Positions 1 through 64,000 of a DNA stretch of 64,000 bases are shown here, piece after piece. The position numbers and the translations under genes were made by a program. The notes under the pieces were generated by a model. That model was not told where the DNA came from, did not search any database, and saw only the letters and a list, made by a program, of their open reading frames with translations. How positions within the stretch are numbered: the first letter of the stretch is position 1; each line of letters begins with the position of its first letter. Source of the DNA: Candidatus Zambryskibacteria bacterium RIFCSPLOWO2_01_FULL_39_39 (lineage in GTDB: Bacteria > Patescibacteriota > Minisyncoccia > Phycocordibacterales > WO2-35-19); assembly GCA_001823925.1 (NCBI GenBank), contig MHWB01000011.1, positions 25,471 through 89,470 on the forward strand, written 5' to 3'.

Positions 1-568
1 AATCCAAAAATCTTTTTGCTTGCTCCACATTGCCAGCAAAAAAGTGTGCGTTGCCTCGAAGCTTGTCTCCACCTTCGGCTTTTTTATAAACTTCCAAAAT
101 ATTTAGGACATCGTCGTAAGCTTCACGACAATGGAGCATTAGTGGCTTATTATATTTGAGTGCAAATTCTATTTGTTGTTTGAAAAGTTTAGTTTGTCTT
201 TCTCTTTCACTCTCTATATTTTCTGGCTCAATCCGAAACCAATCAAGACCACATTCCCCTATCGCAACAACTTTTGGATGCACAACTAATTTTTCAAATT
301 CTTTTTCTTCAAACCCCAAGGTGAGACCTTGAAAATTTCCTAAGGTCTCACCTTGGGGTTTTTCTGGATGCACCCCAATACAAGCCCAAATTTTGTTTCC
401 ATTTTTTTCACCCTCTTCTGCTATTTTTACCGCCCTTCTAGAACTTTCCAAATCTGTGCCAATGGTAATAGCTCCCACCTCGTTTTCTTTCATTCTCTCC
501 AACACTTCGGCAAGATCAGTACCATAATCCGGAAAATCTAGATGGCAATGTATGTCTATATATTTCAT
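1..568 (-). CDS. TatD family metal-dependent hydrolase/DNase. Partial: the 3' end lies beyond the window start.
   Basis: Reverse translation gives MKYIDIHCHLDFPDY...VVAIGECGLD...HCREAYDD...HFFAG, the TatD motifs. Not in the ORF track because it runs off the edge. Confidence 0.7.
   Translation of the reverse strand, partial: MKYIDIHCHLDFPDYGTDLAEVLERMKENEVGAITIGTDLESSRRAVKIAEEGEKNGNKIWACIGVHPEKPQGETLGNFQGLTLGFEEKEFEKLVVHPKVVAIGECGLDWFRIEPENIESERERQTKLFKQQIEFALKYNKPLMLHCREAYDDVLNILEVYKKAEGGDKLRGNAHFFAGNVEQAKRFLD
311..361. repeat. 20-bp perfect inverted repeat with an 11-nt loop, inside the TatD coding region and in frame.
   Basis: aaaccccaaggtgagacctt / aaggtctcaccttggggttt. It encodes KPQGETLGNFQGLTLGF in the minus frame. 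Confidence 0.8.
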
Positions 569-569
569 A

Positions 570-2006
570 TTAGTCCTTCCTTGGAAATAGAGGCTTTTCT
601 GGAACTTTATTTTCTTTTATGAGAGATTTTATTTTTGCAGAAGTTTCTGGGAGGATTGGGTTTAACATACGAGCAACGGAATAAAGTCTTACAACAAGAC
701 TGGAAATCATTTCTTTTCCTTTTTCTTTATCTTCTTTTACTACTTTAAACGGCTGATTGTCTTGGATATATTTATCCATTCCCCCTATTTCTTTCCAAAT
801 AAAATCACAAGCTTTATTTATTTCAAATTTTTCTAAGTAAGAAAAATACTGACTCATATCTTCCCATTCTGGAATCTTAACTGGCTCACTCAAGTTATCA
901 CTCGCCATTTTCATAATCCTAGAAACAAGATTTCCCAGACCGTTTGCCAATTTTGCGTTATAAGTTTGTTTGATTAAATCCATTGAGACTGGACTATCTT
1001 CAAACATAGATACTTCGGCACAAACATAGTAGCGAAGAGCTTCGGCCCCATACTCCTTCACCACATCATAAGGATTAACGGTATTACCCAAAGATTTTGA
1101 CATTTTTATCCCCCCCTCACCTGTAAAAAATCCATTGATAACAATTTGATGGGAATGGGGCAATCCCGCCGCCAAAAGCATCGCTTGCCACATTGCTGAT
1201 TGCATTCTTAAATTATCTTTACCGCAGTATTGAACAGGTGTTCCGTTTGTCCAAAATTTCTCAAACTGAATTTGGTCTTCAGACCAACCTAAAGTAGATA
1301 CGTAGTTGACGAGCGCATCAAACCAAACATACATCACCTGATCAGTATCTCCGGGCACCGGTATACCCCACGGCATTTTTGACTTGAGTCTCGATATAGA
1401 AAAATCTTCTAAGCCTCTTTCTACAAATAACCTTATCTCATTTAAGCGAAAGTCTGGCACCACAAAATTGGAGCGACTCTTATATAAATCTAACAGTTGT
1501 TTTTGAAAAGAAGAAAACTTAAAAAAATAATTTTCTTCGTCTATAAGCTCCACTTCCAGATTTGGATGAATTGGACACTTACCCTCAATTAATTCAGAAT
1601 CTGTTTTTTCTAACTCACAACCAACACAATATCTTATCTTATAAGATTTTTTATAAATAAAACCATTTTTATCACAAATCTTCCAAAATTCTTGAGCAGC
1701 TTTTATATGATGTTCGTCTGTGGTTCTAACAAAATGCACGTCCGGAGATATTTGAAGCAAGTCTATAAGGCCTTTAAATTTTTGGGCCCACTCATCTACA
1801 TATTCTTGTGGATCTTTGCCGATCTCTAAAGCTTTCTGATAAATTTTAGATCCATGCTCATCAGTACCTGTGTTGAAAAACACTTCAAGTCCCTGAAGTT
1901 TTTTGGTTCGAACAATTACATCTGCCCTTATTATCTCCATAGCAAAACCAACATGGGGGTCAGAATTCACATAGGGCAAAGTAGTGGTTATGTAAAATGT
2001 CTTCAT
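570..2006 (-). CDS. metG: Methionyl-tRNA synthetase
   Basis: N-terminal LPYVNSDPHVGF (HIGH-like), KMSKSLGN, Cys knuckle CVGCE...CPIH. Confidence 0.9.
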   Translation of the reverse strand: MKTFYITTTLPYVNSDPHVGFAMEIIRADVIVRTKKLQGLEVFFNTGTDEHGSKIYQKALEIGKDPQEYVDEWAQKFKGLIDLLQISPDVHFVRTTDEHHIKAAQEFWKICDKNGFIYKKSYKIRYCVGCELEKTDSELIEGKCPIHPNLEVELIDEENYFFKFSSFQKQLLDLYKSRSNFVVPDFRLNEIRLFVERGLEDFSISRLKSKMPWGIPVPGDTDQVMYVWFDALVNYVSTLGWSEDQIQFEKFWTNGTPVQYCGKDNLRMQSAMWQAMLLAAGLPHSHQIVINGFFTGEGGIKMSKSLGNTVNPYDVVKEYGAEALRYYVCAEVSMFEDSPVSMDLIKQTYNAKLANGLGNLVSRIMKMASDNLSEPVKIPEWEDMSQYFSYLEKFEINKACDFIWKEIGGMDKYIQDNQPFKVVKEDKEKGKEMISSLVVRLYSVARMLNPILPETSAKIKSLIKENKVPEKPLFPRKD

Positions 2007-2024
2007 TGAAATTTTGAGCCGATG

Positions 2025-3131
2025 TTACATTTGGCTTCCCGATTCTTTGGGGCGTCGAGACAAGCGTTCGGCTTCAGCGGTTTTATTTTTTTCCACATCG
2101 TTCAAAAACTCAATAAGCATCGTGGCCAAAGGCACCGAGATCAAGAGACCAACAAACCCAGCCAGCTTGTAACCGACGATAAGAGCCAAGATAGATACGA
2201 GCGGTGGTACTCCGACAATCTTGCGTACCACTAGTGGATATATGAGCTGATTTTCAAATTGTTGGATAATTATATAAAGACCAACCACCAAAAGAGCCGA
2301 GGTCATACCATTGGAAACTAGAGCCAAAGTAACCGCCGGTATAGCGGCCAGGATCGGACCAAAAATCGGAATTATTTCAAACATTCCAGCCAAAACGGCA
2401 AGGAGAAGAGCATTGTCGATTCGCATTAGAGTAAGACCCAAAAACACAAGCATTGCGATAATGATAGCCAAGACTACCTGCCCCTGCATCCAAAGACCGA
2501 TTTTGTGTTGAGACCTTTTCCACAGACCTAAAACATATTTTTCATTTTTGGCTGGAGTAACAATGCGTAAGAAATTGGAAACCCCATCAGACTCAACGGA
2601 TAGATAAAAAGATAGAACAACCACTAAAAGAAAACTTAAAATTCCACCGAAAACAGTGCTCGCGGTAGAGAAAAATCCATTTGATAAACTGGATACAGTA
2701 GTATTGATTTGTTCAACTATTTGGGAAAGAGAAAAAGTTTTAGAAAATCCCTCTACGGCAGAGTTTGAGCTAAAAAATTCTGTGTTTGATAGAGGATTCC
2801 AAACTTGGAGTTCTCCTAAATATCCGGGCAAGGTAGACAGGAGCGTCGCCGATTGATTTAAGAGGGGCAAAAAGAGGAAATAAAACATTAAAACCAAACT
2901 CATCACTGCCACCGAATATATAAAAAGGACTGAGATAATTCTGGGTATTCCCAGACGCAAAAACCATTGGGTACCCGGCTCCACCGCAGAGGCGATTATA
3001 ACCGCGAGCAAAACTACCAACACAATGTCTCGCAAGTAATAAAAAGCAACAAAAATCGAGACAATGAGCAGGGCCTTCATGATCGTCCCCGAACTTATTT
3101 GAATTATTTTATCACTTCTACCAATTGCCAT
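2025..3131 (-). CDS. AI-2E family transporter (UPF0118 / PerM-like membrane protein)
   Basis: Multi-TM 368-aa protein with the characteristic AI-2E-like layout. Confidence 0.65.
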   Translation of the reverse strand: MAIGRSDKIIQISSGTIMKALLIVSIFVAFYYLRDIVLVVLLAVIIASAVEPGTQWFLRLGIPRIISVLFIYSVAVMSLVLMFYFLFLPLLNQSATLLSTLPGYLGELQVWNPLSNTEFFSSNSAVEGFSKTFSLSQIVEQINTTVSSLSNGFFSTASTVFGGILSFLLVVVLSFYLSVESDGVSNFLRIVTPAKNEKYVLGLWKRSQHKIGLWMQGQVVLAIIIAMLVFLGLTLMRIDNALLLAVLAGMFEIIPIFGPILAAIPAVTLALVSNGMTSALLVVGLYIIIQQFENQLIYPLVVRKIVGVPPLVSILALIVGYKLAGFVGLLISVPLATMLIEFLNDVEKNKTAEAERLSRRPKESGSQM

Positions 3132-3151
3132 AATCTATATTATATCATTTT

Positions 3152-3409
3152 TTATTTATAAATATCATGCGTTCCAACGGCATGAAATCGTACATGGCCC
3201 GAATCAACAAAAGTGAAACCGATTCTGTAATAATAACTTATTGAGAAAGCCCAATAATCTTTCATTGCCCCATGCAACTTATGAGTTTTTAGTCGTAGAT
3301 CAAAAGGATTGTTTCTGAATATTGTCTCAATTGCCAACGCCTTCATTTTTACATCTTTTGGAAGTTTTTTGAACTGCTTTAAAAATTTCAGAGAATAATC
3401 AATTACCAT
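3152..3409 (-). CDS. Type II toxin, RelE/ParE family
   Basis: 85 aa; KLHGAMKDYWAFSI...RIGFTF pattern; immediately downstream of a small antitoxin-like ORF. Confidence 0.55.
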   Translation of the reverse strand: MVIDYSLKFLKQFKKLPKDVKMKALAIETIFRNNPFDLRLKTHKLHGAMKDYWAFSISYYYRIGFTFVDSGHVRFHAVGTHDIYK

Positions 3410-3414
3410 GATTA

Positions 3415-3630
3415 TTACATTAAATCTTTTAGAGATTTTAGTGTTTTAAATTTTCCCGTAGCAAAATCTTTTTCACTTTCCATAATACTTTCTATTAATT
3501 TTTGATCCTCAAATGCTCTAATAGAATCGCGAAACAATTCGCTTGCAGAGGCATAATTATTTTCTTTAATAAGATTATTTATTTTATCCCTAAAACTTTG
3601 AGGCATTGAAATGTTTAGCGTTGTTCTCAT
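3415..3630 (-). CDS. Antitoxin (ParD/CopG-like ribbon-helix-helix) paired with the 3152-3409 toxin
   Basis: 71 aa; position and size; 6-nt gap to the toxin. Confidence 0.5.
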   Translation of the reverse strand: MRTTLNISMPQSFRDKINNLIKENNYASASELFRDSIRAFEDQKLIESIMESEKDFATGKFKTLKSLKDLM

Positions 3631-3658
3631 TTAAATTTAATTATTTCTAATACGACCA

Positions 3659-3677
3659 GTGTAGCACAATGTGCTAC
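3659..3677. promoter_or_regulatory. Palindrome gtagcac-aat-gtgctac upstream of the toxin-antitoxin operon; candidate operator
   Basis: 7-bp perfect inverted repeat about 30 bp upstream of the antitoxin start; no T-run, so not a terminator for glyQS. Confidence 0.3.
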
Positions 3678-3699
3678 AGGGTGCAACTTACTCATCAAT

Positions 3700-5034
3700 T
3701 TATAAGACTTTTTCTTTAATATACTCGACTAAATCTTTTTCTGACACTCTTTCTTGTTTGCCACTGTCACGGTCGCGAACAGTAACACCTGTAGATTTTT
3801 CAATCGTATCAAAATCTATAGTCACACAAAAGGGTGTGCCTATCTCGTCTTGTCTTCTATATCTTTTGCCAATATTACCATTATCATCAAATTCAACGGC
3901 CCCAAATTCTTTTTTAAGCTTTTGGTACACTTCCCTAGCCTTTTCTACAAGCTGTGGTTTGTTTTTGAGTAATGGAAATACAGCTACTTTCACCGGAGCT
4001 AATTTTGGAGTAAGTTTTAAATAACCTCTAACTTCCCCACCAAGCTCATCTTCAGTATAAGCTTCAAGCATTACAAACAAGAAGGCCCTATCAACTCCCC
4101 CAGAACACTCAACATCCCACGGAATAAATCTTTCTTTTGTTTCTTCATCATAATAAGACATATCGACTCCGGAATATTCTGTGTGTCTCCTTAAATCCCA
4201 ATCTGCCCTATGGTGTATTCCCCATGCTTCTTTCCAACCAACAGATGGCATATTGTACTCTATATCCCATGCATCTTTGGCATAGTGGGCTCTTTCGTCC
4301 GCTGCATGCTGACGCAAACGCAAATTTTCTTTTTTAAAACCCAAACCAAGATACCAATCAAAAGCAAACTGTTTCCAGTACTCGTACTGCTTCATCCCTT
4401 CTTCTTCATTTGGCTTTATATAATATTGTAATTCCATCTGTTCAAACTCGCGCTGACGAAAAAGGAAGTCACGTGGGGTAATCTCATTTCTAAATGCTTT
4501 TCCTATCTGTCCAATGCCAAAAGGAATTTTTGTGTGCATTGAATCCAATATATTTTTAAAGTTAACATGCACCCCTTGTGTTATCTCCCCACGCAAATAA
4601 ACCTGATTAGCGGTCTTTTCAGCGGCACCCAACTTAGTTCCAACAAGCATGTTAAATTTTACCGGTTCAGTCCATTCAACCTTTTCTTTTTTATGAGTTT
4701 TTTCATGATCGCTAATCGCTTCGGGTTGGTCGGCACGAACTCTTTCGTGACAAATTTTGCATTCAACTAATGGATCAGTAAAAAGCTCCGTATGACCAGA
4801 CGCTTGCCAAACTTTTTCTGGCATAAGTATTGCTGCCCCCATGCCATACACATCTTCACGTTCAACGATAAATTTCTGCCAAAAATATTGCTTAATATTG
4901 TGTCTCAATTCAACACCCATGGGACCGTAATCAAAAATACCAGCCAAGCCACCATAGATTTCAGAGCCTTGAAAGATAAATCCCCTTCTTTTACAAAGAG
5001 AAACTACTTTTTCCATTTTACTATTATCTGCCAT
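3700..5034 (-). CDS. glyQS: Glycyl-tRNA synthetase (class II, dimeric GlyQS type)
   Basis: 444 aa; N-terminal GFIFQGSEIYGGLAGIFDYGPMG; class II motifs. Confidence 0.9.
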   Translation of the reverse strand: MADNSKMEKVVSLCKRRGFIFQGSEIYGGLAGIFDYGPMGVELRHNIKQYFWQKFIVEREDVYGMGAAILMPEKVWQASGHTELFTDPLVECKICHERVRADQPEAISDHEKTHKKEKVEWTEPVKFNMLVGTKLGAAEKTANQVYLRGEITQGVHVNFKNILDSMHTKIPFGIGQIGKAFRNEITPRDFLFRQREFEQMELQYYIKPNEEEGMKQYEYWKQFAFDWYLGLGFKKENLRLRQHAADERAHYAKDAWDIEYNMPSVGWKEAWGIHHRADWDLRRHTEYSGVDMSYYDEETKERFIPWDVECSGGVDRAFLFVMLEAYTEDELGGEVRGYLKLTPKLAPVKVAVFPLLKNKPQLVEKAREVYQKLKKEFGAVEFDDNGNIGKRYRRQDEIGTPFCVTIDFDTIEKSTGVTVRDRDSGKQERVSEKDLVEYIKEKVL

Positions 5035-5060
5035 GTTGAAGAGATTAACACAATTATTTA

Positions 5061-7010
5061 TTATTGCACCACCCTTTCATCTCCCATTTTAAAACCTGGG
5101 TCTCCGGAAAAATCAGTAGTGACTTCTCCAGTCCTTGTTTCTATTTTTAAACCAGTTATCTTATCAATACCAGAAAGAGAGGCTCCACCCAAAAGGCTTG
5201 GGGTTTGCCCGATTTGACTTACACTAGGTAAGAATTCAAGCTGAAAATATATTTCCTTGGCGGGAGAATCGAAACCAGTATTTGGCAAAACAGATCCCAC
5301 ACTCCAAACAACTTCATTGCTCACAGGATTGAATGAAAAAATTTCGCTCGCTGGGCTTTTTATATTAGTCCACTTTACATAAGAAGGCAGGGTGGCTCTA
5401 ACTTCCACATTGCTTACCTGATTAAAAGAATTATTAATACTCCAGACCACAGTATACGTGGTGGGCGCATCAGCCTTTGGTGGTATTGGTCCAGAATTTT
5501 CCAAGTTGCCAGCAGATCTTACTATTTTTGATGAAAGAGTGATATCGGTTGCAAGAACAATTTTTCTTGTCTCAACAGAAGAAACCATCTCCACCGAACC
5601 AGACTCTAAAATCCTTTCACCCCTAGCTTTAATGGTTATTTCTATTTCAGGCCTAACGCCTTTGGCTATATTTGAATACAGAAGGGGTGTCAATCGAAAA
5701 GATAATCTTTCTTCAGAACCCGGCCCCATATCAGAAAGCCCTGGCACCAGACGTTTATCCCACAAAATAGTATCATTTGATGACTGAAAGAATCCATTAT
5801 TTCCCGGGAGAACCCCCGATCGATTAAAAGCTCCGCCCTTAAAAGTAACTTCAACTACTGTATTAAATAATCTAGATGGCAAATTATTTTTAACCGTAAA
5901 TTCGGTGCCAATCTGCTCACCACCTTGAGCGGCAAAATCCCCATCTCCTCCTTCAATAGACACATCTAGCCCAATAAAAGGCTTTTTTACCAAAATTGAT
6001 TCCACTGACTGCGAAAACGGCACGGCTATTTTCCTTTCATCATCTAGACTCCCCGTGCCCACGTTTATCTTAAAAACTTTTTCTTCATTGTCTTGCCCAA
6101 TAATACTTCCTTTTATTGTAATTGTTTTCTTTTCTCCAGAGTTAAGGCTTCCAAATCGCCAAATATTATTGTTATACGAGGCCTTGGGTGTCGCTTCTTT
6201 AAAAACAAAACCAAATGGATATTCAACATTAACCAAAAAATCGCCCACCTTATCTTTAGAGTTTGAGGCTACTTCTACATTAAAAGAGATCTCTTGATTT
6301 GAATTAACTTCTTTGGGATAAGTGGGGGTGATTATGACCGGAGCAGAACTTATAGATATTTCATGTATTTTCTCTTTATAAAAAAGAGCGCTTGAATTTT
6401 CTACTCTATACTCTAAAGATATTTTCAATTGTTTCAACTCCTCTTTTTCTCCAAAGAAGACTACTTTAATATTTTGGTTGAAATCTTCTCCGGATTTTAT
6501 TTTATCCAAAGCAAATCTTTCTTGATCAAGTTCTTTAGTCAAATCGCTTACAGATCTCGTGCCCGCTGGATATTCTAACAGTAAGGAAGCGGAATCAAGA
6601 TCTACATTGTTGTTATTTATAATACTTATATCAAACGACACCTCTTGCCCACCTCCCACCGAAAGCGGTCCTACCACTTTTATATCAACATTTTTTGAGG
6701 AAATAGAGTTCACGCCACCAAAAAACACAAAGATGGCCACACCACAAGCGGCCACAAAAAACAAAGTGGAAAATATGAAAATTTTATTTATGAAGTTGTG
6801 TTTTTTCTGAGCCATTTTTGATACTTTAGCCGCTAACTCGTCAAAACCATTGCTTTTTGCGTTTTGCCAATTTTCTTTTATTCCCTCTGGTTCTTCTATT
6901 CGAGGATTAAATTCTGACCTCTCAGTGTGATCGATATTAGAGATATTTCTAGAATATAATTTTCTTTCAAGTCTTTCTAGCTTTTCTTTTTTTTCATCAT
7001 TGAATTCCAT
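5061..7010 (-). CDS. Hypothetical membrane-anchored protein with a large extracytoplasmic region
   Basis: 649 aa; a single TM near residues 75-100; no recognised domain. Confidence 0.4.
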   Translation of the reverse strand: MEFNDEKKEKLERLERKLYSRNISNIDHTERSEFNPRIEEPEGIKENWQNAKSNGFDELAAKVSKMAQKKHNFINKIFIFSTLFFVAACGVAIFVFFGGVNSISSKNVDIKVVGPLSVGGGQEVSFDISIINNNNVDLDSASLLLEYPAGTRSVSDLTKELDQERFALDKIKSGEDFNQNIKVVFFGEKEELKQLKISLEYRVENSSALFYKEKIHEISISSAPVIITPTYPKEVNSNQEISFNVEVASNSKDKVGDFLVNVEYPFGFVFKEATPKASYNNNIWRFGSLNSGEKKTITIKGSIIGQDNEEKVFKINVGTGSLDDERKIAVPFSQSVESILVKKPFIGLDVSIEGGDGDFAAQGGEQIGTEFTVKNNLPSRLFNTVVEVTFKGGAFNRSGVLPGNNGFFQSSNDTILWDKRLVPGLSDMGPGSEERLSFRLTPLLYSNIAKGVRPEIEITIKARGERILESGSVEMVSSVETRKIVLATDITLSSKIVRSAGNLENSGPIPPKADAPTTYTVVWSINNSFNQVSNVEVRATLPSYVKWTNIKSPASEIFSFNPVSNEVVWSVGSVLPNTGFDSPAKEIYFQLEFLPSVSQIGQTPSLLGGASLSGIDKITGLKIETRTGEVTTDFSGDPGFKMGDERVVQ

Positions 7011-7036
7011 TATCTTTAATTATAACACGAGTAGAT

Positions 7037-7615
7037 TTAAGTCGCCCTGAGAGACTCGTTGATGAGTCCTATTATTTTTGATCTTTGGGGAGCAATCATT
7101 TCCAAATCTTTTATTTCTATTTCTGAAGAAGACATCGGGATCAGTAGCTCTGGGTCGTGGCGCATATAACCCAAGACGTGCAAGATGCGAACCAGAGTTA
7201 AACATTCAGCCAAAGCAATACTTTCTTCTTTCGCGGTTATTAAAAAATCAAAAAAATTTGCAACAATACCAAAAATGGAACCATGAGCTTCTTCTTCGGA
7301 AACAAGTTTCTTTATGAGGCTAAGTATATTTGAAGCAATTCTTAATTTAAGCGGAGAATTCCTAAAGCTTTCATAAAAATTCTGCTCCGCCCTAACACTA
7401 ACAACTTTAAAGCCACCTTTGCCACGCACCAAAGAAAATTCACTGAAAGAAAAATCTTGCGAGCCTCCGCGCAATTTAGAGCGGATATTTCTAGCTCCTT
7501 GCACCCGAGCATTTATTAATCCAAAATTTTCAGTAAATATTTCTATGAGCCTATTGCTGTCCCCTTCAATTTTACTTCCGACGACAATACCCTTGGTGTG
7601 GTGTTTGTGGTACAT
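7037..7615 (-). CDS. RecO-like DNA repair protein
   Basis: N-terminal OB-fold-like GIVVGSKIEGDSNRLIEIFTENFGLINARVQGAR resembles the RecO N-terminal domain. Confidence 0.45.
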   Translation of the reverse strand: MYHKHHTKGIVVGSKIEGDSNRLIEIFTENFGLINARVQGARNIRSKLRGGSQDFSFSEFSLVRGKGGFKVVSVRAEQNFYESFRNSPLKLRIASNILSLIKKLVSEEEAHGSIFGIVANFFDFLITAKEESIALAECLTLVRILHVLGYMRHDPELLIPMSSSEIEIKDLEMIAPQRSKIIGLINESLRAT

Positions 7616-7626
7616 AAAATTAAGTT

Positions 7627-10600
7627 TTATTTAATTTTAATTTTCAATTTATAATTTTCAATTTTCAACTCTTCTCCGTCGTTTTCAGCAAAAATAATTT
7701 CATTTATATTAGTTGGTTTTTTAATTTCCGAAATAACAGAGTTCAAAAATTCTTTACCCACATTGTCCGTCTCCACCAAAAGCTCTATTGCGTCAGCTGG
7801 CATTAAATTTTTATTCTTACGAAGTTCTTGAACAGCTCTTATAAAACTTCTTAGATCACCCTCTTTTTGCAATTCTTTTGTTATTTTTGTGTCCAACTCC
7901 ACTTCTGTTTCTAAATTTTCCTGGAAGATTATTTTTTTAACATTAACTTCATCCTTTATTAATTCCAAATATTCTTCTTTATCTTTCAATTTTAAATCTT
8001 TAATTTTTAATTTACTAAGAGGTTGTCTTACTTTTATATTGGCCGTCATTCTTTTTTCTAACGCTAAAGAAACTGTTTTTCTTACCTCTTGCATCATTTC
8101 CAAAATTTCTGCGAAATGGAGCCCTTCGACTTCGCTCAGGACGGGCCAACTGCAAAGATGGACACTCTCTGGATCATTTGGAAATTTTAATTTCAAATAA
8201 ATATGTTCAGCAAAAAATGGAGTAAGTGGTGCCATATATTTTGCCAATTCTAATAAAACAAAGCGAGTGGTTGAGAGCACATTATTTTTGTCTTTTATGT
8301 CTTCCGATTTAAATCTATCTCTTGAGCGTCTAATATACCAAGTAGAAAAATCTTCAATAAAATTCAGGATGGGACGGGTTGCGCCGTAAATATCACAAAC
8401 ATTAAGTGCTTTGGTTATTTCTTTATGGAGTTCACTTAAGCGAACCAAAATCCATCTGTCCAAAACATGTTCCGACTCTTGATTATTTTCAACAACTTTT
8501 TTGTCAGAATACATTTCATAAAACGAAAGTACATTTTCAAGTTTTAAAATAACTTTTTTTGAAACTTCATCTACCCCTTTTTCAGAAAAATTTAAATCCT
8601 CGGCTTTCATGACCGGAGTTGACATGAGATAATATCTCAAACTATCTGCTCCATATTTATCAACAATAACTGTCGGGTCTTGGTAATTTTTAAGCCTCTT
8701 GCTCATTTTTTTACCATCTTCTGCTAAAACAATGCCGTTGACTACCACATTATTAAAAACTTGTTTTCCAAACAAACTAGTTGCAAAAACATGCTGGTAA
8801 TAAAACCACTTACTAATCTGGTCAAGCCCTTCGGCAATAAAGTCGGCAGGAATACGACTTTCTACTTTTTCTTTATTTTCAAATGGATAATGGTAGGAGG
8901 AAAAAGGCACTGATCCAGAATCAAACCATGTGTCCAAAACATCAGTTACCCTTTTAAAAACTATGCCTTTGTCATTAACCAATTCTACCTCATCTATATA
9001 TGGCCTATGTAAATCAAGTTCGTAATTTTCGTTATGAGGAAGTGGTACAAAATTTAGTTCTCCAAATTCAGCAAACTCTGATTTATGTATTCCTTTTTCT
9101 TTTATTTCAATTGACCTGTTCAAATTTGCCCCCTCCGTCACCATATACATAGCCGCAATCGGACCATCGTGACTCACCAAAAGAATGTTTTTATCAGAAT
9201 ATTTTTTTTCAATATTAAAAAGTAGACCCCCCATTCTCTTATTTAAGTCAAGTAAAGTCTCTCCACCATCAGGTGCTTTTTCAAATCTTTCTCTCATATT
9301 TGCAAACAATTTCCAATATTCATCCCATTTTTTACCTTCAAAATCTGGTCCCTTTTTAAATTCTCCCAGCAAATCATCTACTTTGACATCCTCTTTACTT
9401 AAATCTAAAGCTTGGCGCACAATTTCTGCAGTTTCAAGACATCTTTCAAAAGGAGAAGTAATTATTAAATCAATTTTTTCTTTTTTTATATCTTGGGCAA
9501 CAGTCTGTACTTGCTTTCTACCTTCCTTGGTTAAGGGAAAAATATTTTGGGGATCTGAATTTATAATATCCGAAATATTTTGCTCGGCTTCTCCATGTCT
9601 CATTACAAAATATTTATTGCCAGATTTTTTGGTATATTTTTGTAGCTCTTCAACTGACCCGATCACTAACCTTTCCTCTGTTTTTTCATTTTCCCAAACA
9701 GGAATAGTGTTTGCCCAAAAACGCTGTCTGCTAATAGACCAGTCACGAGCATTTTCTAACCAACTATGCCAACGACCTTCTTTGATGTGTTTTGGTTGCC
9801 AATTTATATTTTCTGCGTACTCAAGAAGATCTTTTTTTATTTTTGAAACTGAAACAAACCAGGAACTGGTGGCATAATTTAAAAGCGGAGTTTCGCACCT
9901 CCAACAGTGTGGGTATGAGTGCTCATATTTTTCCTTAGAGAAAAGGAGATTTTTTTGAGCTAATATTTTCAAAACCTCCACATCAGTTTTTTGTGGATCC
10001 TCTATTGGTTTTACAGAAAGCCCAGCCAAATCGAGAACCTCCGATCTTATAATGCCATCCATACCAACATGTTGAACAAACGGTAATTTTTCTTTTTTAC
10101 CAAGTTCCATATCATCTTCCCCAAAAGCAGGGGCAATATGAACCACCCCCGTACCACTTTCAGTGGTCACGAACGAAGTGGCATAAATCTTCCAACCATT
10201 TTTTCTATTTTCTAATGTCTTACTTTTTGAATAATCATCAAAAATTGGTTTGTAAGATTTGCCAACTAAATCTTTGCCTTTAAACTCTTCAACAATCTCA
10301 AACTTATCCTCTTTAAAAATTTCTTTGAGCTTTTCTTTAATGAGAATAAATCTAGTGAGATTTTCCATGGTCTCATCTTTCTTTTCTATTTTTACATAAA
10401 TAAAATCTGGGTTTACTGCCAAGGCAACATTGCCAGGCAGAGTCCATGGGGTAGTTGTCCAAGCCAAAATAAAAGTATTCGGTTCATCCACTAATTCAAA
10501 TTTAGCTGTTACCGCGATATCTTTAATATCTTTATAGCCTTCTGCTACTTCTGCTTGAGCTAGTGTAGTCTCACAACGCGGACAAATATACATTGATCGA

Positions 10601-11130
10601 TAATCTTTATAAATTAAACCTTTATCAAATAATTTTTTAAAAGCCCACCACTCTGACTCCATATAAGAAGCGTCCATCGTTCGATAAGGACTATCCATAT
10701 TTACCCACCGTCCAAAGCGTGGAATAAACTTATTCCAAACATCGACATAAGTAAAAATTTTATCTCGACAAAGATTATTAAATTTGCCAATTCCTATTTC
10801 TTCAATTTCTTTTTTACTTTTGATACCTAATTCCTTTTCAACAATATTTTCAATTGGTAGACCGTGTGTATCCCAGCCCCACCGCCTCTCAACGAAGCGC
10901 CCCCGCATTGTCTGATAGCGCGGAATCACATCTTTCATAACACTTGCTACCAAGTGGCCATAGTGAGGTGTTCCGGTAGCAAATGGAGGTCCATCATGAA
11001 AAACAAAAGGTTTATTATTTTTTGTTTGCTCTAGAGATTTTTCAAAAATTTTGTTATCTTCCCAGAATTTCAGTATTTCTTCTTCTCTTTCGGCTATTTT
11101 TGACTTTTGGTTTCCCTCTATCATACTCAA
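7627..11130 (-). CDS. ileS: Isoleucyl-tRNA synthetase carrying an internal histidine-phosphatase (PGM-like) domain insertion
   Basis: HYGH and KMSKRL motifs, WCISRQR-like WSISRQRFW. Residues ~505-690 (nt ~9061-9618) are a complete RHG histidine-phosphatase domain (FVMRHGEAEQN ... LVSHDGPI). Confidence 0.9.
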   Translation of the reverse strand: MSMIEGNQKSKIAEREEEILKFWEDNKIFEKSLEQTKNNKPFVFHDGPPFATGTPHYGHLVASVMKDVIPRYQTMRGRFVERRWGWDTHGLPIENIVEKELGIKSKKEIEEIGIGKFNNLCRDKIFTYVDVWNKFIPRFGRWVNMDSPYRTMDASYMESEWWAFKKLFDKGLIYKDYRSMYICPRCETTLAQAEVAEGYKDIKDIAVTAKFELVDEPNTFILAWTTTPWTLPGNVALAVNPDFIYVKIEKKDETMENLTRFILIKEKLKEIFKEDKFEIVEEFKGKDLVGKSYKPIFDDYSKSKTLENRKNGWKIYATSFVTTESGTGVVHIAPAFGEDDMELGKKEKLPFVQHVGMDGIIRSEVLDLAGLSVKPIEDPQKTDVEVLKILAQKNLLFSKEKYEHSYPHCWRCETPLLNYATSSWFVSVSKIKKDLLEYAENINWQPKHIKEGRWHSWLENARDWSISRQRFWANTIPVWENEKTEERLVIGSVEELQKYTKKSGNKYFVMRHGEAEQNISDIINSDPQNIFPLTKEGRKQVQTVAQDIKKEKIDLIITSPFERCLETAEIVRQALDLSKEDVKVDDLLGEFKKGPDFEGKKWDEYWKLFANMRERFEKAPDGGETLLDLNKRMGGLLFNIEKKYSDKNILLVSHDGPIAAMYMVTEGANLNRSIEIKEKGIHKSEFAEFGELNFVPLPHNENYELDLHRPYIDEVELVNDKGIVFKRVTDVLDTWFDSGSVPFSSYHYPFENKEKVESRIPADFIAEGLDQISKWFYYQHVFATSLFGKQVFNNVVVNGIVLAEDGKKMSKRLKNYQDPTVIVDKYGADSLRYYLMSTPVMKAEDLNFSEKGVDEVSKKVILKLENVLSFYEMYSDKKVVENNQESEHVLDRWILVRLSELHKEITKALNVCDIYGATRPILNFIEDFSTWYIRRSRDRFKSEDIKDKNNVLSTTRFVLLELAKYMAPLTPFFAEHIYLKLKFPNDPESVHLCSWPVLSEVEGLHFAEILEMMQEVRKTVSLALEKRMTANIKVRQPLSKLKIKDLKLKDKEEYLELIKDEVNVKKIIFQENLETEVELDTKITKELQKEGDLRSFIRAVQELRKNKNLMPADAIELLVETDNVGKEFLNSVISEIKKPTNINEIIFAENDGEELKIENYKLKIKIK

Positions 11131-11143
11131 AATATAGCATTTT

Positions 11144-12166
11144 CTAATCCTTTTTCAAAAGGTTTTTTATTCTTTCATTTATTTGAGTTTGTAACACAAA
11201 TTGATTTCCATGTTTCAATAAACCGCTATATGACATAAGTGAGCTTACATTTTCATTTTCGTTCAAAGCTTTTACAACTCTCCTCTTTGTCGCAGTCCTC
11301 AAAACTCTGTGGGTTGGGAAATGCCCCCAGCCCAGGAAATCAACACCAGAAGATAAAGTCTTTATGAATACCTTGTTGGGATGAAGCAAAAGTTTTAGAT
11401 TTTCTTCCAAGAATTCACTAATTTTATAAGTAAGTTCCAAAAGGTAGTATTTGTCTGTACTTAGTATCACAAAATCATCTGCATATCTTATATAATATTT
11501 TACTTTCATTTGATGCTTCATCCAACTATCAAACTCATTCATGTATATGTTTACTAAAAGTTGAGATGTTAAATTTCCTAAAGGTAAGCCAACACTTTCT
11601 TTTCTAGAATCAAAACTTTTTATTACTCTCGCGAGCAGCCAAATTATCTCTTTGTCCTCTATGTGTTTGTTTAAAATATTTAAGAGAATGGTTTGATTTA
11701 TAGAAGCAAAGAACTTACGAATATCACACTTTAGAACCCAGCAAGTTTTTGTATTGTTTTTTGATACCTTTCTGCCAAAATCTCTAAATCTATTTATGGC
11801 TCTGTGAGTCCCTTTGTCTAGCCTGCAAGAATATGAATCATGTATAAAAAGTTTATCAAAGTATGGATACAGTATTTTATAGATTGCATGGTGCAAAAGC
11901 CTGTCCCTTACTATTGCCTTATGTATATTGCGAGGTTTGGGGTCTGAAATATTGAAGGCTTTGTAGCCAGCGTGGGTGTAGGTTTTTGTTTGGAGAGAAT
12001 TGTATAAAGAAATTATATTATCAAACAAATTTAACTGAAATTCCTGGGCATCTATTTTGTTTTTCTTTCCATTTAGAAACTCTTCCCAAGCTAGGAGCAG
12101 ATTTTCTATAGAAATGATATCTTTATAGTGAATAGAAGATTTTTTCATTTTATAATTAGAACACAA
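11144..12166 (-). CDS. Reverse transcriptase of a diversity-generating retroelement
   Basis: 340 aa; YADDFVIL motif 5; motif 4 is GLPLGNLTSQLLVNIYM (SQ in place of SP, the DGR RT hallmark). Confidence 0.85.
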   Translation of the reverse strand: MCSNYKMKKSSIHYKDIISIENLLLAWEEFLNGKKNKIDAQEFQLNLFDNIISLYNSLQTKTYTHAGYKAFNISDPKPRNIHKAIVRDRLLHHAIYKILYPYFDKLFIHDSYSCRLDKGTHRAINRFRDFGRKVSKNNTKTCWVLKCDIRKFFASINQTILLNILNKHIEDKEIIWLLARVIKSFDSRKESVGLPLGNLTSQLLVNIYMNEFDSWMKHQMKVKYYIRYADDFVILSTDKYYLLELTYKISEFLEENLKLLLHPNKVFIKTLSSGVDFLGWGHFPTHRVLRTATKRRVVKALNENENVSSLMSYSGLLKHGNQFVLQTQINERIKNLLKKD

Positions 12167-12182
12167 AAATTATTCCTATGAA

Positions 12183-12193
12183 CCCCCCCCCCC
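12183..12193. repeat. Homopolymeric C11 tract in the 46-bp divergent region between the RT and avd starts
   Basis: aacccccccccccgc read directly; the surrounding genome is AT-rich. Confidence 0.9.
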
Positions 12194-12212
12194 GCAATTA
12201 CAAGCAAAAAAT

Positions 12213-12572
12213 TTGGTGCCTGTGGTAATAAAATTGAAGGATAGTTATAAACTGTGGCAAGTTCTTTTAGCAATTCTACCCAAGACTTTGCGATATTCTA
12301 TGGGAATAAAAATAGATTCTCTTTTTGTTGAAGTGATAGAATACACATCCATGGCCAGCTTTTTAGAAAAAAGTGAGAAGTTGCCATATTTGAAAGTAGC
12401 TATAAGAAAAATAGATACTATAAAAATACTTCTTATGATTGTCTGGGAAAATAGAGGAATTGATGACAAAAAGTACATAACTATTTCTGAATCACTAAAT
12501 GAAGTGGGTAAAATGCTTGGTGGATGGAGCGGACAGCTTATAAAATCAGCCTCCGTTAAAACTTCGGCCTGA
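12213..12572 (+). CDS. avd: Four-helix-bundle protein of the 23S rRNA-IVS family; putative DGR accessory variability determinant (Avd)
   Basis: 119 aa; C-terminal ISESLNEVGKMLGGW matches the four-helix-bundle/Avd family; adjacent to RT and TR1. Confidence 0.55.
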   Translation: MVPVVIKLKDSYKLWQVLLAILPKTLRYSMGIKIDSLFVEVIEYTSMASFLEKSEKLPYLKVAIRKIDTIKILLMIVWENRGIDDKKYITISESLNEVGKMLGGWSGQLIKSASVKTSA

Positions 12573-12583
12573 CAAAGCAAAAC

Positions 12584-12604
12584 TCTCCCAAGAAATAGGG
12601 AGAG
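12584..12604. other. GC hairpin (ctctccc-aagaaata-gggagag) directly 3' of TR1 in the minus-strand RNA sense
   Basis: 7-bp perfect stem, followed on the minus strand by a U-rich run. Confidence 0.5.
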
Positions 12605-12616
12605 AAATGAAGAGAG

Positions 12617-12717
12617 TTGCGACGCCCCGCAAACCAGATATTGCCATTCCAGTTGCTGTCGTTACTGTTCACATTGACCTTGCGCTCATCACCGTTCCGG
12701 TTGAAGTAGACGTAACT
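12617..12717 (-). repeat. DGR template repeat TR1
   Basis: 101 bp, homologous to 13072-13172. All ~20 mismatches have T on the + strand here (A in the minus-strand sense). In-frame translation is Asn-rich. Confidence 0.85.
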
Positions 12718-12983
12718 CTGTACAAAAAACCCTCTATGCCACCACCCCTTGAAATTTTTTTAAAATAACTCGGAGTTGAATTTTATTTCGCATCATAATG
12801 CGATGGTATTCTGTACCAAGTATCTTCATTTTTTATTGAAGTTTCTACATACACCACCCTACCAAAAACCGTGATCCCCGATATTCTCGATGTATGAATA
12901 CTGGATTCGGTGGCAAGCATCCATAAACACTTGCTGATATTCACCTACTACCATATTTATATTAGCAAAATTTTGATAAATAG

Positions 12984-13015
12984 AAATCCCCATCCGCCGA
13001 AACGGGTGGGGATTT
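12984..13015. other. 13-bp-stem GC hairpin ~55 bp downstream of VR1 (minus sense); candidate DGR target-recognition hairpin/cruciform
   Basis: aaatccccatccg-ccgaaa-cgggtggggattt; one G-U pair. Confidence 0.6.
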
Positions 13016-13067
13016 GAAGGACAAAGTCCAAAGGATCCGAAAGACCCAAATGGACAAGTCCGAAGAT

Positions 13068-13682
13068 CTACTTGCGACGCCCCGCAAACCAGAGAGAGCC
13101 AAGCCAGAAGCTGACGAGACTGTCCACATGGACCTTGCGCCCATCACCGCGCCGGTAGAAGTAGACGTAACTGTTCTTTGCCCACTGCATCCCGTTGGGA
13201 TGTTTATCGGCAAAAGCCTGGTCATCTGCATTCACCTGCATTTGGGCTGCGTAGTCCGGGACAAGCCCACGTTCCTCAAACACTCGTGAAATGTCGGCGA
13301 CAGGGGTGTCTTTCTCGAGCGGGAAGAAGAGTAGGTCACCTTCTTCCGGGCCGTCCATGGGCATAGTCGCGAGGACTGTCTCGTCGACGTACCATGGTAC
13401 ACGATTGCAAGCAGAAAGTAATTGAGCCGGAGTTTTCGTCCGATCCACCTTGAAGTGGCGGATGATCACTTTAGCACGATGCTCGACGCGAGTTTTCAAC
13501 GACTCGATAAACTCTGCAATGAGTTCCTCCATCTCGTCATCTGAAACGCCTTGCACTATGTCTTTTGGGAAATTGGTACCGGCTTTCGGAAACTTGGCGA
13601 CAAATCGATCACCAATCTGTCGTGCCTGTTCCTGGGTCATTGTTTCTGTGGTTGCAATGGTTTTTTGTTCCATCGGTTGCAC
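13068..13682 (-). CDS. DGR variable target protein 1; VR at the extreme C-terminus; GC-rich gene; no signal peptide
   Basis: 204 aa; the C-terminal 34 codons are VR1; GC clearly higher than the flanks. Confidence 0.8.
   Translation of the reverse strand: MQPMEQKTIATTETMTQEQARQIGDRFVAKFPKAGTNFPKDIVQGVSDDEMEELIAEFIESLKTRVEHRAKVIIRHFKVDRTKTPAQLLSACNRVPWYVDETVLATMPMDGPEEGDLLFFPLEKDTPVADISRVFEERGLVPDYAAQMQVNADDQAFADKHPNGMQWAKNSYVYFYRRGDGRKVHVDSLVSFWLGSLWFAGRRK
13072..13172 (-). repeat. DGR variable repeat VR1
   Basis: Pairs with TR1; differs only at TR adenine positions; sits at the 3' end of the target ORF. The IMH-like end tttgcggggcgtcgcaa is shared with TR1. Confidence 0.85.
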
Positions 13683-13816
13683 TACTTTCTCAAAGAAAAT
13701 ACAGGTTGTATTAGGCTTTTAGGCCTCCTGCACTCCATATCAATTATACCATATCTAATATTTAAATGCAAGGATTTGTGGTGATACCGCTTAAAATAAG
13801 CCATATTTCAACCAAT

Positions 13817-13848
13817 TACACTGTCTTTACGGTCGTAAGAAGAGTGTA
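13817..13848. repeat. 32-bp near-palindromic element tacactgtctttacggtcgtaagaagagtgta (copy 1). Sits ~135 bp upstream (minus sense) of DGR target gene 1.
   Basis: Identical to 14438-14469. Confidence 0.8.
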
Positions 13849-13850
13849 GT

Positions 13851-14426
13851 TTATTTTTTAGGAAGTTTAAAATATTTACGGAGCCAATCGTCATTTTCAA
13901 TTAATTCAACTGTCATATAAATAACATCGTCCCCTATTTCTAAATAAGTTTTTAAAAGATTGATCGCCCCTTCACATGGGTATGGATAGACCCAAACACT
14001 ATTTTGTAATCTTACAAATCCAAATTTTAAAAGCATATATCTCAGATCATCTCGTGAAAATCTTAAATTTTCTTTTATATCAAAGATAACTACTCTATAT
14101 TTTCCATCCCATTTTTTGGGTTTTTGTTTTGCCAAACCTTCAAATTCAAATTTAAGAAGTGATTTCTTACCCTCTGGAGTTAACTTGGCATATTTTTCTC
14201 CACTGGCTTTAGTAATCGTCTCAATCAGACCCCTTTTATAAAGTTTCTTTATTGCTGTATCAATATAATATTTTTGTCTATCTTCTCTTTTTTTATCAAG
14301 ATTAAGAAGTCTCAAAGCTTGCAGAGCATTGGGAGCAATCAAAGCAAAACTCATAAGAGCCGAGAGTCCAATGACCGCAAGTATTATATTTCTTACTGGT
14401 ATCCTTTCACCATAATCGTCTTTCAT
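13851..14426 (-). CDS. PaaX-like regulator: N-terminal TM, wHTH, C-terminal PaaX_C/Cas2-like fold
   Basis: WDGKYRVVIFDIKENLRFSRDDLRYMLLKFGFVRLQNSVWVYP resembles the PaaX family C-terminal motif. Confidence 0.4.
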   Translation of the reverse strand: MKDDYGERIPVRNIILAVIGLSALMSFALIAPNALQALRLLNLDKKREDRQKYYIDTAIKKLYKRGLIETITKASGEKYAKLTPEGKKSLLKFEFEGLAKQKPKKWDGKYRVVIFDIKENLRFSRDDLRYMLLKFGFVRLQNSVWVYPYPCEGAINLLKTYLEIGDDVIYMTVELIENDDWLRKYFKLPKK

Positions 14427-14437
14427 AATTTACATTA

Positions 14438-14469
14438 TACACTGTCTTTACGGTCGTAAGAAGAGTGTA
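14438..14469. repeat. 32-bp near-palindromic element (copy 2), 12 bp upstream of the PaaX-like gene start; includes a TGTATAAT -10-like motif on the minus strand
   Basis: Identical to 13817-13848. Confidence 0.8.
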
Positions 14470-14505
14470 ATCGAGGGGTATTGAAAATTATTAAGATTAT
14501 AAAAA

Positions 14506-15321
14506 TTAAGAAAGTACTTTTTTTGCTTCTTCAAATTCTTTCGGCAGAGGAGATTCTACTGTTATGTGGGTACCAGAAGGAAGTTGTAACTTTATAGATA
14601 ATGCATGTAAAGCAAGCCTATCAAACCCTAATATTTTTTCTTCTCCATCTTTCGTATTTCGCCTGCCCGAATGACTCGGTCGGGCGGGTATTTCGTATTT
14701 CTGTTTTCGCCCGTATAGTTTATCCATAAGTACCGGATGACTTATTGATTTCAAGTGTACTCTGATTTGATGTGTCCTCCCCGTCTTAGGTCTAACTTCA
14801 AGATACGCAAAATATTCTCCCTCAATTTCTTTTTGAAATAAAACTTTATACTCTGTAACTGCCTCTCGGAGCTCCCCCTTTGCGCCATGCTCTGCAGACC
14901 ATTTTCGGAAATCTGAAGCGCTCCGACCAATTGGAGCATCTATCCTCCCCTCTATTTTGCCTGTCCTGAGCAAAGTCGAAGGATCGGCTCCAAATTTTCC
15001 CCAAACAACTGCATTATAAATTTTTTCTACTTTTCTATTTTGAAACTGCTCTTTCAAAAACTGATGAGCTTCTTTGGTTTTTGCCACAAGTATTACCCCG
15101 CTTGTATCTCTATCCAACCTATGCACAATACCAGGCCTCTTTATAACCTCTCCATTTTGGAGAGTTTGAGGCTCCCCCACTTCTTTCAAATACGGATAAT
15201 CCTCGTTTAGCCGATCTACTAAAGTAGGGTTCTTGCTCCTCCCATCAGAGTGCACCAAAAGCCCACTTGGCTTGTCTAAAGCTAATATATATTCATCTTC
15301 GTATAATACTTTTATTTCCAT
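14506..15321 (-). CDS. RluA-family pseudouridine synthase (RluD/RluC-like)
   Basis: HRLDRDTSGVILVAKT catalytic motif; RTHQIRVHL. Confidence 0.85.
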   Translation of the reverse strand: MEIKVLYEDEYILALDKPSGLLVHSDGRSKNPTLVDRLNEDYPYLKEVGEPQTLQNGEVIKRPGIVHRLDRDTSGVILVAKTKEAHQFLKEQFQNRKVEKIYNAVVWGKFGADPSTLLRTGKIEGRIDAPIGRSASDFRKWSAEHGAKGELREAVTEYKVLFQKEIEGEYFAYLEVRPKTGRTHQIRVHLKSISHPVLMDKLYGRKQKYEIPARPSHSGRRNTKDGEEKILGFDRLALHALSIKLQLPSGTHITVESPLPKEFEEAKKVLS

Positions 15322-15367
15322 GGCTTTAACTATGCCATAAAAATATGTTATGGTATATTATGTCCAC

Positions 15368-15440
15368 GCGCGGTTAGCTCAGTTGGTAGAGCGCGTCATT
15401 TACACTGACGATGCCGGGGGTTCGAGCCCTCCACCGCGCA
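15368..15440 (+). tRNA. tRNA-Val (anticodon TAC)
   Basis: Manual cloverleaf: acceptor gcgcggt/accgcgc, anticodon loop tttacac, T-loop ttcgagc. Confidence 0.75.
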
Positions 15441-15484
15441 CACTTCGATTCGCTTGTGCTTACTTAAGTAACAGGCACGAAGAC

Positions 15485-15556
15485 GCTCCCGTAGTTCAAT
15501 GGATAGAACAGAGCTCTTCTAAGGCTTTGATGTAGGTTCGATTCCTGCCGGGAGCA
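15485..15556 (+). tRNA. tRNA-Arg (anticodon TCT)
   Basis: Manual cloverleaf: acceptor gctcccg/cgggagc, anticodon loop cttctaa, T-loop ttcgatt. Confidence 0.7.
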
Positions 15557-15572
15557 CAGACGTTAAGAAAAT

Positions 15573-15878
15573 CTATATTGATGGATCTTTGGGGATAGAG
15601 ATTTCTTGGTTTATAAAATTATTCCTTTTTTCTATGGCACCATTAAGTTTGTCCACGTTTATAATATTTTTGAAACTCTCTGTTGATCTTGTATCTTTAT
15701 AACTTTCGGTATATAGAGAATAAAAAAGTTTAAAACCAACCAAGCTTGTGATAAAAACTATGATTAGAAACAGTCCCAGACTAACAAACCAAAACAAATC
15801 AATATCAAAAATCTGTGGCTTTAAAGATTTTAAGCTCGGCAAACCTTTCTTTTTAAGTTTTAAAAAATTAAATTTCAT
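15573..15878 (-). CDS. Hypothetical small membrane protein
   Basis: 101 aa; one TM helix; operonic with the pilMNO-like genes. Confidence 0.35.
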   Translation of the reverse strand: MKFNFLKLKKKGLPSLKSLKPQIFDIDLFWFVSLGLFLIIVFITSLVGFKLFYSLYTESYKDTRSTESFKNIINVDKLNGAIEKRNNFINQEISIPKDPSI

Positions 15879-16399
15879 TTTTCTCTAAAAATAACAAACT
15901 CCACAAAACCAGACCAATTGTTAGATGCATCAGCATCTAAATCAACTTTTTCAATTGATACCCCAAAAGACATTTTTTTTAATTTATCCAAAAAGATAAT
16001 TATATTTTTCCAAGAGCCTTCTATTTGCATTTTTACATTAATATCTTCTTTAAAAGAAGCGTCCTTTACTGCCCTAACATCAATAGAGGCGATCTCAAAC
16101 TTGACAGAGGAAGCTTTGGCCACCCCCTCTATTATTTCTATAAATTTCACCTCATCACCTTTTTGAATAAAAAAGTCTCTCAATGTTTGTACCGGCTCTT
16201 TATTGGCTTCAGCAATAGATTTGATTGCCCAAAATTTTTCTTCTTTGGAAGATTCCGAATTTATATCGTGATATAGATTTTCTATTTTTTTAATTTTGTT
16301 AGAAACAATGAGCAATCCCCCAAAATATAAAACAACACTAAGTAGGGCGATGGACAGAGACAATCTTACAATTTTGTTTTTTGGAATCCAGTTATTCAT
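15875..16399 (-). CDS. PilO-like type IV pilus assembly protein
   Basis: N-terminal TM plus coiled coil; 174 aa; position after the pilN-like gene. Confidence 0.45.
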   Translation of the reverse strand: MNNWIPKNKIVRLSLSIALLSVVLYFGGLLIVSNKIKKIENLYHDINSESSKEEKFWAIKSIAEANKEPVQTLRDFFIQKGDEVKFIEIIEGVAKASSVKFEIASIDVRAVKDASFKEDINVKMQIEGSWKNIIIFLDKLKKMSFGVSIEKVDLDADASNNWSGFVEFVIFREK

Positions 16400-16402
16400 T
16401 TT

Positions 16403-16951
16403 TTAATTTTCAATAGAAATATTCATAGAAAAAGGAAGGTTTTTGTCTTTAGTCAAACTCGAAACGGGCACCAAAACATCAGCAAATAGCTTGGATTCCT
16501 TTAAAAGAGTTGAGAAGGTGACCAGAGAATCCCGATTGGAGGCTACACCCGAAATCAAAACAGTAGTACTCCCCTTTTCTTTAGAAGTTTGATTTTTAGA
16601 AAGTGATATTGAATTTAAACGCACCCCCGAGGGTAAGAAGGCAACAATTTGGGAAAGATTATCCGCCACCGAAAGATCGCCGGTGTTTGATTGGAAAAAA
16701 TTTAATTTTAAACCTATTTCTCCGGGTAAATCTAAGATTTTTTTTATCGAAACATCATCTTCTGATTTTAAAAAATAATTAAGAGACGACTCTTTGGTAA
16801 AATAACCAGAAGCCAAGAAATAAGCAGGTGAAAGCATAATGAAGCCAATCAAAAATGATGCCGCCAATAAAAGCGAAGAGGCAACAATAAAACGAAGTTT
16901 TAAACCCTTTTTTAAATTCTCTTTTTCTGTTTTTGGTAAAATATTCATCAT
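16403..16951 (-). CDS. PilN-like type IV pilus assembly protein
   Basis: N-terminal TM; 182 aa; overlaps the pilM stop. Confidence 0.45.
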   Translation of the reverse strand: MMNILPKTEKENLKKGLKLRFIVASSLLLAASFLIGFIMLSPAYFLASGYFTKESSLNYFLKSEDDVSIKKILDLPGEIGLKLNFFQSNTGDLSVADNLSQIVAFLPSGVRLNSISLSKNQTSKEKGSTTVLISGVASNRDSLVTFSTLLKESKLFADVLVPVSSLTKDKNLPFSMNISIEN

Positions 16952-17907
16952 ATAATATCTGACAAGGCCGCCCCAACTGAACCAGCAAAGCTCAGAGATT
17001 TTTCAAAAGGAATATCCGGGGAATATTTGTCTATTTCAAAAACGTTGGTCCACACGTTTGATAATTTAATATTTTTTGAAGGCCCCCCAGAGTCATTTAT
17101 TGCCTCAACTACTTTTTGGGCATTTTCAAACTCACCACAAACAAAAATTGATTTTATGGGCTGGTTTTGGCTAGTATCATATTTTGAACAATATTCCAAA
17201 AATTTTTCATACTCATCCAAAAATTCCTTTTTGTAGTCTCCCTCTAAAACAGTCCTAATGGTGGAGAAGTGAACAATTTTGTCTTTTACTAAGTGAATTC
17301 CAATTCTATTTTCTCTGGCATGAATAACGCAAAACGTCCCAAAAAAGTTTTTGGGGATGACAGTTTTGGTTATTGCTTGCGATTCGTGGACACAGCCCAC
17401 CGGCTCAAACCCAGCTTTATAAAACGCTTCTATAAATTTCTCTATTTCTTTTTTAACACAGGCGGTCACCACCACCGAGACGCTATATTCGGCCTCCGAT
17501 TGGACAATTTGAATCGGCACAAAATCAAAAGCAACTTCACTTAGAGAGAGTGGGACATTTTCTTCAATAACAAAGGCCACTGCCTCTGTTATGTCCCCAC
17601 CAGAAGTTGGTACCGAAGCGAGAAATACATAAGAGAATTCATCCGGCACAGTAAAAAAAACAAAGGGTGAGTCAAAATTTTTCCTTATAACAGAAAGTCT
17701 TTTGACCACTTCTTCCATATTAACAATACTGCCGAGAACAATAGATCCCTTTTCAACTGAAATGATAGTACTTTTAAAACGGGGCCCTACGGTATTTTTT
17801 GTAAACGAGATAGCTTTAATGCTGGTATCGGAAAAAGAAATTCCAATATGGGGCGGCTTCAAAAATTGTGGTGGTGGAAAATATTTAGAGAAGAATCCTA
17901 ACTTCAT
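16948..17907 (-). CDS. pilM: PilM-like type IV pilus assembly protein (actin-fold ATPase-like)
   Basis: 319 aa; operon order M-N-O. Confidence 0.6.
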   Translation of the reverse strand: MKLGFFSKYFPPPQFLKPPHIGISFSDTSIKAISFTKNTVGPRFKSTIISVEKGSIVLGSIVNMEEVVKRLSVIRKNFDSPFVFFTVPDEFSYVFLASVPTSGGDITEAVAFVIEENVPLSLSEVAFDFVPIQIVQSEAEYSVSVVVTACVKKEIEKFIEAFYKAGFEPVGCVHESQAITKTVIPKNFFGTFCVIHARENRIGIHLVKDKIVHFSTIRTVLEGDYKKEFLDEYEKFLEYCSKYDTSQNQPIKSIFVCGEFENAQKVVEAINDSGGPSKNIKLSNVWTNVFEIDKYSPDIPFEKSLSFAGSVGAALSDII

Positions 17908-17916
17908 ACTACAAAA

Positions 17917-18306
17917 TTATAACATATACGAATTTTTATCTAAATACGACTGGAGGATAATGGCCGCCACCGAAGCATCGTGCATATCGTTTTCACCCTG
18001 AATGTGTTTTGCTTGAACAGAAGTCATAAATTCCGGTTCAAAATAAATTTTCAATTTTGTTTTTTCAGCGAGTTTATTTTTAAATTTTTCTATTTCTACC
18101 ATTATTTTGTTTGGCTCTCCTTTAAAATCTTTGGACTCCCCTATTATGATACTTCCAATATTTTCTTCCTTTATTATTTTAACAACTTCTGTCAAAAGAT
18201 TTTCATTATTTAAAATAACCGAGTGCGGAAAAGCTAGTCTATTTGTCTCGTCAGAGACCGCAAGCCCCACCCTCTTACCCCCAAAATCAATCCCTAAATA
18301 TTTCAT
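17917..18306 (-). CDS. ruvX: Holliday-junction resolvase-like RuvX/YqgF
   Basis: MKYLGIDFGGKRVGLAVSD N-terminus; 129 aa. Confidence 0.8.
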   Translation of the reverse strand: MKYLGIDFGGKRVGLAVSDETNRLAFPHSVILNNENLLTEVVKIIKEENIGSIIIGESKDFKGEPNKIMVEIEKFKNKLAEKTKLKIYFEPEFMTSVQAKHIQGENDMHDASVAAIILQSYLDKNSYML

Positions 18307-19523
18307 AATTTAAAACTAGCTATTTTTTTGGCAATCGCTTTTACCACCCTTTTATCAAAGATGCTTGGCAGTATCTTATTTTTATTTAGTTCACTGTTTT
18401 TCAAACAGCCAGAAAGTGTTTGGGCAACTGCGATTTTTATTTCATCTGTAATTACCTTAATCCTGTTATCCAAAACCCCTCTAAACAATCCCGGGAAAAC
18501 CAGCACATTGTTTATCTGATTGGGAAAATCGCTCCGACCAGTACCCACGATAAAGGCTCCTGCCTTTTTGGCTAGGTCGGGCATAATTTCTGGAATCGGG
18601 TTAGCCATTGCAAAAATGATAGGCTTCTCTTTCATTAACTTCACAAATTCTGGCTTAAATATATTTGGAGCACTCACACCAATAAAGACATCGGCACCCT
18701 TTAACGCTTCCACCAAACCGCCATCAATATTTTGAGGGTTGGTTATTTTCAATATTTTTTTCTTCACTTCGTTTAAATCGGTCCGGTTTTTGGATACAAT
18801 GTTTTTTGAATCAACTAAAATAATATTTTTGATCCCGTATTTAACAAGTAATCTGGTGACTGCTATCCCGGCCGCACCAACGCCACAAATCACCACCTTA
18901 ATATTTTCTTTTTGTTTTTTAACTAATTTCAAACTATTGATGAGAGCCGCCAAAACCACAATCGCCGTGCCGTGCTGATCATCATGAAAAATTGGAATGT
19001 TTAATTCTTTTATTAATCTTTCCTCTATTTCAAAACATCTGGGCGAGGAGATATCTTCCAAATTTATACCACCAAAAGTGGGCGCTATGGCTTTTATGGT
19101 TTTTATAATTTCTTCGGTATCTTGAGTGGCCAAAACTATAGGGTAAGCGTCTACACCCCCAAACTCCTTAAAAAGGAGAGCTTTGCCTTCCATAACTGGC
19201 AATGCCCCAAGAGGACCAATGTTGCCAAGTCCCAACACTGCCGAACCATCTGATATAACCGCGATAGTATTTCTTTTGATTGAATACTTAAGAGCTTTAG
19301 AGTGGTCTCCGGCCAAAAGCAAGGAGACCTCTGCCACACCGGGTGTATAGGCCACAGACAAATCGTCTCTATTTTTTAATTTTGGAAATTTACTTTTGAT
19401 TTCAATCTTACCTCCAAATTTCAAGTGTCTCCTCAATGATTCTTTTTTGTAGTCCATGGAGTTGTATTCTATCAAAATTAAAATTTTTCCGCCTTTACTT
19501 GAAAATATCTTTAAAATCTGCAA
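18303..19523 (-). CDS. NAD(P)-dependent malic enzyme
   Basis: VAYTPGVAEV; VICGVGAAGIA Rossmann motif; malic-enzyme core. Confidence 0.85.
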   Translation of the reverse strand: MQILKIFSSKGGKILILIEYNSMDYKKESLRRHLKFGGKIEIKSKFPKLKNRDDLSVAYTPGVAEVSLLLAGDHSKALKYSIKRNTIAVISDGSAVLGLGNIGPLGALPVMEGKALLFKEFGGVDAYPIVLATQDTEEIIKTIKAIAPTFGGINLEDISSPRCFEIEERLIKELNIPIFHDDQHGTAIVVLAALINSLKLVKKQKENIKVVICGVGAAGIAVTRLLVKYGIKNIILVDSKNIVSKNRTDLNEVKKKILKITNPQNIDGGLVEALKGADVFIGVSAPNIFKPEFVKLMKEKPIIFAMANPIPEIMPDLAKKAGAFIVGTGRSDFPNQINNVLVFPGLFRGVLDNRIKVITDEIKIAVAQTLSGCLKNSELNKNKILPSIFDKRVVKAIAKKIASFKL

Positions 19524-19540
19524 TTATCTTAAAAGACCAT

Positions 19541-19622
19541 GGAGGGTTGGCAGAATGGTAATGCACCGCTCTTGAAAAGCGGCGGGCGCAAGCCCTTGGA
19601 GGTTCGAGCCCTCCACCCTCCG
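19541..19622 (+). tRNA. tRNA-Ser (anticodon TGA) with a long variable arm
   Basis: Manual cloverleaf: acceptor ggagggt/accctcc, anticodon loop cttgaaa, variable hairpin gggcgcaagccc. Confidence 0.75.
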
Positions 19623-19706
19623 CAAAATAAGGAGCTTATTTGTAAGCGACTATATTTTGCGAGAGTCCTGAGTGAAGCGAAGGGCTAACGCTAAAAATTT
19701 AAAATT

Positions 19707-20078
19707 ATGATCACCATAGACGATTTTAAAAAAGTAGAAATAAGGGCAGGTAAAATAATTTCCGCAGAGAGAGTAGAAGGTTCGGAAAAGTTATTAAAAC
19801 TTTCGGTTGATTTTGGGTCCGCCCCACCAGAAGATGGCCCGCCTTCGCTAGAAAACACAGGCTCCGGCGTGATAAAACAGGTTATTTCGGGTATTGCCAA
19901 ATTTATTTCTCCAGAAGAACTGACTGGCACCATTTGTGCCTTTGTCACAAATTTGGAACCAAGAGAAATAATGGGTCTTGAAAGTCAGGCTATGATTATG
20001 GCTATATCATCTGGCGACAAATTTTTCTCCTTACTCAAAATATCCCAAAATGTCCCCCTCGGGAGTATTGTCAAATAA
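19707..20078 (+). CDS. tRNA-binding protein (CsaA / EMAP-like domain)
   Basis: VISGIAKFISPEEL motif of the tRNA-binding domain. Confidence 0.55.
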   Translation: MITIDDFKKVEIRAGKIISAERVEGSEKLLKLSVDFGSAPPEDGPPSLENTGSGVIKQVISGIAKFISPEELTGTICAFVTNLEPREIMGLESQAMIMAISSGDKFFSLLKISQNVPLGSIVK

Positions 20079-20101
20079 TTTCTTGTGATAAAATGTAGTG
20101 G

Positions 20102-20575
20102 ATGGAAGAAGAAACTATTTTAGAATGGCTCAGTCCAGAGCATCATTTTGATAAAAAAACCAATGATTGGTATTGGATTTTGGGTGTCACAGTTTTGGGT
20201 GCCGCCACTTTAGCTTTTTATTTTGATGATTTTTTGTTTGGCATATTTATCATAATTGCCGGACTAACGGTAGGCATGCTTTCATACAGAGAAACCAAGG
20301 TGGTGACTATAAAAATTTCCACCAGAGGTATAATTTTTGGCAAATTCCTTTATCCATGGTTATCTTTCCGATCTTTTTGGATTGAAGACGAACATACTCA
20401 TGGTGCCCGTATTTTGATGCATCCAACAAACTCCTACCTACCCCTAACCGTTATCCCAATAAACGAAGATCTTGATTTAAATGACGTCCGCGAAGTCCTT
20501 CTGGAATTTCTAGCAGAAGAATTCCTAAAGGAGTCTTTGGTCCATAAATGGTTTGATAAGCTTCTAGCGAGGTAA
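20102..20575 (+). CDS. Hypothetical membrane protein
   Basis: 157 aa; two TM helices. Confidence 0.4.
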   Translation: MEEETILEWLSPEHHFDKKTNDWYWILGVTVLGAATLAFYFDDFLFGIFIIIAGLTVGMLSYRETKVVTIKISTRGIIFGKFLYPWLSFRSFWIEDEHTHGARILMHPTNSYLPLTVIPINEDLDLNDVREVLLEFLAEEFLKESLVHKWFDKLLAR

Positions 20576-20624
20576 AGGTGGATTGTCTTTAAATATTTTT
20601 TTGAATGAAGAGCGGTTTCGTTTT

Positions 20625-20864
20625 TCACGAAACCGCCTTAAGTTGAGCTTGCTTTTCTTTTTCTCGTACTCTATCAGCTGGTCTGCACCTAAAACAGGGT
20701 ACAATGGCTCTTCCAAATATCCAATCAATTCTCCAAAGTAAGCCCATGCCTTTACACATTTCACACTTCGGATCTCCTTGGTCAAGTAATCTTTTCGCCC
20801 ACCAAGGCAATATTACTTCAGCTCGTTCCATCGGTAAATCCCCCTCAATCCTTATTGGCTTCAC
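20625..20864 (-). CDS. Hypothetical Cys-rich (zinc-ribbon-like) protein; may be a frameshifted continuation of the 20845-21054 ORF
   Basis: CEMCKG...CFRCR; overlaps the upstream ORF by 20 nt in another frame; a competing + strand ORF exists. Confidence 0.25.
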   Translation of the reverse strand: MKPIRIEGDLPMERAEVILPWWAKRLLDQGDPKCEMCKGMGLLWRIDWIFGRAIVPCFRCRPADRVREKEKQAQLKAVS

Positions 20865-21054
20865 GCTTGGAAATCCGCCTCACCCCAGAGATTCGGACTT
20901 CATAGCTTCTGGTTTTGTTGTTGTTCGGACCGCTCACAAGGAACTTCCCCGTCTTGTTCACGCGAACAAAAATACTGTGCTCCGTCGACCCTTCCAATTG
21001 CAAGAAAACGCTGTCTCCAGGATAGAGATCAATGTGGGTGATTTTAATTGACAC
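20845..21054 (-). CDS. Hypothetical protein; possibly the N-terminal part of a frameshifted gene
   Basis: 69 aa; the region is GC-richer than the flanks. Confidence 0.2.
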   Translation of the reverse strand: MSIKITHIDLYPGDSVFLQLEGSTEHSIFVRVNKTGKFLVSGPNNNKTRSYEVRISGVRRISKREANKD

Positions 21055-21178
21055 TGGAACCTCTTTCTAGTCCGTATAGATAAAAGCATACTTATACCTT
21101 GTCGTCAATCAAAATTTCGGCTAAGAATACTGGGTGGCATAAAGGCCACTTTTTTGTTAATGTGTGTCTGTCTTAAAT

Positions 21179-21250
21179 GCTCTCATCGTTCAATGGATAG
21201 GACATGACTTTGCGGAAGTTAAAATGTAGGTTCGATTCCTACTGGGAGCA
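21179..21250 (+). tRNA. tRNA, probably Arg (anticodon read as GCG); the anticodon assignment is uncertain
   Basis: Manual cloverleaf: acceptor gctctca/tgggagc (one G-U), T-loop ttcgatt, anticodon loop ttgcgga. Confidence 0.55.
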
Positions 21251-21330
21251 CATCGGTGTACATAATGCATGTCGTTCCATGTTCCGTTTGGTGCGATATA
21301 AGACAATGAAGGTTCTAACGCCCTCGATTT

Positions 21331-21609
21331 TCATTTAAACAATTCGGAATGGCTACCGATGTTGATTAGGAGTAGAGTTCTATTTTCTTCGTCCATTTGA
21401 TACAAAAGAAGCAAATCTGATTCCATATGGCATTCCCTTACACCCTGAAGTCTTCCTTTTAATTCATGATCTTTGTGTTTTGATTCCAATTTTCCTCCTA
21501 TTGCCAAAATTCTGACAATACTTTCAATATTTTCTCTTTCAATTCTTCCGGAACGCAAATATTTTCTAGTAGACTTTCTAAATTTTTTGCTTTCTTTGAT
21601 AATATACAT
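21331..21609 (-). CDS. Type II toxin, YafQ/RelE family mRNA interferase
   Basis: DHELKGRLQGVRECHMESDLLLLY resembles YafQ. Confidence 0.6.
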   Translation of the reverse strand: MYIIKESKKFRKSTRKYLRSGRIERENIESIVRILAIGGKLESKHKDHELKGRLQGVRECHMESDLLLLYQMDEENRTLLLINIGSHSELFK

Positions 21610-21620
21610 TGACCCGTACT

Positions 21621-21893
21621 TTAATCTTCAAGTATACCATCAAAAAGATTTTTAACATTTTTATGCCCTTTGCTGTTTTTATTAGCACTCGCAATCTGTC
21701 TCTTTATCCACCTTTCCTGTTCCGGAGTCATCGCGTAATGCATCTTTGGTTCAAAGGGAATGGACTTAGTATTAACTACCTGACACAAAAACATTTTTAC
21801 TCCAGAAGAAATATCCAAACCCATATTTTTAAGGGTTTTCCCGGCATTTTCTTTAAGCTTTTTGTCTATTCTTATGTTTAATGTTGAGTTCAT
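21621..21893 (-). CDS. DinJ/RelB-like antitoxin
   Basis: 90 aa; upstream partner of the YafQ-like toxin. Confidence 0.55.
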   Translation of the reverse strand: MNSTLNIRIDKKLKENAGKTLKNMGLDISSGVKMFLCQVVNTKSIPFEPKMHYAMTPEQERWIKRQIASANKNSKGHKNVKNLFDGILED

Positions 21894-21964
21894 ATATTAT
21901 TATGACTGTTATTTTTAATGAATATTACAAAGTATACACGATGTAATTACGTTGTCAAACACTA

Positions 21965-22441
21965 TCAAAACCAGGTCTTATTTTTGTAATCCCGGTATTC
22001 TTCCCCTAATTTTTCCGATAAATAGGAGTCCTCAAGATACATTCTGCGGAAAAAATAAATAATAATCACCAGAGAAATACCTGCAAACCAAATTTGGGAA
22101 TATAAAATAGATAGACCAGCTAAAGTCATATTTATTCCCAAATATAAGGGGTGACGGATTTTTGAATATATACCACGGGTTACAAGTTGTTTTATTGTGG
22201 GTTTTCCATACCCAGCATCCCAATTTTCGGCAAGTGTTAATCTTGCAAACCACCACACTAAAAGACCAACGATATTAATGATTAGTCCGATAATTTTCAA
22301 AAAATCATAATTAATGAGCGTAATCCAAAAATAAATTGAAAAGATCGTTAGTATTGAGGGAACTAAATACTTTAATTTATATTTTTTGAGGAAACGAGTA
22401 TATAGCTTTTCTTCTGTATTCATAGTTAAATTATACACCAA
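21965..22441 (-). CDS. Isoprenylcysteine carboxyl methyltransferase (ICMT)-family membrane methyltransferase
   Basis: RHPLYLG motif; multi-TM. Confidence 0.65.
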   Translation of the reverse strand: MVYNLTMNTEEKLYTRFLKKYKLKYLVPSILTIFSIYFWITLINYDFLKIIGLIINIVGLLVWWFARLTLAENWDAGYGKPTIKQLVTRGIYSKIRHPLYLGINMTLAGLSILYSQIWFAGISLVIIIYFFRRMYLEDSYLSEKLGEEYRDYKNKTWF

Positions 22442-22802
22442 AATGAGGGTTCTATTGGAATTGGTATTTTCCTTATTTAGGGGATATTCTACTAACAGAG
22501 AGGATTCTGATGACTCTCAACCACTACCAAGCATTAACGATTCCAAAGGAAGAACAAACGTCTGGTATTAACAAAGAGGTTCTAACGTCATACAATAAAC
22601 GGCACATGATAAAAAAGTATGAACTGCTTCATACTTTTTGATACATGTGCTGGCCGCAGTCATATTTTTGTAGCAACAAAAATAGACGAGGCGGGGTCGA
22701 GAAAATTTTGTTTTGACGAAAACAAAATTATTCGTGACCACAAGATTAATTCTTGGTTTTTACCTAAACTTACAAAAAATAAGAAAAAATTATTCCCAAA
22801 AT

Positions 22803-22825
22803 AAAACCCCTTCTTGGGGTTTTAT
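22803..22825. terminator. Intrinsic terminator hairpin aaaacccc-ttctt-ggggtttt downstream of rpsT
   Basis: Perfect stem plus a T-run on both strands. Confidence 0.6.
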
Positions 22826-22826
22826 T

Positions 22827-23084
22827 TTATCTAAAAATTATTTTCATTAGGCGAGATTTTTTGCGAGAAGCGGTGTTCTTTTTGATAAGTCCTGTTTTCT
22901 TTGCTTTGTCTATCGCTTTTTGAAGTTTGGGAATGAGTTTTTTAGCTTCTTCTGATTTTTTAGCTAAAATTAGTTTTTTGTATTCTTTAACTACATTTTG
23001 CATCTCATTTTTTCGGCGTAAATTAAAAACTCTCTTCTTTTTAGAAGATCTGAGAGCTTTTTTAGCTGATTGTGTTATTGGCAT
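22827..23084 (-). CDS. rpsT: 30S ribosomal protein S20
   Basis: 85 aa; basic, Lys/Ala-rich; S20 pattern. Confidence 0.8.
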   Translation of the reverse strand: MPITQSAKKALRSSKKKRVFNLRRKNEMQNVVKEYKKLILAKKSEEAKKLIPKLQKAIDKAKKTGLIKKNTASRKKSRLMKIIFR

Positions 23085-23169
23085 AGTGGAAATAAATTAG
23101 CATAAATAAGAATATTATGCAAATTCCAAATCTCAGCCCACTACTATATACTTAGCTACAATTACTATT

Positions 23170-23736
23170 ATGTTTGGCCATCTTACAGGTAAAATATTTG
23201 ATTTGAAAGGCACAAAAGCTATCGTAAAGGTGGGGGGTATCGGTTTTGTCATACACAGCACGCCTTCATATTTAACGAAATTAAAGACTAATGTGGATGC
23301 AAATTTTTGGGTACATACCGCCGTAAGAGAAAATTCTATAGATCTTTATGGATTTGAAACCGAAGAAGAACTCCATATTTTTGAACTTTTAATTTCAGTC
23401 TCTGGAGTGGGGCCAAAGTCGGGACTGGCAATTTTGGGTATTGCTGGAGTGAAATCTATCACCTATGCGGTTGGAACAGGAGACACTTCATCTCTCACCA
23501 AAATATCCGGCATCGGCAGAAAGACTGCCGAGAAAATTGTTTTAGAATTAAACGGCAAATTAGTAACAACTCGAAAAGGAGAAAATAGGACAAGTGAAGA
23601 TGTAGATGTTTTTGAGGCCCTCAAGTCACTCGGTTATAGAGATCGAGATATCCAAGAAACAATAAGAAACTTACCAAAAAATTTGGTGGGGGTAAATGAT
23701 AAAATAAAATACGCCCTTAAAAACTTAGGAAAATGA
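23170..23736 (+). CDS. ruvA: Holliday-junction helicase subunit RuvA
   Basis: MFGHLTGKI N-terminus; HhH motifs GVGPKSGLAILG / ISGIGRKTAEKI. Confidence 0.85.
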   Translation: MFGHLTGKIFDLKGTKAIVKVGGIGFVIHSTPSYLTKLKTNVDANFWVHTAVRENSIDLYGFETEEELHIFELLISVSGVGPKSGLAILGIAGVKSITYAVGTGDTSSLTKISGIGRKTAEKIVLELNGKLVTTRKGENRTSEDVDVFEALKSLGYRDRDIQETIRNLPKNLVGVNDKIKYALKNLGK

Positions 23737-25013
23737 TTAGTTTAATAAAAAAAATTATTCCAAAACCTATATTTGCATTTTTTCAACCTATCTATCATTT
23801 CATATTAGCCTTACTTGGAGCCATCCTTTACCGCTTCCCCACCAGAAAGTTATCGGTGGTGGCTGTAACAGGCACCAAGGGCAAATCGACTACCACCGAG
23901 TTGGTAAGTGCAATTTTGGAAACAGCAGGATATAAAACGGCTCTCCAAAATACTTTGCGTTTTAAAATAGGAGATAAGGAAAAAAGAAATTTATTCAAAA
24001 TGAGTATGCCTGGCAGATTTTTTATGCAAAAATTTTTACGAGACGCGGTGGATGCGGGGTGTAGCCACGTCGTGCTTGAAATAACAAGTGAGGGCGCTAA
24101 GCAGTTTCGCCATAAGTTTATTTATCCCGATGCCCTAATCTTTACCAACTTGGCGCCAGAGCATATTGAGTCACACGGATCATTTAATAATTATTTGAAA
24201 GCCAAACTTTCTATTGCTGAAGAGTTGGAAAACAGAGAAGGTGCGGTGATGATTGCAAATATAGACGACAAGGAGGCGGAAAAGTTTTTGGCACTCAATA
24301 TAAAAAACAAAATCCCCTATTCTTTAAACGACGCCATAGCAGTAAAAGCCAGCGAGAAAGGTTCTTCTTTTCAAATAGGAAAATTGGTTATTCATAGTAA
24401 ATTGCCGGGTATTTTCAATATCAGCAATATGCTTGGAGCCATAGCTTATGCCAAATTTGCAGGAATTAGAGAGGAGGACATAAAAAACGGGCTGGAGCAA
24501 ATAAATTTTATCAGAGGCCGGATGGAAAAAATAGAAAATGAGTGTGGATTTGAAATGGTTGTTGATTATGCCCACACACCAGATTCTTTAAAAGCTGTCT
24601 ACGAAACATATAACAGTCACAAAAAAATATGCATCCTTGGCAACACCGGCGGAGGCAGGGATAGATGGAAAAGAGGGGAGATGGGTAAAATCGCTGATAA
24701 ATATTGTGATCAAATAATTTTAACCAACGAAGACCCTTATGACGAAGATCCTCGAACTATTTTGGAAGAAATAAAAAAAGGGGTAACCAAAAAACCTTGC
24801 CAAATAATTATGGACAGAAGAGAAGCTATCTCAAGCGCAATTAAAGACGCCAAAAATCTGGTAGAGACCCAAGGCAATAAATATAAAATCGCAGTACTTC
24901 TAACCGGCAAAGGCACCGACCCATATATAATGGAAGCCGGAGGCAAAAAGACTCCTTGGGATGATGCGACGGTTGTCAGAGAAGAATTAGAAAAAATAAT
25001 GTTGTCAAGTTGA
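23733..25013 (+). CDS. Mur ligase family protein (MurE/MurT-like, with an N-terminal TM)
   Basis: VAVTGTKGKSTTT P-loop; DYAHTPDSL; GGGRDRWKR. Confidence 0.55.
   Translation: MISLIKKIIPKPIFAFFQPIYHFILALLGAILYRFPTRKLSVVAVTGTKGKSTTTELVSAILETAGYKTALQNTLRFKIGDKEKRNLFKMSMPGRFFMQKFLRDAVDAGCSHVVLEITSEGAKQFRHKFIYPDALIFTNLAPEHIESHGSFNNYLKAKLSIAEELENREGAVMIANIDDKEAEKFLALNIKNKIPYSLNDAIAVKASEKGSSFQIGKLVIHSKLPGIFNISNMLGAIAYAKFAGIREEDIKNGLEQINFIRGRMEKIENECGFEMVVDYAHTPDSLKAVYETYNSHKKICILGNTGGGRDRWKRGEMGKIADKYCDQIILTNEDPYDEDPRTILEEIKKGVTKKPCQIIMDRREAISSAIKDAKNLVETQGNKYKIAVLLTGKGTDPYIMEAGGKKTPWDDATVVREELEKIMLSS
25001..25013. promoter_or_regulatory. Perfect palindrome tgtcaa-g-ttgaca carrying a TTGACA -35-like hexamer, just upstream of the antitoxin gene; candidate TA operator/promoter
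   Basis: Read directly. Confidence 0.3.
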
Positions 25014-25300
25014 CAGGTGTAGCACTTTTGATACACTTAATTTGTTACCAACTTAAACTAATAAATAATATGCCTACCCTAAAACAACGAATAAGCATCA
25101 CTGTAAATACAGATACTGGATTAGCCCTCAAAAAACTTGCAAAAATGCACAAAATGCCAGTTGCCACAAAAGCGGGAGAACTCTTAGAACAAGCCTTGGA
25201 ATTGGAAGAGGATTTAATTTGGGCTGAGATAGCAGACCAAAGATCTCGCGAAAAAGCAAAGTACCTCTCACATGAAATTGTATGGAAAAGTGTAAAATAA
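25010..25300 (+). CDS. Ribbon-helix-helix antitoxin (ParD/RelB-like)
   Basis: 96 aa; overlaps the downstream RelE-like toxin. Confidence 0.5.
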   Translation: MTGVALLIHLICYQLKLINNMPTLKQRISITVNTDTGLALKKLAKMHKMPVATKAGELLEQALELEEDLIWAEIADQRSREKAKYLSHEIVWKSVK

Positions 25301-25566
25301 CTTACCATCCTAAAGTTTTTAAAATAGATATCCCCAGATTAAAGTATTTAGCAAAAAAAATTTTGCCAATTATTTACAAAAAACTTTCATTTTATCCAGA
25401 AACTTACGGATTACCACTGCGCTCCCCCCTTAAAGGATACTGGAAATTAAGAATCGGAGATTATAGGATTATATATAAAATCGTTGATAATGAAATAAGA
25501 ATTCAAGTGATAGGCCATCGAAGAGAAGTTTACGAAATAGTAAAAAGAAGATTGGGTTTAATTTAA
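25282..25566 (+). CDS. Type II toxin, RelE/ParE family
   Basis: GDYRIIYKIVDNEIRIQVIGHRREVYE is the classic RelE C-terminus. Confidence 0.7.
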   Translation: MEKCKITYHPKVFKIDIPRLKYLAKKILPIIYKKLSFYPETYGLPLRSPLKGYWKLRIGDYRIIYKIVDNEIRIQVIGHRREVYEIVKRRLGLI

Positions 25567-25570
25567 AGAA

Positions 25571-26515
25571 ATGCCAGAATTACCTGAAGTACATACAACA
25601 GTTGAGGGATTAAAGAAGGTGTTGATAGGAAAAACCATAAAAACAGTGTGGTCGGATTATTATGTGGCGACGGCGCACGGAGAAAGACAAACGATAAAAA
25701 ACAAAAAATATTTTGAAGCTTTCAAAAAGAAAGTTACTGGTTCAAAAATAATAGGGTTGGAAAGAAGGGGTAAAAATATACTTATACACTTAAGTAATAA
25801 ATATACTTTTATCATTCATATGAAAATGACGGGACATTTAATGTATGGAAAATACAGGAAAGCAGCTAGAAGCAAGAATCTAGAATCTAGAAAAGAAATT
25901 TGGAAAGCAGAAGAAAAAGGTCCACTACAAGATCCATACAATAGATTTTTACATTTTGTTTGCTCTCTTTCAGATGGTAAACATCTAGTCCTTTCGGATA
26001 CAAGAAAATTTGCTTCTATCACAATTACGGAGACAAAAAACTTACACCTTCATGAGAGTATAAGAAATTTGGGACATGAACCTCTAGACCCAAAATTTAA
26101 ATTAGAAAAATTATTAGAAATAATAAAGGCAAGAAAAAGTATGCCTATAAAATCCGCCCTCTTGGACCAGAGTGGTATAGCCGGTATAGGAAATATTTAT
26201 TCCGATGAAATACTTTGGAAAGTAGGTGTCCACCCCCTATCAAAATCTTCAAATATTCCAAATAAAAAAATAAGAGAGACTTATGATTTTATGAGAAAGA
26301 TCCTTAAGTTCTCCATAAACAAAGGTGGAGATTCAAAATCTGATTATAGAAACGCTCTTGGAGAAAAGGGTAGTTTCCAAAATTTTCATAAAGTTTACGG
26401 TAAAAAAGGAGGAAAATGTCCAAAAAAACATTGCTCGGGTATAATAGAGAGGATCGTAGTAAGGGGCCGAAGCGCCCACTTTTGCCCCAAACACCAAATA
26501 AAATATGGATACTAA
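25571..26515 (+). CDS. fpg: Formamidopyrimidine-DNA glycosylase (Fpg/Nei family)
   Basis: MPELPEV N-terminus; C-terminal zinc finger CPKKHCSG...CPKHQ. Confidence 0.85.
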   Translation: MPELPEVHTTVEGLKKVLIGKTIKTVWSDYYVATAHGERQTIKNKKYFEAFKKKVTGSKIIGLERRGKNILIHLSNKYTFIIHMKMTGHLMYGKYRKAARSKNLESRKEIWKAEEKGPLQDPYNRFLHFVCSLSDGKHLVLSDTRKFASITITETKNLHLHESIRNLGHEPLDPKFKLEKLLEIIKARKSMPIKSALLDQSGIAGIGNIYSDEILWKVGVHPLSKSSNIPNKKIRETYDFMRKILKFSINKGGDSKSDYRNALGEKGSFQNFHKVYGKKGGKCPKKHCSGIIERIVVRGRSAHFCPKHQIKYGY

Positions 26516-27437
26516 AGAACCATTTCTTATATTGTTAGTCTTGTTTATCTTGGTTGGTCTTGCTTATAGCCCATTTAAAGAGGCTAACCAAAACAAAAAC
26601 AGTAACGGCAACCCATCTTCTTCGGTCGGAGTAACTAGTGGAAATCTGGGAAATTCGAGCAATAAAGAAATAGCCGAAAATATAAGAGACGCAGAAGAAA
26701 ATATAAAAAGATTGGAAGAAAATTTAAATAAAAAAATAGATGAAAAAAATCGCTCCCCTTATTACGGCAAAATCAGAATGTCCAACATATCCGGACTTTA
26801 TGGAGATGATCCAAGTCAAGAATACACCTATCTCTCTACCAATCTTTCAAAAAACGAAACCATAAAAATAACCGACTGGTATTTGAAAAGCGAGATCACC
26901 GGCTATTACGCCACCATCGGTAAAGCATCCCTACTCCCCTTCCCATTTGCCAAAACAGAAAGTGATGTGGTCTTGCAACAAATGGATAGGGTAGTTTTGA
27001 CTAAAGGTTTTTCCCCAATTGGCATCTCTTTCCGCACCAATAAATGCACCGGCTATTTTGAAGAAAACAGGACTTTCGTCCCAAGTCTTTCTCTACAGTG
27101 CCCAGAGCCGAGAGACGAAAAGTTGCCCGTCTTTTCTGGTGTTTATGACAGAAACGACGAGTGTCTAGATATAATAGAAAGGATACCGCGTTGTACCACC
27201 AAAGGAAGTCAATTTATAAGGGATTTGCCAGATACTGTGCCATCGTCTTGTAAAACTTATCTGACTACCCAAATAAATTACAACACCTGTGTAGCTATAC
27301 ACTTTGGCGATACCGATTTCCCGAGCGACGAATACCGTATTTATTTAAATAAATTTGGCCCTTTGTGGCGTAAAAAACAAGATAAAATAAATCTCCATGA
27401 CGAAAATGGTTTGGTTGTAGACTCAATTAGTTATTAA
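26505..27437 (+). CDS. Hypothetical secreted/membrane protein with a coiled coil and a Cys-rich C-terminus
   Basis: N-terminal TM; no recognised domain. Confidence 0.4.
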   Translation: MDTKEPFLILLVLFILVGLAYSPFKEANQNKNSNGNPSSSVGVTSGNLGNSSNKEIAENIRDAEENIKRLEENLNKKIDEKNRSPYYGKIRMSNISGLYGDDPSQEYTYLSTNLSKNETIKITDWYLKSEITGYYATIGKASLLPFPFAKTESDVVLQQMDRVVLTKGFSPIGISFRTNKCTGYFEENRTFVPSLSLQCPEPRDEKLPVFSGVYDRNDECLDIIERIPRCTTKGSQFIRDLPDTVPSSCKTYLTTQINYNTCVAIHFGDTDFPSDEYRIYLNKFGPLWRKKQDKINLHDENGLVVDSISY

Positions 27438-27483
27438 AATAAATCCCAAAATATATTAAAACGGCTTATTATAAACAAAATAC

Positions 27484-27510
27484 CCCGATCCGCAATTAAG
27501 CGAACCGGGG
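27484..27510. other. GC hairpin ccccg...cgggg directly 3' of TR2 (minus sense)
   Basis: Read directly. Confidence 0.45.
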
Positions 27511-27550
27511 CAAGAGACAAGGTATCAGAGAGACACAGCGTCTGTGTTTC

Positions 27551-27662
27551 GAAAGAAGAAGCGATTCTCGGTATTCCACTCATAGTCGTTGTCGAGGCGG
27601 TTCACGTTCACGTTCCACTGCCTGTCGTTGCGGTTCGCGTTGACAACCGAGACACTTTGTAC
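27551..27662 (-). repeat. DGR template repeat TR2 (unrelated in sequence to TR1)
   Basis: ~112 bp, homologous to 27915-28027. Every mismatch is T on + here (A in the minus sense). In-frame translation is Asn-rich: VVNANRNDRQWNVNVNRLDNDYEWNTENRFFFRN. Confidence 0.8.
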
Positions 27663-27848
27663 GCCTTGTCTTCTGCTACACCACCCATTGAATACTCGCA
27701 GGGTTGAATCGAATTCGGAGCATTGTATTCTAAACTCCATAACAAAGCGCACCAACTATTTCTTTTTTTGAAGCCGACAAGTATCGTCGGCTTTGAATCG
27801 CCACCCCAAGAGTTACCCAAAGATGCCAGCGTGTTCAAAAACATAATA

Positions 27849-27878
27849 CCCCCTCGCACGAACTTGGTGCAAGGGGGC
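27849..27878. other. GC hairpin ccccctcgcac-gaacttg-gtgcaaggggg ~35 bp downstream of VR2 (minus sense)
   Basis: 10-bp stem with one mismatch. Confidence 0.5.
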
Positions 27879-27903
27879 ATAGGAACAAAGTTTCCGAAAG
27901 GGA

Positions 27904-28602
27904 TCAGAGGGTCTTGTTGCGAAAGAAGAAGCGATCCTCGGTATCCCACTCAGAGTCGTGGGCGAGGCGGCGCACGCTCACGCCCCACTGCCCGCCGCCG
28001 CGGTCCGCGCTGACAACCGAGACACTTGGTTCTTCACCTTCATTCTCGGCCTTCTCCTCCACGAAAAAGAAGTTGGCATAACCGTTGGTCCGAAGATCAA
28101 CGTCCTGTCCACCTTCTTGTTGCTCAATCAGAGTTTCGATGGTGGGTAGCGTTGTAACACAGCCCCGTTCCCTGAGAGTCTTAGCGAGCATTGGGATGTC
28201 GCCCGTAACCCCGAGGAAACTTTCAACGGCTTGCTTGAAAGTCGCTGGCGTGTTTAGTCGTTGGACGGAGAACTTGCTCTCCGGCTGAATTGACTGATCC
28301 TCCGGAAGCCATCCGTCCAGATCGGCGTCGCGGTAGCAATACCGCGTTTTGTCGATGAAGCAGTCGGCAGTCTTTTTCGCTCCCACAATCGCAACCTTGA
28401 CGGTCGCAACCAGCGAGAGAACCGATTTTACGACGATCTCAGCCGTTCCCTCGATAACCATCCTAACACGGGACAGAACATCCTCTTCGCACAAACTTTT
28501 GATTTGGCCATTGGTCCAATGACCACGCCGAAACGCGGCTTTCAGTTCTCCGGCCTGATCAACATCGAGCATCAAATTACTCATGGTTGTCTCCTTTTGC
28601 AA
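27904..28602 (-). CDS. DGR variable target protein 2; VR at the C-terminus; GC-rich; no signal peptide
   Basis: 232 aa; the C-terminal ~37 codons are VR2. Confidence 0.75.
   Translation of the reverse strand: MQKETTMSNLMLDVDQAGELKAAFRRGHWTNGQIKSLCEEDVLSRVRMVIEGTAEIVVKSVLSLVATVKVAIVGAKKTADCFIDKTRYCYRDADLDGWLPEDQSIQPESKFSVQRLNTPATFKQAVESFLGVTGDIPMLAKTLRERGCVTTLPTIETLIEQQEGGQDVDLRTNGYANFFFVEEKAENEGEEPSVSVVSADRGGGQWGVSVRRLAHDSEWDTEDRFFFRNKTL
27915..28027 (-). repeat. DGR variable repeat VR2
   Basis: Pairs with TR2; VVSADRGGGQWGVSVRRLAHDSEWDTEDRFFFRN versus the N-rich TR translation. Confidence 0.8.
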
Positions 28603-28708
28603 CGGTGTTCTCTAGAACATTGTTACAACTTTCTAACTCTTATTATACAGCCAAAACACCTATTTTGTCAACCAAAATGATAAAAGTGGCTTAAAATAAG
28701 AGTTTTAT

Positions 28709-29200
28709 TCACAACAAAGAGTACAAAACCACCCCGACGCAGACCGAGACGTTGAGAGACTCTTTCCCCCCAAACATCGGAAGCTCTGCGACCATATCAC
28801 AAAGTTTCAAATCTTCTTTTGAAAGCCCCTCCACTTCGTTCCCAAAAACAAAAGCTAGATTCTGGATTTTAGATTCTAGAATCTTGTTTTTTAAAAGCCT
28901 ATAATCCAAAGATTTTTTACTTTGCTCTATTCCTACAATTTTAAATCCCTCTTCTTTTAACTTTAAACTGGTCTCTTCCAGACTCTCTACTTTTTCCCAC
29001 TTTACAAACTTTTCTGCCCCCAAAGAAGCCTTAGTCAAACCTTTATTTTCTCTCCCAAACCTATCAACTGGAGATGGGGTGTACCCCACCAAAATTATTT
29101 TTGATACAGAAGTGGCGTCGCAAGTCCGAAATATAGAGCCCACGTTTTCATTACTCCTTATATTATTCAATATGACAACTCTGTTTATATTTTTTGTCAT
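28709..29200 (-). CDS. SpoU/TrmH-family RNA 2'-O-methyltransferase
   Basis: 163 aa; SPOUT layout; NVGSIFRTCDA and GNEVEGL motifs. Confidence 0.75.
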   Translation of the reverse strand: MTKNINRVVILNNIRSNENVGSIFRTCDATSVSKIILVGYTPSPVDRFGRENKGLTKASLGAEKFVKWEKVESLEETSLKLKEEGFKIVGIEQSKKSLDYRLLKNKILESKIQNLAFVFGNEVEGLSKEDLKLCDMVAELPMFGGKESLNVSVCVGVVLYSLL

Positions 29201-29218
29201 ACTTGCTATACTACACTT

Positions 29219-29623
29219 ATGTTAAATCCATTTCCAGACTTACTCACCTATTCGCTTTTGGCGCCTCTTATATTACGAGTGGTCGCTGGCCTCTTATTTA
29301 TAAATTTAGGTTTGTTAGCTTTTAAGAACGAGAAGGTGGTATGGTTTACTTCCCTTTCTTTTCTGAAAGTTCCAAATCCAAAATTGGCGGTAAAGATATT
29401 TGGGGGAATTGAAATAATTGGTGGCGCAATGTTTATTTTAGGATTTTACACTCAAGTTGTAGCTCTCATCTTGGGACTTCTCACTTTTGCAGAGGCCTAT
29501 GTTGAATACAAAGATCCGGCTATTTTAAAAAGAAATTTTGTTTTTTATATAATGCTTCTTGCCATTATCACCTCCCTCCTCCTCTCCGGCGCCGGCGCCT
29601 TCGCAATTGATTTGCCTTTGTAA
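29219..29623 (+). CDS. DoxX-family membrane protein
   Basis: 134 aa; four TM segments in the DoxX-like pattern. Confidence 0.6.
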   Translation: MLNPFPDLLTYSLLAPLILRVVAGLLFINLGLLAFKNEKVVWFTSLSFLKVPNPKLAVKIFGGIEIIGGAMFILGFYTQVVALILGLLTFAEAYVEYKDPAILKRNFVFYIMLLAIITSLLLSGAGAFAIDLPL

Positions 29624-29718
29624 CTACTGTGGTCACGGATAATTTCGTTCTCAGTCAAAACTAAATTTCCGCGATCCCACCTCACCCGTTTTGCTTGCTA
29701 ACAAAACATGGCTGTGGC

Positions 29719-29770
29719 TCGCACACGTACGAAAAAATCCCAAGCAGTTGGGATTTTTTCGTACGTGTGC
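29719..29770. other. 24-bp perfect inverted repeat (loop gcag) overlapping the 3' end of tRNA-Lys
   Basis: cgcacacgtacgaaaaaatcccaa / ttgggattttttcgtacgtgtgcg. Confidence 0.85.
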
Positions 29771-29840
29771 GCCCGGAAGGAATCGAACCTTCGACCATCT
29801 CCTTAAAAGGGAGCTGCTCTACCGACTGAGCTACGGGCGC
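29767..29840 (-). tRNA. tRNA-Lys (anticodon TTT)
   Basis: Manual cloverleaf on the minus strand: gcgcccgtagctcagtcggtagagc...cttttaa...ggttcgattcc. Confidence 0.8.
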
Positions 29841-29895
29841 GATAAACAGCAGAAAATATAACATATAATCCTAAAAATAAAAACTTATACAAAAC

Positions 29896-29950
29896 AAAAG
29901 CTCCGCGCCTGTTGTTATGTTGTTTACATAAATGGCGCGGAGCTTTTTAT
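29896..29950. terminator. 13-bp-stem hairpin (aaagctccgcgcc ... ggcgcggagcttt) with flanking T/A runs; bidirectional terminator-like, in a 318-bp noncoding region
   Basis: Read directly. Confidence 0.5.
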
Positions 29951-30158
29951 TAAATTATTAAGTTGTGTGTTGTTTTATTTCTTTGTCTTTAATCCGCCCC
30001 GTCGGGGCGGGGCCCTAGAGAAACAAACACTTATAGCTATAGAAACTTCTGTATTTTGCATAGTTTTAAATTATTGCTAATACACTCCATATGACCTATG
30101 ATTATGTGGTAAGGTTACGATGTAACATTTCTATTAGATTAATGGTCATAGTAACTGT

Positions 30159-30695
30159 ATGAGTGACGAAGAAGTATTAAAACTTTCATATAAAAAACCC
30201 CACCATTTTGGCGAGCTCTTCAATCGTCACAACAAACGATTTTTAAAAATCGCCCAAAGAGCCCTTAGGTCAAAAGATGACGCCGAGGATGTAGTGCAAG
30301 AAACTTTTGTAAAAATTTATAAATATGGCAAAAAATTTCCTTCCAATGGTGGCAAGTTCATACCATGGGCCAATACCATCCTTCGAAACTGTATCGGTGA
30401 TCAAATAAATAAATATAAAAATAAAACCTTGGCAATAAATGAGGAAATTGAAAATACTGCGGTAGACTTCATGTCAATAGAAAACTCTTTTGGAAATGTT
30501 AGTTATGTTCAATTTATTTTAAACAAGATAGACGGCGCCGCTGCAGAAATAATAAATTTACGATATATTTTAGGTAAATCATTTAAAGAAATCGCCAAGA
30601 TCTTAAGTATCAAAAACAGCACCGCCAGAGTGAGGATCTACAGGTCCAAAAAAATATTTACCGAGGCTTACAAGCAATACAACAACTATGAATAG
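30159..30695 (+). CDS. RNA polymerase sigma factor, ECF (sigma-70 family group 4)
   Basis: Region 2/4 pattern: DAEDVVQETFVKIY ... LRYILGKSFKEIAKILS. Confidence 0.7.
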   Translation: MSDEEVLKLSYKKPHHFGELFNRHNKRFLKIAQRALRSKDDAEDVVQETFVKIYKYGKKFPSNGGKFIPWANTILRNCIGDQINKYKNKTLAINEEIENTAVDFMSIENSFGNVSYVQFILNKIDGAAAEIINLRYILGKSFKEIAKILSIKNSTARVRIYRSKKIFTEAYKQYNNYE

Positions 30696-31023
30696 TAATT
30701 TAAAAAGAAGAATAATGGCTCGTATTTATTTTGAATATACAAAAAATACTTTCTTGGAGTATCCAGATTATTTTATGTTTGCGTTATTTATAATAACTTC
30801 TTTTATGCTTATCTCTATAAGCGATGTTTTGACCAATATACCAAAAGATAGTTTTCCTCATGCCTTTAACTTTTTCGTAATCGCCCTTAGAAACACTAGT
30901 TTGATTATGCAAATATTAATAGCTGGATTTTTTATTCGAGTAGTCGTTGGTGGAGCAATACTTACTTATAAAACCATAAACACTAAGTGGCCAATAACTA
31001 AACTAATAAGGCTTAGATACTAA
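30688..31023 (+). CDS. Putative membrane anti-sigma factor
   Basis: Overlaps the sigma gene stop; TM helices. Confidence 0.35.
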   Translation: MNSNLKRRIMARIYFEYTKNTFLEYPDYFMFALFIITSFMLISISDVLTNIPKDSFPHAFNFFVIALRNTSLIMQILIAGFFIRVVVGGAILTYKTINTKWPITKLIRLRY

Positions 31024-31462
31024 GAAGAGTTTTTTCTATCGCTATATCTAATTCACTACCGCTTTCCATACGAGAGAGGTGATATATTTCTACAAGTTTT
31101 GTGTAAAATTTATTAAGATCTTCATGTTTCCAATTTTTAAGATCTTTTTTTGATTTATTGTATGGGTAGTCTTTCATATTCAAGTCTTCTTTGGTTGCCC
31201 CCATATTTACAAACGCCAGATCTCTTACTTTACTTACTATTTTATGTATTATTTCTTCGGCTTCTATTCCGGCAAATCTCAGTTTTTCATATTCTAACCA
31301 TATCTTTTTTATATTTTTTTCTCCTATTGCATCTTGCAGAGCAAACGGACTAAAAGTATAGACTCTTTCTTTTTTGGTTTGGTCATTATTTTCCAACCCT
31401 TCTGTTTCTTCGGGATTTTGACTAAAAATTTCCTGAAATTCTTCAAACAAATTATCTTGCAT
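31013..31462 (-). CDS. Hypothetical protein
   Basis: 149 aa; plausible composition. Confidence 0.35.
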   Translation of the reverse strand: MQDNLFEEFQEIFSQNPEETEGLENNDQTKKERVYTFSPFALQDAIGEKNIKKIWLEYEKLRFAGIEAEEIIHKIVSKVRDLAFVNMGATKEDLNMKDYPYNKSKKDLKNWKHEDLNKFYTKLVEIYHLSRMESGSELDIAIEKTLLSI

Positions 31463-31463
31463 A

Positions 31464-33833
31464 TTATTTTAAATTACCCCAATTTTCCCCCACACTACTA
31501 TTTACAACAATGGGTACCCCCAGCGTCTCCTCCTTTGTTAATGCACTCTCCATAATTAATTTTATTTGGGGTACTACTTTTTCTAAAATATCGCTATCAA
31601 TTTCATAGACAATTTCATCGTGTATCTGAAGTATTAAATTTATTTTTTCTCCTAATTTTTCTTCCTCCAAATAATTATTAACGTCCCTCATAGCAATTTT
31701 TGTAAGATCTGCAGAGGTACCTTGTATGGGAGCGTTCACAGCCATTCTCTCCGCAGCCGCTCTGATAAAAGGTATTTTGGATTTTATACCTTCAAAGTAT
31801 CTGCGTCTACCAAAAAATGTTTTGGTATATCCCAGCCTGTTTGCATCAATTTTGGTCTGATCTAGATAATTAGAAAGTCCAGAAAAAGTTTCAAAATATT
31901 TATTATAAAATTCTTGAGCAGTCTTCCTGTCTGTCCCAAGGTTACCTTGCAGAGCGCTTACCCCCATTCCATAGAGTATGCCGAAGTTTATAACCTTGGC
32001 CCCCCTTCTCATCTCCTTACTCACCTCTTTTTCTTCTACCCCATAAACTTCTGCCGCAACAGCAGAGTGGACATCTTTGCCACTCTTAAATATTTCTATA
32101 AGTTTCTCATCTTTTGAAAGAAAGGCAGCGATACGAAGCTCCACTTGAGAGTAATCAAAAGCGACCAAGCTCTTGCCTTTGTCAGAGACAAAAGCATCTC
32201 TTATCAGCCGCCCCCTATCTGTGCCTATGGGAATATTTTGTAGGTTAGGATTTTGAGAAGCCATCCTGCCCGTAGTGCTTCCTGCCAAAACAAACCTTGC
32301 GTGTAGTTTATTATCTTTGTCCACTAAATTTTGTATTGGTTCTAGATAAGTTGAGAGAAGTTTAGAGAGCTCTCTGTATTCCAAAATAAGAGGGATGATA
32401 AGGTGAGTATCTTTTAGCTTTTCTAATTCAGACTCTCTGGTGGACCTTGCGCCTCCGGAAGTCTTTTTCAAATTCTTTACAAAAAGCCCCATCTTATCAA
32501 AAAGTATTTCACCAAGCTGTTTTGGAGAAGAAATATTGAATTCTACTCCAGCTTGCTTCCATATATTTTTTTCTATTTTTGAGAGTTCTTTTTTGTATTT
32601 ATCAGCAAGCTTCTTTATAAGTTCTATATCTACCAAGACACCATGCTTTTGCATTTTATTTACCACGGGGATCAAAGGCTTTTCTATTTTTTCAAATACA
32701 TCCTCACTCTCCCTCCTTTTCAATTCTTCAAATATAACCTTCTTTGCTTCTTTAAAATTTCTTGTATTTGCGAAGTTTAAAATATCTTCTAATTTAGGAT
32801 CTGTAATATTGGAATCTGCCACCCAAAGAGCTAGGGAGACTTCTTCTAGCTCTCTTTCGTCTATATTTTCTTCCTGTTTTTCTTCTACAATTTCTCTGCC
32901 ATTTTTCTTCAATACTTCCTGAAGTTTGCCCGACATAGTCCTAAACTGCAGTTCCCCAAAAAGCTTCTGCGCATTTTCTAAATTTATTCCCTCTTTCCAA
33001 CTCTTCTTCGGCATTTCAAAGTCTATAGGAGCATCCCTTCTTATTGTTGCAAGCATTTCGCTAAACCTTGCTTCTTCTTCACCTTCCTTGAGCAACTCCA
33101 CAATTCTTTTCTTTATACCTTTTTTTATAAAAACATCTTTGTTCTTTTTTAAAGTTTTGTATATCTCTTCAATACTTCCAAAATTTACAATTAGTTCTGT
33201 CGCCGACTTTTCTCCTATACCTTCTATGCCTATTATATTATCCGACGGATCGCCCCGAAGCCCTTTGAAACTTGGTAAAAGTTTTGGGAGGAAACTAAAC
33301 CTTTCCAAAACAGCCTTTTCATCATAAAGTATTGTGTCGTTCAAACCCTTTTTTAAGGTGTAGACCATTACCCTGTTATCATCAACAAGTTGCATGGTAT
33401 CCATGTCTCCCGAAGCAATTATTATTTCCAAGTCTTTTTTTAATTTTTCTTTAAGCTCTTCTACAATAGTGCCTAAAATATCGTCCGCTTCAAATCCGGG
33501 ATGAGAATATGTAGGAATACCCAAAGCGGTACAAACTTCTTTGGACTTTTCCATTTGAGAAACTAATTCCGGGTCAGACTTAGCTCTGCCGGCTTTGTAA
33601 TTCTCATAAACCTCATGCCTATAGGTAGGTTTGGGCAAATCATAACAAGCAATTATATAGTCTGGTTTTAGATCCGTTGCTATCTTAAGTATCATAGTCG
33701 CAAGACCATAGAGAGCCCCCGTAGGCTGGCCGCTACTGGTCGCAAAGTCAGGCAGGGCGTGGTATGCCCTATGCAATATTGCGTGTGCATCAAGCAATAC
33801 TAATCTTTCTTTGGTTTTCTCCGGTTTTGCCAT
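31464..33833 (-). CDS. polA: DNA polymerase I (5'-3' exonuclease plus polymerase domains)
   Basis: N-terminal 5'-nuclease motifs; pol motif RRGAKVINFGILYGMG. Confidence 0.9.
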   Translation of the reverse strand: MAKPEKTKERLVLLDAHAILHRAYHALPDFATSSGQPTGALYGLATMILKIATDLKPDYIIACYDLPKPTYRHEVYENYKAGRAKSDPELVSQMEKSKEVCTALGIPTYSHPGFEADDILGTIVEELKEKLKKDLEIIIASGDMDTMQLVDDNRVMVYTLKKGLNDTILYDEKAVLERFSFLPKLLPSFKGLRGDPSDNIIGIEGIGEKSATELIVNFGSIEEIYKTLKKNKDVFIKKGIKKRIVELLKEGEEEARFSEMLATIRRDAPIDFEMPKKSWKEGINLENAQKLFGELQFRTMSGKLQEVLKKNGREIVEEKQEENIDERELEEVSLALWVADSNITDPKLEDILNFANTRNFKEAKKVIFEELKRRESEDVFEKIEKPLIPVVNKMQKHGVLVDIELIKKLADKYKKELSKIEKNIWKQAGVEFNISSPKQLGEILFDKMGLFVKNLKKTSGGARSTRESELEKLKDTHLIIPLILEYRELSKLLSTYLEPIQNLVDKDNKLHARFVLAGSTTGRMASQNPNLQNIPIGTDRGRLIRDAFVSDKGKSLVAFDYSQVELRIAAFLSKDEKLIEIFKSGKDVHSAVAAEVYGVEEKEVSKEMRRGAKVINFGILYGMGVSALQGNLGTDRKTAQEFYNKYFETFSGLSNYLDQTKIDANRLGYTKTFFGRRRYFEGIKSKIPFIRAAAERMAVNAPIQGTSADLTKIAMRDVNNYLEEEKLGEKINLILQIHDEIVYEIDSDILEKVVPQIKLIMESALTKEETLGVPIVVNSSVGENWGNLK

Positions 33834-34284
33834 GCTCGAATTTTACCACAATATGTGGAGGCATTATACCGGCAATTTGCTCAGGCCATTCTACAAAAAC
33901 AAGGTTTTGGGGGTCAGAAATTATCTCCTGCCAGCCTAAATTTATCATCTCTTCTTCTTTTTCTATGCGGTAGGCGTCGATATGAATGAGATTCTCGACC
34001 TCACCCCCCAACCCCCTCCCCTTGACAAGGGGAGGGGGAGAAGAAAACGGAAGTTTTCTTGGGGGTGAGGTCTTATAAATTTTCATAATAACAAAAGTGG
34101 GGCTTTGGATTGTTTCTTTTACACCAAAACTCTCGGCCAAATATTTCATAAAAGTAGTCTTGCCACTCCCCAATTCTCCATATAACCCAACCACTAGCGC
34201 AGAATCGGTTTTAGGTTTTAATTTTTGGGAAAAGTCGGTCGCTATTTGAGCTGTTTCTGAAACGTTTTTAGATAAAAATTCCAT
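33790..34284 (-). CDS. tsaE: tRNA t6A biosynthesis protein TsaE (YjeE ATPase) carrying an in-frame GC-rich palindromic element
   Basis: LYGELGSGKTTF P-loop, SPTF, HIDAYR; extra SPPRKLPFSSPPPLVKGRGLGGEV segment. Confidence 0.8.
   Translation of the reverse strand: MEFLSKNVSETAQIATDFSQKLKPKTDSALVVGLYGELGSGKTTFMKYLAESFGVKETIQSPTFVIMKIYKTSPPRKLPFSSPPPLVKGRGLGGEVENLIHIDAYRIEKEEEMINLGWQEIISDPQNLVFVEWPEQIAGIMPPHIVVKFEHGKTGENQRKISIA
33997..34072. mobile_element. GC-rich TIR-bounded palindromic element (copy A), inside the tsaE coding sequence in frame
   Basis: TIR gacctcaccccc / gggggtgaggtc enclosing hairpins ccccctcccc-ttgacaa-ggggaggggg and agaaaac-gg-gttttct. Confidence 0.7.
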
Positions 34285-34327
34285 AAAATGATTTTAACAT
34301 ATAAAAAGGTGGGGATTTCTCCCCACT

Positions 34328-34801
34328 CTAATACACTCCGCGTGGTCCGCGGAGATAATCAATTTCCCAAAAGTCAGTTCGCCACTGACCATCGGTGTAG
34401 ATGTAGAAACTTCTTGATGCTGTGCCTGCATATTGGCCGGGCGTACAGCCAGCAGTCCTTGTATCAGACTCCGGTGGTGTCGACGGACAAATCCCTCGGA
34501 CAGTGATGACGACATCACGTCGCCCGAGAAAGTTGTAATACCCCCGAGAAACAGTGTTTCCCGACGGTAACACCACACCATGCCACTGTCCGTCCGGCCC
34601 CTTAATTGAAATTGGCTGTCCATTCTCAAAGACCTCCAGTGGCACGTTTGTGTTGTTGGTCAACACAACAGTCAAAATTGGCGGTGTTGCCAAAGAAGAC
34701 AACCTTCCCCAACCACCACCGCCACCTTGGGTCGTGGCACACCCGCCCGCCAAAACGGCGAGTAAGGTGGCCACAAAAGCCAACAAAATGTTCGTTTTCA
34801 T
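34328..34801 (-). CDS. Lipoprotein (signal peptide plus LAGGC lipobox); GC-rich compositional island
   Basis: MKTNILLAFVATLLAVLAGGCATT; GC content clearly above the flanks. Confidence 0.55.
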   Translation of the reverse strand: MKTNILLAFVATLLAVLAGGCATTQGGGGGWGRLSSLATPPILTVVLTNNTNVPLEVFENGQPISIKGPDGQWHGVVLPSGNTVSRGYYNFLGRRDVVITVRGICPSTPPESDTRTAGCTPGQYAGTASRSFYIYTDGQWRTDFWEIDYLRGPRGVY

Positions 34802-34938
34802 AGAACCAGTCTCCTACCCTCTATTATAGCATACTCTGTTTTAAAATGCAATAGCCATTTAAAATTTCAAAATGTAGCGATTAATCGCTACAAATTACAA
34901 CACACACCAAAGTGTCAAAGGGCGCCTTTGACACTTAT

Positions 34939-34977
34939 TCCCTCTCCTGCTTCTAGGATAGAGGTTGGGGGTGAGGT
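34939..34977. repeat. Half copy (copy E) of the GC-rich element: hairpin ccctctcc-tgcttcta-ggatagagg plus TIR gggggtgaggt
   Basis: Matches the 3' half of copy D. Confidence 0.5.
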
Positions 34978-34988
34978 ATAATAAACTC

Positions 34989-36668
34989 ATGACCATCAAA
35001 TTTAATGAGGACAAACAGCAACAGAAACTTGAGGAGCTCCGAGAGAGCGAAGAAGAAAGCTTGGCCCAAGTGATGTCCCAAAAATACGGACTACCCTATA
35101 TTGACCTTGGTGTTACCCCCATCAATATTGACGCACTGCGAGTAGTCAAGGAGCCAGAGGCTAGAGAAGCAGAGGTGGCTCCTTTTAATATCATTAATAA
35201 AAAGGTTTCGCTAGCCATTATTTCTCCAAATAATAACAAAACTGTCGCCTTGATTGATAATTTGAAGGATCGGGGCTATTTACCCTCTCTTTTTATGGTC
35301 TCTCATCAAAGCCTAGAGAAAATATGGGATCGCTATAAAGATTTATCCTATTCGATGGAGACAAAAGGTGGAGCGCTTGATATTGAAAACGAGGAAATCC
35401 AAGATTTAGTAAAAAAAGTAAAAAGTGGGGACGATATAAAAAATTCTATTGAAATAGTTTTGGCCCAAAAGAAAAGTTATCGTATCTCAAGAATATTAGA
35501 AATAATACTGGCCGGAGCCATTTCTATCAACGCTTCCGATATTCATCTTGAGCCGGAAGAGAACGCGGTGAGACTACGGTATCGACTGGATGGAGTTTTA
35601 AATGATATTTTAAATATTGACAAAGATACCTTTGGGCTTTTGCTCTCTCGTATAAAACTTATTTCCAATCTTAAATTAAATATTAAAGGTAAGGCGCAAG
35701 ATGGTCGCTTTAGTATAAAACTTGGTGATATAGAAATTGAAATCCGAACTTCCCTTTTACCGGGTGGCTACGGAGAATCAGTGGTTTTAAGAGTTTTAAA
35801 TCCAAACGCTATTTCCGTACCTTTGGAAGAACTCGGTATAAATGAAAAGCTGCTTGACATTATCCTCAAAGAGCTCCGGAAACCAAATGGTATGATTTTA
35901 AATACCGGTCCGACTGGTAGTGGTAAAACCACGACTCTTTATGCATTTTTAAAGAAAATCTATACCCCAGAAATAAAAATAATCACAATCGAGAACCCAA
36001 TTGAATATCACCTGAAAGGTATTGTACAAACTCAAGTGGAGGAAGAAAAGGGTTATACTTTTTTGGAGGGTTTGCGAAGCGCCTTGCGTCAAGATCCGGA
36101 TGTCATCATGGTTGGTGAAATCCGCGACGAAGAGACGGCCGAGATTGCCATAAATTCGGCTTTGACGGGACACCTTGTGTTCTCTACCTTGCACACCAAC
36201 AATGCGGCTGGCACCTTCCCTAGACTCATTGATTTGGGGGTTAATTCAAAAGTTATCACTTCCGCCATCAATATCGCTATGGCCCAAAGATTGTTGCGAA
36301 GACTTTGCAACAAATGTAAAAAGAAGGCCGAACTAGGAGAAAAAGAAAATGAGTTAATAAAAGTTATTACCAATGGTATTGTAGATAAAAAATATTTGGC
36401 TGGGCTAGATTTTAACAATATTTATGAAGCGGTGGGTTGTAAAGAGTGTAATTTCACTGGCTTTAAGGGTAGAACCGGTATTTATGAGGCTATCCTCACT
36501 GATGAAAAAATAGAATCTCTTGTTAAAGAAAATCCAAGCGAAAGAGAAATAAACAAAGCGAGCCAAGATCAAGGGATTTTAAATATGAAACAAGATGGGG
36601 TCATCAAAATACTTCAAGGCATCACTTCTGTGGATGAATTGAGGCGTGTGATTGATTTGGAGGAATAA
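34989..36668 (+). CDS. pilB: Type IV pilus assembly ATPase PilB (GspE family). The ORF track begins at 34965 inside the repeat; ATG 34989 is the more likely start.
   Basis: LNTGPTGSGKTTTLYAFL Walker A; GspE N-terminal domain; tetracysteine motif CNKC...CKEC. Confidence 0.85.
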   Translation: MTIKFNEDKQQQKLEELRESEEESLAQVMSQKYGLPYIDLGVTPINIDALRVVKEPEAREAEVAPFNIINKKVSLAIISPNNNKTVALIDNLKDRGYLPSLFMVSHQSLEKIWDRYKDLSYSMETKGGALDIENEEIQDLVKKVKSGDDIKNSIEIVLAQKKSYRISRILEIILAGAISINASDIHLEPEENAVRLRYRLDGVLNDILNIDKDTFGLLLSRIKLISNLKLNIKGKAQDGRFSIKLGDIEIEIRTSLLPGGYGESVVLRVLNPNAISVPLEELGINEKLLDIILKELRKPNGMILNTGPTGSGKTTTLYAFLKKIYTPEIKIITIENPIEYHLKGIVQTQVEEEKGYTFLEGLRSALRQDPDVIMVGEIRDEETAEIAINSALTGHLVFSTLHTNNAAGTFPRLIDLGVNSKVITSAINIAMAQRLLRRLCNKCKKKAELGEKENELIKVITNGIVDKKYLAGLDFNNIYEAVGCKECNFTGFKGRTGIYEAILTDEKIESLVKENPSEREINKASQDQGILNMKQDGVIKILQGITSVDELRRVIDLEE

Positions 36669-36950
36669 ATTTATTCTAAAATTAAAGTTATACACAAAAT
36701 AAATTGCTCGGAATTTGTTTTTGTGAATAATGGACTTAGAGAGATCCGAAAAATTAGGGATACAAATCTCTAAGCGGCACTTTCAATATTTAAACCGAAA
36801 GCAAAACATTATTCTGAGGAAAGAGCTAGTGGTCCCTCCCGAAAGATGGTACCGGCACTTCCTTGATTTAATGTCAAAATCCTATTGCTAGGACCGCCGC
36901 TTAGAGATTTATACCTCCAATTAAATTCAAATTCACCCAGAGTATATCAT

Positions 36951-37994
36951 ATGGCACAAAATATGTCAAGGAATAACAAGGAAAACAATACGGGGGGTGC
37001 AGAGGATAAGGATTTTGAATTTATTGATCAAACTTTGCGACCTTCTAAGTGGGACGAGTATATTGGTCAAGAAAACATCAAAAAAAATCTACAAATCCTT
37101 TTGGATGCCGCCAAGGAACGCAATCACCCACCAGAACATCTCTTATTTTACGGTCCACCCGGTCTTGGTAAAACCACTTTGGCCCATCTTATAGCCAAAG
37201 AAACCAGTAGTCAAATGCGTTCCACCTCCGGCCCAGCCATTGAAAAAGTTGGGGACTTAGCTTCTATACTTACTAATTTATCTCCTGGCGATATTCTGTT
37301 TATAGACGAGATTCACCGACTAAACAAATCTATTGAAGAGGTACTCTACCCCGCAATGGAATCAAGATCGTTAGATATTATTATTGGCAAAGGTCCTTCT
37401 GCCCGAACCATTCAACTTGAACTTCCCGCTTTTACTTTAATAGGAGCTACCACCAGGGTCGCTATGCTCTCTTCTCCTTTGCGTTCCAGATTCTCTGGTG
37501 GTGTTTTCCGACTTGAATTTTACAACCCAGATGAAATTATACAAATAATTAAACGTTCGGCAAATATTTTGGGGGTCTCCTTGTCTAGGGTGGCCGCAGA
37601 ATCTATCGCTGAAAGAAGTCGTTTTACACCAAGGACAGCCAACTATCTTTTAAAAAGAGCTAGAGACTATGCTCAGATCCAAAAAAGAGACATTGATGAG
37701 AGTATAGTTTCCGAAGCATTTAATCTTTTGGGTGTAGATACTGCTGGACTAAATGCCTCCGACCGATCACTTCTGTTAACCATAGCCAAAAAATTTGCCG
37801 GCGGACCGGTAGGACTTAACACTTTGGCCGCTTCCCTTTCCGAAGAAGAAGCAACCATTGAGGAATTTAACGAACCCTACCTTTTACAAATCGGGTTTGT
37901 GGAAAGAACTCCTCGCGGACGCACCCTCACCAAACATGCCTATAAACACTTGGGGTTAGATTTTCCAAAAGAAAAACAAGAAAAATTATTGTAA
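36951..37994 (+). CDS. ruvB: Holliday-junction helicase RuvB (the ORF track start 36885 is probably a spurious extension)
   Basis: LLFYGPPGLGKTTLAHLIAKE; sensor motifs. Confidence 0.9.
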   Translation: MAQNMSRNNKENNTGGAEDKDFEFIDQTLRPSKWDEYIGQENIKKNLQILLDAAKERNHPPEHLLFYGPPGLGKTTLAHLIAKETSSQMRSTSGPAIEKVGDLASILTNLSPGDILFIDEIHRLNKSIEEVLYPAMESRSLDIIIGKGPSARTIQLELPAFTLIGATTRVAMLSSPLRSRFSGGVFRLEFYNPDEIIQIIKRSANILGVSLSRVAAESIAERSRFTPRTANYLLKRARDYAQIQKRDIDESIVSEAFNLLGVDTAGLNASDRSLLLTIAKKFAGGPVGLNTLAASLSEEEATIEEFNEPYLLQIGFVERTPRGRTLTKHAYKHLGLDFPKEKQEKLL

Positions 37995-38068
37995 TTAAGG
38001 ATTAATTATTTTCCTCTGGTTTTAAGTACCAAACGAGAAGTGTTTAAAACTCAATCTATCTAAGCCTA

Positions 38069-38422
38069 TTAAACCAGATGACTCCTTATTTTATCTAAAA
38101 CCTTTTCTGTATCATTATCCACTTCGATATTTGGGATCCTTAAAATTTTATAACCAAGCTCTTTGAAAAATTTGTCTCTTACGGCATCATATTCTTTTGC
38201 TTCTCTTGTATTGTGAATTTTCCCATCAAGCTCAACGATTAATTTTCCCTTGGCACAATAAAAATCCAAAATATACCCACCTATACTATATTGTCTTTTA
38301 AACCTGAAACCAAGTTTTTTATTTCTTAACTCTTCCCACAATAAATTTTCTTTAGGGGTAGCATTTTGACGCAACTCTCTTCTTCTGTCTCCTAATTCTA
38401 ATATGTTGTGGATTAATTTCAT
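38069..38422 (-). CDS. DUF559 / Vsr-like endonuclease-domain protein (paralog 1)
   Basis: 117 aa; GGYILDFYC...VELDG..H motif; ~55% identical to the 43427-43783 product. Confidence 0.7.
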   Translation of the reverse strand: MKLIHNILELGDRRRELRQNATPKENLLWEELRNKKLGFRFKRQYSIGGYILDFYCAKGKLIVELDGKIHNTREAKEYDAVRDKFFKELGYKILRIPNIEVDNDTEKVLDKIRSHLV

Positions 38423-38424
38423 AA

Positions 38425-38518
38425 AAAGTCCTCACCCCTTATCCCCTCTCCTTGGCAAGGAGAGGGGGCGAGTAATCTTCTACATTATACTAAAATCTAG
38501 ATTGGGGTGAGGACTTTT
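38425..38518. mobile_element. GC-rich TIR-bounded palindromic element (copy B), complete, abutting the DUF559 start codon
   Basis: TIR aaagtcctcacccc / ggggtgaggacttt; inner hairpin cccctctcc-ttggcaa-ggagagggg. Confidence 0.7.
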
Positions 38519-38562
38519 TAAAATAGGTGTTTGAAAATTGAGATTAGTGATATATTACTCTT

Positions 38563-39099
38563 ATGTCAGGACATAATAAATGGTCAAAGATAAAAAATAA
38601 AAAAGCTGTTACAGATGCTCAAAAAAGTAAAATTTTTGGTAAACTGGTAAGGTTTATCAGTGTAGAATCTAAAAAAGCTAAAGGAGATGTAAACGCTCCC
38701 GGACTTAGGACGGCCATAGAAAAAGCCAAGGAAGCCAACGTGCCGAGCGACAACATTGAGAGAGCTATCAAAAAGGGGGTGGGTGGTGAAGGGGGAGAAA
38801 TGGAACAAATTGTTTATGAAAGCTACGGCCCCGGAGGCTCCGCTTTGATTATTGAGGCTTTGACAGAAAATAGAAACAGAGCTGCCCAAGAAATAAAACA
38901 CATTCTCTCAAAAAATGGATTTGAGCTGGCGGTACCCGGATCAGCCACATGGGCCTTTGAAAAACAAGTTGGAGGAAGTGGCTGGTTACCCAAAAACACC
39001 ACCCCTATATCCGAAGAAGACGGCACAAAACTTTCTAATTTAATAGAAGAACTTGAAGAAAATGATGAGGTCCAAGAAGTTTTTACAAATGCAGAATAA
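38563..39099 (+). CDS. yebC: YebC/PmpR family regulator (short form, 178 aa)
   Basis: MSGHNKWSKIKNKK N-terminus; GPGG motif; lacks ~60 aa relative to the E. coli YebC length. Confidence 0.75.
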   Translation: MSGHNKWSKIKNKKAVTDAQKSKIFGKLVRFISVESKKAKGDVNAPGLRTAIEKAKEANVPSDNIERAIKKGVGGEGGEMEQIVYESYGPGGSALIIEALTENRNRAAQEIKHILSKNGFELAVPGSATWAFEKQVGGSGWLPKNTTPISEEDGTKLSNLIEELEENDEVQEVFTNAE

Positions 39100-39586
39100 A
39101 AATATTATTCTTGGAATTGACCCTGGATACGGGAGAGTTGGTATTGCTATCATTGAAAAAACAAACAAGTGCGAGAGGTTAATCCATTCGGAATGTTTTG
39201 AAACTGATGTCAAATTACCTCATTTTAAAAGACTGCTTTTAATAGGAGAAAAAATTAAAGAAATAATAAAATATTATAAACCGTGGTGTGTGGCAGTTGA
39301 AACCCTACTTTGGAGCAAGAACAAAAAGACGGCCTTACAGGTGGCCGAAGCGCGCGGAGTGATATTGTTTGAAGTAGCCAGAGCTAATATTGTTTTAAGA
39401 GAATTTAATCCAAATCAAATTAAATTGGCGATAACTGGCTACGGCAAAAGTGATAAAAAACAAGTGATTAATATGGTAGAAAAACTAGTAAAGATAATCC
39501 CAAAAAAAAGACATGACGACGAGTATGACGCCATCGCGACCGCCCTCACTTGTGCCGCTATTTCATTATCCACAGATATACCTTAG
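39089..39586 (+). CDS. ruvC: Crossover-junction endodeoxyribonuclease RuvC
   Basis: ILGIDPGYGRVGIAI; conserved yebC-ruvC order; start overlaps the yebC stop. Confidence 0.85.
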   Translation: MQNKNIILGIDPGYGRVGIAIIEKTNKCERLIHSECFETDVKLPHFKRLLLIGEKIKEIIKYYKPWCVAVETLLWSKNKKTALQVAEARGVILFEVARANIVLREFNPNQIKLAITGYGKSDKKQVINMVEKLVKIIPKKRHDDEYDAIATALTCAAISLSTDIP

Positions 39587-39689
39587 GGTTATTGCAAAAT
39601 AATTTCAATATGATAAAAAGTATTAACTTAGCATTGCTTTTAGTATTAAAAATTTAAAGTTATGTTAAGAATTAAAAATAATTTAAAAC

Positions 39690-39818
39690 TATGGACGACG
39701 ATGATCGACAAATAGATCCAGTAGACGAAGTCGCCGATGAGGAAGCGGACGAGTTAGAAGAGGGGGCAACAAAAGGAATCCCAGCAGAAGACGAGGATGA
39801 TGTTGATGACGATATGTA
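39690..39818 (+). CDS. Putative 42-aa highly acidic peptide (MDDDDRQIDPVDEVADEEADELEEGATKGIPAEDEDDVDDDM)
   Basis: ORF followed 20 bp later by a strong intrinsic terminator; below the ORF-track size cutoff. Confidence 0.3.
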
Positions 39819-39838
39819 GTGATCTTTGGTCCAAATAA

Positions 39839-39874
39839 AAAACATCGCTACATTACTAGCGATGTTTTTTATTT
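39839..39874. terminator. Bidirectional intrinsic terminator aaaacatcgcta-cattac-tagcgatgtttt plus T-run
   Basis: 12-bp perfect stem with A/T runs on both sides. Confidence 0.7.
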
Positions 39875-39891
39875 TTAAAAAAATTTCAGTT

Positions 39892-41127
39892 TTAATTTGA
39901 TTTTATAATTACAAAAGTTTTCTTGCCTATTTTTATTTTTCTTTCTCCCCCCCCCACCACTTCATTGAAATCACTTATTTTTTTATCCGGCAAACTTGTT
40001 TGATCCGATACCGCGCCAGCCTCTATCAAGCGACGAAATTCTGATTTTGATTCTATAGTTTTATCGTTGACCAAAATGTCTATCATTTTTTCTGCTTTCG
40101 ATGCATTTATCACCCGAGCATCTTCCGGAAATTCGCCCTTACCAAAGGTACTCTCAAAATTTTCCCCTGCTCTTTCAGCTTCTTTTTCTCCGTGGTACAT
40201 CTTTACTATTTCTTTGGCTAATTTCATTTTTATATCTTTGGGATTAAGGCCACCAGCAAGCTTTTTTGACATCTCTTTTATATCATCCAGAGAAACATCG
40301 GTAATCATCTCAAAACCACTAATTATAAGGTCATCGTTCCAACTCATTACTTTACCAAACATATCTTCGGGGGTTTGATCTAAGGAAACCATATTACCTT
40401 CGGTCTTACCCATTTTGCTACCACTAGAATCAATTAAAAGTTTGGTGGTCAAAACAAATTTTTCTTTGTTTTTTAAAGTCTTCATCAAATCTCTTCCAAC
40501 AAGCATATTAAAGGTTTGATCGTTACCGCCCACCTCACCATCCACATCCATAGCCACACTGTCATAACCCTGCATAAGCGGGTACATTAATTCATGAATG
40601 TAAACAGATTTTTCATCTTGTTCCCTGCGACGGAACATTTCTCTTTTCATCATTTGCTCCACCGTTGCTTGTGAGGCCAACTCTAAAACATCAAAAAGGG
40701 TCATCTTGCCAAACCACTCTGAATTGTATTTAATTGTGGCAGGATTAGTCCCACCAAAATCAATAAACTTTGAGGCCTGCTTCTTGTATTCCTTGAGATT
40801 ATTTAAAATCTCATTATGGGTCAGTTTTTTGCGAACTGCCGTTTTATCCGTAGGATCGCCAATCATAGCAGTAAAATCGCCCATAAGTAGTATAATTTGA
40901 TGACCAAGTTTTTGGAATTCTCCTAATTTTTTAAGTGGAATAACGTGGCCCAAGTGTAGGGTTTCGCCGGTTGGATCGATACCTAAATACAAAGAGAGTC
41001 TTTCTCCTTTTATTAATCTCGCTTTTAGAAAATTAAAATTGGGAAATATATTTTCTACCCCCCTCTTTAAAAGTTCATCTACTTTTTCTTCGTCAACTAT
41101 TACTTTTGATTTAGTAAGCCCAAACAT
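39892..41127 (-). CDS. tyrS: Tyrosyl-tRNA synthetase
   Basis: HIGH motif (LHLGH); KMGKTEG (KMSKS); C-terminal S4-like domain. Confidence 0.9.
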   Translation of the reverse strand: MFGLTKSKVIVDEEKVDELLKRGVENIFPNFNFLKARLIKGERLSLYLGIDPTGETLHLGHVIPLKKLGEFQKLGHQIILLMGDFTAMIGDPTDKTAVRKKLTHNEILNNLKEYKKQASKFIDFGGTNPATIKYNSEWFGKMTLFDVLELASQATVEQMMKREMFRRREQDEKSVYIHELMYPLMQGYDSVAMDVDGEVGGNDQTFNMLVGRDLMKTLKNKEKFVLTTKLLIDSSGSKMGKTEGNMVSLDQTPEDMFGKVMSWNDDLIISGFEMITDVSLDDIKEMSKKLAGGLNPKDIKMKLAKEIVKMYHGEKEAERAGENFESTFGKGEFPEDARVINASKAEKMIDILVNDKTIESKSEFRRLIEAGAVSDQTSLPDKKISDFNEVVGGGERKIKIGKKTFVIIKSN

Positions 41128-41182
41128 GTTAAAACATTACCATAATTTCGTTTTTTGGCATAATCTGGCATAATGTACAAGA

Positions 41183-43336
41183 ATGATTGGGGAATTTATA
41201 AAAAAACACAAACAAATTATAAAAACACTACTAACACTGTCACTATCAGCTTTTTTGGTGTTGGGAGCTATAACTATTTTTTGGATAAGTTCCTTTAAGG
41301 TGCCGACGTCCGAATCAATAAGAGAAAGGAGGATAATCGAATCAACAAAAATATACGACCGGACCGGAAAAGTACTTTTGTACGACACGGGTGATAATGT
41401 CAGAAGAAGCATTGTATCTATCGAAGAAATATCAAGAAATATAAAGAATGCCACTATCGCCATAGAGGATAGAGAATTTTATGGCCACTCCGGAGTTAAG
41501 CCAACCGCTTTTATAAGAGCCACCTTGGTAAACATCTTGTCTTTAAATTTTTCTCAGGGTGGTTCTACCATTACCCAACAAGTAGTTAAAAACTCTCTAC
41601 TTACTTCCGAAAAACTTATTTCAAGAAAATTAAAAGAGTGGGTGCTCGCTATCAAATTGGAGCAGGTGGCAACTAAAGACGAGATCCTTTCAATGTATCT
41701 AAATGAAATACCCTATGGTGGTGTTATTTATGGAGTGGAAGAAGCGAGTGGAGCCTTCTTTAATAAAAAATCCAAAGATGTAAGTTTAGCCGAGGCGGCA
41801 TATTTGGCGGCACTACCGAAAGCGCCGACATTTTATTCTCCGTATGGTAAAAACAAAGAAAAACTGGAGGAGAGGAAAAATTTGGTTTTAAGAGAGATGC
41901 TTCGCAACAACTTTATTACAGAGGAAGAATATAATCAGGGCATAAAAGAAGAAGTTTCTTTTACAGTTAAGGGTGATTCTAGTATCAAAGCCCCTCATTT
42001 TGTTTTTTATGTAATCGAATATCTTAAAAAAAAATATGGTGATGAAATTATAAACAGTGGAGGTTTGCGGGTCACAACTTCTTTAAATTATGACCTGCAA
42101 TCAATTGGTGAAAAGATAGCTTATGATTATGCTCTAGAAAATAAGAAGAAGTTTAACGCAGAAAACATTTCTATTGTAGCCACAGACCCAAAAACCGGAG
42201 AAATACTGACCATGGTTGGGTCAAGGAATTATTTTGATAAAGAAATTGATGGGGCTTTTAATGTAAGTTTGGCTAAAAGACAGCCCGGATCTACCATCAA
42301 ACCTTTTGTTTACGCTGAAGCCTTTTATAAAGGCTTCAGCCCAGAAACGGTTGTCTTTGATTTAAAGACTCAATTTTCAACTATGTGTGCCCCAAACAAT
42401 TTAACAATGGACAACGGGTGTTATGCACCAGACAACTATGACAATGTTTTTAGGGGACCAATTACACTAAGAAATGCTTTGGCTCAATCTATCAACGTAC
42501 CTTCGGTAAAAGTTTTATATTTAGCCGGCCTAAGTGAATCTATACGATTGGCAAGAGATATGGGTATAGAATCTTTGAGTAATAAGGGAGATTATGGACT
42601 CACTTTGGTTTTGGGGGGTGGCGAGGTCACTCCACTTGAACTAACAGCAGGCTACGGAGTTTTTGCAAATAACGGTATAAAAACAAATATTACCCCCGTT
42701 ATTGAAATAAAAAATAAAAACGGAGAAATTTTAGAAAAGCATGATCCCAAACCAATTCAGGTCTTAGATAAAGAAATTGCTTTAAAAATATCAAGCATTC
42801 TTTCTGACAACGAAGCTCGAGCACCGTCATTTGGTCAAACTTCAGCTTTGTATTTTTCAAACAGAGATGTGGCTGTAAAAACGGGTACCACCAACAACTA
42901 CAAAGATGCTTGGATAATGGGTTATACTCCAAATATAGCGGTGGGTAGTTGGGCTGGCAATAACGACAACACCCCAATGGAGAAAAAAGTGGCTGGTTTT
43001 ATTGTAGCTCCGGTTTGGAGAGCTTTTATGGATCAAGCTTTGGCCAAGATACCAGACGAACAATTTGAGGAACCTTTAGTTGGAGATAAATCTAAAACAA
43101 AGCCAGTTTTACAAGGTATTTGGCAAGGGGGCATCTTGGCCACTTCAACATCTGGAGTGTCGACTGTTTCGGGGGGTGTCCACTCTATCTTAAATTGGGT
43201 AAACAAAGACGACCCTAATGGATCTTACCCAGAAAATCCATCTGTAGACCCTCAATTTGAACGCTGGGAATACGGCGTCCGCATCTGGGCACAAGATCAT
43301 GGCCTTTCTAACGATTTACCGTTTACATTAGATTAA
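41183..43336 (+). CDS. Class A penicillin-binding protein (glycosyltransferase plus transpeptidase)
   Basis: GT51 motifs (ATIAIEDREFYGHSG); transpeptidase STIKP; KTGTT. Confidence 0.85.
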   Translation: MIGEFIKKHKQIIKTLLTLSLSAFLVLGAITIFWISSFKVPTSESIRERRIIESTKIYDRTGKVLLYDTGDNVRRSIVSIEEISRNIKNATIAIEDREFYGHSGVKPTAFIRATLVNILSLNFSQGGSTITQQVVKNSLLTSEKLISRKLKEWVLAIKLEQVATKDEILSMYLNEIPYGGVIYGVEEASGAFFNKKSKDVSLAEAAYLAALPKAPTFYSPYGKNKEKLEERKNLVLREMLRNNFITEEEYNQGIKEEVSFTVKGDSSIKAPHFVFYVIEYLKKKYGDEIINSGGLRVTTSLNYDLQSIGEKIAYDYALENKKKFNAENISIVATDPKTGEILTMVGSRNYFDKEIDGAFNVSLAKRQPGSTIKPFVYAEAFYKGFSPETVVFDLKTQFSTMCAPNNLTMDNGCYAPDNYDNVFRGPITLRNALAQSINVPSVKVLYLAGLSESIRLARDMGIESLSNKGDYGLTLVLGGGEVTPLELTAGYGVFANNGIKTNITPVIEIKNKNGEILEKHDPKPIQVLDKEIALKISSILSDNEARAPSFGQTSALYFSNRDVAVKTGTTNNYKDAWIMGYTPNIAVGSWAGNNDNTPMEKKVAGFIVAPVWRAFMDQALAKIPDEQFEEPLVGDKSKTKPVLQGIWQGGILATSTSGVSTVSGGVHSILNWVNKDDPNGSYPENPSVDPQFERWEYGVRIWAQDHGLSNDLPFTLD

Positions 43337-43351
43337 ATTTTTACCGCTACA

Positions 43352-43887
43352 AACCTCACCCCATCCGACTTGCGTCGGATTGCCCCTCTCCTAGAAGCAG
43401 GAGAGGGGGAAGAAAAAAGATAAAAAATGAAATGGATACATAATAATCAAAGTCTTCGTGACAGAAGAAAAGAATTAAGAAAAAATTCTACTAGATCGGA
43501 ACAAGATCTGTGGTTTGAATTAAGAAATAGTAAATCGGGGGTCAAGTTTAAAAGACAACATAGTGTTGGTGGATATATCGCTGATTTTTATTGTCAGAAG
43601 CACAATCTTATTATTGAAGTGGATGGAGAAATTCATAATTCAAAAGAGGCTCAAGAATATGATATGGTTAGAGATAAATATTTTACAGAACTTGGATATA
43701 GAGTGCTTAGAATACACAATAACGAAGTAGACAAAGATATAGAAAAGGTTTTAGATAAAATTAAAAGTTATTTTGTTAATTAAGATGGGTTATGTCAACT
43801 TAATTGGGTAATTAAGTTTTTTCTTTATTTCTCCCCTCTCCTGCTTCTAGGAGAGGGGCAGATCCCGAAAGGGATCGGGGTGAGGTT
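43352..43887. mobile_element. Composite GC-rich TIR element containing a DUF559 endonuclease gene: 11-bp perfect TIR aacctcacccc / ggggtgaggtt with paired internal hairpins flanking the gene
   Basis: Left end 43352-43410 (TIR plus hairpins atccgac..gtcggat and cccctctcc..ggagagggg); right end 43831-43887 (cccctctcc..ggagagggg, gatccc..gggatc, TIR). Confidence 0.5.
43427..43783 (+). CDS. DUF559 / Vsr-like endonuclease-domain protein (paralog 2)
   Basis: 118 aa; GGYIADFYC...IEVDGEIH motif. Confidence 0.7.
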   Translation: MKWIHNNQSLRDRRKELRKNSTRSEQDLWFELRNSKSGVKFKRQHSVGGYIADFYCQKHNLIIEVDGEIHNSKEAQEYDMVRDKYFTELGYRVLRIHNNEVDKDIEKVLDKIKSYFVN

Positions 43888-44134
43888 AGATAATCTTCAA
43901 AAAGATTTTTGAAGATTTTAGCGAGTTTTCAATTTGAGATTGGTGCATAAAAATTTCGTTTCTGAAGACGGGGTTGCAATTTATTTTTAAATTGTCTCCT
44001 TTTATTTCTAACATTTCTTTGGAAAGTTCTATATCTGTTTCTTTTTTTATTGTCTCTAAAATTACAGACAATTTTGTATTATTATCCCTTTCAAGATTTA
44101 AAAATTTATGAAGAAACCCTGATATGTTGTACAT
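43886..44134 (-). CDS. DUF721/DciA-like small protein downstream of dnaN
   Basis: 82 aa; position after dnaN; weak similarity to the DUF721 pattern. Confidence 0.3.
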   Translation of the reverse strand: MYNISGFLHKFLNLERDNNTKLSVILETIKKETDIELSKEMLEIKGDNLKINCNPVFRNEIFMHQSQIENSLKSSKIFLKII

Positions 44135-44146
44135 ATTATAAGATCT

Positions 44147-45268
44147 TTATCTATTCATTGGCATCACAATATAAAGAAAGCTTTTGTCTGTCGCACCACT
44201 AATGGCTAATGGTTTGCCCATGCCACCAAAATTTAGGACTAAACTGTCAGAAGGAATGGATTGTATGCAATCTATTATGTATTTACTGTTAAAATTTAAT
44301 TCAATATCGTCCCCAGAAACTAGAGCATTTATAGACTCTTTAGATTCACCTATATCATTGTTTTTTGACTCTATATTTAATAGTTTATTTTTAATATCCA
44401 CTTTTAATTTAACTTGGTTTAAAGAGTCTGAAAAAATATTTGATGTTTTTATTGAATTTATAAGGTCATTTTTTAAAATTGTTATAGTAGTACCAAACGT
44501 TTTTGGTATTATTTGTTTGTAATCTGGAAAAGACCCATCTATAAGCCTTGAGACCACATACATATCTGGAGCAATAAAAGCCGCTTGGTTTCTATCAAAA
44601 ATAATACTTATATCTCCATTAAAATCATCAAATAGTTTTATAATTTCTGAAACATTTTTATAAGGGATGAGGGTTTGAGGAAAATCAACAATATTTTTGA
44701 TGTTAACTTTTTTCTCTGCCAAACGAAATGAGTCAGTGGAAACAAAAACCAAACCACCATCTTCTTTAAACACATATACACTTGATAGTTCTGGTTTAAT
44801 GCTTGAGTTTGAGGCGCTGTACCAAACAGATTTAAATCCAGAAATAAGATCATGACAATTTATTTTTATTAGCTTTTCGTCCTCATTTATTGATGAGTTT
44901 GGCACAAGTTTTGGAATACTTGGGAAATCTTCGTATGGTAAACATTTAATAACTACTGAATTTTTATTTGATGATATTTTAAGATTATTATCTTTGGTTT
45001 CAAAAGTTAATCTTTCATCTTTAATTGAAGATAATACACCTAATAAAATGTTTGCTGGAACAGCTAAACACCCTTTTTCTATTGTTTTAATTTTTGTTTC
45101 TATTTCTACACCAATATCTAAATTTGTAGATTTTACTATTAATTTATTATCACTTAAAACATCAAAATAAACACAAGAAAGAACTGGTAATGTTAAGTGT
45201 TTGTTAGCTAATTTGGATGTTTTTTGGATAACAACTTCTATTTTTGATTTATCACACTCTATTTTCAT
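44147..45268 (-). CDS. dnaN: DNA polymerase III beta sliding clamp
   Basis: 373 aa; three-domain clamp pattern; follows dnaA. Confidence 0.85.
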   Translation of the reverse strand: MKIECDKSKIEVVIQKTSKLANKHLTLPVLSCVYFDVLSDNKLIVKSTNLDIGVEIETKIKTIEKGCLAVPANILLGVLSSIKDERLTFETKDNNLKISSNKNSVVIKCLPYEDFPSIPKLVPNSSINEDEKLIKINCHDLISGFKSVWYSASNSSIKPELSSVYVFKEDGGLVFVSTDSFRLAEKKVNIKNIVDFPQTLIPYKNVSEIIKLFDDFNGDISIIFDRNQAAFIAPDMYVVSRLIDGSFPDYKQIIPKTFGTTITILKNDLINSIKTSNIFSDSLNQVKLKVDIKNKLLNIESKNNDIGESKESINALVSGDDIELNFNSKYIIDCIQSIPSDSLVLNFGGMGKPLAISGATDKSFLYIVMPMNR

Positions 45269-45477
45269 TTTAGTTTTCTTATTAAATTATTATTTTTTAA
45301 CTCCTATATATCTGTGGATATGTGGATGAATTTTTAAATCTTTATTTTTTAACATACTATTGATTTTTAAATTTAAAAATTATGTTTATAATTTGATTGT
45401 TACTGATTTATTTTTTTAAATCTTTATTTTTTAAAAACAACTACTACACATATTATAAACATCTTATAAACACATAA
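45269..45477. promoter_or_regulatory. Putative oriC region between dnaA and dnaN: AT-rich, with tandem DnaA-box-like motifs TGTGGATA / TGTGGATGA at 45313-45329
   Basis: Matches the reverse complement of the TTATCCACA consensus; AT-rich unwinding-like stretch. Confidence 0.45.
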
Positions 45478-46830
45478 TTAACCTATAATAGAACGTATTT
45501 CTTGTATTTCTTTTAACAATAAAGTATCACTTCTGATTTCATTTTTTATCTTTTCATAAGAATGGATAACAGTAGTGTGATCTCGACCACCCAACTTTTC
45601 CCCAATAGAAGGATAAGAAATACTAAAATCTTCTCTCAAAATATACATTATTATTTGTCTTGGTTTAATTACCTCCTTTTTTCTTGTTTTTTCATAAATA
45701 GTTTCTTCTTCTATTTTATAAAAATCAGAAATTATTTTAACAACCTCCTTATATGACATTAACTTCTTTTGTTTGATACTATTTTTTACCAAATCCTTAA
45801 CCTCATTTAAGGTTAAAATTTTATTTTTGGTTTCTGTTTGGCAGACAATTAAATTTATAACACCCTCCAAGTCCCTAATGTTACCCTTTATAGAATCAGC
45901 CAAATAATCCATAACAACCTCGTCTATAAAAAGGTTTATACTGGAACATTTGGATTTTATAATAGCTAGTCTTGACTCATGATCTGGGGCTGGGATATCA
46001 ATAACCATGCCAGCGGCAAACCTGGACTTTAAACGATCCTCAAGACCAGTCACAAAATTTGGGTGTTTATCGCAAGAGAAAACAATATGCTTATTTTCGT
46101 CTTTCATAGAGTTGAAGATATGGAACAACTCTTCTTGAGTTTTTTCTTTACCTGAAAGGAATTGGATATCATCCATTATTAGCATGTCATATTTCCTATA
46201 CTTTTCTTTAAATTGGTTTACTTTGTTTGCCTGAACGGAAGATACGTAGTCGTTAAAGAATTTTTCGGAAGTGAAGTAGTAAATCTTTTTTGATGGGTCT
46301 ATTGCTTTTACGGCGTTGCCCATTGCTTGGATTAAATGTGTTTTGCCGTGGCCGGTATTTCCAAAAATAAAATATGGGTTGTAGGTTATCCCAAGATTTT
46401 TTATTACCGCTTGAGCTGCGGCGTATGCTAGCTCGTTAAACGGACCAACAACAAACGATTCAAAAGTATATCTCGGGTTTAGATTATCATCTTTGTTTAT
46501 GTAGTATTCAGACAGAGGCAACTCTTTTGTTGGGGAGGAGGTTTTTGTTGGTATGTATTGGTTTTTAGCCTTACTCTCCTCTTTGATGACATACTCAAGG
46601 GTGTGGATTGATTCGGAGGATTGTCTTAAAAGTTTTAAGACAAGATTATGAAATTTCTTCATAAGCCACTCTTGGACAAAGGTGTTGGGCACGCTTAAAT
46701 AAATTATTCCATTTTCAAAGCCAGATATCTTAGTTTCCTTAAACCATGTCGCAAAATTTGCTTTGGAGACAGATATTTCTATCTCCAACAAAACATTGTT
46801 CCAGAGTTCTTTAGTATCCATGCAAACCAT
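45478..46830 (-). CDS. dnaA: Chromosomal replication initiator DnaA
   Basis: GNTGHGKTHL Walker A; C-terminal DNA-binding domain. Confidence 0.9.
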   Translation of the reverse strand: MVCMDTKELWNNVLLEIEISVSKANFATWFKETKISGFENGIIYLSVPNTFVQEWLMKKFHNLVLKLLRQSSESIHTLEYVIKEESKAKNQYIPTKTSSPTKELPLSEYYINKDDNLNPRYTFESFVVGPFNELAYAAAQAVIKNLGITYNPYFIFGNTGHGKTHLIQAMGNAVKAIDPSKKIYYFTSEKFFNDYVSSVQANKVNQFKEKYRKYDMLIMDDIQFLSGKEKTQEELFHIFNSMKDENKHIVFSCDKHPNFVTGLEDRLKSRFAAGMVIDIPAPDHESRLAIIKSKCSSINLFIDEVVMDYLADSIKGNIRDLEGVINLIVCQTETKNKILTLNEVKDLVKNSIKQKKLMSYKEVVKIISDFYKIEEETIYEKTRKKEVIKPRQIIMYILREDFSISYPSIGEKLGGRDHTTVIHSYEKIKNEIRSDTLLLKEIQEIRSIIG

Positions 46831-46932
46831 TATATATTCAATTTATATTTAAGGAACTTGTATTTGTTCTGGAATTTGTTTATAATCTGTTAATAACTGG
46901 TTAACAATTTTTAAGAGCTAACTTCTAACGAG

Positions 46933-47067
46933 ATGTCAATTACGTATCAACCCAAAAAAAGGAAAAGAGCCAAAGCCCACGGTTTTTTGAAACGCAGCAA
47001 AAGCTCAAATGGCTTGAAAGTGCTTAAAAGGCGTCGCCAGAAGGGTCGTAAGAAAATAGCAGTCTAA
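46933..47067 (+). CDS. rpmH: 50S ribosomal protein L34
   Basis: [44 protein letters not shown]; below the ORF-track cutoff; canonical position before rnpA. Confidence 0.8.
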
Positions 47068-47069
47068 TA

Positions 47070-47396
47070 ATGTTTCCTAAAAACAGAAGAATTCCAAGGA
47101 GAATGTTCCCATTGTTGTCGAGTGGGGCTAAAGTGTTCGGAAACAGTCTTTTTTTATTAAGATTTGTTTTGAAAGGAGACTCCCAAAGCCGTTTTTGTTT
47201 CTCTGTTTCAAAGAAAATATCAAAAAGTGCAGTAGTGCGAAATAGGCTACGGCGCGCCGGGTATCGTTTATTAAAAAAATATATTTCAAAAATAAAACCA
47301 AACACACTAGCGGTCTTTTCTTTCAAAATGATACCAAAAGACGACGAGGAAATTATTAAAAATCTTGAATCAATATTAAATGATAGCCTTCTTTAA
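47070..47396 (+). CDS. rnpA: RNase P protein component
   Basis: 108 aa; basic; position between rpmH and yidC. Confidence 0.75.
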   Translation: MFPKNRRIPRRMFPLLSSGAKVFGNSLFLLRFVLKGDSQSRFCFSVSKKISKSAVVRNRLRRAGYRLLKKYISKIKPNTLAVFSFKMIPKDDEEIIKNLESILNDSLL

Positions 47397-48093
47397 AACA
47401 ATAGTTTACATACCACTTTACAATATTTTAGTGCTTATTTTAAACATAAGTTGGATTGATGCCGGTTTGGCCACAGTTATCCTAACTATACTGGTAAAAG
47501 TAATTCTCTATCCTCTTGCCAAAAAATCAACCATCGCTCAGGCCAAAATGAAAGAAAAGGAGGGAGAACTTTCGTCAATAAAAGAAAAATACAAAGATAA
47601 ACAAGAACAAGCTGTTAAAATAATGGAATTTTACAAAACCAACAATATCAACCCATTTTCTAGTATTTTAACCGTTATTATCCAAATTCCTATTATATTT
47701 TCTCTTTACTATATATTTTTCAAATCAGGCTTACCTAGTATTGACACTTCCCTCCTCTACTCCTTTATAAAGGTGCCGGCCTCGGTTTCTATGCATTTCT
47801 TGGGTCTTTGGGATGTATCTCAAAAAAGTATTGTTCTGGCACTTCTTGCGGCCGTTACCAGTTTTTGGCAGATGCATTTGGCTTCGCCCACCGTAGCTTC
47901 AGCGAAGGCGGGCAAATCCAATCAAGACTTCGGGGCAATAATGGCTAAACAAATGAAGTACACAATGCCGGTTATTGTATTTTTTATTTCTTGGAAAATT
48001 TCAGCCATCGTTGCTCTATATTGGTTTGTCAGCAACTTCGTCGGTATTGCTCAAGATGTGTATGTGAGAAGGCAGATGGTTAAAATAGTATAA
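47380..48093 (+). CDS. yidC: Membrane protein insertase YidC (short form)
   Basis: 237 aa; multi-TM; conserved gene order. Confidence 0.75.
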   Translation: MIAFFKTIVYIPLYNILVLILNISWIDAGLATVILTILVKVILYPLAKKSTIAQAKMKEKEGELSSIKEKYKDKQEQAVKIMEFYKTNNINPFSSILTVIIQIPIIFSLYYIFFKSGLPSIDTSLLYSFIKVPASVSMHFLGLWDVSQKSIVLALLAAVTSFWQMHLASPTVASAKAGKSNQDFGAIMAKQMKYTMPVIVFFISWKISAIVALYWFVSNFVGIAQDVYVRRQMVKIV

Positions 48094-48150
48094 AAAAGCC
48101 AAAGGCGACCTTTGAAGAAAATTTCCAAAAAGGTCGCCTTTGGCTTTTTT
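48094..48150. terminator. ~20-bp-stem bidirectional terminator hairpin between yidC and the convergent gene
   Basis: aaaaagccaaaggcgacctt ... aaggtcgcctttggctttttt. Confidence 0.75.
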
Positions 48151-49393
48151 ATTCCTCTAGTCTAAGCATCCACAAAAAACCATCAATTTTATTACGGAAA
48201 ACGAGATGAGTTTCGTCGGGAGAGAGGATTAAATCTGTCGCATCAATTTTTTGATCAGTTAGTAAAGAAAAATCACCAACAGTATAAGTAATATTGTTAT
48301 CAATATCTATTTTTATTACGTAATCTTCGGTGGAAACCAACCCTTTATACCAAACATCTGGGTAATTACCACCAGGTATTTGGTTTGGTACGGCGCAATA
48401 AATAGTCGGACTCTTTTCTTTTAGCCAGACGCATTTTTCGGCTAGACTGTTTACACCCAGGGTTTTTAAAGCGGTGCTTTTGTTTTCCACAACAAATAAT
48501 TGGGGGGTGGCGCCACCACTTGAAATAACACTCAAAGACCCGCTAAGGTTTGGGTTTATAGAAAGACCGGTAAATCCTACCCCCACATTCTTTAATGTTT
48601 TGTTTGAAACATCAAAAGAATAAGCATAACTTATGGCTTCCGAGCTTCCTTTGGTCTGCAATATTATAGTGTTGCCAGAGACCCATTTTGGAAGCCATTC
48701 TGTGAGTGGGTGGGCCATAACTACTGTTGTAGCTGTGCCGTCTGGGTTAGACACAAACCAGTTTGATGATCCTGTGGTGGTGTAGTAAAAAATCTTAGTA
48801 CCGTCGGGTTTTATGGTGATTTCTTTGATACCCGTAGGCAGTTTTCCTATTGTTGTACCAAATGGTGTCAAGTTTTCGGAAGCAAGGCTTTCTTTGTTTT
48901 TATTTAATTTTACTAAACTGGTTTCTATAATCTCACTCTCGGCCAAAAGTGTCTGAGCCAAAAATCCAGATCCATTTGGTAACCAAAAAGCCCTGATTAT
49001 TTTTGGAATAGTAGTGTTGGAAAGTCTGTCGATTTTCAGCGAGTCAGATTTAACTTCGTAAACATTGCCAGTCCCCTTTTCTACAAATCTGACTATACTG
49101 GTGGTGCCAACATTGAAAATAACACTACCTGCCACCGGTTCACTTGATATTTTTCTGAGTTTTGGTATTGGTGTATTTGTTGGAACATCCACCTCTTCAT
49201 CTGAGGAACCCTCTTCGGTATTTGTTTCGGTGTCTGTGTCTGTATCAACACTTTTGCCAAATGGCAGAAAATCTCTAATTGAAAATCCTACTCGACCCCC
49301 CTCTTCTGCCTGTGGCTTTGAAGTTAAAATCAAAAATGCCGCTATCCCCACCAGTACCAATATTCCTATTATCAATAATATTTTTTTACTCAT
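48149..49393 (-). CDS. Hypothetical secreted protein (TolB-like beta-propeller-like repeats)
   Basis: Signal/TM at the N-terminus; repeated DG..I.F motifs. Confidence 0.35.
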   Translation of the reverse strand: MSKKILLIIGILVLVGIAAFLILTSKPQAEEGGRVGFSIRDFLPFGKSVDTDTDTETNTEEGSSDEEVDVPTNTPIPKLRKISSEPVAGSVIFNVGTTSIVRFVEKGTGNVYEVKSDSLKIDRLSNTTIPKIIRAFWLPNGSGFLAQTLLAESEIIETSLVKLNKNKESLASENLTPFGTTIGKLPTGIKEITIKPDGTKIFYYTTTGSSNWFVSNPDGTATTVVMAHPLTEWLPKWVSGNTIILQTKGSSEAISYAYSFDVSNKTLKNVGVGFTGLSINPNLSGSLSVISSGGATPQLFVVENKSTALKTLGVNSLAEKCVWLKEKSPTIYCAVPNQIPGGNYPDVWYKGLVSTEDYVIKIDIDNNITYTVGDFSLLTDQKIDATDLILSPDETHLVFRNKIDGFLWMLRLEE

Positions 49394-49399
49394 TTTGTT

Positions 49400-50323
49400 T
49401 TATTCAAATACAACGTGCCAATGATCATATTCTTTTAAGAAAGTAGCGTTTCTATTGCCCACTTTGCTTGTATAAACAATTCCGACTCCCGGTATTGTTT
49501 GTGGTGCTACTCCTGACACCTGGTTATCCAATATATATTTATCTAGATTGGTATCAAACCGCAAATCTATGGGTGGCATGTTGGGGCCATGTGATGCGTG
49601 ACCGCCCTCTGTGCCACCAGATATTGTTATGTTGCAACCACAAACACTTTTTAAGTCAGTAACGCCCTTAAAAGTTGTTGCCGTCATACCAACAAGATTG
49701 GTGCAACCACTGGTTCCTCCAGTTGTGCATGGGCCAGCATTAACATCTATGCCATAATTATTTTTCAAGTCATTCCTCATTGCTGTATTTGTATCTACTT
49801 GGGCTTGAGTGAGTGTATATCCCGGAAATATCCCCCCTGTTCCGGCCGAGAGTTCTCCTCCTAATATACCTTTTGGGGCAATTGTGGTGACCTTTTCTAT
49901 ATTTAAGTTAAGGTTTAGAAGGTTTGGATTGATTTCGTTTAGAATAAGCCAAGCGCCTATAACCAACACCAAACCAAAAACGGCGTTTTTTATCCTCTCT
50001 TTACCATCACTTTTCTTTTGGATGGCGTCAGTAGACATATATTGAAAGCCCCCAATTACAATCATTAGTACTGCAAAGACAGCCGAAAGACCAATGGCTA
50101 GTTTAAATACTCCGGGCAGGTATTTTGCTAATGTTGTTTCGCAATTTGGATCGGGTGGTGTTGCATCAGGATTGCAGACCCCTTTTGTTGTTCCGGGTAG
50201 TGGCGCCAAAACAGTATAATCACCCTCTGCTGCTACGGCCTGTATTGTAGGCAATATAAGTATTAGTAGTATGGTAAATACTGCTACTTCCAAAAATATT
50301 CTTTTAATTTTAAATATTTTCAT
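49400..50323 (-). CDS. TrbC/VirB2-like pilin-domain protein with a Gly/Cys-rich C-terminal extension
   Basis: Signal peptide plus two hydrophobic helices (LAIGLSAVFAVLMIVIGG ... VFGLVLVIGAWLILN). Confidence 0.3.
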   Translation of the reverse strand: MKIFKIKRIFLEVAVFTILLILILPTIQAVAAEGDYTVLAPLPGTTKGVCNPDATPPDPNCETTLAKYLPGVFKLAIGLSAVFAVLMIVIGGFQYMSTDAIQKKSDGKERIKNAVFGLVLVIGAWLILNEINPNLLNLNLNIEKVTTIAPKGILGGELSAGTGGIFPGYTLTQAQVDTNTAMRNDLKNNYGIDVNAGPCTTGGTSGCTNLVGMTATTFKGVTDLKSVCGCNITISGGTEGGHASHGPNMPPIDLRFDTNLDKYILDNQVSGVAPQTIPGVGIVYTSKVGNRNATFLKEYDHWHVVFE

Positions 50324-50326
50324 TTT

Positions 50327-51340
50327 TTAATCACTAAAATTCATTATTAAACTTCCATCCGCTTGCTGTAAAACTCTGCTTGTGTTTTCTATTTGTAAAG
50401 AAACAACGGACTGCCCTTTTTCATCCTCCGGTTTTCTAAAAACAGCAGTTCGAGAGCCTGACAAATCTGGAATCGTTTGGCCATTGAGTCGCCACTTGTA
50501 TATAAGCGAGCTTCCTCCGTCTTTACTGAAGTAATATGGAGCTACTAAAATTTGAACCTCTTCCGACTTTAAAGTGAAGGGATTTTCTATGGCTAGGTCA
50601 AACAAGTGTCCATAATATGGGCTATTTTCATAAAAAACTATCTCTGGATCTGTAGGCGAGATATCAATAAAACCCTGAGCTACCAAATTGTTTACCGGAT
50701 CGGTTATCAAAACTTCTATATTCTCTACCCTACCAAGGAGAGACCCATTTAAAATAATCACACTTTTGCCATAACCAGACTGATCCTGATAGACATTTAT
50801 CCCGTTTGACCATTGGTAGATCAAATTTTGAGGGAGAACCCTTTTGCCCCCTTTGACAAATTCTGGCATGGCGACAACCTTCAAGCCTCCTTGTCTTGGA
50901 TGCAAGGCCTTACCTTTATAAAATGGTGGTACGAAAGAATTGGCTTCCCAAACAAGGTTTACACTGGCTGGATTTAAGGTAAAAGATTTTGAAAAAGAGG
51001 CCCCGCTCAAAAGTTTGATTTTTATTTCTATCGTTGTCTCTTCCCCCACACCACCCATCCTAAAAGAATATTTTGTTTCTCCTTTGCCACTCAAAACAGA
51101 TTTACCGTCTTTGTACCAGTTGATATCTGCCGAATTCAAGTCATCTGTGTATAAAGTGAGATTTATAAAAACCACAGTATTTGGCTCCGGATAGTTTGGA
51201 ATAATCTCAACGCCAAGTTCATTAGATAAAGCAAAAGGAATATTTATATTTACTTGGGCCCAAGTCGGACTTGGTAAAAATATCATCCCTACTCCAACTA
51301 GTATTAAAAGTTTTATAAATTTATCTAACATTTTCCACAT
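50327..51340 (-). CDS. Hypothetical secreted protein
   Basis: Signal peptide; 337 aa. Confidence 0.35.
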   Translation of the reverse strand: MWKMLDKFIKLLILVGVGMIFLPSPTWAQVNINIPFALSNELGVEIIPNYPEPNTVVFINLTLYTDDLNSADINWYKDGKSVLSGKGETKYSFRMGGVGEETTIEIKIKLLSGASFSKSFTLNPASVNLVWEANSFVPPFYKGKALHPRQGGLKVVAMPEFVKGGKRVLPQNLIYQWSNGINVYQDQSGYGKSVIILNGSLLGRVENIEVLITDPVNNLVAQGFIDISPTDPEIVFYENSPYYGHLFDLAIENPFTLKSEEVQILVAPYYFSKDGGSSLIYKWRLNGQTIPDLSGSRTAVFRKPEDEKGQSVVSLQIENTSRVLQQADGSLIMNFSD

Positions 51341-51400
51341 TATACCACCTTCTTTATTTATTGTTCACTAGATGTTTATAATATTGTATACTGTGAATAT

Positions 51401-51670
51401 ATGGATTTTGTTTCCGCTAAGTTTATTTTTGTCGCCCTCCTACTGGTCTCCACCCTTGCCTATTGGCTATTTAATTTTATTATTTTATACCACTTAACTC
51501 GTTTTGGTGTAGGCACAGAGCCCAAAAAATTTGCGGTAGTATTTCTCTTGGGATCCGTTTGTTTGTTTTTTGTGAGCGCTGTATTCTTTGTAAGTATTGA
51601 TCTGACAACTTTAAAAAACCAGTTTGAAAAAATAAGCAGTAGCCTTTTTAATATTACAAATACACAATGA
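51401..51670 (+). CDS. Small membrane protein
   Basis: 89 aa; two TM helices. Confidence 0.3.
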   Translation: MDFVSAKFIFVALLLVSTLAYWLFNFIILYHLTRFGVGTEPKKFAVVFLLGSVCLFFVSAVFFVSIDLTTLKNQFEKISSSLFNITNTQ

Positions 51671-52212
51671 AATCATTCTTTTCAATTTTTATAGATTCAG
51701 ACAATTCTTTTGCGGGTGAAGAAAAAGATGAAAAGACTCTCCTGCTCATACGTCGCCACCCGTTTTTTATCCTTACACGCTTAGTGGTCTTCCTGTTCCT
51801 TGCTTTGATACCGATAGCCGTAGGACTATCCTTTTCTTCCTTTCTATATTCAAACGATCTTTTGGCCAGCTTCTTTTTTGTTTCTAGTATTTGGTATCTT
51901 TTGATTTGGTCTGGCATTTTCTACGCTCTTACTATGTATACTTTAGATGTTTGGATCGTTACTAACAGGCGGATTATTGATAGCGCTCAACACGGATTCT
52001 TTAATCGGACGATTTCTGAACTACATTTGACTCGGATCCAAGATATTTCGGTAGAAACAAGGGGCTTTGTTCAAACTATTTTGCATTTTGGCGATCTACA
52101 AGTGCAAACTGCTGGTACAGAAGAAAAGTTCAAATTTCACCAAATTCCTCATCCTGAAAAAGTAAAAGATGAAATTATGAAATTGGTTTCTACTTCCCTA
52201 CCCCCACATTAA
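51667..52212 (+). CDS. Membrane protein with a bacterial PH (bPH_2/YdbT-like) domain
   Basis: Two TM helices plus a WIVTNRRIID...HLTRIQDIS PH-like segment. Confidence 0.4.
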   Translation: MKSFFSIFIDSDNSFAGEEKDEKTLLLIRRHPFFILTRLVVFLFLALIPIAVGLSFSSFLYSNDLLASFFFVSSIWYLLIWSGIFYALTMYTLDVWIVTNRRIIDSAQHGFFNRTISELHLTRIQDISVETRGFVQTILHFGDLQVQTAGTEEKFKFHQIPHPEKVKDEIMKLVSTSLPPH

Positions 52213-52309
52213 TATTCTTTTTTAAATCCAAAACATTACTCCCAGACTTTTTTCGAACGGGCTTATTTTGCTTTGATACTTGTTTTTAATTTGCTGAATT
52301 CGGTCTATG

Positions 52310-52918
52310 CTACCCATCTATGCTACCCATCGCGGTATCTGCGTTGTCCGTCTCTTCGTCCTGTTTAACCCAATTAGCTTGTCCCACACCGGCCTTCCTC
52401 TTTACAAATCTTCTTGCTCTATTCAACCCCGTTGTTCCTATGGCTATTGGCAATGCTACCGGATTGAGCGTTTCTGCGAGTGCGAAACCTTCAAGGAATC
52501 CGCCAATTATGCTTGGTTTCTCCCCCTTATCTTCCATTCTAACCATTCCCACAATGGTAACCATCCCAAGCGTCCAAAGGAACCAAACTGGGATAGCGTC
52601 AAGTCCTGGGATAATCTCTAACAAATTCATTATGATGGCCATAACAAACTTTTTCGTGTTTGAAGAATAAGGTACCCCAAGGATTAAAAACCAAACCCAA
52701 AATACAAATGAGGCAACCCAACCGACAATGGTGGCTATTATTTCAAAACTTATATAACCACCCAAAAGTTCTACCAAATCAACACAAATGGCTGAAATAA
52801 TAAGCGCCCACCCCATCCATATTTTTATTCTCATTTTTCTCGGTGCCACTTCTTGAGGTATTGGTCTTACCGGCCTTCTTAAAACGGTCTGATTTTGTTG
52901 TGCAGAATTTTCGTCCAT
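52310..52918 (-). CDS. Hypothetical multi-TM membrane protein (GC-richer than the flanks)
   Basis: 202 aa; 4-5 TM helices. Confidence 0.35.
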   Translation of the reverse strand: MDENSAQQNQTVLRRPVRPIPQEVAPRKMRIKIWMGWALIISAICVDLVELLGGYISFEIIATIVGWVASFVFWVWFLILGVPYSSNTKKFVMAIIMNLLEIIPGLDAIPVWFLWTLGMVTIVGMVRMEDKGEKPSIIGGFLEGFALAETLNPVALPIAIGTTGLNRARRFVKRKAGVGQANWVKQDEETDNADTAMGSIDG

Positions 52919-52921
52919 ATT

Positions 52922-54727
52922 TTATTTTCCTTCCAAATCTTTTTTCTGTTTTTTCATGGCCAAAATCTGGGATGGGTCAGTGGTGATGATCTGCTCTTCA
53001 GTATAAGAGCCGATTATTTTTATAGCAACGTGTTTAAGTCCGGCAAAAAATATACCTTCCCCCACCCCTGATTCCAAAAGTAAATACTTTTCTTCGTCGG
53101 TTAAGTTAAAGACTTGTTGTAGTTTGTCTATCACCGTTGGCGACTGCTTTAGCAAAATTTGAATGGAAGAGTTTGAGATAATAGGTGTGCCATAAGGAGA
53201 TTTCAAAAAGTCGTCCACATCTTGGGTGATGGTCGCTAACCCCAAATAGTATTTCCTGCCTCTTTTTGCCAAAGAAAGAAGGAAGGATGCGGTGTCTTCG
53301 GATTTCATCATCCACCAAGCTTCGTCAATTACCAAAAGCCTTTTCTTCAGTTCTCTTCTGATGGCGTTCCAAATATAATGGGTGACGATATACATCGCCA
53401 CCGGCTTCAACTCATCCTCCATATCTCTAATTGAAAAAACTATAAATTTTTTGTTGATATCAATGTTTGAAGGTCTGTTTATAAAGTTTGACCAAGTACC
53501 CTTGGTGTATTTTGAGAGTCTCTGAGCCAAAGACTCCCCTCCTTCCATACCGGAGAGTACCATTTCAAAATCAGAGAGAAGCGGTGGTTCTACGTTTTTA
53601 AAATCAGAATCAATAGTAATGTCTTTTAGGGCGTAAGTTTCGGTGATGGCGCGGTCAATCAAAGCATCTTCTTCGGCAGAAAGGCCTCCCATCATTATAC
53701 GGAAGAGACCTACCAGGTTTATAATTTGGCTTCGCAAGACGCTCGCCGTGGACTCATCTTCGGCTGGGATCGGGAGCTCAAAAGGGTTTATGTGGTGATC
53801 GGAATTTAAAGAAATATTAAAATATCTACCACCGACCGCCTCGGCCATATACTCGTATTCGTTTTCTGGATCAATCACAATCACTTCGGCGTCAAACATT
53901 AGGGTGCGCAGTATCTCAAGCTTTATAGCAAAAGATTTGCCTGCCCCCGCTTTGGCAAAAGTGACGGAGTTATAATTTTCCAAAGAAAATCTGTCAAAAA
54001 GGACAAGTGATGAGTTGTGCCTGTTGATACCGTACAAAATCCCCTTATCAGAAGTGAGGTCAAAAGAGATGAATGGAAAAAGAGAAGAAAGTGGCGAAGA
54101 ATTTATTTTTGAGTGAACCGAGAGCTCGTCTTTGGCGGTTGGCAAAATGCTTCTAAAGCCTTGTTCTTGTTGGAAAAGGGCGGGCTTAACATAGATAAGT
54201 TTTGATTCCAAAATTGATTTTATTTCAGATTCAGCCTTATCTAAATCTTCGCTATTGCCCGCATAGATTGAAATATAAAGACCCATTTCAAACATCTTTT
54301 CTTGGGCCTGCATCAACTGGTCGCGCAGATTTTCCAGGTCTCCATACGCGGTGTCAAGCATGGGGTCTCTCACCAACCCCTTCTCTTCTCTCATTCTGAT
54401 TTGGCTTTGAACTTCGGCCACCTTTTTTTGAAAACTTCTCAAAATTTTTGCTGTCTCTAAGGGGTGAATGAATATGGAGATATCAAACATTTTGTCCATA
54501 TTTATAACTGGCGAGAACCAATCTTCCGAAAGAAACCTTGGATAAGATATGACAAAAAAGCTTCTAACCACCTTTTCTCCCAGATTGAGCTCTTTGGTGT
54601 TTACCTTAAGGGCGCTGGGTGCCAAAATATCTCGGAGCTCTAATTCGGAGCTTTCGGTGATGGACCTCGGCAAGATAGAAGTGGTCACAAAATCATTTTT
54701 TTCTTTTTTCTTAAAAAATCCAAACAT
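52922..54727 (-). CDS. VirB4/TrbE/PrgJ-like type IV secretion ATPase
   Basis: Walker A FAKAGAGKSF; C-terminal GLATITQDVDDF...IQILLKQ motifs. Confidence 0.65.
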   Translation of the reverse strand: MFGFFKKKEKNDFVTTSILPRSITESSELELRDILAPSALKVNTKELNLGEKVVRSFFVISYPRFLSEDWFSPVINMDKMFDISIFIHPLETAKILRSFQKKVAEVQSQIRMREEKGLVRDPMLDTAYGDLENLRDQLMQAQEKMFEMGLYISIYAGNSEDLDKAESEIKSILESKLIYVKPALFQQEQGFRSILPTAKDELSVHSKINSSPLSSLFPFISFDLTSDKGILYGINRHNSSLVLFDRFSLENYNSVTFAKAGAGKSFAIKLEILRTLMFDAEVIVIDPENEYEYMAEAVGGRYFNISLNSDHHINPFELPIPAEDESTASVLRSQIINLVGLFRIMMGGLSAEEDALIDRAITETYALKDITIDSDFKNVEPPLLSDFEMVLSGMEGGESLAQRLSKYTKGTWSNFINRPSNIDINKKFIVFSIRDMEDELKPVAMYIVTHYIWNAIRRELKKRLLVIDEAWWMMKSEDTASFLLSLAKRGRKYYLGLATITQDVDDFLKSPYGTPIISNSSIQILLKQSPTVIDKLQQVFNLTDEEKYLLLESGVGEGIFFAGLKHVAIKIIGSYTEEQIITTDPSQILAMKKQKKDLEGK

Positions 54728-54730
54728 ATT

Positions 54731-55354
54731 TTAATTAATTTTAATGGGCTTCTCTGATTCTCCCGGATTAAATATTTTATAAAATAACTCAATGGTCTCG
54801 TCGGTGCCAAGTTTGGCAACCCTGACTCCGCAACGCGAGAGTCCCTGTTCTACTACCGACATCCTTTGCTCTAATTGATTTTTCTTCTCTTCAAAATCTT
54901 CTTCTTTTACTTCTTTACTCTGCTCTTTCCTGCTGAAACCTGACAAAAAGCCACCTTTGGAAGATATGATGGCCGCATCATATGGGATTACTATAAAAAA
55001 GTTTTTAGTCATAATGTTTGTCCCTTCGGTGAAGCTTTTTATAAAGGCCATATATTGTTCTATCTGAATTTTCATCAGATCATTGGTTTGCTCTTTATAC
55101 CGACCTTCCAAAAGGGCGATATACGGCCTGATATCAAGCCTTCTGGACTGAATTAAAATCTGGATGGAGAAGTCTAAAGAATTTAAAAAATCTTGAAATT
55201 GCAAAAGTATGGCCTGTCTCTCGTCGTTTGATTTTAAAGCAAAGTTTATACTCGACGCCATGAGGATCCCCCGCATACCGCCATCTTTTAAAATAACAAT
55301 ACCGTCTCTCACGTCATCTATAGGCACAAACTCTTGGGTTGCATTCTTTGGCAT
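54731..55354 (-). CDS. Hypothetical protein in the T4SS-like cluster
   Basis: 207 aa. Confidence 0.35.
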   Translation of the reverse strand: MPKNATQEFVPIDDVRDGIVILKDGGMRGILMASSINFALKSNDERQAILLQFQDFLNSLDFSIQILIQSRRLDIRPYIALLEGRYKEQTNDLMKIQIEQYMAFIKSFTEGTNIMTKNFFIVIPYDAAIISSKGGFLSGFSRKEQSKEVKEEDFEEKKNQLEQRMSVVEQGLSRCGVRVAKLGTDETIELFYKIFNPGESEKPIKIN

Positions 55355-55424
55355 AACAATATAATTTCTAATTATTCTAATTGACCTAATTAACCTAAAA
55401 AATAACCAATCTCCAACTACCCAA

Positions 55425-55778
55425 TCATTTTACCTTATTATAGATACTATTGAAAATCAGATTAATCTCTTTTGCTTCTAACCACAACTTCGCAACTTCG
55501 TCTCTATGTTCTGGAATTACAACAGCAAACATTCTTAGGAAGTGTTTTGATTCTCTGGATTCTTTCTTGCATATTCCAATTTTGTGTTTAAAATCCTTGC
55601 CACTTTCTGCATCATCTGCTTCACAATAATTTGCCCCAACACTTGTGCCACATTTTACCAACTGATTTATGAGTGGTTTGGTAATCTCATCTTTGGGAAT
55701 CTTTTTACAAAATGTTAATATTTTTTCTCCAAATTTTGCTGCCCGCTCTTCCAAGTCATACTTCCTATCTTTGGTCAT
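55425..55778 (-). CDS. Four-helix-bundle protein (23S rRNA-IVS family)
   Basis: LVKCGTSVGANYCEADDAESGKDFKHKIGICKKESRESKHFL. Confidence 0.55.
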   Translation of the reverse strand: MTKDRKYDLEERAAKFGEKILTFCKKIPKDEITKPLINQLVKCGTSVGANYCEADDAESGKDFKHKIGICKKESRESKHFLRMFAVVIPEHRDEVAKLWLEAKEINLIFNSIYNKVK

Positions 55779-55813
55779 TTGGATTTTTTTAGAAATTAGA
55801 ATAATTAGGACAA

Positions 55814-56239
55814 TTAGGTTAATTTATTACGTTCGTCCTCTTTCTTCCTCACATCCAATTCCCAATTCATATCTTTAAGCTTGTTTCCAGATAAATTGGG
55901 CACTATGAGCGAAGTGTACTTACCATTGGCAGATCTTTCTTTGGCGTACTCTTCCTCGGGTTCTTTTTTGTGCCAGATGTATAACTTATCTTTGGTAAAA
56001 TATTTGAAAGCCGATTCTAAGACGTGTACAAAAGGGCGGTTGTTTATCTTATAAAAAGCTAAAGCCAAGGCCAAAATAACAACAGGCGAAGCAACCAAAA
56101 GTCCAAAAAATTTACCCAAAAACATAACCGAGACTACCGCAACCGATGTTCCTCCAGCCAAATAGATAAACTGCTTTAGGGTAAATGGCCCAAATATTTT
56201 ATCTTCAACATCTATAAATTGTGGAATTTGAAAACGCAT
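55814..56239 (-). CDS. PrgI/VirB3-like small membrane protein
   Basis: MRFQIPQFIDVEDKIFGPFTLKQFIYLAGG N-terminus typical of the PrgI family. Confidence 0.4.
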   Translation of the reverse strand: MRFQIPQFIDVEDKIFGPFTLKQFIYLAGGTSVAVVSVMFLGKFFGLLVASPVVILALALAFYKINNRPFVHVLESAFKYFTKDKLYIWHKKEPEEEYAKERSANGKYTSLIVPNLSGNKLKDMNWELDVRKKEDERNKLT

Positions 56240-56399
56240 AGTGTTAAATTTCTAATTATTCTAATTCCTCTAATTATTCTAAAAAATGTCCAATAATAAA
56301 TAACTAAATCTCAAAAAAAGTTTGCAACCCTTTGTTTTTATTGAAGTTCGGGTTTCGTTCATTGTTTAGGTTAATTAGGTCAATTAGAAATTAGGTTAA

Positions 56400-56912
56400 T
56401 TATTGAAGCGGTTCTCTGTATGGATCGTCGCTAGCAATGTAATTGTGAATTATTTTTGGCAGTTCCCTCCCTTGTTGTTCATCAGTTGGTAAATTACTAG
56501 GCACTTCTGCAACCCTCATCGCCTTGGCTTGATTTAATATTATCTTTTCAAAGCTTGTCCCCACATTGTTTTGTGGCGACTTTTCTGCTTTCTCTTCGTT
56601 TTGCCACATTAAATTTATTTCATTTGTCACTTTGTTAAAAATGTTTTTCTCCGCATCTTCAGCGACCCACCCCGCCATATTAGAATCTATTTCCAACTCC
56701 CTTTTTATATTTTCCGCAAAATCATTTTTGGGTTCAAAACACAAAAGAACAAGAAAAACTTCATTTTCAAAGGAAGCATACTTTTCTTCATCAAAATTGA
56801 ATTGTTTGCCAATTTTTTCTGTATCTTTTCTCCAATTTTCATCCAATATAAAAGCTCTCAATTGAGGAGATAAAATGTTCAGCCTTTCTTTTATTGTTTC
56901 TTTGTAATCCAT
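56400..56912 (-). CDS. Hypothetical protein
   Basis: 170 aa. Confidence 0.3.
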   Translation of the reverse strand: MDYKETIKERLNILSPQLRAFILDENWRKDTEKIGKQFNFDEEKYASFENEVFLVLLCFEPKNDFAENIKRELEIDSNMAGWVAEDAEKNIFNKVTNEINLMWQNEEKAEKSPQNNVGTSFEKIILNQAKAMRVAEVPSNLPTDEQQGRELPKIIHNYIASDDPYREPLQ

Positions 56913-56922
56913 AATTTATGGG

Positions 56923-59304
56923 CTAGGTGGTGGTGGGTGGGGGAGGAGGTGGAGGGGGCGTAGGTGTTCCACCACCTCCGCCCTTTGCCTTGTCTTCTGC
57001 TTCTTTCATCTCTTTTAATAAATCAGCCGCTTTTTCGTTAGGTGATTTTCCTTTAGCCTGTTTCATTATCTCTCTTGCGGCAGCCTTATTACCCGCCCAA
57101 TTAAATTTCTCTGGCATTTTCCCTCCAGCATATTTTCCAATACCGGCACCAATACCAGCTCCTATAACGGAGCCAATTGGACCGGCTAGTCCACCCAGAA
57201 CACCACCAACAATAGCCCCAGATGAAGTTGATACTGGACTACCACTTCTTGTTTTTTCTGCATAAGCTTTTTGTCTTTCTTCACCAGCTTTCTTCATTTT
57301 CTGCGTGCTTTCTGAATATTCCTCATCATCTATTTCCTTTTTATTCTTTCTCTTTTCTGCTTCTTTTGCCACATCCTTTTTGTCATTAGCAACTTCTGCC
57401 AACTTTTTATAAATCTCATCATTTTCCTCAATTTCTTTTTTGGCTTCTTCTTTCAATTTTATTTCATTTGATAATCTTGTATTTATGGAATCAAGCTCTT
57501 TTCTCACCATTTCTGTTCTGGCCACATCACCACTTCTTCTTACAACATCTAGCTCCCTTTCTTTTTCTTGTTTCTCTCTCTTTATATTCTCTTGATTTTC
57601 TGTGTACGGTTTCAGTTTGTCGTTCAAATCTCTCCTTCTCTCATTTTCGGCTCTATCTGCTTCTGATTTTGTCTGATTTGCAACTGTTGCCCTCCCCGCT
57701 CTAATTTCTGCTTCCTCATCTTTCTTTGCTTTTTCAAATGCTTCTTTTTCTGTATCGGTCTGCCCATAAACCCCTTTTGCATACTTGGCTTTTTCTTTGG
57801 CCTTATCCTCTACTGCCTTAACAAATCCTCCTACTCCCCCAGCTTTACCGGCTATACCCATTACATCACTGGCACCAATAGTTTTACCTAATTTTGTATC
57901 AGCCAAACCGCGCGCATCATAACTGGCTTTACCTCCTTTGTTAGCCAACCAAAGTCCAGCTCTGCCAGTCGCCGATTTTGACCACTTCTCTCTTTGAGTT
58001 TCGGATATCAAACTAGATCCTCTACCAATAACAGTTCTCCCCGCTAAAGCGGCTCCACCAATAGCTACGGTGCCGATGCCACCGGAAATTTCTTTAAACC
58101 CATACGTTGAGCTTGCCATTTTTTTGGCAAAGACAAGTGCGGCTATGGAAAAGCCGATGATTAAGACGTAGTTAACTATTAGGGCCATGGCGCTTTGAGG
58201 ATTGGTTGTTAGTTCTGTCCACGGTCCTGTTGCTGGATTTATCTTGACAAGAGAAGTGCCAAGTTTAAAAACAACCCAAGTTAAGGCAAAATAGAGAGGG
58301 GCAAAAAATGATTGGGCCACCAAGGCATTCCACCATTCGTCAAAGTGTTTTTTTATCCCGGGGCTGGGGAAGATAAACGCGATTGCCGCTAGAGGAGAAA
58401 GTATCATTAAGAAAATAAGTATAATAAAGCGGGCAGCAAACATTATGCCGGCTATCAAAAATATAACAGCGGCGATTAGCATAAACACCGAAGTCATAAT
58501 GCCGATGATCAAAATTTGAACAGGATCTTTTAAATTTGGATTATCCAAAACATTGGCACTATAAAATGTTTGCATTCCAAGCATATTCATATAACCTGCC
58601 GAAATTCCTGAAAATTTCCCCTCAACTCGGTTTCCAGAGGCATCTAGTGTGGCCGTATTACTTGCTATTGACTTGTAAAAACCGTCAGCCACGATATTGG
58701 ACGCATCAATAACTACTTTGGAAAAGAATAAACTGAAGTTTATAAGCAGAGCTACGATAATAATATCTTTGATTGTTTTGCCGATACTTCCGAAGTTTAG
58801 CTCAAACATTGCTTTAAATGCGGCATAAAGAAGTACAAATATAAAACATATATTGGCCACGTCTCGCAGAGTTGCCCAAGCAACGGTGATACTGCCGCCT
58901 ACTCCATTGGGGTCGCCAATGTTTGTCGCCATTTTTACAATAGAAAAATCGATTACCTTATCAAATATAAGTCCACTCAACATTAAGATAAGAGATGAAA
59001 AACCCATCAAAAGTCTTGCAATACCTTGAAAAAGGGGCGAGACTAAATAATCAACAGCCACTCCCGCCACTGAACTGTTTTGTCCTGGTTGGGTCGGCAT
59101 TACACAAGCCACTGTAGATGCTCCGGTTGCTGAAAATGTTTGATTTCTACCACCAGCCGCTAATTCTGCTGGCGTACATTCTGCCCCAAACACAACAGAT
59201 GGGATTGAAACCCCCACCAAAACAACCGTCAGTATTCCAAGTGTTATCCAATTAGAGATAACAAACTTTCTGTTTTTTTTATTTATAATATTTGCGGGCT
59301 TCAT
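56923..59304 (-). CDS. VirB6/TrbL-like polytopic membrane protein with a long coiled coil and a Gly-zipper / poly-Pro C-terminus
   Basis: Many TM helices in the N-terminal 400 aa; KE-rich coiled coil; C-terminal GGGGGTPTPPPPPPPP. Confidence 0.4.
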   Translation of the reverse strand: MKPANIINKKNRKFVISNWITLGILTVVLVGVSIPSVVFGAECTPAELAAGGRNQTFSATGASTVACVMPTQPGQNSSVAGVAVDYLVSPLFQGIARLLMGFSSLILMLSGLIFDKVIDFSIVKMATNIGDPNGVGGSITVAWATLRDVANICFIFVLLYAAFKAMFELNFGSIGKTIKDIIIVALLINFSLFFSKVVIDASNIVADGFYKSIASNTATLDASGNRVEGKFSGISAGYMNMLGMQTFYSANVLDNPNLKDPVQILIIGIMTSVFMLIAAVIFLIAGIMFAARFIILIFLMILSPLAAIAFIFPSPGIKKHFDEWWNALVAQSFFAPLYFALTWVVFKLGTSLVKINPATGPWTELTTNPQSAMALIVNYVLIIGFSIAALVFAKKMASSTYGFKEISGGIGTVAIGGAALAGRTVIGRGSSLISETQREKWSKSATGRAGLWLANKGGKASYDARGLADTKLGKTIGASDVMGIAGKAGGVGGFVKAVEDKAKEKAKYAKGVYGQTDTEKEAFEKAKKDEEAEIRAGRATVANQTKSEADRAENERRRDLNDKLKPYTENQENIKREKQEKERELDVVRRSGDVARTEMVRKELDSINTRLSNEIKLKEEAKKEIEENDEIYKKLAEVANDKKDVAKEAEKRKNKKEIDDEEYSESTQKMKKAGEERQKAYAEKTRSGSPVSTSSGAIVGGVLGGLAGPIGSVIGAGIGAGIGKYAGGKMPEKFNWAGNKAAAREIMKQAKGKSPNEKAADLLKEMKEAEDKAKGGGGGTPTPPPPPPPPTTT

Positions 59305-59327
59305 AAATTATTTAATCTTTGACGGGA

Positions 59328-60473
59328 TTATGGCACAGTAGTACAAGATGGATCTGCGGGGTTGTATAACGGACTTGTTGAATTACAAACTTGAGTTTCG
59401 AATGGGCAGAGAGGGGTTACTCCTACTCCCGCACATGGATCTGGCGGTGGTATATCCAATATGCCTGTATTTTGAGAAGAACCAAAATAATCAACAGTTG
59501 TCTCCACAGTTGATAGCTGCTCACTAAATACTTGATTACCGGTTGTTGCATCGGGTTTACTCAAGCTCCTCAACCCTTTTCCTATGCCACCCACTACTGA
59601 CGAAACAAGTTTATTAAGAAGCGCGCTTACTATTTCATTTATTTCATCTGCTACTACCAGTTTATCTTGTCCAAGTCCAAGCTGTTTATTTAGTTGATCT
59701 GAAATAACCGATCCGGGAGTACTTGTTTTTTCCGAAATACATGGGGGCGGATCGGTAACCTGCTTTTTTGTGCCCTCTATATATTTATTAGATCCGTCTG
59801 CTTGTAATTCAAATCTTCCACCCTCTTCTACCGTTCTTGTGGTTGCTACCCCATGCTTTGTACATTCATTAAAAGACATAAAACCATTACCCCAGTCAAG
59901 CTCTTTTTGTTTGGTCCCTTGTCTGGTGGCAATCTGAAGATTCAATTCGTTTTGAGCTTGTAGGTATGCCCCGATCGGATTGTTTTGTTGTCTCTGGGTT
60001 AGTTCAAAGAAATTGTCCCAACCGCCATTTTCAAAATTATTCATAAAATCATCCATATTTTTACCCACTTGAGTTAGGGTGCATTGCCAGACTCTGTCTT
60101 GATTATAATTTTGAGTGAGAGCCAGCCTTATTTTGGCCTGTATTGGCCCACACAGAAAGTTTAGATTTGGATTACTAAATATGTATTGACCCGCCACCTT
60201 ATCACCAATATCTTTAAAATAGGCCTCAGGGTCGGTAACAAAGGCGGGGCTACCCTTAAAACCGCCATTTATCCAATTGACGGTACTAGCCGTCATTCTT
60301 TCCATTATTAGAATTACTATTGTCCATGCGAACGCGTCAAGTCCATAATTTTTTACTGAATCCATGGGATCATAAATCACCCACTGAGCTTGGGCTGGTA
60401 TTGCAAAAACTGGAGAAAAAACAAATATAATCGTCAAGATTGAGACTATAATTTTTTTATTAAATTCATTCAT
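59328..60473 (-). CDS. Hypothetical secreted protein
   Basis: Signal peptide; 381 aa. Confidence 0.35.
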   Translation of the reverse strand: MNEFNKKIIVSILTIIFVFSPVFAIPAQAQWVIYDPMDSVKNYGLDAFAWTIVILIMERMTASTVNWINGGFKGSPAFVTDPEAYFKDIGDKVAGQYIFSNPNLNFLCGPIQAKIRLALTQNYNQDRVWQCTLTQVGKNMDDFMNNFENGGWDNFFELTQRQQNNPIGAYLQAQNELNLQIATRQGTKQKELDWGNGFMSFNECTKHGVATTRTVEEGGRFELQADGSNKYIEGTKKQVTDPPPCISEKTSTPGSVISDQLNKQLGLGQDKLVVADEINEIVSALLNKLVSSVVGGIGKGLRSLSKPDATTGNQVFSEQLSTVETTVDYFGSSQNTGILDIPPPDPCAGVGVTPLCPFETQVCNSTSPLYNPADPSCTTVP

Positions 60474-60523
60474 AATTTTAATTTTTGTAGCCTTTCGTTA
60501 ATAAATTTGTTATTTCGTATTAA

Positions 60524-61381
60524 TTATATACCGTATAATAAGTAGTAACCACCGCTACCTTGTTTATAAACAATATTGTTTTTAATGATAAAGACGTTTG
60601 TCGCTTGTTTGGCTTGTATAAATATAGTCAGACCTTCTTTGTATAGTTGCATAGATGATAAGCTTTTGATTGGGTCGCTAAAGACAGTTCTCATTTCCTT
60701 TAGGGCTATTGCCATACCTATTATGCCGTTCACCATATCCAAATGCGCTTTGACAAAAGTTTGCGGGACAGGCATTTCAATAAGGTCCTCGGCACTCTTT
60801 TCATAAACAGCAATGATAGTATTTAATTCCTCTGTTTTTGAAGGGTCTCGCGAGCTCACGGCACTGCTTATTATTTCTAGCTCATTTTTTACTTCTTGCG
60901 GTTTGTTATTTCTCAAAATATTTCCCAAATTTTCACCATAATCAATCATCGTCTGTTTGCCACCGTCTGAAATAATATTGAGTTTTGTTTCCAACGTAAC
61001 CTCGCCTCCCAATTGGGAAGCCAAGTTTGCCGTTTGATCTACCAATTTTTGAGCTGACTCTTGATTTAAAGAGCCATTCTGTTTTAGAGCTAAGTAATTT
61101 GATATCAATGTTTTTGATATGGTGTCGGTGGCGGTTTCTTCCCCGCCAGCCCCTACTTCTTCTTTTGCCTGAACCCCTTCTGTATTTTGAGACACTTCGC
61201 CCAATTCATTTTGCCAATTTGGATTTTCTGGTATGTTTAATTTTTCTCCGGCCACCAAGTTGCTTGCAAAATTTATAGCAGTGCTACTCTTATCTCTACC
61301 AAAAGCAATAATGATGGCTCCCACCAACGCAGTCGTTAATATAAAAATACTTAAAACTTTTTTACTTGGCATAATCACCAC
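60524..61381 (-). CDS. Hypothetical membrane-anchored protein
   Basis: N-terminal TM; 285 aa. Confidence 0.35.
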   Translation of the reverse strand: MVIMPSKKVLSIFILTTALVGAIIIAFGRDKSSTAINFASNLVAGEKLNIPENPNWQNELGEVSQNTEGVQAKEEVGAGGEETATDTISKTLISNYLALKQNGSLNQESAQKLVDQTANLASQLGGEVTLETKLNIISDGGKQTMIDYGENLGNILRNNKPQEVKNELEIISSAVSSRDPSKTEELNTIIAVYEKSAEDLIEMPVPQTFVKAHLDMVNGIIGMAIALKEMRTVFSDPIKSLSSMQLYKEGLTIFIQAKQATNVFIIKNNIVYKQGSGGYYLLYGI

Positions 61382-61471
61382 TTAAGTATATCACCCAACA
61401 ATAGATGTTAGCATTGTGTTTTGTGCACAAATTAATTTTCAATACCAAATTTAATATCTGGTAGCAACTCT

Positions 61472-62380
61472 TTAATCTTTCAATATTTCTTTGACCAAAT
61501 TAAACCAATCCTCCACTCTCAAATCTTCGGCTCTCGCCTTCTCCGAAATCCCGCATTTCCCAAAACTCTCTCCCAGTCTTAATGTGTCAAGGTTGAACCT
61601 TGACACACCAGCGAGATTGCTTAGTAAAAGCTTCCTTTTGTGGGCAAATCCAGCTTTTAGTATTTCAAAAAATCTTTTTTCAGAAATTCCTTCGTTTCTT
61701 TCCTTTTTTGATGTAAGGGTGGTTGGAAAGGTTATTTTAAATCTGTCTTTACTTATATTCCTTATAGAAATAATGGCAGAATCTACTTTTGGTTTGGGGA
61801 AGAAACTCCCCGCTTTTATAATTCCACCATATTTAGGCTCTCCGTAAGCTTTTATTGAAATACTCAAAATACTTTCCTTGCCCGCCGTAGCTTTATGCGA
61901 AGGCTGGGTTTTTCTGTCGCGGGCCATTATCCTCTCTGCCACTTCTTTTTGCACCACAAAAGTAATTGATTTTGGAGGATTTGCAGACTCCAAAGCTTTT
62001 TTAAATAATGTGCCGGTTATGTAATACGGAATGTTGCCAACTAGCTTATAAGTGTCAAGGGGCGTCTTTTGGGACCGAGGCATTTCAAAGACGCCCTTTG
62101 ACACTTTCAGCACATCCCCTACTATTATCTGTAATCTGTTGCTTGCTATTTCTTGACTGAATTTGTTTTCAAGTTTTTTAGCAAGATTTTCATCTTTTTC
62201 TATCGCTATTATTTTAGATGCTTTTGTGAGCAAAATCTCAGTGAGTGTTCCCTCTCCTGGTCCCACTTCTACCACTACATCTGTTTTTTCAATTTGCGCG
62301 AAATCAGCAATTTTTTTCAAAATCACCCTATCTCTCAAAAAATTCTGCCCTAATGATTTTTTAGCTTTATGTTTAATCAT
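61472..62380 (-). CDS. rsmA: 16S rRNA (adenine1518/1519-N6)-dimethyltransferase (likely start MIKHK at 62380)
   Basis: SLGQNFL motif; VVEVGPGEGTLT SAM-binding motif. Confidence 0.85.
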   Translation of the reverse strand: MIKHKAKKSLGQNFLRDRVILKKIADFAQIEKTDVVVEVGPGEGTLTEILLTKASKIIAIEKDENLAKKLENKFSQEIASNRLQIIVGDVLKVSKGVFEMPRSQKTPLDTYKLVGNIPYYITGTLFKKALESANPPKSITFVVQKEVAERIMARDRKTQPSHKATAGKESILSISIKAYGEPKYGGIIKAGSFFPKPKVDSAIISIRNISKDRFKITFPTTLTSKKERNEGISEKRFFEILKAGFAHKRKLLLSNLAGVSRFNLDTLRLGESFGKCGISEKARAEDLRVEDWFNLVKEILKD

Positions 62381-62627
62381 AGATATCCTTTCGGTGGCCG
62401 ATTGATAAAAATGAAGCTGAATTTTCGTCGGCAAACTTGAACAACACTCTGTATTTTCTAGTAATTCTAAAAGAGAGGAGCACTGTACCTATTATTTTTT
62501 TGGCGTGAAGTCGCGGATCCTTCCAATTTATAATAAATAGATTTTCTTGTTTTTTATAAATTCTTTTTATTCCAGTGGGGAGAGAAATTAATACTTTGTT
62601 GAACTTTTGTGAATAGAATATTTTCAT
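62373..62627 (-). CDS. Type II toxin, RelE/ParE family
   Basis: 84 aa; YRVLFKF...SASFLSIGHRKDIY. Confidence 0.55.
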   Translation of the reverse strand: MKIFYSQKFNKVLISLPTGIKRIYKKQENLFIINWKDPRLHAKKIIGTVLLSFRITRKYRVLFKFADENSASFLSIGHRKDIYD

Positions 62628-62872
62628 CGGGCTCTAAAAAATCTGCCATTCTTAAAATCGGCGAGTCCTCTCTTTAGACTACGAATGCTTTCTTCTGTAT
62701 AATCATCCAAACTTTCCTCCTCAAGTGTCAAACCCACATTAATTTTCCCATCAACAAAAGATTTAGCGGCAGATTTAAAAAAGTCACTAATGGTGATACC
62801 TTCTTCTTTAGCCTTCTTTTGCACGGCCTTTTTAAGTTTATCCTCTAGCCTAAACATTATTTGAGTAGTCAT
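62624..62872 (-). CDS. Antitoxin (RelB/DinJ-like)
   Basis: 82 aa; overlaps the toxin start; the 10-bp perfect palindrome tgttataaca lies upstream at ~62890. Confidence 0.45.
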   Translation of the reverse strand: MTTQIMFRLEDKLKKAVQKKAKEEGITISDFFKSAAKSFVDGKINVGLTLEEESLDDYTEESIRSLKRGLADFKNGRFFRAR

Positions 62873-62910
62873 ATTATAAGTATATACTTTGTTATAACAT
62901 TGTCAATATT

Positions 62911-64000
62911 CTAAAACTCTATATGTAAGAGGGGTTTTCGTTTTGGGGTATAATCTAGAAATTCACGCTCCAAATATTCGTCCGGGATTTCTAAAATAAA
63001 TTCAGAAGGAATATTCACTCCCCGACTGCCAAAAATGGTGCGAGTTTGAGCATAGGAGAGAAAAAGTTTTTTCTTGGCGCGGGTGACAGCTACATAAAAA
63101 AGCCTTCGCTCTTCCTCCGCTTCTTCTTCGCTTACGTTTTCATCATTATTTCTATCATGTGGGAAAAGTCCTTCTTCTAGACCAGTCACAAAAACATAAG
63201 CAAACTCAAGACCTTTTGAAGCGTGAACCGTCATGAGTCTTACCCCGTCCTTCTCTTTTTTGTCACTGTCTTGATCTGAGGTGAGCGAGGTGTCTTCTAA
63301 TAATTTTTCCACCCCCTCTTCTGGATTTAATTTATCATATCTAGAGGCAAGTGCGGCCAATTCTTTTATATTTTCTATCCTTTCCGTCCCCTCCTCTGTT
63401 TTTTCCAAATTTTTGTTTAACCCCACCTCTTCGGCTATAAACATAATAGTTCTTGAAGGAGGATTCTGGACCGCAAAATTTTTGATTCTTCGCAGAAGTT
63501 CTCTAAAGACTGACATTTTTATTTTCATCCCCGCCGGCAGAGATTCTTCCTTGCCCTCAACTATTTTAAGCAAAGTAGTTTTGCCGATACCACGAGGTGG
63601 TACGTTTATGATACGCTTTAAATCAGAGATACTTTCGGGGTTAAAACAAAATCTCAAAAATGCCAAAATATCTTTGATTTCTTTTCTTTCAAAAAATCTA
63701 GTTCCCAATACTTGGTAAGGCACATCTTTGGCCAAAAACTCCTCCTCCAAAACTCTTGACTGAAAATTGGCGCGATAAAGTACGGCTATTTCCGAAAGAG
63801 GCACTCCATTTTTTTGTAGCTCCTTTGCTTTTAAGGCGACGAACTCTGCCTCATGGTTTTCGGTTAAGGCTTCAAAGAGTCCGACCTTTTCTCCAACTGC
63901 ATTTTTTGTTATTAAAATTTTTTCTTTTCTAAATTTATTTTTTTCAATAATTTTGTTTGCCACAGCAAGTATTGTTTTGGTGGAACGATAATTTTCTTCC
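62911..64000 (-). CDS. UvrD/PcrA/Rep-family SF1 DNA helicase, C-terminal part (the N-terminus lies beyond the window end)
   Basis: The reading frame stays open upstream of the listed ATG to the window edge; MTVHASKGLEFAYVFV and VAVTRAKKKLFL helicase motifs. Confidence 0.75.
   Translation of the reverse strand, partial: EENYRSTKTILAVANKIIEKNKFRKEKILITKNAVGEKVGLFEALTENHEAEFVALKAKELQKNGVPLSEIAVLYRANFQSRVLEEEFLAKDVPYQVLGTRFFERKEIKDILAFLRFCFNPESISDLKRIINVPPRGIGKTTLLKIVEGKEESLPAGMKIKMSVFRELLRRIKNFAVQNPPSRTIMFIAEEVGLNKNLEKTEEGTERIENIKELAALASRYDKLNPEEGVEKLLEDTSLTSDQDSDKKEKDGVRLMTVHASKGLEFAYVFVTGLEEGLFPHDRNNDENVSEEEAEEERRLFYVAVTRAKKKLFLSYAQTRTIFGSRGVNIPSEFILEIPDEYLEREFLDYTPKRKPLLHIEF

What the first reader, a model, noticed from the sequence alone, without database searches (positions are those of the whole stretch)
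9061..9618. Histidine-phosphatase (PGM-like) domain inserted in frame inside isoleucyl-tRNA synthetase
The 1167-aa IleRS is uninterrupted. Residues ~505-690, between the WSISRQRFWANTIPVW segment and the DLHRPYID segment, form a complete branch-1 histidine phosphatase domain. It has the catalytic FVMRHGEAEQN (RHG) motif and the second His in LVSHDGPIAAM. In ordinary IleRS these two segments are separated by only ~40-60 residues. A phosphatase/phosphoglycerate-mutase-like domain embedded in an aaRS catalytic core is not something I recognise as described. It could act on a nucleotide or aminoacyl-adenylate, or moonlight in signalling; that is speculation.
Basis: partly seen in the sequence, partly recalled or inferred. 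Interest (0 to 1): 0.65.

Follow-up and report, generated by a model that had tools for sequence, protein, structure and literature searches.

The report
Histidine phosphatase domain inside IleRS
An otherwise normal isoleucyl-tRNA synthetase of a tiny "candidate phyla radiation" bacterium carries a complete histidine-phosphatase domain, with its catalytic residues intact, spliced into a surface loop of its catalytic core; hundreds of related lineages keep this design and no paper in the searched library describes it.

Summary
The ORF at 7627-11130 (-) encodes a 1167-aa type-2 IleRS with intact HIGH, KMSKR and editing motifs. Residues ~503-695 (window 9046-9624) are a Pfam His_Phos_1 domain (E = 2e-30).

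- **Insertion site.** The domain sits in the distal loop of the CP3 subdomain. Insert-less IleRS have ~28-33 residues there; this protein has 228.
- **Not a one-off.** All 120 closest database clusters carry the insert, as do 100 of the 150 best 50%-identity representatives. It also occurs in Zambryski-, Yanofsky-, Specht- and Peregrinibacteria-type Patescibacteria.
- **Catalytic residues conserved.** R511, H512, R563, E590 and H654 are invariant in 121/121 close relatives and nearly so in 232 copies.
- **Autonomous fold.** AlphaFold gives pLDDT 94 for the insert alone. Its nearest structures are ~200-aa small-molecule phosphatases (PhoE, iPSP, GpgP, CobC), not dPGM mutases.
- **Other sites and domains.** Some lineages carry the same domain at two other IleRS sites, or in two copies. 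NUDIX, GNAT, a P-loop kinase-like domain and an IS200-like domain are inserted in other family members.

My best reading is an active phosphomonoesterase tethered to a working IleRS. The substrate is unknown. Coupling to IleRS chemistry is possible but unproven. Nine literature searches found no description. I rate it a new variant of a known kind (multi-domain aaRS).

The parts
7627..11130 (-). Complete ileS gene: a 1167-aa type-2 (eukaryote/archaea-like) isoleucyl-tRNA synthetase carrying the insert
   Evidence: ORF. TIGR00392 ileS scores 849.5 bits against a cutoff of 621.4. The AF2 model has pLDDT 90.5 and pTM 0.84. The best Foldseek hits are P. megaterium IleRS2 8c8v/8c8w, yeast IleRS-tRNA 8wnd and T. 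thermophilus 1ile.
10954..10968 (-). HIGH signature (PHYGH, residues 55-59) of the synthetic site
   Evidence: Translation. H59 is invariant; H56, Y57 and G58 are nearly invariant (>=90%) in 77 relatives.
10441..10461 (-). CP1 editing-site motif WTTTPWT (residues 224-230)
   Evidence: Translation. W224, T225-T227 and W229 are invariant.
9715..9741 (-). CP2-3 linker WSISRQRFW (residues 464-472). In yeast IleRS the equivalent segment lines the tRNA CCA / reveromycin pocket.
   Evidence: Translation. The homologous segment 453ARDWNVSRNRYWG465 is described in PMC7955072.
9625..9714 (-). Proximal part of the CP3 subdomain (residues 473-502, ANTIPVW...VIGSVEELQKYTKK). This protein lacks the CxxC half of the zinc knuckle that most relatives keep.
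   Evidence: CP3 is defined in PMC7955072 and PMC7191050.
9046..9624 (-). The inserted histidine-phosphatase domain (residues ~503-695, about 193 aa)
   Evidence: Boundaries come from alignment with 71 insert-less IleRS and from the core-profile map. Insert length is 187-201 aa in 121 relatives. AF2 of the insert alone gives pLDDT 94 and pTM 0.91.
9112..9609 (-). Pfam PF00300 His_Phos_1 match (residues 508-673)
   Evidence: E = 2.2e-30 and 106 bits in the whole protein; E = 1.4e-31 on the excised segment.
9592..9600 (-). R511-H512-G513: the RHG motif. H512 is the predicted phospho-accepting nucleophile.
   Evidence: R511 and H512 are invariant in 121/121 relatives. The RH pair is present in 230 of 232 aligned copies; the other two are partial alignments.
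9442..9444 (-). R563, the second phosphate-binding arginine (SPFERCLET)
   Evidence: Invariant in 121/121 and in 231/232 copies.
9361..9363 (-). E590, the predicted general acid (proton donor)
   Evidence: Invariant in 121/121. Among 232 copies it is D in three, N in one and S in one apparently degenerate copy.
9169..9171 (-). H654, the second catalytic histidine (LVSHDG)
   Evidence: Invariant in 121/121 and in 232/232 copies.
8992..9045 (-). Return into CP3: PLPHN...DLHRPYID (residues 696-713). The junction residues are strongly conserved.
   Evidence: F694, P698, H699, N700 and E704 are at least 90% conserved; D706, H708, P710 and D713 are invariant. Translation.
8695..8709 (-). KMSKS-type loop (KMSKR, residues 808-812)
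   Evidence: Translation. K808 and K811 are invariant.

Best explanation
The gene encodes a working type-2 isoleucyl-tRNA synthetase that also carries a second, autonomous enzyme. That enzyme is a ~193-aa branch-1 histidine phosphatase of the short small-molecule kind (like PhoE, iPSP, GpgP and CobC). It is grafted into the exposed distal loop of the CP3 subdomain. The IleRS part should activate Ile, charge tRNA-Ile and edit Val as usual. The inserted domain should hydrolyse a phosphomonoester by the family's standard mechanism. In that mechanism H512 attacks the phosphate, which is held by R511, R563 and H654. E590 protonates the leaving group, and the phospho-histidine is then hydrolysed. 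I think the most likely substrate is a small phospho-metabolite such as a nucleotide or a sugar, glycerate or amino-acid phosphate. On this reading IleRS mainly serves as an always-expressed scaffold, and the phosphatase does not take part in aminoacylation chemistry. What is shown: the architecture, the fold, the conservation of the catalytic residues, and the wide, old distribution. What is inferred: that the domain is catalytically active, what kind of substrate it takes, and that it acts independently of the IleRS reaction.
For: 1. Domain identity and completeness are supported.
2. The catalytic set R511/H512/R563/E590/H654 is invariant in 121/121 relatives. The insert as a whole is only 42% identical to the query, against 60-64% for the IleRS core. 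The set is kept in about 213 of 232 copies across far more distant lineages, including both copies of double-insert proteins. This is the pattern expected of an enzyme under selection, not of a spacer.
3. Outside the standard family motifs, no additional invariant or >=90% conserved positions were listed within the insert. The insert is not basic: median pI is 6.2, against 5.9 for the rest of the protein. Both points fit a small-molecule substrate better than RNA.
4. The nearest structures and profiles are small-molecule phosphatases. All dPGM, CobC and PspA equivalog cutoffs are missed.
5. The host IleRS is intact.
6. CP3 is a peripheral element. In human IARS1 it is the docking surface for another protein (PMC13439101). 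It is not listed among tRNA contacts in the yeast complex text I read.
7. The same loop holds a NUDIX domain in place of His_Phos in P0248. Other loops hold NUDIX, GNAT, a P-loop kinase-like domain or a Y1 transposase-like domain. IleRS therefore behaves as a general carrier of accessory enzymes.
8. Insert-less IleRS (P0128, L006, P0136; 53-54% core identity) are closer to the query than many insert-bearing ones (37-50%). IleRS function therefore does not need the insert.
Against: The same phosphatase family is kept together with IleRS at three different places: the CP3 loop, a site between WFDSG and KMSKS, and the linker after KMSKS before the anticodon-binding domain. Some proteins carry two copies. 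That persistence suggests selection for the physical association itself, which a mere scaffold role does not obviously explain. The junction residues (N505, F694, P698, H699, N700) are strongly conserved, and the whole-protein model has pTM 0.84. Both hint at a fixed docking geometry, not a floppy tether. The tools return no model coordinates, so I could not measure where the phosphatase pocket points relative to the synthetic site, the editing site or the tRNA path. No substrate is identified. I also could not check whether these genomes lack a free-standing equivalent.
Confidence: 0.5

Rival explanations
1. The phosphatase is functionally coupled to the IleRS reaction. It would act on something that IleRS makes, binds or is poisoned by. 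Candidates are the AMP product or other adenine nucleotides, a phosphorylated or damaged tRNA-Ile 3' end, or phosphorylated aminoacyl-adenylate-like inhibitors. Being built into IleRS would give it proximity to that substrate.
For: The domain recurs at three distinct IleRS sites and sometimes in two copies. The junction is conserved and the full model is confident. CP3 begins right after the linker that lines the CCA pocket. The co-inserted domains are nucleotide- or amine-modifying enzymes: MutT/NudI-like NUDIX, an APS/shikimate/CPT/zeta-like kinase and GNAT. From memory, PhoE-type relatives accept AMP among other substrates. A Parcubacteria HIT hydrolase detoxifies an aminoacyl-adenylate mimic (bioRxiv 10.1101/2020.03.04.977132).
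Against: The three sites are far apart in the sequence, and from memory of class Ia structures probably also on the surface. That argues against a precise active-site-to-active-site geometry. The insert is acidic to neutral and shows no additional invariant or near-invariant positions beyond the family motifs that would suggest RNA binding. To my knowledge no histidine phosphatase is known to act on RNA ends. Insert-less sister lineages exist.
Confidence: 0.28
2. The domain is a regulatory module. Either it senses a phospho-metabolite and tunes IleRS activity allosterically, or it is a protein or phospho-histidine phosphatase (SixA- or PGAM5-like) acting in signalling.
For: The SixA model TIGR00249 matches the N-terminal third at 44-48 bits. 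A rigid, conserved junction could transmit conformational change into CP3 next to the active site.
Against: The SixA match is below its cutoff (74.5) and covers only residues 507-579. The domain has the full ~190-aa PhoE-like architecture with a cap region, unlike SixA. Invariance of the general acid E590 points to turnover, not mere binding. The domain works at three different insertion sites, which is hard to reconcile with a specific allosteric path.
Confidence: 0.1
3. The insert is a catalytically dead structural filler, for example a replacement for the lost CP3 zinc knuckle, or a decaying remnant of a selfish insertion.
For: This particular protein has lost all four CP3 zinc-knuckle cysteines. 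A few distant members look degenerate, such as P0210 and P0232. An IS200-like domain sits in frame in some relatives.
Against: The catalytic residues are invariant in 121/121 relatives while the rest of the insert diverges. Most insert-bearing relatives still keep the zinc knuckle, so the insert does not replace it. Insert length is tightly held at 187-201 aa.
Confidence: 0.04
4. It is an artefact: an assembly chimera, a mis-called ORF, or an intein-like element that is spliced out.
For: None beyond the prior oddity of the architecture.
Against: The same architecture is found in hundreds of independent assemblies from ENA, JGI, NCBI and Logan, with a conserved in-frame junction. No Hint/intein family is detected. 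The residue after the junction HN is E in this protein (PLPHNEN), not the C/S/T nucleophile I recall inteins needing at that position. The domain is a histidine phosphatase, not a Hint fold.
Confidence: 0.01

Closest known systems
Type-2 (eukaryote/archaea-like) bacterial IleRS, e.g. Priestia megaterium IleRS2 (PDB 8C8V) and Thermus thermophilus IleRS (1ILE)
   Same: The overall fold and domain order match (Foldseek E about 1e-87 to 1e-70, TM to target 0.81-0.91). HIGH, KMSKS and the CP1 editing motif are intact. The C-terminal DUF5915 and anticodon-binding domains are present. In most relatives a T. thermophilus-like CxxC...CxC zinc knuckle flanks the insertion point.
   Different: A ~193-aa enzyme domain is inserted in the distal CP3 loop, where these structures have about 30 residues. 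This particular protein has also lost the CP3 zinc-knuckle cysteines.
Short small-molecule histidine phosphatases of branch 1: B. stearothermophilus PhoE (1H2E), H. thermophilus metal-independent phosphoserine phosphatase PspA (4IJ5), M. tuberculosis GpgP Rv2419c (4PZ9), CobC (6E4B/6NRU), and the riboflavin-pathway HFP (9MMH)
   Same: The fold matches (TM about 0.7-0.77, Foldseek E about 1e-12 to 1e-10) and the size is about 200 aa. The catalytic set R-H-G...R...E...H and the E-x3-G-x-[FW]-x-G cap motif are shared.
   Different: Identity is only 21-25%, and every NCBIfam equivalog cutoff is missed. These enzymes are free-standing and, from memory, often dimeric. Here the domain is embedded in a monomeric-type aaRS, with both termini tied into CP3, and it lacks the last ~28 profile positions (the C-terminal tail).
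Aminoacyl-tRNA synthetases with extra catalytic domains, e.g. NCBIfam NF040702 'isoleucine--tRNA ligase, N-acetyltransferase domain-containing', and the inserted CP1 editing domain of class Ia enzymes
   Same: The principle is the same: a whole enzymatic domain is carried within an aaRS polypeptide. GNAT-bearing members occur in this same Patescibacteria IleRS family.
   Different: The query scores 319 bits against a cutoff of 1999 for NF040702, so it is not that family. The added domain here is a phosphatase with no known role in aminoacylation or proofreading, and I found no publication on it.
Bifunctional proteins that pair a histidine phosphatase with another enzyme, e.g. M. tuberculosis Rv2228c RNase H/acid phosphatase (NF005567) and PFK-2/FBPase-2
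   Same: A branch-1 histidine phosphatase is covalently joined to an unrelated enzyme. NF005567 matches the insert at 67-71 bits. One relative (P0179) has a P-loop kinase-like domain as well as the phosphatase.
   Different: Those are end-to-end fusions, whereas this is an internal insertion into a loop of the partner's catalytic domain. The NF005567 cutoff (326) is not met.

Membership tests
Histidine phosphatase superfamily, branch 1 (Pfam PF00300 His_Phos_1) | Profile match above the curated gathering score | tested here: met
   106.2 bits in the whole protein and 110.1 bits on the excised segment, against a cutoff of 21.7.
Histidine phosphatase superfamily, branch 1 (Pfam PF00300 His_Phos_1) | RHG motif with the nucleophilic His, plus a second Arg, a second His and an acidic proton donor | tested here: met
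   R511-H512-G513, R563, H654 and E590 are present. They are invariant in 121/121 relatives and nearly so in 232 copies.
Histidine phosphatase superfamily, branch 1 (Pfam PF00300 His_Phos_1) | Alpha/beta/alpha phosphoglycerate-mutase-like fold | tested here: met
   AF2 of the insert alone gives pLDDT 94 and pTM 0.91. The 50 Foldseek PDB hits listed are all histidine phosphatases or mutases, with TM up to 0.77.
Histidine phosphatase superfamily, branch 1 (Pfam PF00300 His_Phos_1) | Phosphoryl-transfer activity via a phospho-histidine intermediate | not testable with these tools
   Needs an enzyme assay with wild type, H512A and E590A.
Cofactor-dependent phosphoglycerate mutase (dPGM) | Equivalog-level profile score | tested here: not met
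   Scores against cutoffs: NF038349 dPGM_arch 79-82 vs 225; GpmB NF002901 40-44 vs 261; PRK01112 26 vs 320; PRK01295 26 vs 316.
Cofactor-dependent phosphoglycerate mutase (dPGM) | Mutase-type features: the H-G-N motif after the second His and a C-terminal tail closing the pocket (recalled from the family literature) | tested here: not met
   The second His is followed by D-G here and by E/G/N/D then Y/T/G/A in relatives. The Pfam match stops at profile position 166 of 194 before the chain re-enters CP3. True dPGMs rank below the small phosphatases in Foldseek.
Alpha-ribazole phosphatase CobC / metal-independent phosphoserine phosphatase PspA / phosphohistidine phosphatase SixA | Equivalog-level profile score | tested here: not met
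   Scores against cutoffs: TIGR03162 73-76 vs 162.9; NF045917 55-57 vs 350; TIGR00249 44-48 vs 74.5, with only residues 507-579 matched.
Isoleucyl-tRNA synthetase (TIGR00392), type 2 | Equivalog profile score above cutoff | tested here: met
   849.5 bits against a cutoff of 621.4, in two stretches interrupted by the insert.
Isoleucyl-tRNA synthetase (TIGR00392), type 2 | Class I signature motifs HIGH and KMSKS and the CP1 editing motif | tested here: met
   PHYGH 55-59, KMSKR 808-812 and WTTTPWT 224-230. H59, K808, K811, W224, T225-T227 and W229 are invariant; the remaining HIGH residues are >=90% conserved.
Isoleucyl-tRNA synthetase (TIGR00392), type 2 | Fold closest to type-2/eukaryote-like IleRS and not to type 1 | tested here: met
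   Type-2 structures 8c8v/8c8w, 8wnd and 1ile give E 1e-87 to 1e-70 at 30-33% identity. Type-1 structures 8c9e and 1qu2 give E 1e-57 to 1e-50 at 22%. MupA and MupB models score 685-707 bits.
Isoleucyl-tRNA synthetase (TIGR00392), type 2 | Ile-specific aminoacylation of tRNA-Ile | not testable with these tools
   Needs a biochemical assay.
NCBIfam NF040702 ileS_w_GNAT (IleRS containing an N-acetyltransferase domain) | Profile score above cutoff and presence of a GNAT domain | tested here: not met
   319 bits against a cutoff of 1999. There is no GNAT Pfam hit in the window's protein.
Intein / self-splicing insertion | Hint-domain fold and splice-junction residues (C/S at the N-junction, HN followed by C/S/T at the C-junction; recalled) | tested here: not met
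   No Hint or intein family among the Pfam hits. The insert folds as a histidine phosphatase. In this protein the junction HN is followed by E (PLPHNEN), and the insert begins S-G-N-K.

The most novel reading that the evidence does not exclude
Patescibacteria IleRS may be a modular platform. Small-molecule-modifying enzymes (histidine phosphatase, MutT-like NUDIX, GNAT, P-loop kinase) have been repeatedly grafted around its active site because they act on ligands of IleRS itself. They might clear nucleotide by-products such as AMP or Ap4A. They might instead inactivate aminoacyl-adenylate-mimicking or other IleRS-targeting antibiotics at the target. That would make it a 'self-defending' or 'self-cleaning' synthetase, which would be a new functional class of aaRS accessory domain.
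Probability: 0.12. Interest if true: 0.85.

Novelty: new variant of a known kind. Interest (0 to 1): 0.62.

Why it matters
- **aaRS evolution.** Acquisition of new domains by aaRS is usually described as a hallmark of eukaryotes. Here an ultra-small bacterial lineage has put a second, apparently active enzyme into the catalytic core of an essential synthetase. It has kept that enzyme across at least 100 clusters at 50% identity.
- **A possible selected association.** The same phosphatase recurs at three different IleRS sites, next to NUDIX, GNAT and kinase-like insertions. This suggests a selected and experimentally testable link between IleRS and small-molecule phosphate or nucleotide chemistry in organisms whose metabolism is poorly understood.
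- **Annotation.** Public sources mostly name these proteins 'class I tRNA ligase family protein'. Metabolic reconstructions may therefore miss both the IleRS assignment and a phosphatase activity.
- **Protein engineering.** The CP3 loop, the pre-KMSKS loop and the linker before the anticodon-binding domain are shown by nature to tolerate insertions of 150-650 aa.

Tried and rejected
1. A database search with the rare post-KMSKS insert of P0215 was meant to show whether embedded copies are closer to each other than to free-standing phosphatases. It returned one fragment only, because of the word index. The origin of the insert stays unresolved.
3. My first catalytic-residue tally used a wrong column offset and gave nonsense. 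It was redone correctly.
4. The model tools return no coordinates. I could not measure distances or orientation between the phosphatase pocket and the synthetic site, the editing site or the tRNA path. The CP3 position rests on published descriptions.
5. The NJ/Fitch estimate of at least ~21-23 gain/loss events among 188 sequences (shuffled mean 57) is crude. Tree error inflates it, so I use it only qualitatively.
6. Gene neighbourhood: RecO, a DUF11 protein, a class II aaRS and an AI-2E transporter are syntenic among Paceibacteria, but none suggests a phosphatase partner. There is no free-standing His_Phos paralog in the window, and none next to ileS in insert-less Patescibacteria loci.
7. 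I considered and rejected an intein, an assembly chimera and a true dPGM mutase (see the membership tests).
8. The antisense ORF 9185-9877 (+) overlapping the insert is a shadow of the conserved coding strand, not a gene. Its only 'homologs' lie antisense to other ileS genes.
9. A weak Tpt1-like hit in the CP1 insertion of P0232 (E = 0.002, 17.8 bits) is treated as chance.
Full report
**The observation**

The window carries an uninterrupted 1167-aa ORF on the minus strand, 7627-11130. NCBIfam identifies it as isoleucine--tRNA ligase: TIGR00392 scores 849.5 bits against a cutoff of 621.4.

Pfam splits the class I catalytic domain in two. A His_Phos_1 match lies between the halves, at residues 508-673, with E = 2.2e-30 and 106 bits against a cutoff of 21.7.

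The finding's coordinates 9061-9618 correspond exactly to residues 505-690. All quoted motifs are present: WSISRQRFW 464-472, RHG 511-513, H654 in LVSHDG, and DLHRPYID 706-713. GC content is unremarkable across the insert.

**Boundaries and host element**

I aligned the protein with 80 IleRS genes fetched from GTDB species genomes. The stretch from the conserved W (W479) to the conserved D (D706) is 24-51 residues, typically 28-33, in 71 insert-less proteins. It is 213-240 in nine insert-bearing proteins and 228 here. The net insertion is about 193 aa, roughly residues 503-695 (window 9046-9624).

Published IleRS structures name this element the CP3 subdomain: yeast residues 459-526 and Candida residues 473-534. 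It begins right after the CP2-3 linker WxxSRxRxWG, which lines the tRNA CCA / reveromycin pocket (PMC7955072; PMC7191050). T. thermophilus CP3 has a zinc-binding motif. The family consensus keeps CxxC before the insert and CxC after it. The window's own protein has lost all four cysteines.

In human IARS1, CP3 is an exposed surface that docks the LARS1 UNE-L domain (PMC13439101). The text of the yeast IleRS-tRNA paper that I read does not list CP3 among tRNA contacts.

**The host is a normal type-2 IleRS**

In 77 relatives H59, K808, K811, W224, T225-T227 and W229 are invariant, and the remaining HIGH residues are at least 90% conserved (PHYGH, KMSKR, WTTTPWT). The full-length AlphaFold model is confident, with mean pLDDT 90.5, pTM 0.84 and insert blocks at 92-97.

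Its best PDB matches are P. megaterium IleRS2, yeast IleRS with tRNA, and T. thermophilus IleRS (E 1e-87 to 1e-70). These rank ahead of type-1 enzymes.

**The insert is a complete phosphatase that looks active**

Modelled alone, the insert folds with pLDDT 94 and pTM 0.91. Its nearest solved structures are all ~200-aa small-molecule phosphomonoesterases:

- H. thermophilus and Entamoeba phosphoserine phosphatases
- PhoE
- mycobacterial GpgP and related hydrolases
- the riboflavin-pathway HFP
- CobC

TM scores are about 0.7-0.77 and identity is 21-25%. True dPGM mutases rank lower. A sequence search of the PDB agrees. No NCBIfam equivalog cutoff is reached for dPGM, GpmB, CobC, PspA or SixA. 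The domain is therefore a family member of unknown specificity, of the phosphatase type and not the mutase type.

In 121 close relatives the insert is 187-201 aa long. R511, H512, N518, R563, E590 and H654 are invariant in 121/121. Meanwhile the insert as a whole is only 42% identical to the query, against 60-64% for the IleRS core.

Across 232 copies from far more divergent proteins, 195 show the full signature and 19 deviate in the catalytic core. Most of those differ at N518, and one or two look degenerate. Beyond the standard family motifs, no additional invariant or near-invariant positions are listed in the insert. Its median pI of 6.2 matches the rest of the protein.

**Distribution**

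All 120 best 90%-identity clusters (52-100% identity) carry PF00300. Where named, they come from Zambryskibacteria (73% identity, the closest named hit), Wolfe-, Yonath- and Pacebacteria, Minisyncoccota, and 'Patescibacteria group'.

In the exhaustive search of 50%-identity representatives, 100 of the best 150 carry the domain. In the capped GTDB sample it is present in Paceibacterota, Yanofskybacteria, Spechtbacterales and Peregrinibacteria/Peribacteria loci. It is absent from Saccharibacteria, Magasanikbacteria, some Peribacteria and all non-Patescibacteria.

Over core columns, the ~118 closest relatives all have the insert. The closest insert-less proteins (53-54% identity) are nearer than many insert-bearing ones at 37-50%. 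Crude trees interleave the two states. The insert has therefore been lost, or the gene replaced, several times, and IleRS works without it.

**Unexpected extensions**

I mapped every insertion of at least 60 aa against an insert-less core profile. Together with Pfam and NCBIfam scans, this gave five recurrent sites:

| Site | Position | Inserted domains and examples |
|---|---|---|
| A | CP1, after ~q217 | NUDIX (P0162, P0228, P0269) |
| B | CP1, after ~q273 | NUDIX (P0210); IS200-like Y1_Tnp (P0227, P0244); unidentified segment (P0232) |
| C | CP3 loop | His_Phos in ~213 proteins; two tandem copies in L008 and P0154; NUDIX instead in P0248 |
| D | Between WFDSG and KMSKS | His_Phos (P0172, P0175, P0243); GNAT + His_Phos (P0259, P0249); GNAT (P0244); P-loop kinase-like domain (P0179) |
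| E | Linker between KMSKS region and anticodon-binding domain | His_Phos (P0215, P0231, P0246, P0270; second copies in P0146 and P0243) |

The non-CP3 phosphatase copies are 33-43% identical to CP3 copies. They score 78-150 bits with the CP3-insert profile, against 38 bits for a free-standing Firmicute homologue. Copies at the same site tend to be each other's best hits.

**Interpretation**

Four things are shown:

- the architecture
- the autonomous fold
- selection on the catalytic residues
- a wide, old and patchy distribution

Inferred: the domain is an active phosphomonoesterase using the standard phospho-histidine mechanism.

I favour a second activity that is independent of aminoacylation, with IleRS as a scaffold (confidence 0.5). 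My reasons are these:

- CP3 is peripheral.
- The same loops accept unrelated enzymes.
- The insert shows no RNA-binding signature.
- Close relatives do without the insert.

The main rival (0.28) is real coupling to IleRS ligands. Its support comes from the persistence of the phosphatase with IleRS at three sites, the conserved junction, and the nucleotide- or amine-modifying nature of the co-inserted domains. A Parcubacteria HIT hydrolase that detoxifies an aminoacyl-adenylate mimic gives thin precedent for a detoxification theme.

The sensor, pseudoenzyme and artefact readings are unlikely.

**Novelty**

Nine full-text searches with varied vocabulary found no description of a histidine phosphatase in any aaRS (one search returned only structure papers). 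The sequences are public but mostly named only 'class I tRNA ligase family protein'.

NCBIfam's ileS_w_GNAT model shows that domain-bearing IleRS are a recognised kind. I therefore rate this a new variant of a known kind, with interest 0.62.

Noticed in passing
window 11144-13682 (RT 11144-12166 -, bAvd-like 12213-12572 +, TR 12617-12717, VR 13072-13172 inside ORF 13068-13682 -): A diversity-generating retroelement lies immediately upstream of ileS. It comprises an RVT_1 reverse transcriptase with a GNLTSQ motif, a bAvd-like four-helix protein, and a 101-nt repeat pair at 84% identity. In the alignment I read, every mismatch falls where the + strand TR has T, which is A on the coding strand. 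That is the adenine-specific DGR signature. The variable copy sits at the C-terminal end of a 204-aa ORF with no Pfam hit.
   Followed up: yes
P0162, P0210, P0227, P0228, P0244, P0248, P0249, P0259, P0179, P0269 (relatives of the window's IleRS): Other Patescibacteria IleRS carry further in-frame enzyme domains. MutT/NudI-like NUDIX occurs in CP1 or in the CP3 loop. GNAT and a P-loop small-molecule kinase-like domain occur before KMSKS. An IS200-like Y1 transposase domain occurs in CP1. Up to three different inserts are found in one protein (P0244), and P0249 reaches 1859 aa.
   Followed up: partly
L008:7893-12308 (Peribacteria, 1472 aa); P0154, P0146, P0243: Some IleRS have two histidine-phosphatase copies. 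They are tandem in the CP3 loop (L008, P0154) or at two different sites (P0146, P0243). Both copies keep the full catalytic set. The two copies in one protein are not each other's best matches, so the duplication is old.
   Followed up: partly
window 9625-9714 and 8950-8991 (residues 473-502 and ~714-727): The window's IleRS has lost all four cysteines of the CP3 zinc knuckle (VWENEKTEE... and ...VELVNDKG). Most insert-bearing relatives keep them (consensus VWxCxxC ... CxCGG). Presence of the zinc knuckle varies independently of the insert.
   Followed up: partly
L002:8553-8555 (Peregrinibacteria locus): The ileS gene of this insert-bearing locus has one in-frame TAG between two otherwise continuous halves of the ORF. 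This could be a sequencing error, a pseudogene or recoding; I did not resolve it.
   Followed up: no
window 570-11130: Three aaRS genes lie within 11 kb on the same strand: MetRS 570-2006, a class II HGTP-anticodon aaRS 3700-5034, and IleRS. An AI-2E transporter, a DUF11 protein and RecO lie between them. The class II aaRS and the DUF11 protein are found near ileS in five other Paceibacteria loci, RecO in two. Neither of the other aaRS carries a phosphatase insert.
   Followed up: partly
window 9185-9877 (+): A 230-aa antisense ORF overlaps the insert. Its only similarities are to the antisense strand of other ileS genes, so it is a shadow ORF and not a gene.
   Followed up: yes
database entries P0006, P0018, P0019, P0023 and others: Public sources mostly name these proteins 'class I tRNA ligase family protein' and not isoleucine--tRNA ligase. 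Automated reconstructions may therefore under-call IleRS in these genomes.
   Followed up: no
P0232 residues 277-457 (CP1 insertion): An unidentified 181-aa insertion has only a weak similarity to RNA 2'-phosphotransferase (Tpt1/KptA model: E = 0.002, 17.8 bits against a cutoff of 279). This is probably chance, but it is noted because of the tRNA connection.
   Followed up: no

Follow-up and report, generated by a model that had tools for sequence, protein, structure and literature searches.

The locus described here raises a question in two parts: do a reverse transcriptase (RT) gene, a small neighboring gene and a repeated sequence in a groundwater bacterium together form a device for targeted hypermutation and, if so, what might control it? 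The locus occupies positions 11144 to 13682 of a 64,000-nt window (the whole stretch of DNA analysed; GCA_001823925.1 MHWB01000011.1:25471-89470, with positions counted from its first letter) from Candidatus Zambryskibacteria, a CPR (Parcubacteria) groundwater bacterium of the Rifle aquifer. A preliminary description of the same DNA had proposed a diversity-generating retroelement (DGR) with an adenine-specific pair of template repeat (TR) and variable repeat (VR), and the analysis supports this reading, since the RT, the accessory protein Avd, the TR, the VR and the adenine-only differences were all found. With a probability of roughly 95%, the locus is a genuine chromosomal DGR with the B3 architecture typical of CPR and the RNA and homing mechanism proposed below. 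The DGR as such adds little, as it belongs to a kind already known and its inverted-avd layout is the published norm in CPR, whose genomes from such groundwater datasets are rich in DGRs. The locus is nonetheless useful as a clean reference example with each part mapped to the base, and it draws attention to two features, a repeat tract and an RNA domain, that are treated separately below.

Components and layout of the retroelement

From the target gene with its VR, the cassette proceeds through the structured leader, the TR and the stem-loop to the inverted avd, the repeat tract and the RT; its features are as follows.

13068-13682, minus strand: target (variable-protein) gene, 204 aa (201 from ATG), with no known domain
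13072-13172, minus strand: VR, the target gene's last 34 codons
12984-13015, minus strand: GC-rich hairpin with T-rich tail, the first GC-rich hairpin past the target, starting 53 nt downstream of the stop codon
12959-12967, minus strand: extended -10 promoter-like element, TGcTAATAT (TGnTAnAAT in relatives), directly upstream of the leader
12718-12956, minus strand: structured RNA domain (leader), ~239 nt, abutting the TR on its 5' side and presumed to form the 5' portion of the DGR RNA
12617-12717, minus strand: non-coding, Asn-codon-rich TR, holding 29 adenines and 9 AAY codons
12583-12604, minus strand: stem-loop 12 nt 3' of the TR, with conserved AACUCUYUUCAUUUCUC before it and a U-run after it; terminator-like match
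12213-12572, plus strand: avd (accessory variability determinant), on the strand opposite to RT, TR and target; Avd profile matches
12183-12193, no strand assigned: simple-sequence repeat at the avd/RT junction, C11 on the plus strand, i.e., G11 in the RT sense
11144-12148, minus strand: DGR-type RT by its motifs, 334 aa from ATG, with TTG at 12166 as alternative start; GNLTSQ motif 4 and YADD box

The open reading frame at 11144-12166 had been described as an RT with a YADD box and GNLTSQ in motif 4. It matches Pfam RVT_1 (3.8e-25) and carries LPLGNLTSQLLVNIY and YIRYADDFV, so that the motifs sought in a DGR RT, [I/L/V]GxxxSQ in motif 4 together with YxDD, can be read in it as LGNLTSQ and YADD. 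Its best match among solved structures is 8ub7_A, a 328-aa RT which we take to be the bRT of Bordetella phage, at 145 bits (E 3.4e-41); RT structures of the group II intron and retron types reach no more than 83 bits. GNLTSQ is invariant in 12 related RTs, and the identical RT protein occurs on contigs of Candidatus Zambryskibacteria / Parcubacteria GW2011_GWA1_38_7. Among the NCBIfam matches, the top RT model is a group II intron RT/maturase whose 151 bits fall short of its cut-off of 300, and no DGR-specific RT model scored. Judged by its motifs, the RT is of the DGR type.

The Avd-like gene, said to lie between RT and TR on the opposite strand, is there: its product matches NCBIfam DivGenRetAVD (2.5e-14; residues 3-105 against profile positions 2-102 of 104) and Pfam bAvd (1.9e-7), both scores lying below the curated cut-offs (53.5 vs 80 bits and 32 vs 40 bits, respectively). 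An overlapping minus-strand ORF (12245-12580) yielded nothing credible, with no match in Pfam and a single one in NCBIfam (E 0.076). The order of TR (12717-12617, minus), avd (12213-12572, plus) and RT (12148-11144, minus), with avd on the opposite strand, is that of architecture B3, TR-(avd)-RT, which makes up 90% of CPR DGRs (Wu et al. 2018, PMC5758913). The preliminary description was therefore mistaken in calling the opposite-strand avd unusual, because B3 is the reported norm for the DGRs of this host group. Likewise, the same gene order and orientation, inverted avd included, recur at 18 of 18 related genomic loci in which a target homologue adjoins homologues of avd and/or RT.

The TR and the VR form a direct repeat of 101 nt with 84% identity, and the second copy does constitute, as proposed, the last 34 codons of ORF 13068-13682, at whose stop codon its homology with the TR ends. 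Mismatches had been counted at about 20, every one on a TR adenine; the pairwise alignment lowers the number to 16 and upholds their placement, with 16/16 at TR adenines in the minus-strand (coding) sense, i.e., at T on the plus strand of the TR, where the plus strand of the VR has A (7), G (6) or C (3). As T occupies 29 of the 101 plus-strand positions, the hypergeometric P for this result is 4.2e-11. These A-specific differences record past activity of the element, and the cassette rewrites the last 34 codons of its target gene at adenine-templated positions. Specifically, the 16 A-templated substitutions in the VR result in 11 amino-acid changes, and the theoretical repertoire of the TR amounts to ~1.8e16 DNA variants and 8.7e15 protein variants, or on the order of 1e16 possible C-termini. 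The translations quoted earlier for both copies proved exact, and the common GC-rich 3' end, TTTGCGGGGCGTCGCAA, was found in each. The final 22 nt, including GCGGGGCGTCGC, are identical between TR and VR, and divergence starts directly after them; any distinction between IMH and IMH* must therefore sit in the flanks.

A window-wide search that allowed any change at template adenines revealed no additional TR- or VR-like copy, and no second RT, Avd or target paralogue is present in the window; the "1" in the earlier labels TR1 and VR1 thus has no counterpart. Of the parts by which a DGR is known from sequence, none is missing: the RT is of the DGR type and comes with Avd, the non-coding TR is paired with a VR that forms the end of the target ORF, the two repeats differ only at adenines of the TR, and they share a GC-rich boundary on the 3' side.

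The target gene has a GC content of 52.7%, vs 37% for the window. Comparison of its sequence with Pfam, NCBIfam and PDB produced nothing credible, and a Foldseek search of PDB gave no match. The protein shows weak similarity to C-type-lectin-like folds, including those of Mtd and TvpA, and its C-terminal domain is probably C-type-lectin-like. Read by eye, the N-terminus of the protein is hydrophilic.

A proposed TR transcript and a model of homing

The TR sits in an intergenic stretch, and conserved RNA structure is continuous on both sides of it. Single-sequence MFE folding of the TR region was no better than that of shuffled sequences (z = +1.09), and the structures emerged only from comparative analysis. 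On the 3' side, the stem-loop at 12583-12604 is kept in 16 relatives, with compensatory changes at 7/9 pairs. Stem-loops have been predicted just downstream of the TR in 207/278 Avd-type DGRs (Handa et al.), and by analogy, the one described here probably serves as the site of the DGR RNA to which Avd binds. The stem-loop and its U-run also look like a terminator, which could end the RNA before the region that serves for priming and RT binding in the Bordetella model.

On the 5' side, the leader is supported by extensive covariation, with compensatory changes at 46 of the 55 pairs counted in alignment A6, and 95.4% of cells are paired, vs 76.5% in shuffles and 34-48% in slid controls. An nhmmer search located the domain in 67 related loci and in each case on the strand of the RT. 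A mechanically called ORF inside it (12783-12944) is probably not a gene. Directly upstream, the extended -10 element is a candidate promoter of the TR RNA, as suggested by its sequence and by alignment A4, where all 16 loci keep the T, A and T of TAnnnT. In the same alignment, an equivalent of the GC-rich hairpin at 12984-13015, followed by a T-run, is visible in relatives, and this hairpin resembles a terminator for the target gene.

Taken as a whole, these features suggest the following route to diversification. A non-coding RNA would be transcribed from the minus strand, starting at the extended -10 element near 12960, and would consist of the ~239-nt structured 5' domain, the 101-nt TR, the stem-loop 12 nt downstream and a 3' extension running antisense into avd. 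The RT (11144-12148) and Avd (12213-12572) would assemble on this RNA, and the RT would copy the TR into cDNA, misincorporating opposite template adenines. The cDNA would then replace the VR (13072-13172), bounded by the common GC-rich 3' end, thereby recoding up to 18 codons of the C-terminal domain. From the Bordetella phage model we infer the assembly of the ribonucleoprotein, self-priming, the roles of stem-loop and leader, and the promoter.

Variation in the population and among relatives

The G-rich repeat between avd and RT is of interest with respect to the regulation of DGR activity. It lies 19 nt upstream of the avd TTG (12213, at the conserved Avd N-terminus; 4-19 nt across relatives) and ~32 nt upstream of the RT ATG. 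The tract is the sole difference between the window and seven contigs that are otherwise identical to it across the cassette, and it occurs in lengths of 9, 10 and 11. Variable lengths of this sort in near-identical contigs are what a hypermutable repeat of a phase-variable locus displays, although an assembly artefact is possible. At C9, an upstream ATG at 12178 comes into frame with avd, giving a 130-aa product, and a census of Avd ORF versions placed the C9 version on 14 contigs and other versions on 20.

It is tempting to suggest that the tract at 12183-12193 is a hypermutable contingency switch, whose slipped-strand length changes turn Avd, RT or both up or down, such that a random switch would govern the hypermutation of the target. 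Several observations point this way. In addition to the polymorphism within the population, the tracts of the sister element L106 and of L109, which is 99.3% identical to it, differ as well (G10 vs G9). Among genomic relatives, a G8-G12 run or (GT)9 is found at 15/15 junctions; among metagenomic relatives, a repeat is found at 60/68 junctions, 53 of them with G6-G14 runs and 7 with (GT)n or (GA)n. All of these are frame-shifting repeat types, and none of the 60 repeat-bearing metagenomic junctions has a trinucleotide repeat. Finally, G/C runs of at least 7 are rare in the 305 kb of related loci, yet 14 of the 19 fall at the avd/RT junction.

Against the switch stand the particular ways in which it might operate. 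Were avd controlled by frameshifting, open upstream ATGs should be common at the observed tract length, but the upstream ATG is in frame with avd at 19/66 junctions, as opposed to 29/66 for each of the other phases; the ON state is not enriched, and this model was rejected. A frameshift model for RT was rejected likewise, as its phases are distributed 35, 35 and 32, with no preference. A promoter-spacer model fits poorly on inspection: the distance to the conserved Leu-Pro codons plus the tract comes to 15-22 nt, but dinucleotide tracts such as (GA)15 reach 31 nt and exceed the length of a promoter spacer. Pairing of the tract with the pyrimidine-rich 3' flank of the TR was also considered and discarded, as the flank is not altered to match in loci whose tract is (GA)n or (GT)n. 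Furthermore, L106 is hypervariable even though its tract leaves the upstream ATG out of frame, homopolymer length differences between assemblies can be sequencing or assembly artefacts, and the G-richness on the RT strand that every repeat type shares could point to a sequence-specific role instead of mutability. We put the switch forward tentatively, as a proposal with the odds somewhat against it.

Still more doubtful is the broader generalisation that a hypermutable tract rich in G, be it (G)6-14, (GT)n or (GA)n, is conserved in this RT lineage within a divergent avd/RT region of ~30-60 nt and phase-varies the expression of Avd and/or RT by slippage, and that an undescribed RNA domain of ~239 nt is fused 5' to the TR in the same lineage. 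The repeat tract and the 239-nt leader are absent from the text of Wu et al. (PMC5758913), and a search found no open-access paper treating DGR, homopolymer and avd together. If true, targeted hypermutation would itself be phase-variable, and the leader would add a further RNA requirement to those of the Bordetella phage model. A tract that is kept across relatives with RTs only 56-68% identical to the present one, and that varies in length within one population, offers a directly testable hypothesis of on/off or dosage control.

A further alternative accepts that the target was once diversified but holds that the DGR has decayed or been domesticated, no longer homes and retains its VR as a fixed allele. 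The preliminary description had named population-level variability of the VR as a test, and among assembled consensus sequences none was seen for this element. Seven contigs recovered from different samples agree over the whole cassette, VR included, except for the tract, and neither they nor the 90% cluster nor the list of homologues contained a VR variant. The exact target protein is present on 25 contigs, and all other versions on record have the same VR; a collection of ~15 billion proteins held no variant of the target, the next match being 63% identical. In addition, the upstream avd ATG is out of frame in the window and in ~20/34 contigs. One strain, L005, was considered as a recombinant and rejected as such, as it differs from the window only in IleRS and the repeat tract, with the cassette otherwise unchanged.

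For all this uniformity, decay appears unlikely, though it deserves to be taken seriously. Neither the RT nor the avd ORF is disrupted, no catalytic motif has been lost, and the TR, leader and stem-loop fit the conserved family consensus, the TR retaining its 9 AAY codons. Consensus assemblies, on which variability was judged, hide minority variants, and the samples may all stem from one clonal aquifer population. The sister element is visibly variable: the VR of L106 contains 17 N, all at TR-A positions, where L109 has defined bases, such that active diversification is seen in L106. The lack of VR variation bears on current activity and not on what the element is; with a VR fixed in all sampled assemblies, the DGR is currently quiet, rarely active or selected for one variant.

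The relatives also dispose of the suggestion that the repeat is a chance or duplication remnant beside an unrelated RT (of a group II intron, retron or defence system), a reading with next to no probability. It is refuted by the mismatch pattern (P 4e-11), by the wide margin separating the RT's score against the bRT-like chain from those against RTs of the group II and retron types, and by 17 related loci in which the module recurs; the absence of any group II intron or retron RNA family match and the presence of Avd also speak against it. In its favor are the sub-cut-off group II match and the silence of DGR-specific models noted above. Each of the 17 loci has its own A-specific TR/VR pair, with 266/271 mismatches on TR adenines in segments whose boundaries were chosen by a score penalising non-A mismatches.

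Comparison with known systems

The closest counterparts are the B3 DGRs of CPR and DPANN, as surveyed by Wu et al. 2018 (PMC5758913) and by Paul et al. 2017 as cited there. The present element resembles them in gene order, orientation and an avd inverted between TR and RT, as well as in its Parcubacteria host from groundwater, the type of data on which those surveys drew, in a small target without annotated domain and in A-specific TR/VR differences; there is no difference in kind.

The mechanistic prototype is the DGR of Bordetella phage BPP-1 (mtd, avd, TR, brt), whose RT is homologous to the present one (E 3.4e-41) and shares the SQ motif. Both elements have Avd, a non-coding AAY-rich TR, a C-terminal VR and a GC-rich 3' end common to TR and VR, and the stem-loop just 3' of the TR resembles the BPP-1 Avd-binding stem-loop Sp 3-33. 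Unlike in BPP-1, avd is here inverted between TR and RT, and the equivalent of the spacer is antisense to avd; a structured domain of ~239 nt precedes the TR, whereas BPP-1 requires only 20 nt upstream. The element is also chromosomal, with no phage context, has a repeat tract between avd and RT, and acts on a target of 204 aa with weak C-type-lectin similarity.

The leader invites comparison with the Rfam motifs RT-7 (RF03028) and RT-16 (RF03019), RT-associated RNAs of unknown function that have been proposed as parts of retrons or DGRs (Weinberg et al. 2017, PMC5737381). Like them, it is a structured RNA beside an RT gene, and weak RT-7 matches recur at corresponding positions of the window and of two related loci (L093 and L031). 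Unlike them, it scores far under the gathering thresholds (22.8-26 bits vs 116.8 for RT-7 and 25.8 vs 50 for RT-16), and neither threshold is reached by any of 14 relatives. The leader and its weak RT-7 link may nevertheless give an orphan motif class a function and carry the RNA-protein model further than the Bordetella phage system.

Finally, the tract recalls the contingency loci of Neisseria, Haemophilus and Campylobacter, where poly-G/C runs of 8-14 or dinucleotide repeats likewise occupy the 5' end of a gene or the space between divergent genes, lengths vary among near-identical genomes and the repeat type differs between orthologous loci. It departs from them in that the in-frame state is not enriched and the host is an uncultivated CPR bacterium. 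The regulated function would differ as well, being a mutagenic retroelement and not a surface structure.

The repeat pair, its proteins and neighbours

The locus is a diversity-generating retroelement (DGR), and the preliminary description's overall interpretation is supported. Self-comparison of the window revealed a 101-nt direct repeat:

12617-12717, minus strand, template repeat (TR)
13072-13172, minus strand, variable repeat (VR)

Alignment of both 101-nt copies gives 16 mismatches, rather than the roughly 20 originally counted. As had been claimed, all of them (16/16) fall at TR adenines, i.e., T on the plus strand of the first copy (A in the minus-strand coding sense), and the second copy carries A, G, or C there (seven, six, and three times, respectively, on the plus strand). 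With T at just 29 of the 101 positions, the chance of such an outcome is 4.2e-11. The second copy does constitute the last 34 codons of ORF 13068-13682, the TR/VR homology stops at that ORF's stop codon, and the two translations previously quoted are exact. The 16 substitutions alter 11 codons, eight of which are AAY (Asn) in the template, and the theoretical TR repertoire amounts to approximately 1.8e16 DNA variants and 8.7e15 protein variants. No further TR/VR copy, RT, or target paralogue was found in the whole 64-kb window.

The reverse transcriptase (RT) identity of ORF 11144-12148/12166 (minus strand) was borne out by a Pfam RVT_1 match (3.8e-25) and by the presence of LGNLTSQ and YADD. 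Among solved structures, the top match was 8ub7_A, a 328-aa RT (145 bits, E 3.4e-41), with group II intron and retron-type RTs scoring at most 83 bits. We take 8ub7_A to be the Bordetella phage bRT on account of its length of 328 residues and of Asp215/Asp216 in its YMDD box, which correspond to the bRT active-site residues given by Handa et al. The Avd-like ORF at 12213-12572 (plus strand) likewise stood: it matches NCBIfam DivGenRetAVD along almost the entire profile (2.5e-14) and also Pfam bAvd (1.9e-7), though neither score reaches the curated cut-off. A minus-strand ORF overlapping avd is without a credible family match in Pfam or NCBIfam.

At 52.7% GC, the target gene stands well above RT and avd (32-34%) and the window as a whole (37%). 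Of 36 relatives, 32 likewise have a GC-rich target (mean 52.6% vs 42.5%), also with the VR excluded, and both horizontal spread and adenine avoidance are possibilities for this excess. Nearby, two copies of a perfect 32-nt direct repeat with palindromic ends, TACACTGTCTTTACGGTCGTAAGAAGAGTGTA (13817-13848 and 14438-14469), bracket a 191-aa gene (13851-14426, minus strand) with a PaaX central / Cas2-like domain. On the other side, the isoleucyl-tRNA synthetase (IleRS; 7627-11130, minus strand; 1165-1167 aa) carries a His_Phos_1 (histidine-phosphatase) domain between segments of its catalytic domain, according to precomputed Pfam annotation of the identical gene in strain contig L001.

Diversification in relatives and a uniform VR in strain contigs

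Searching 185,579 species genomes with the target family yielded 36 loci, nearly all from Patescibacteria. Seventeen relatives possess their own TR/VR pair, with 266 of 271 mismatches at TR adenines, in segments whose boundaries were picked by a score penalising non-A mismatches. The A-specific pattern is clear enough despite this scoring, as the segments (90-104 nt) contain 9-20 A-mismatches and 0-1 others. When the target proteins are aligned, variation clusters at those C-terminal residues whose template codons encode Asn.

A particularly direct example is seen in metagenome contig Ga0051980_10038825 (L106), encoding an RT 58% identical to that of the window. Its VR (L106 398-467) contains 17 N, all 17 at positions with A in the L106 TR, and a second locus, L109, 99.3% identical to L106, has defined bases at those 17 positions. 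Ambiguity restricted to TR-A positions, as seen in L106, is the outcome expected when a hypervariable population is assembled; it is an assembly-level footprint of population hypervariability and direct evidence that a relative is active. Related locus L022 has a 10-N scaffold gap adjoining its VR. In P0007, a 245-aa protein (JGI), a VR runs directly into TR-downstream and antisense-avd sequence, which resembles a VR/TR collapse during assembly, or a deletion, in a related element. Finally, loci L027 and L036 share one Moranbacteria contig, on which the second target homologue, approximately 200 kb from the DGR and with no RT or Avd homologue within 5 kb on either side, is a candidate remote target.

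The exact RT protein of the window occurs on many contigs of Candidatus Zambryskibacteria and Parcubacteria group bacterium GW2011_GWA1_38_7. Seven independent contigs carry a cassette identical to the window's, with zero VR differences, and no VR variants of the window target were present in the protein collection, the next relative being 63% identical. The population-level VR variability proposed as a check is therefore absent for the window element at the assembly-consensus level, and the element shows past, not present, diversification. Protein P0002 (233 aa) is a frameshifted version of the window target. Over the cassette and right flank, strain contig L005 matches the window at 100% identity, but identity drops to 74-97% in the neighbouring IleRS region (comparison with window 5262-10415). 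The switch falls near the RT 3' end, and L005 represents either a strain that has recombined or an assembly chimera. A further 93 nt (window 14601-14693), inside a gene for an RluD-type pseudouridine synthase, are missing from L001, so that the protein has 240 aa in L001 and 271 aa in the window (228 or 269 aa in other contigs); against an otherwise identical background, the difference is a polymorphism due to an indel or to assembly.

RNA elements on both sides of the template repeat

A 350-nt stretch separating the TR from the target stop codon holds three elements, and a fourth follows the TR:

12984-13015, terminator-like hairpin
12967-12959, extended -10-like element (TGnTAnAAT), conserved in 16 loci
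12956-12718, minus strand, leader of approximately 239 nt directly 5' of the TR, highly conserved in 16 loci
12604-12583, minus strand, 7-bp stem-loop followed by a U-run, 12 nt 3' of the TR

Covariation in the leader is very strong. Its consensus structure comprises 55 pairs, 46 of which have changed on both sides, and 95.4% of leader cells are paired vs 76.5% in column shuffles, none of 500 reaching 95.4%; sliding the partner by one to three columns gave 34-48%. An nhmmer profile located the domain in 67 related loci, on the RT strand every time. Rfam returned sub-threshold matches alone, to RT-7 and RT-16, those to RT-7 lying at the equivalent place in three loci (22.8-26 bits vs a gathering score of 116.8); RT motifs such as RT-7 have been proposed to be parts of retrons or DGRs (Weinberg et al., PMC5737381). 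The mechanical ORF at 12783-12944 is probably not a gene. Metagenomic locus L087 has two leader copies (339-563 and 2707-2924), which may correspond to two TR modules.

The stem-loop is preceded by a conserved AACUCUYUUCAUUUCUC, and its consensus displays compensatory changes in seven of nine pairs (16 relatives). Handa et al. surveyed 278 Avd-type DGRs from several phyla, CPR included, and reported putative Avd-binding stem-loops just 3' of the TR in 207 of them; the structure at 12604-12583 is read here as a putative member of this type. In many relatives it falls within the 3'-terminal part of avd, which runs antisense. In Bordetella phage, a 140-nt spacer 3' of the TR holds priming and RT-binding elements (Handa et al.), and by analogy the functional RNA of the window element probably continues into antisense avd.

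The avd/RT junction and the layout of the element

A simple-sequence repeat occupies the junction between the two genes:

12183-12193, plus strand, C11 tract separating the avd start region from the start of RT

This tract is real, conserved, and length-variable. Across the cassette, its length (9, 10, or 11) is the sole difference between the window and contigs that match it in all else; a C9 tract brings an ATG at 12178 into frame, giving a 130-aa Avd, a version found on 14 contigs, with versions called from C10 or C11 on 20. All 15 related genomic junctions bear a repeat (G8-G12, in one case (GT)9). Upstream sequence was long enough in 68 metagenomic RT relatives, of which 53 have G6-G14 (mode 9-11) and seven more have (GT)n or (GA)n in the same spot. 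G/C runs of at least 7 number 19 in 305 kb of related loci, 14 of them at the avd/RT junction. The whole window has three, one being a C9 run (39947-39955, plus strand) within the 3'-terminal part of the gene for tyrosyl-tRNA synthetase (39892-41127, minus strand).

The leading hypothesis, to which we assign roughly one chance in three, is that the tract tunes or switches expression of Avd and/or RT. Tests for a simple frameshift switch came out negative: the upstream avd ATG is in frame at the observed length in 19 of 66 junctions, vs 29 and 29 for the other phases, the RT frame has no phase preference, and the visibly hypervariable L106 has an out-of-frame tract. The tract also fits poorly as a promoter spacer, and changes of repeat type are not matched by changes in the TR flank. 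No description of the tract was found in the accessible literature, nor in the text of Wu et al. 2018 (PMC5758913).

Taken as a whole, the layout recurs among relatives. In 18 of the 36 target-family loci, avd and/or RT homologues follow the target homologue, in the same orientation as in the window, with RT on the target strand and avd opposite. The inverted avd had been considered unusual; the window layout is architecture B3, defined as TR-(avd)-RT by Wu et al. 2018 (PMC5758913), and the literature thus shows an opposite-strand avd to be the norm in this host group. Both this kind of DGR and its architecture have already been described, and groundwater datasets of this type have already been surveyed for DGRs.

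Follow-up and report, generated by a model that had tools for sequence, protein, structure and literature searches.

A length-variable poly-C tract in the 5' coding region of avd as a proposed frameshift switch of diversity-generating retroelements in Patescibacteria

Diversity-generating retroelements (DGRs) are especially abundant in CPR bacteria and, to our knowledge, the control of their activity is largely unknown. The 64,000-nt stretch of DNA analyzed here, which we refer to as the window, carries a run of 11 C residues close to the 5' ends of two divergently oriented DGR genes, which encode the reverse transcriptase (RT) and Avd. The question that this locus raises is what the run does there. 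The original prediction regarded it as an intergenic element prone to slippage which, by altering the distance between the -35 and -10 promoter elements of one or both genes, could turn hypermutation on or off.

The locus is a genuine DGR of Candidatus Zambryskibacteria (Patescibacteria/CPR), whose parts are listed in Table 1. The template repeat (TR) and the variable repeat (VR) differ by 16 mismatches, each at an adenine of the TR as read on the minus strand. The avd gene is inverted and located between the TR and the RT gene. The RT, called from ATG 12148, was retrieved by exact-protein look-up as an identical 334-aa protein on 27 public contigs, and the exact-protein matches to the locus belong to Candidatus Zambryskibacteria or Parcubacteria GW2011_GWA1_38_7 genomes from aquifer metagenomes. 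The Avd body matches the Pfam family bAvd (PF22296) with an E value of 1.9e-7 and a score of 32 bits, below the curated cut-off of 40 bits; 360 Avd homologues were found, and a PF22296 assignment is precomputed for nearly all of those among the 120 matches listed. Comparison of an Avd profile with the sequences of solved structures gave no match, and no Pfam match was obtained for the DGR target gene.

Table 1. Features of the DGR locus, with positions counted from the first nucleotide of the window
Feature	Position	Strand	Description
DGR reverse transcriptase (RT), 334 aa	11144..12148	-	Pfam RVT_1, E = 3.7e-25; divergent from avd
Gap between RT ATG and avd ATG, 29 nt, non-coding	12149..12177	.	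candidate -10 elements for avd and RT
avd upstream part, C11 allele	12178..12228	+	putative start ATG 12178; 16-codon ORF MNPPPRNYKQKIWCLW; stop TAA 12226-12228
Poly-C tract, C11 in the window	12183..12193	+	avd Pro-Pro-Pro codons; 2 nt over for the reading frame
Avd body, four-helix bundle (predicted)	12213..12572	+	open from TTG 12213 / GTG 12216; out-of-frame remainder of avd in the window
G+C-rich hairpin followed by a T-run	12583..12604	-	terminator-like site, directly 3' of TR
Template repeat (TR)	12617..12717	-	101-nt repeat, 84% identical to VR
Variable repeat (VR)	13072..13172	-	3' end of the target gene
DGR target gene, 204-aa ORF	13068..13682	-	public calls of 190-204 aa; VR encodes the C terminus

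Some further features of the locus and its surroundings are worth recording. The hairpin and its T-run converge on the 3' end of the inverted avd. A search of Rfam over the locus returned only sub-threshold matches, to RT-7 (E = 0.016) and RT-16 (E = 0.62), which are unrelated to the tract; they lie at 12707-12890 on the minus strand, just 5' of the TR and on the strand of the TR and the RT, and this region may be part of the DGR RNA. Many Avd homologues carry a conserved C-terminal tail, KQNSPxKxGEK, which is missing from the Avd of the window and which could be the trace of a nucleic-acid element on the opposite strand. The isoleucyl-tRNA synthetase (IleRS) encoded beside the cassette (7627-11130, minus strand, about 1165 aa) features an inserted histidine-phosphatase (His_Phos_1) domain.

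The run of C residues is preceded by AA and followed by G. It is the longest G/C homopolymer of the window, the G+C content of which is 37%, and it is followed in length by a C9 run at 39947-39955 and a C7 run at 1110-1116, with no G run exceeding 6 nt. If bases are taken as independent, 0.001 C runs of at least 11 nt are expected in the window, and a first-order Markov model gives 0.013, so that the original prediction was right in describing the run as a C11 at 12183-12193 in a genome where long G/C tracts are rare. It was also right in considering the RT and avd genes as divergent; the starts that it took for them, TTG 12166 and TTG 12213, are instead probably both wrong, and with them falls the placement of the tract between the two genes. 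Since the RT starts at ATG 12148 and avd is deemed to start at ATG 12178, which is found 3 nt 5' of the C-run, the tract is located within avd, downstream of its start codon.

The reading frame that opens at ATG 12178 depends on the length of the run. With nine C residues, the sequence ATG AAC CCC CCC CCG CAA (MNPPPQLQAKN) continues in frame into the Avd body and encodes 130 aa, and this identical 130-aa Avd (P0001) is annotated on 14 public contigs. With ten residues translation from the same ATG stops after 21 codons, and with eleven, as in the window, after 16, and in both cases the Avd body is out of frame. That the run encodes Pro codons 3 to 5 of avd, beginning at codon 2-3, follows from the near-invariant N-terminal PP(P) that Avd homologues share at the tract site: 24 homologues were inspected individually, and in an alignment of 21 homologues two prolines that shortly precede the LLPVL with which helix 1 begins are conserved to at least 90%. 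AlphaFold models the 130-aa Avd (pLDDT 89.8) as four helices that span residues 13-126, preceded by a disordered stretch (residues 1-12), so that the tract is predicted to encode part of a floppy N-terminal tail. The repeat would therefore sit in a region of the protein that is tolerant of changes in length.

The same arrangement recurs in the family. We inspected 80 of the roughly 550 homologous loci retrieved by a scan of species-representative genomes; these 80 loci encode Avd proteins of 50-62% amino acid identity and are distributed over many Patescibacteria lineages. An RT homologue was identified in 74 of the 80 loci, divergent from avd in every one. A run of 6 to 12 C residues occupies exactly the tract site, again in 74 of the 80 loci, and the Pro codons there are almost always CCC. 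After dereplication to 69 loci, the lengths are distributed as one C6, three C7, eight C8, 22 C9, 24 C10, nine C11 and two C12. CCC accounts for 18% of the Pro codons in the window and for 20% in the homologous loci, and no other C or G run of at least 8 nt was detected in 375 kb of homologous loci. Two loci harbor a tetranucleotide array at the tract site, namely, (GCCA)8 at about 2470-2510 in L040, which is off by one nucleotide from the frame of the leader ATG, and (AACC)7 at about 2470-2505 in L065, which is in frame with it. In the remaining loci without a run, the PPP is encoded by CCG CCG CCG (L056), the run is lost (L029 and L037) or the locus is truncated (L045). The fact that different repeat types share the site, together with the strong retention of the disfavored CCC codon, argues that mutability itself is conserved.

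The homologous loci also bear on where avd begins. Within the 12 codons 3' of the tract, an ATG is present in only 3 of the 69 loci, and 18 of the 69 have no ATG, GTG or TTG there. The leader ATG upstream of the site is in frame with Avd where there is no slippery run, that is, in L029 and L037, in L056 with its CCG CCG CCG and in L015 with its C6. In 28 of the 69 loci an Arg, encoded by five different codons, follows the Pro run. RT codons 1-8 and the avd leader (M..LN..H...) overlap in antisense in most homologues, and TTA, CTA and TCA, which would be stops in the antisense leader, are depleted in RT codons 2-8 (3 of 259, versus 4.0% elsewhere in RT; P = 0.007). Taken together, these sequence features point to an avd start upstream of the tract, at ATG 12178 in the window, and to the TTG 12213 call as probably wrong. 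The conserved leader peptide was set aside as coding evidence, since a leader that is antisense to RT codons 1-8 does not provide independent evidence. Internal initiation at TTG 12213 or GTG 12216, just before helix 1, could nevertheless yield a complete four-helix Avd from the C10 and C11 alleles.

Is the length of the tract variable in nature? Contigs from different samples, found by exact RT protein look-up and on which avd is called at 130, 118 or 90 aa, harbor C9 (L001, L004, L005 and L007), C10 (L002, L006, L008 and L009) or C11 (the window and L003) between identical flanks. Over 4.8 kb (9744-14543), nine of these sequences show no difference other than the length of the tract; L005 was left out of this comparison as a strain divergent in the flanking genes. 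By exact protein, the RT is found on 27 contigs, the in-frame 130-aa Avd on 14 and the out-of-frame avd calls on 20 (17, 2 and 1), and no C12 or C6 form of avd was present among the exact-protein contig look-ups in this species. As a control we considered the C9 run at 39947-39955, which lies inside tyrS: the exact 411-aa tyrosyl-tRNA synthetase is found on 27 contigs, compared with 28 for the neighboring genes. This run corresponds to GGG codons near the C terminus of the enzyme. A scan of JGI metagenomes for the DNA pattern of the tract and its flanks added one contig (L009, C10), and the same pattern had no match among GTDB species representatives.

Polymorphism is not confined to this species. 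Three of four other populations are polymorphic at the tract, with C8/C9, C10/C11 and C6/C7, the last being found in the closest sister lineage, where C6 is out of frame and C7 in frame. The fourth population, from another species, is invariant, with a C10 at the homologous site in all of the 7 assemblies compared. The look-ups for the C10-invariant, C8/C9 and C10/C11 populations are blind to in-frame alleles, so that the frequencies of the states are biased. The search for tract-length heterogeneity among related genomes, which had been suggested as a check, thus gives a positive answer, and the occurrence of C9, C10 and C11 in otherwise identical assemblies supports the core of the original prediction, namely, a slippage-prone element of variable length able to switch the DGR. 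Assemblies with avd in frame and assemblies with avd out of frame, nine in all, share one and the same VR consensus. At this level the state of the tract and diversification show no visible association, and ongoing VR diversification, a criterion applied to DGRs, is not seen across these assemblies.

In L005 (ERZ28564339), the DGR cassette (RT, avd, TR, VR and target) is 100% identical to that of the window over the compared interval, 9600-14500, and the IleRS gene beside it has 10 to 88 differences per 200 bp, which suggests either that the cassette has recently passed from one strain to another or that the assembly is chimeric. A 32-bp perfect direct repeat with palindromic ends, TACACTGTCTTTACGGTCGTAAGAAGAGTGTA, is present at 13817-13848 and 14438-14469 and flanks a 191-aa PaaX_M/Cas2-like gene (13851-14426); L005 differs from the window exactly in the bracketed interval. 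In the Hainich groundwater contigs L104-L107, an Avd homologue with a C10 or C11 tract has no RT called alongside, with about 900 nt upstream of avd without a gene call, and this locus may be a degraded or rearranged DGR.

Across species, the frame of the leader relative to the Avd body is also variable. Among the 55 species in which the leader ATG lies in a single frame, this frame matches that of Avd in 16, would be restored by +1 nt in 14 and by +2/-1 nt in 25, a distribution that is not different from uniform (P = 0.15). This pattern fits a fast-switching repeat sampled at random and, taken by itself, also fits the irrelevance of frame; the in-frame share, only about 29% of the species, is likewise expected if frame is irrelevant, for example, if recoding supplies Avd. 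Since rapid switching and frame irrelevance are inseparable in it, we set the cross-species tally aside as a test between models.

According to our analysis, the C-run is probably a hypermutable frameshift contingency switch in the 5' coding region of avd, which gates targeted hypermutation. As far as its sequence goes, the tract qualifies as a contingency locus by the length of the repeat, its 5' coding position, its polymorphism among identical genomes and its consequence for the reading frame. In the proposed mechanism, translation would begin at ATG 12178 and the run would be read as Pro codons in the disordered N-terminal tail, while slipped-strand mispairing during replication, the likely cause of the observed polymorphism, would add or remove a single C. 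A C9 tract (and, by frame arithmetic, also C12 or C6, neither of which was observed) would place the start codon and the Avd body in one frame, corresponding to an ON state. With C10 or with C11, the state of the window, translation would end after the truncated leader and the gene would be OFF or strongly reduced; we infer that the out-of-frame alleles lack a functional Avd. Cells of one clone would then differ, reversibly and at random, in the presence of full-length Avd, and their DGR would be able or unable to mutagenize its target. In the reconstituted DGR of the Bordetella phage BPP-1, avd nonsense mutants abolish retrohoming (PMC12875486). By analogy, since retrohoming requires Avd in that system, the DGR described here would switch stochastically, its activity following the state of Avd, and the arrangement would have been kept by selection for switching.

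The spacing mechanism of the original prediction requires the tract to lie in the spacer or in the upstream region of the promoter of RT, of avd or of both, where its length would tune transcription instead of translation. For the window this reading is unsupported, given that the ATG precedes a tract which encodes PP(P) and sets the frame. The gap between the two ATG codons holds a candidate -10 element of avd, TATAAT at 12151-12156 (plus strand), and one of RT, TGtTCTAAT at 12163->12155 (minus strand). The putative RT -10 element, together with a -35-like TTCATA at 12182->12177, lies between the tract and the RT ATG, and the tract would therefore be upstream of the candidate RT -35 element and outside the spacer; the candidate -10 and the RT ATG are 20 to 35 nt from the tract. 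A sigma-70 promoter scan of 11900-12900 detected no site in the RT/avd intergenic region and none spanning the tract.

The homologues are more favorable to a spacer effect. In most of them, the poly-G of the RT strand abuts a TAnnnT (T 81%, A 62%, T 70%) placed 7 nt before the RT ATG, which is found 13 nt from the tract in 27 to 29 loci, and a TGG(C/T)AA located 5 to 8 nt beyond the tract would leave spacers of 15 to 20 nt. The family consensus, taken from the 64 nt upstream of the tract in loci L012-L091, is TGaTATnaT-N7-ATG 5' of the avd leader ATG and Gn-TAnnnT-N7-ATG on the RT strand. Judging from these consensuses, the homologues look like two back-to-back promoters of the leaderless type, with mRNAs and coding regions that overlap antisense over about 24 nt. 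The geometry is common in the genome: a TAnnnT is found 5 to 9 nt 5' of 19 of the 49 ORF starts of the window, versus 13.5% of all ATG codons (P about 1e-5), and Shine-Dalgarno-like motifs occur at only 5 of the 49. This suggests that leaderless mRNAs are widespread in the Zambryskibacteria genome and that the avd mRNA may be leaderless as well, beginning at the leader ATG. The strict form TGnTAnnnT-N7-ATG occurs 5 times in the window versus 2.5 expected, which is not significant. The poly-G was also considered as a Shine-Dalgarno sequence of RT and set aside, with a spacing of 13 nt and such motifs being rare in the genome. Against a role as a spacer, the TGGYAA motif is the antisense of conserved Leu-Pro codons, the tetranucleotide arrays of L040 and L065, at 28 to 32 nt, are too long for one, and where the tract is missing the leader is still in frame, as expected of a coding role and not of a spacer. 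We deem control through promoter spacing quite unlikely as the explanation of the tract. In the homologues, a spacer effect on RT is conceivable on the basis of these motifs, and there it and a frame switch are not mutually exclusive.

Three other explanations keep the run in the coding region or question its variability. Recoding could be constitutive, through ribosomal frameshifting at CCC-C or through RNA polymerase slippage, with the tract being an attenuator that keeps Avd low. Shifts of +1 occur readily where tRNA-Pro reads CCC-C, and ribosomes stall on PPP; the commonest frame class (25 of 55) is the one that needs a +1 ribosomal shift; and the RT, TR and Avd bodies are intact even though avd is out of frame in 39 of the 55 species and on most contigs of the window species. 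However, programmed frameshifting normally has one fixed direction, whereas all three frame relations are close to uniform here; tetranucleotide repeats such as those found at the tract site are not known to act in recoding, the best documented cases of RNA polymerase slippage are on A/T runs, and the polymorphism is directly observed in the DNA. On balance, recoding appears unlikely. The run might instead merely encode PPP and be a neutral hot spot, where slippage is non-adaptive and the out-of-frame alleles are pseudogenes of disused DGRs. The identity of the VR in all assemblies of the species and the prevalence of out-of-frame alleles agree with such decay, which we nevertheless hold to be very unlikely: CCC, in spite of making up only about 20% of Pro codons, is kept across 69 dereplicated lineages, where one synonymous change would stop slippage, different repeat types occur at one site, the RT and the Avd body are open everywhere, and one clone holds alleles of both kinds, in frame and out of frame. 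Least probable is that the length of a constant tract has been mis-called during sequencing or assembly. Long G/C homopolymers are indeed error-prone on short-read platforms, and the data are metagenome assemblies produced by several different assemblers; on the other side, the length of the control C9 in tyrS is constant on 27 of about 28 contigs, the C10 of the other species is the same in all 7 independent assemblies, no other difference accompanies the length changes over 4.8 kb, and even a short C6/C7 tract is polymorphic.

The frameshift switch in avd is thus the reading that we favor for the window. To the broader proposal, that a large Patescibacteria (CPR) clade of DGRs has a built-in stochastic switch acting cell by cell through a poly-C or tetranucleotide repeat in avd, and possibly co-regulating RT, we assign an even chance. 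The repeat may co-regulate both divergent genes because it abuts the candidate RT promoter in most members.

If this is true, a conserved slippery repeat in avd would provide a simple, heritable and reversible control of DGR activity, through which the target protein would stay fixed in most cells and be diversified in a minority of them. This would be a case of second-order evolvability, with one localized mutator gating another. Phase variation by repeats, which is known chiefly from host-adapted pathogens, would then also operate in groundwater bacteria that have not been cultivated and would act on a mutagenesis system. There is also a consequence for annotation. In about 70% of the species, the start codon of the assembled avd is not in frame with the body of the gene; automated calls therefore truncate the gene (to 90, 118 or 119 aa, versus 130 aa here), and surveys may misjudge which DGRs are complete or active.

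We found no report linking a DGR or avd to a homopolymer, a simple repeat or phase variation in the literature searched, outside which lies the survey of CPR DGRs by Paul et al. 2017, and repeat-based control of avd is described neither for BPP-1 nor in the DGR literature covered, which included a large survey (PMC5758913) and a recent mechanistic paper (PMC12875486). What would be new is a known switching mechanism placed on a known mutagenesis system, a combination which, like its breadth, is undescribed in the literature searched. The canonical DGR of the Bordetella phage BPP-1 has the order avd-TR-brt (PMC12875486 and PMC5758913). The locus of the window resembles it in the presence of RT, Avd, TR and VR, in the adenine-specific differences between TR and VR and in the position of the VR at the 3' end of the target gene; it departs from it in the inversion of avd between the TR and RT and in the back-to-back arrangement of the 5' ends of RT and avd, which overlap in most homologues.

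Repeats that switch promoters are represented by the TA repeats between the divergent hifA and hifB promoters of Haemophilus influenzae, by the poly-G/C spacers of porA and opc in Neisseria and by the poly-C of the Bordetella fim genes. As in these systems, the avd repeat lies between, or overlaps, two divergent genes, and in the homologues it abuts a -10-like element of RT; unlike in them, it is translated and sets the frame, and the tract of the window lies outside the candidate -35/-10 spacer.

Closer counterparts are contingency loci that lie within genes and consist of poly-G/C or tetranucleotide repeats, in Campylobacter jejuni, Neisseria and Haemophilus; these undergo phase variation by slipped-strand mispairing (e.g., PMC4965091, PMC3315296 and PMC11868660). 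The avd tract differs from these in that it belongs to a component of a hypermutation machine and not to a surface structure or a restriction-modification enzyme, and in that its hosts are free-living or episymbiotic groundwater Patescibacteria and not host-adapted pathogens. It shares with them a G/C run of at least 7 nt near the 5' end of the ORF, single-base changes in length that flip the reading frame among genomes that are otherwise the same, and orthologues that carry a mononucleotide or a tetranucleotide repeat at the same site.
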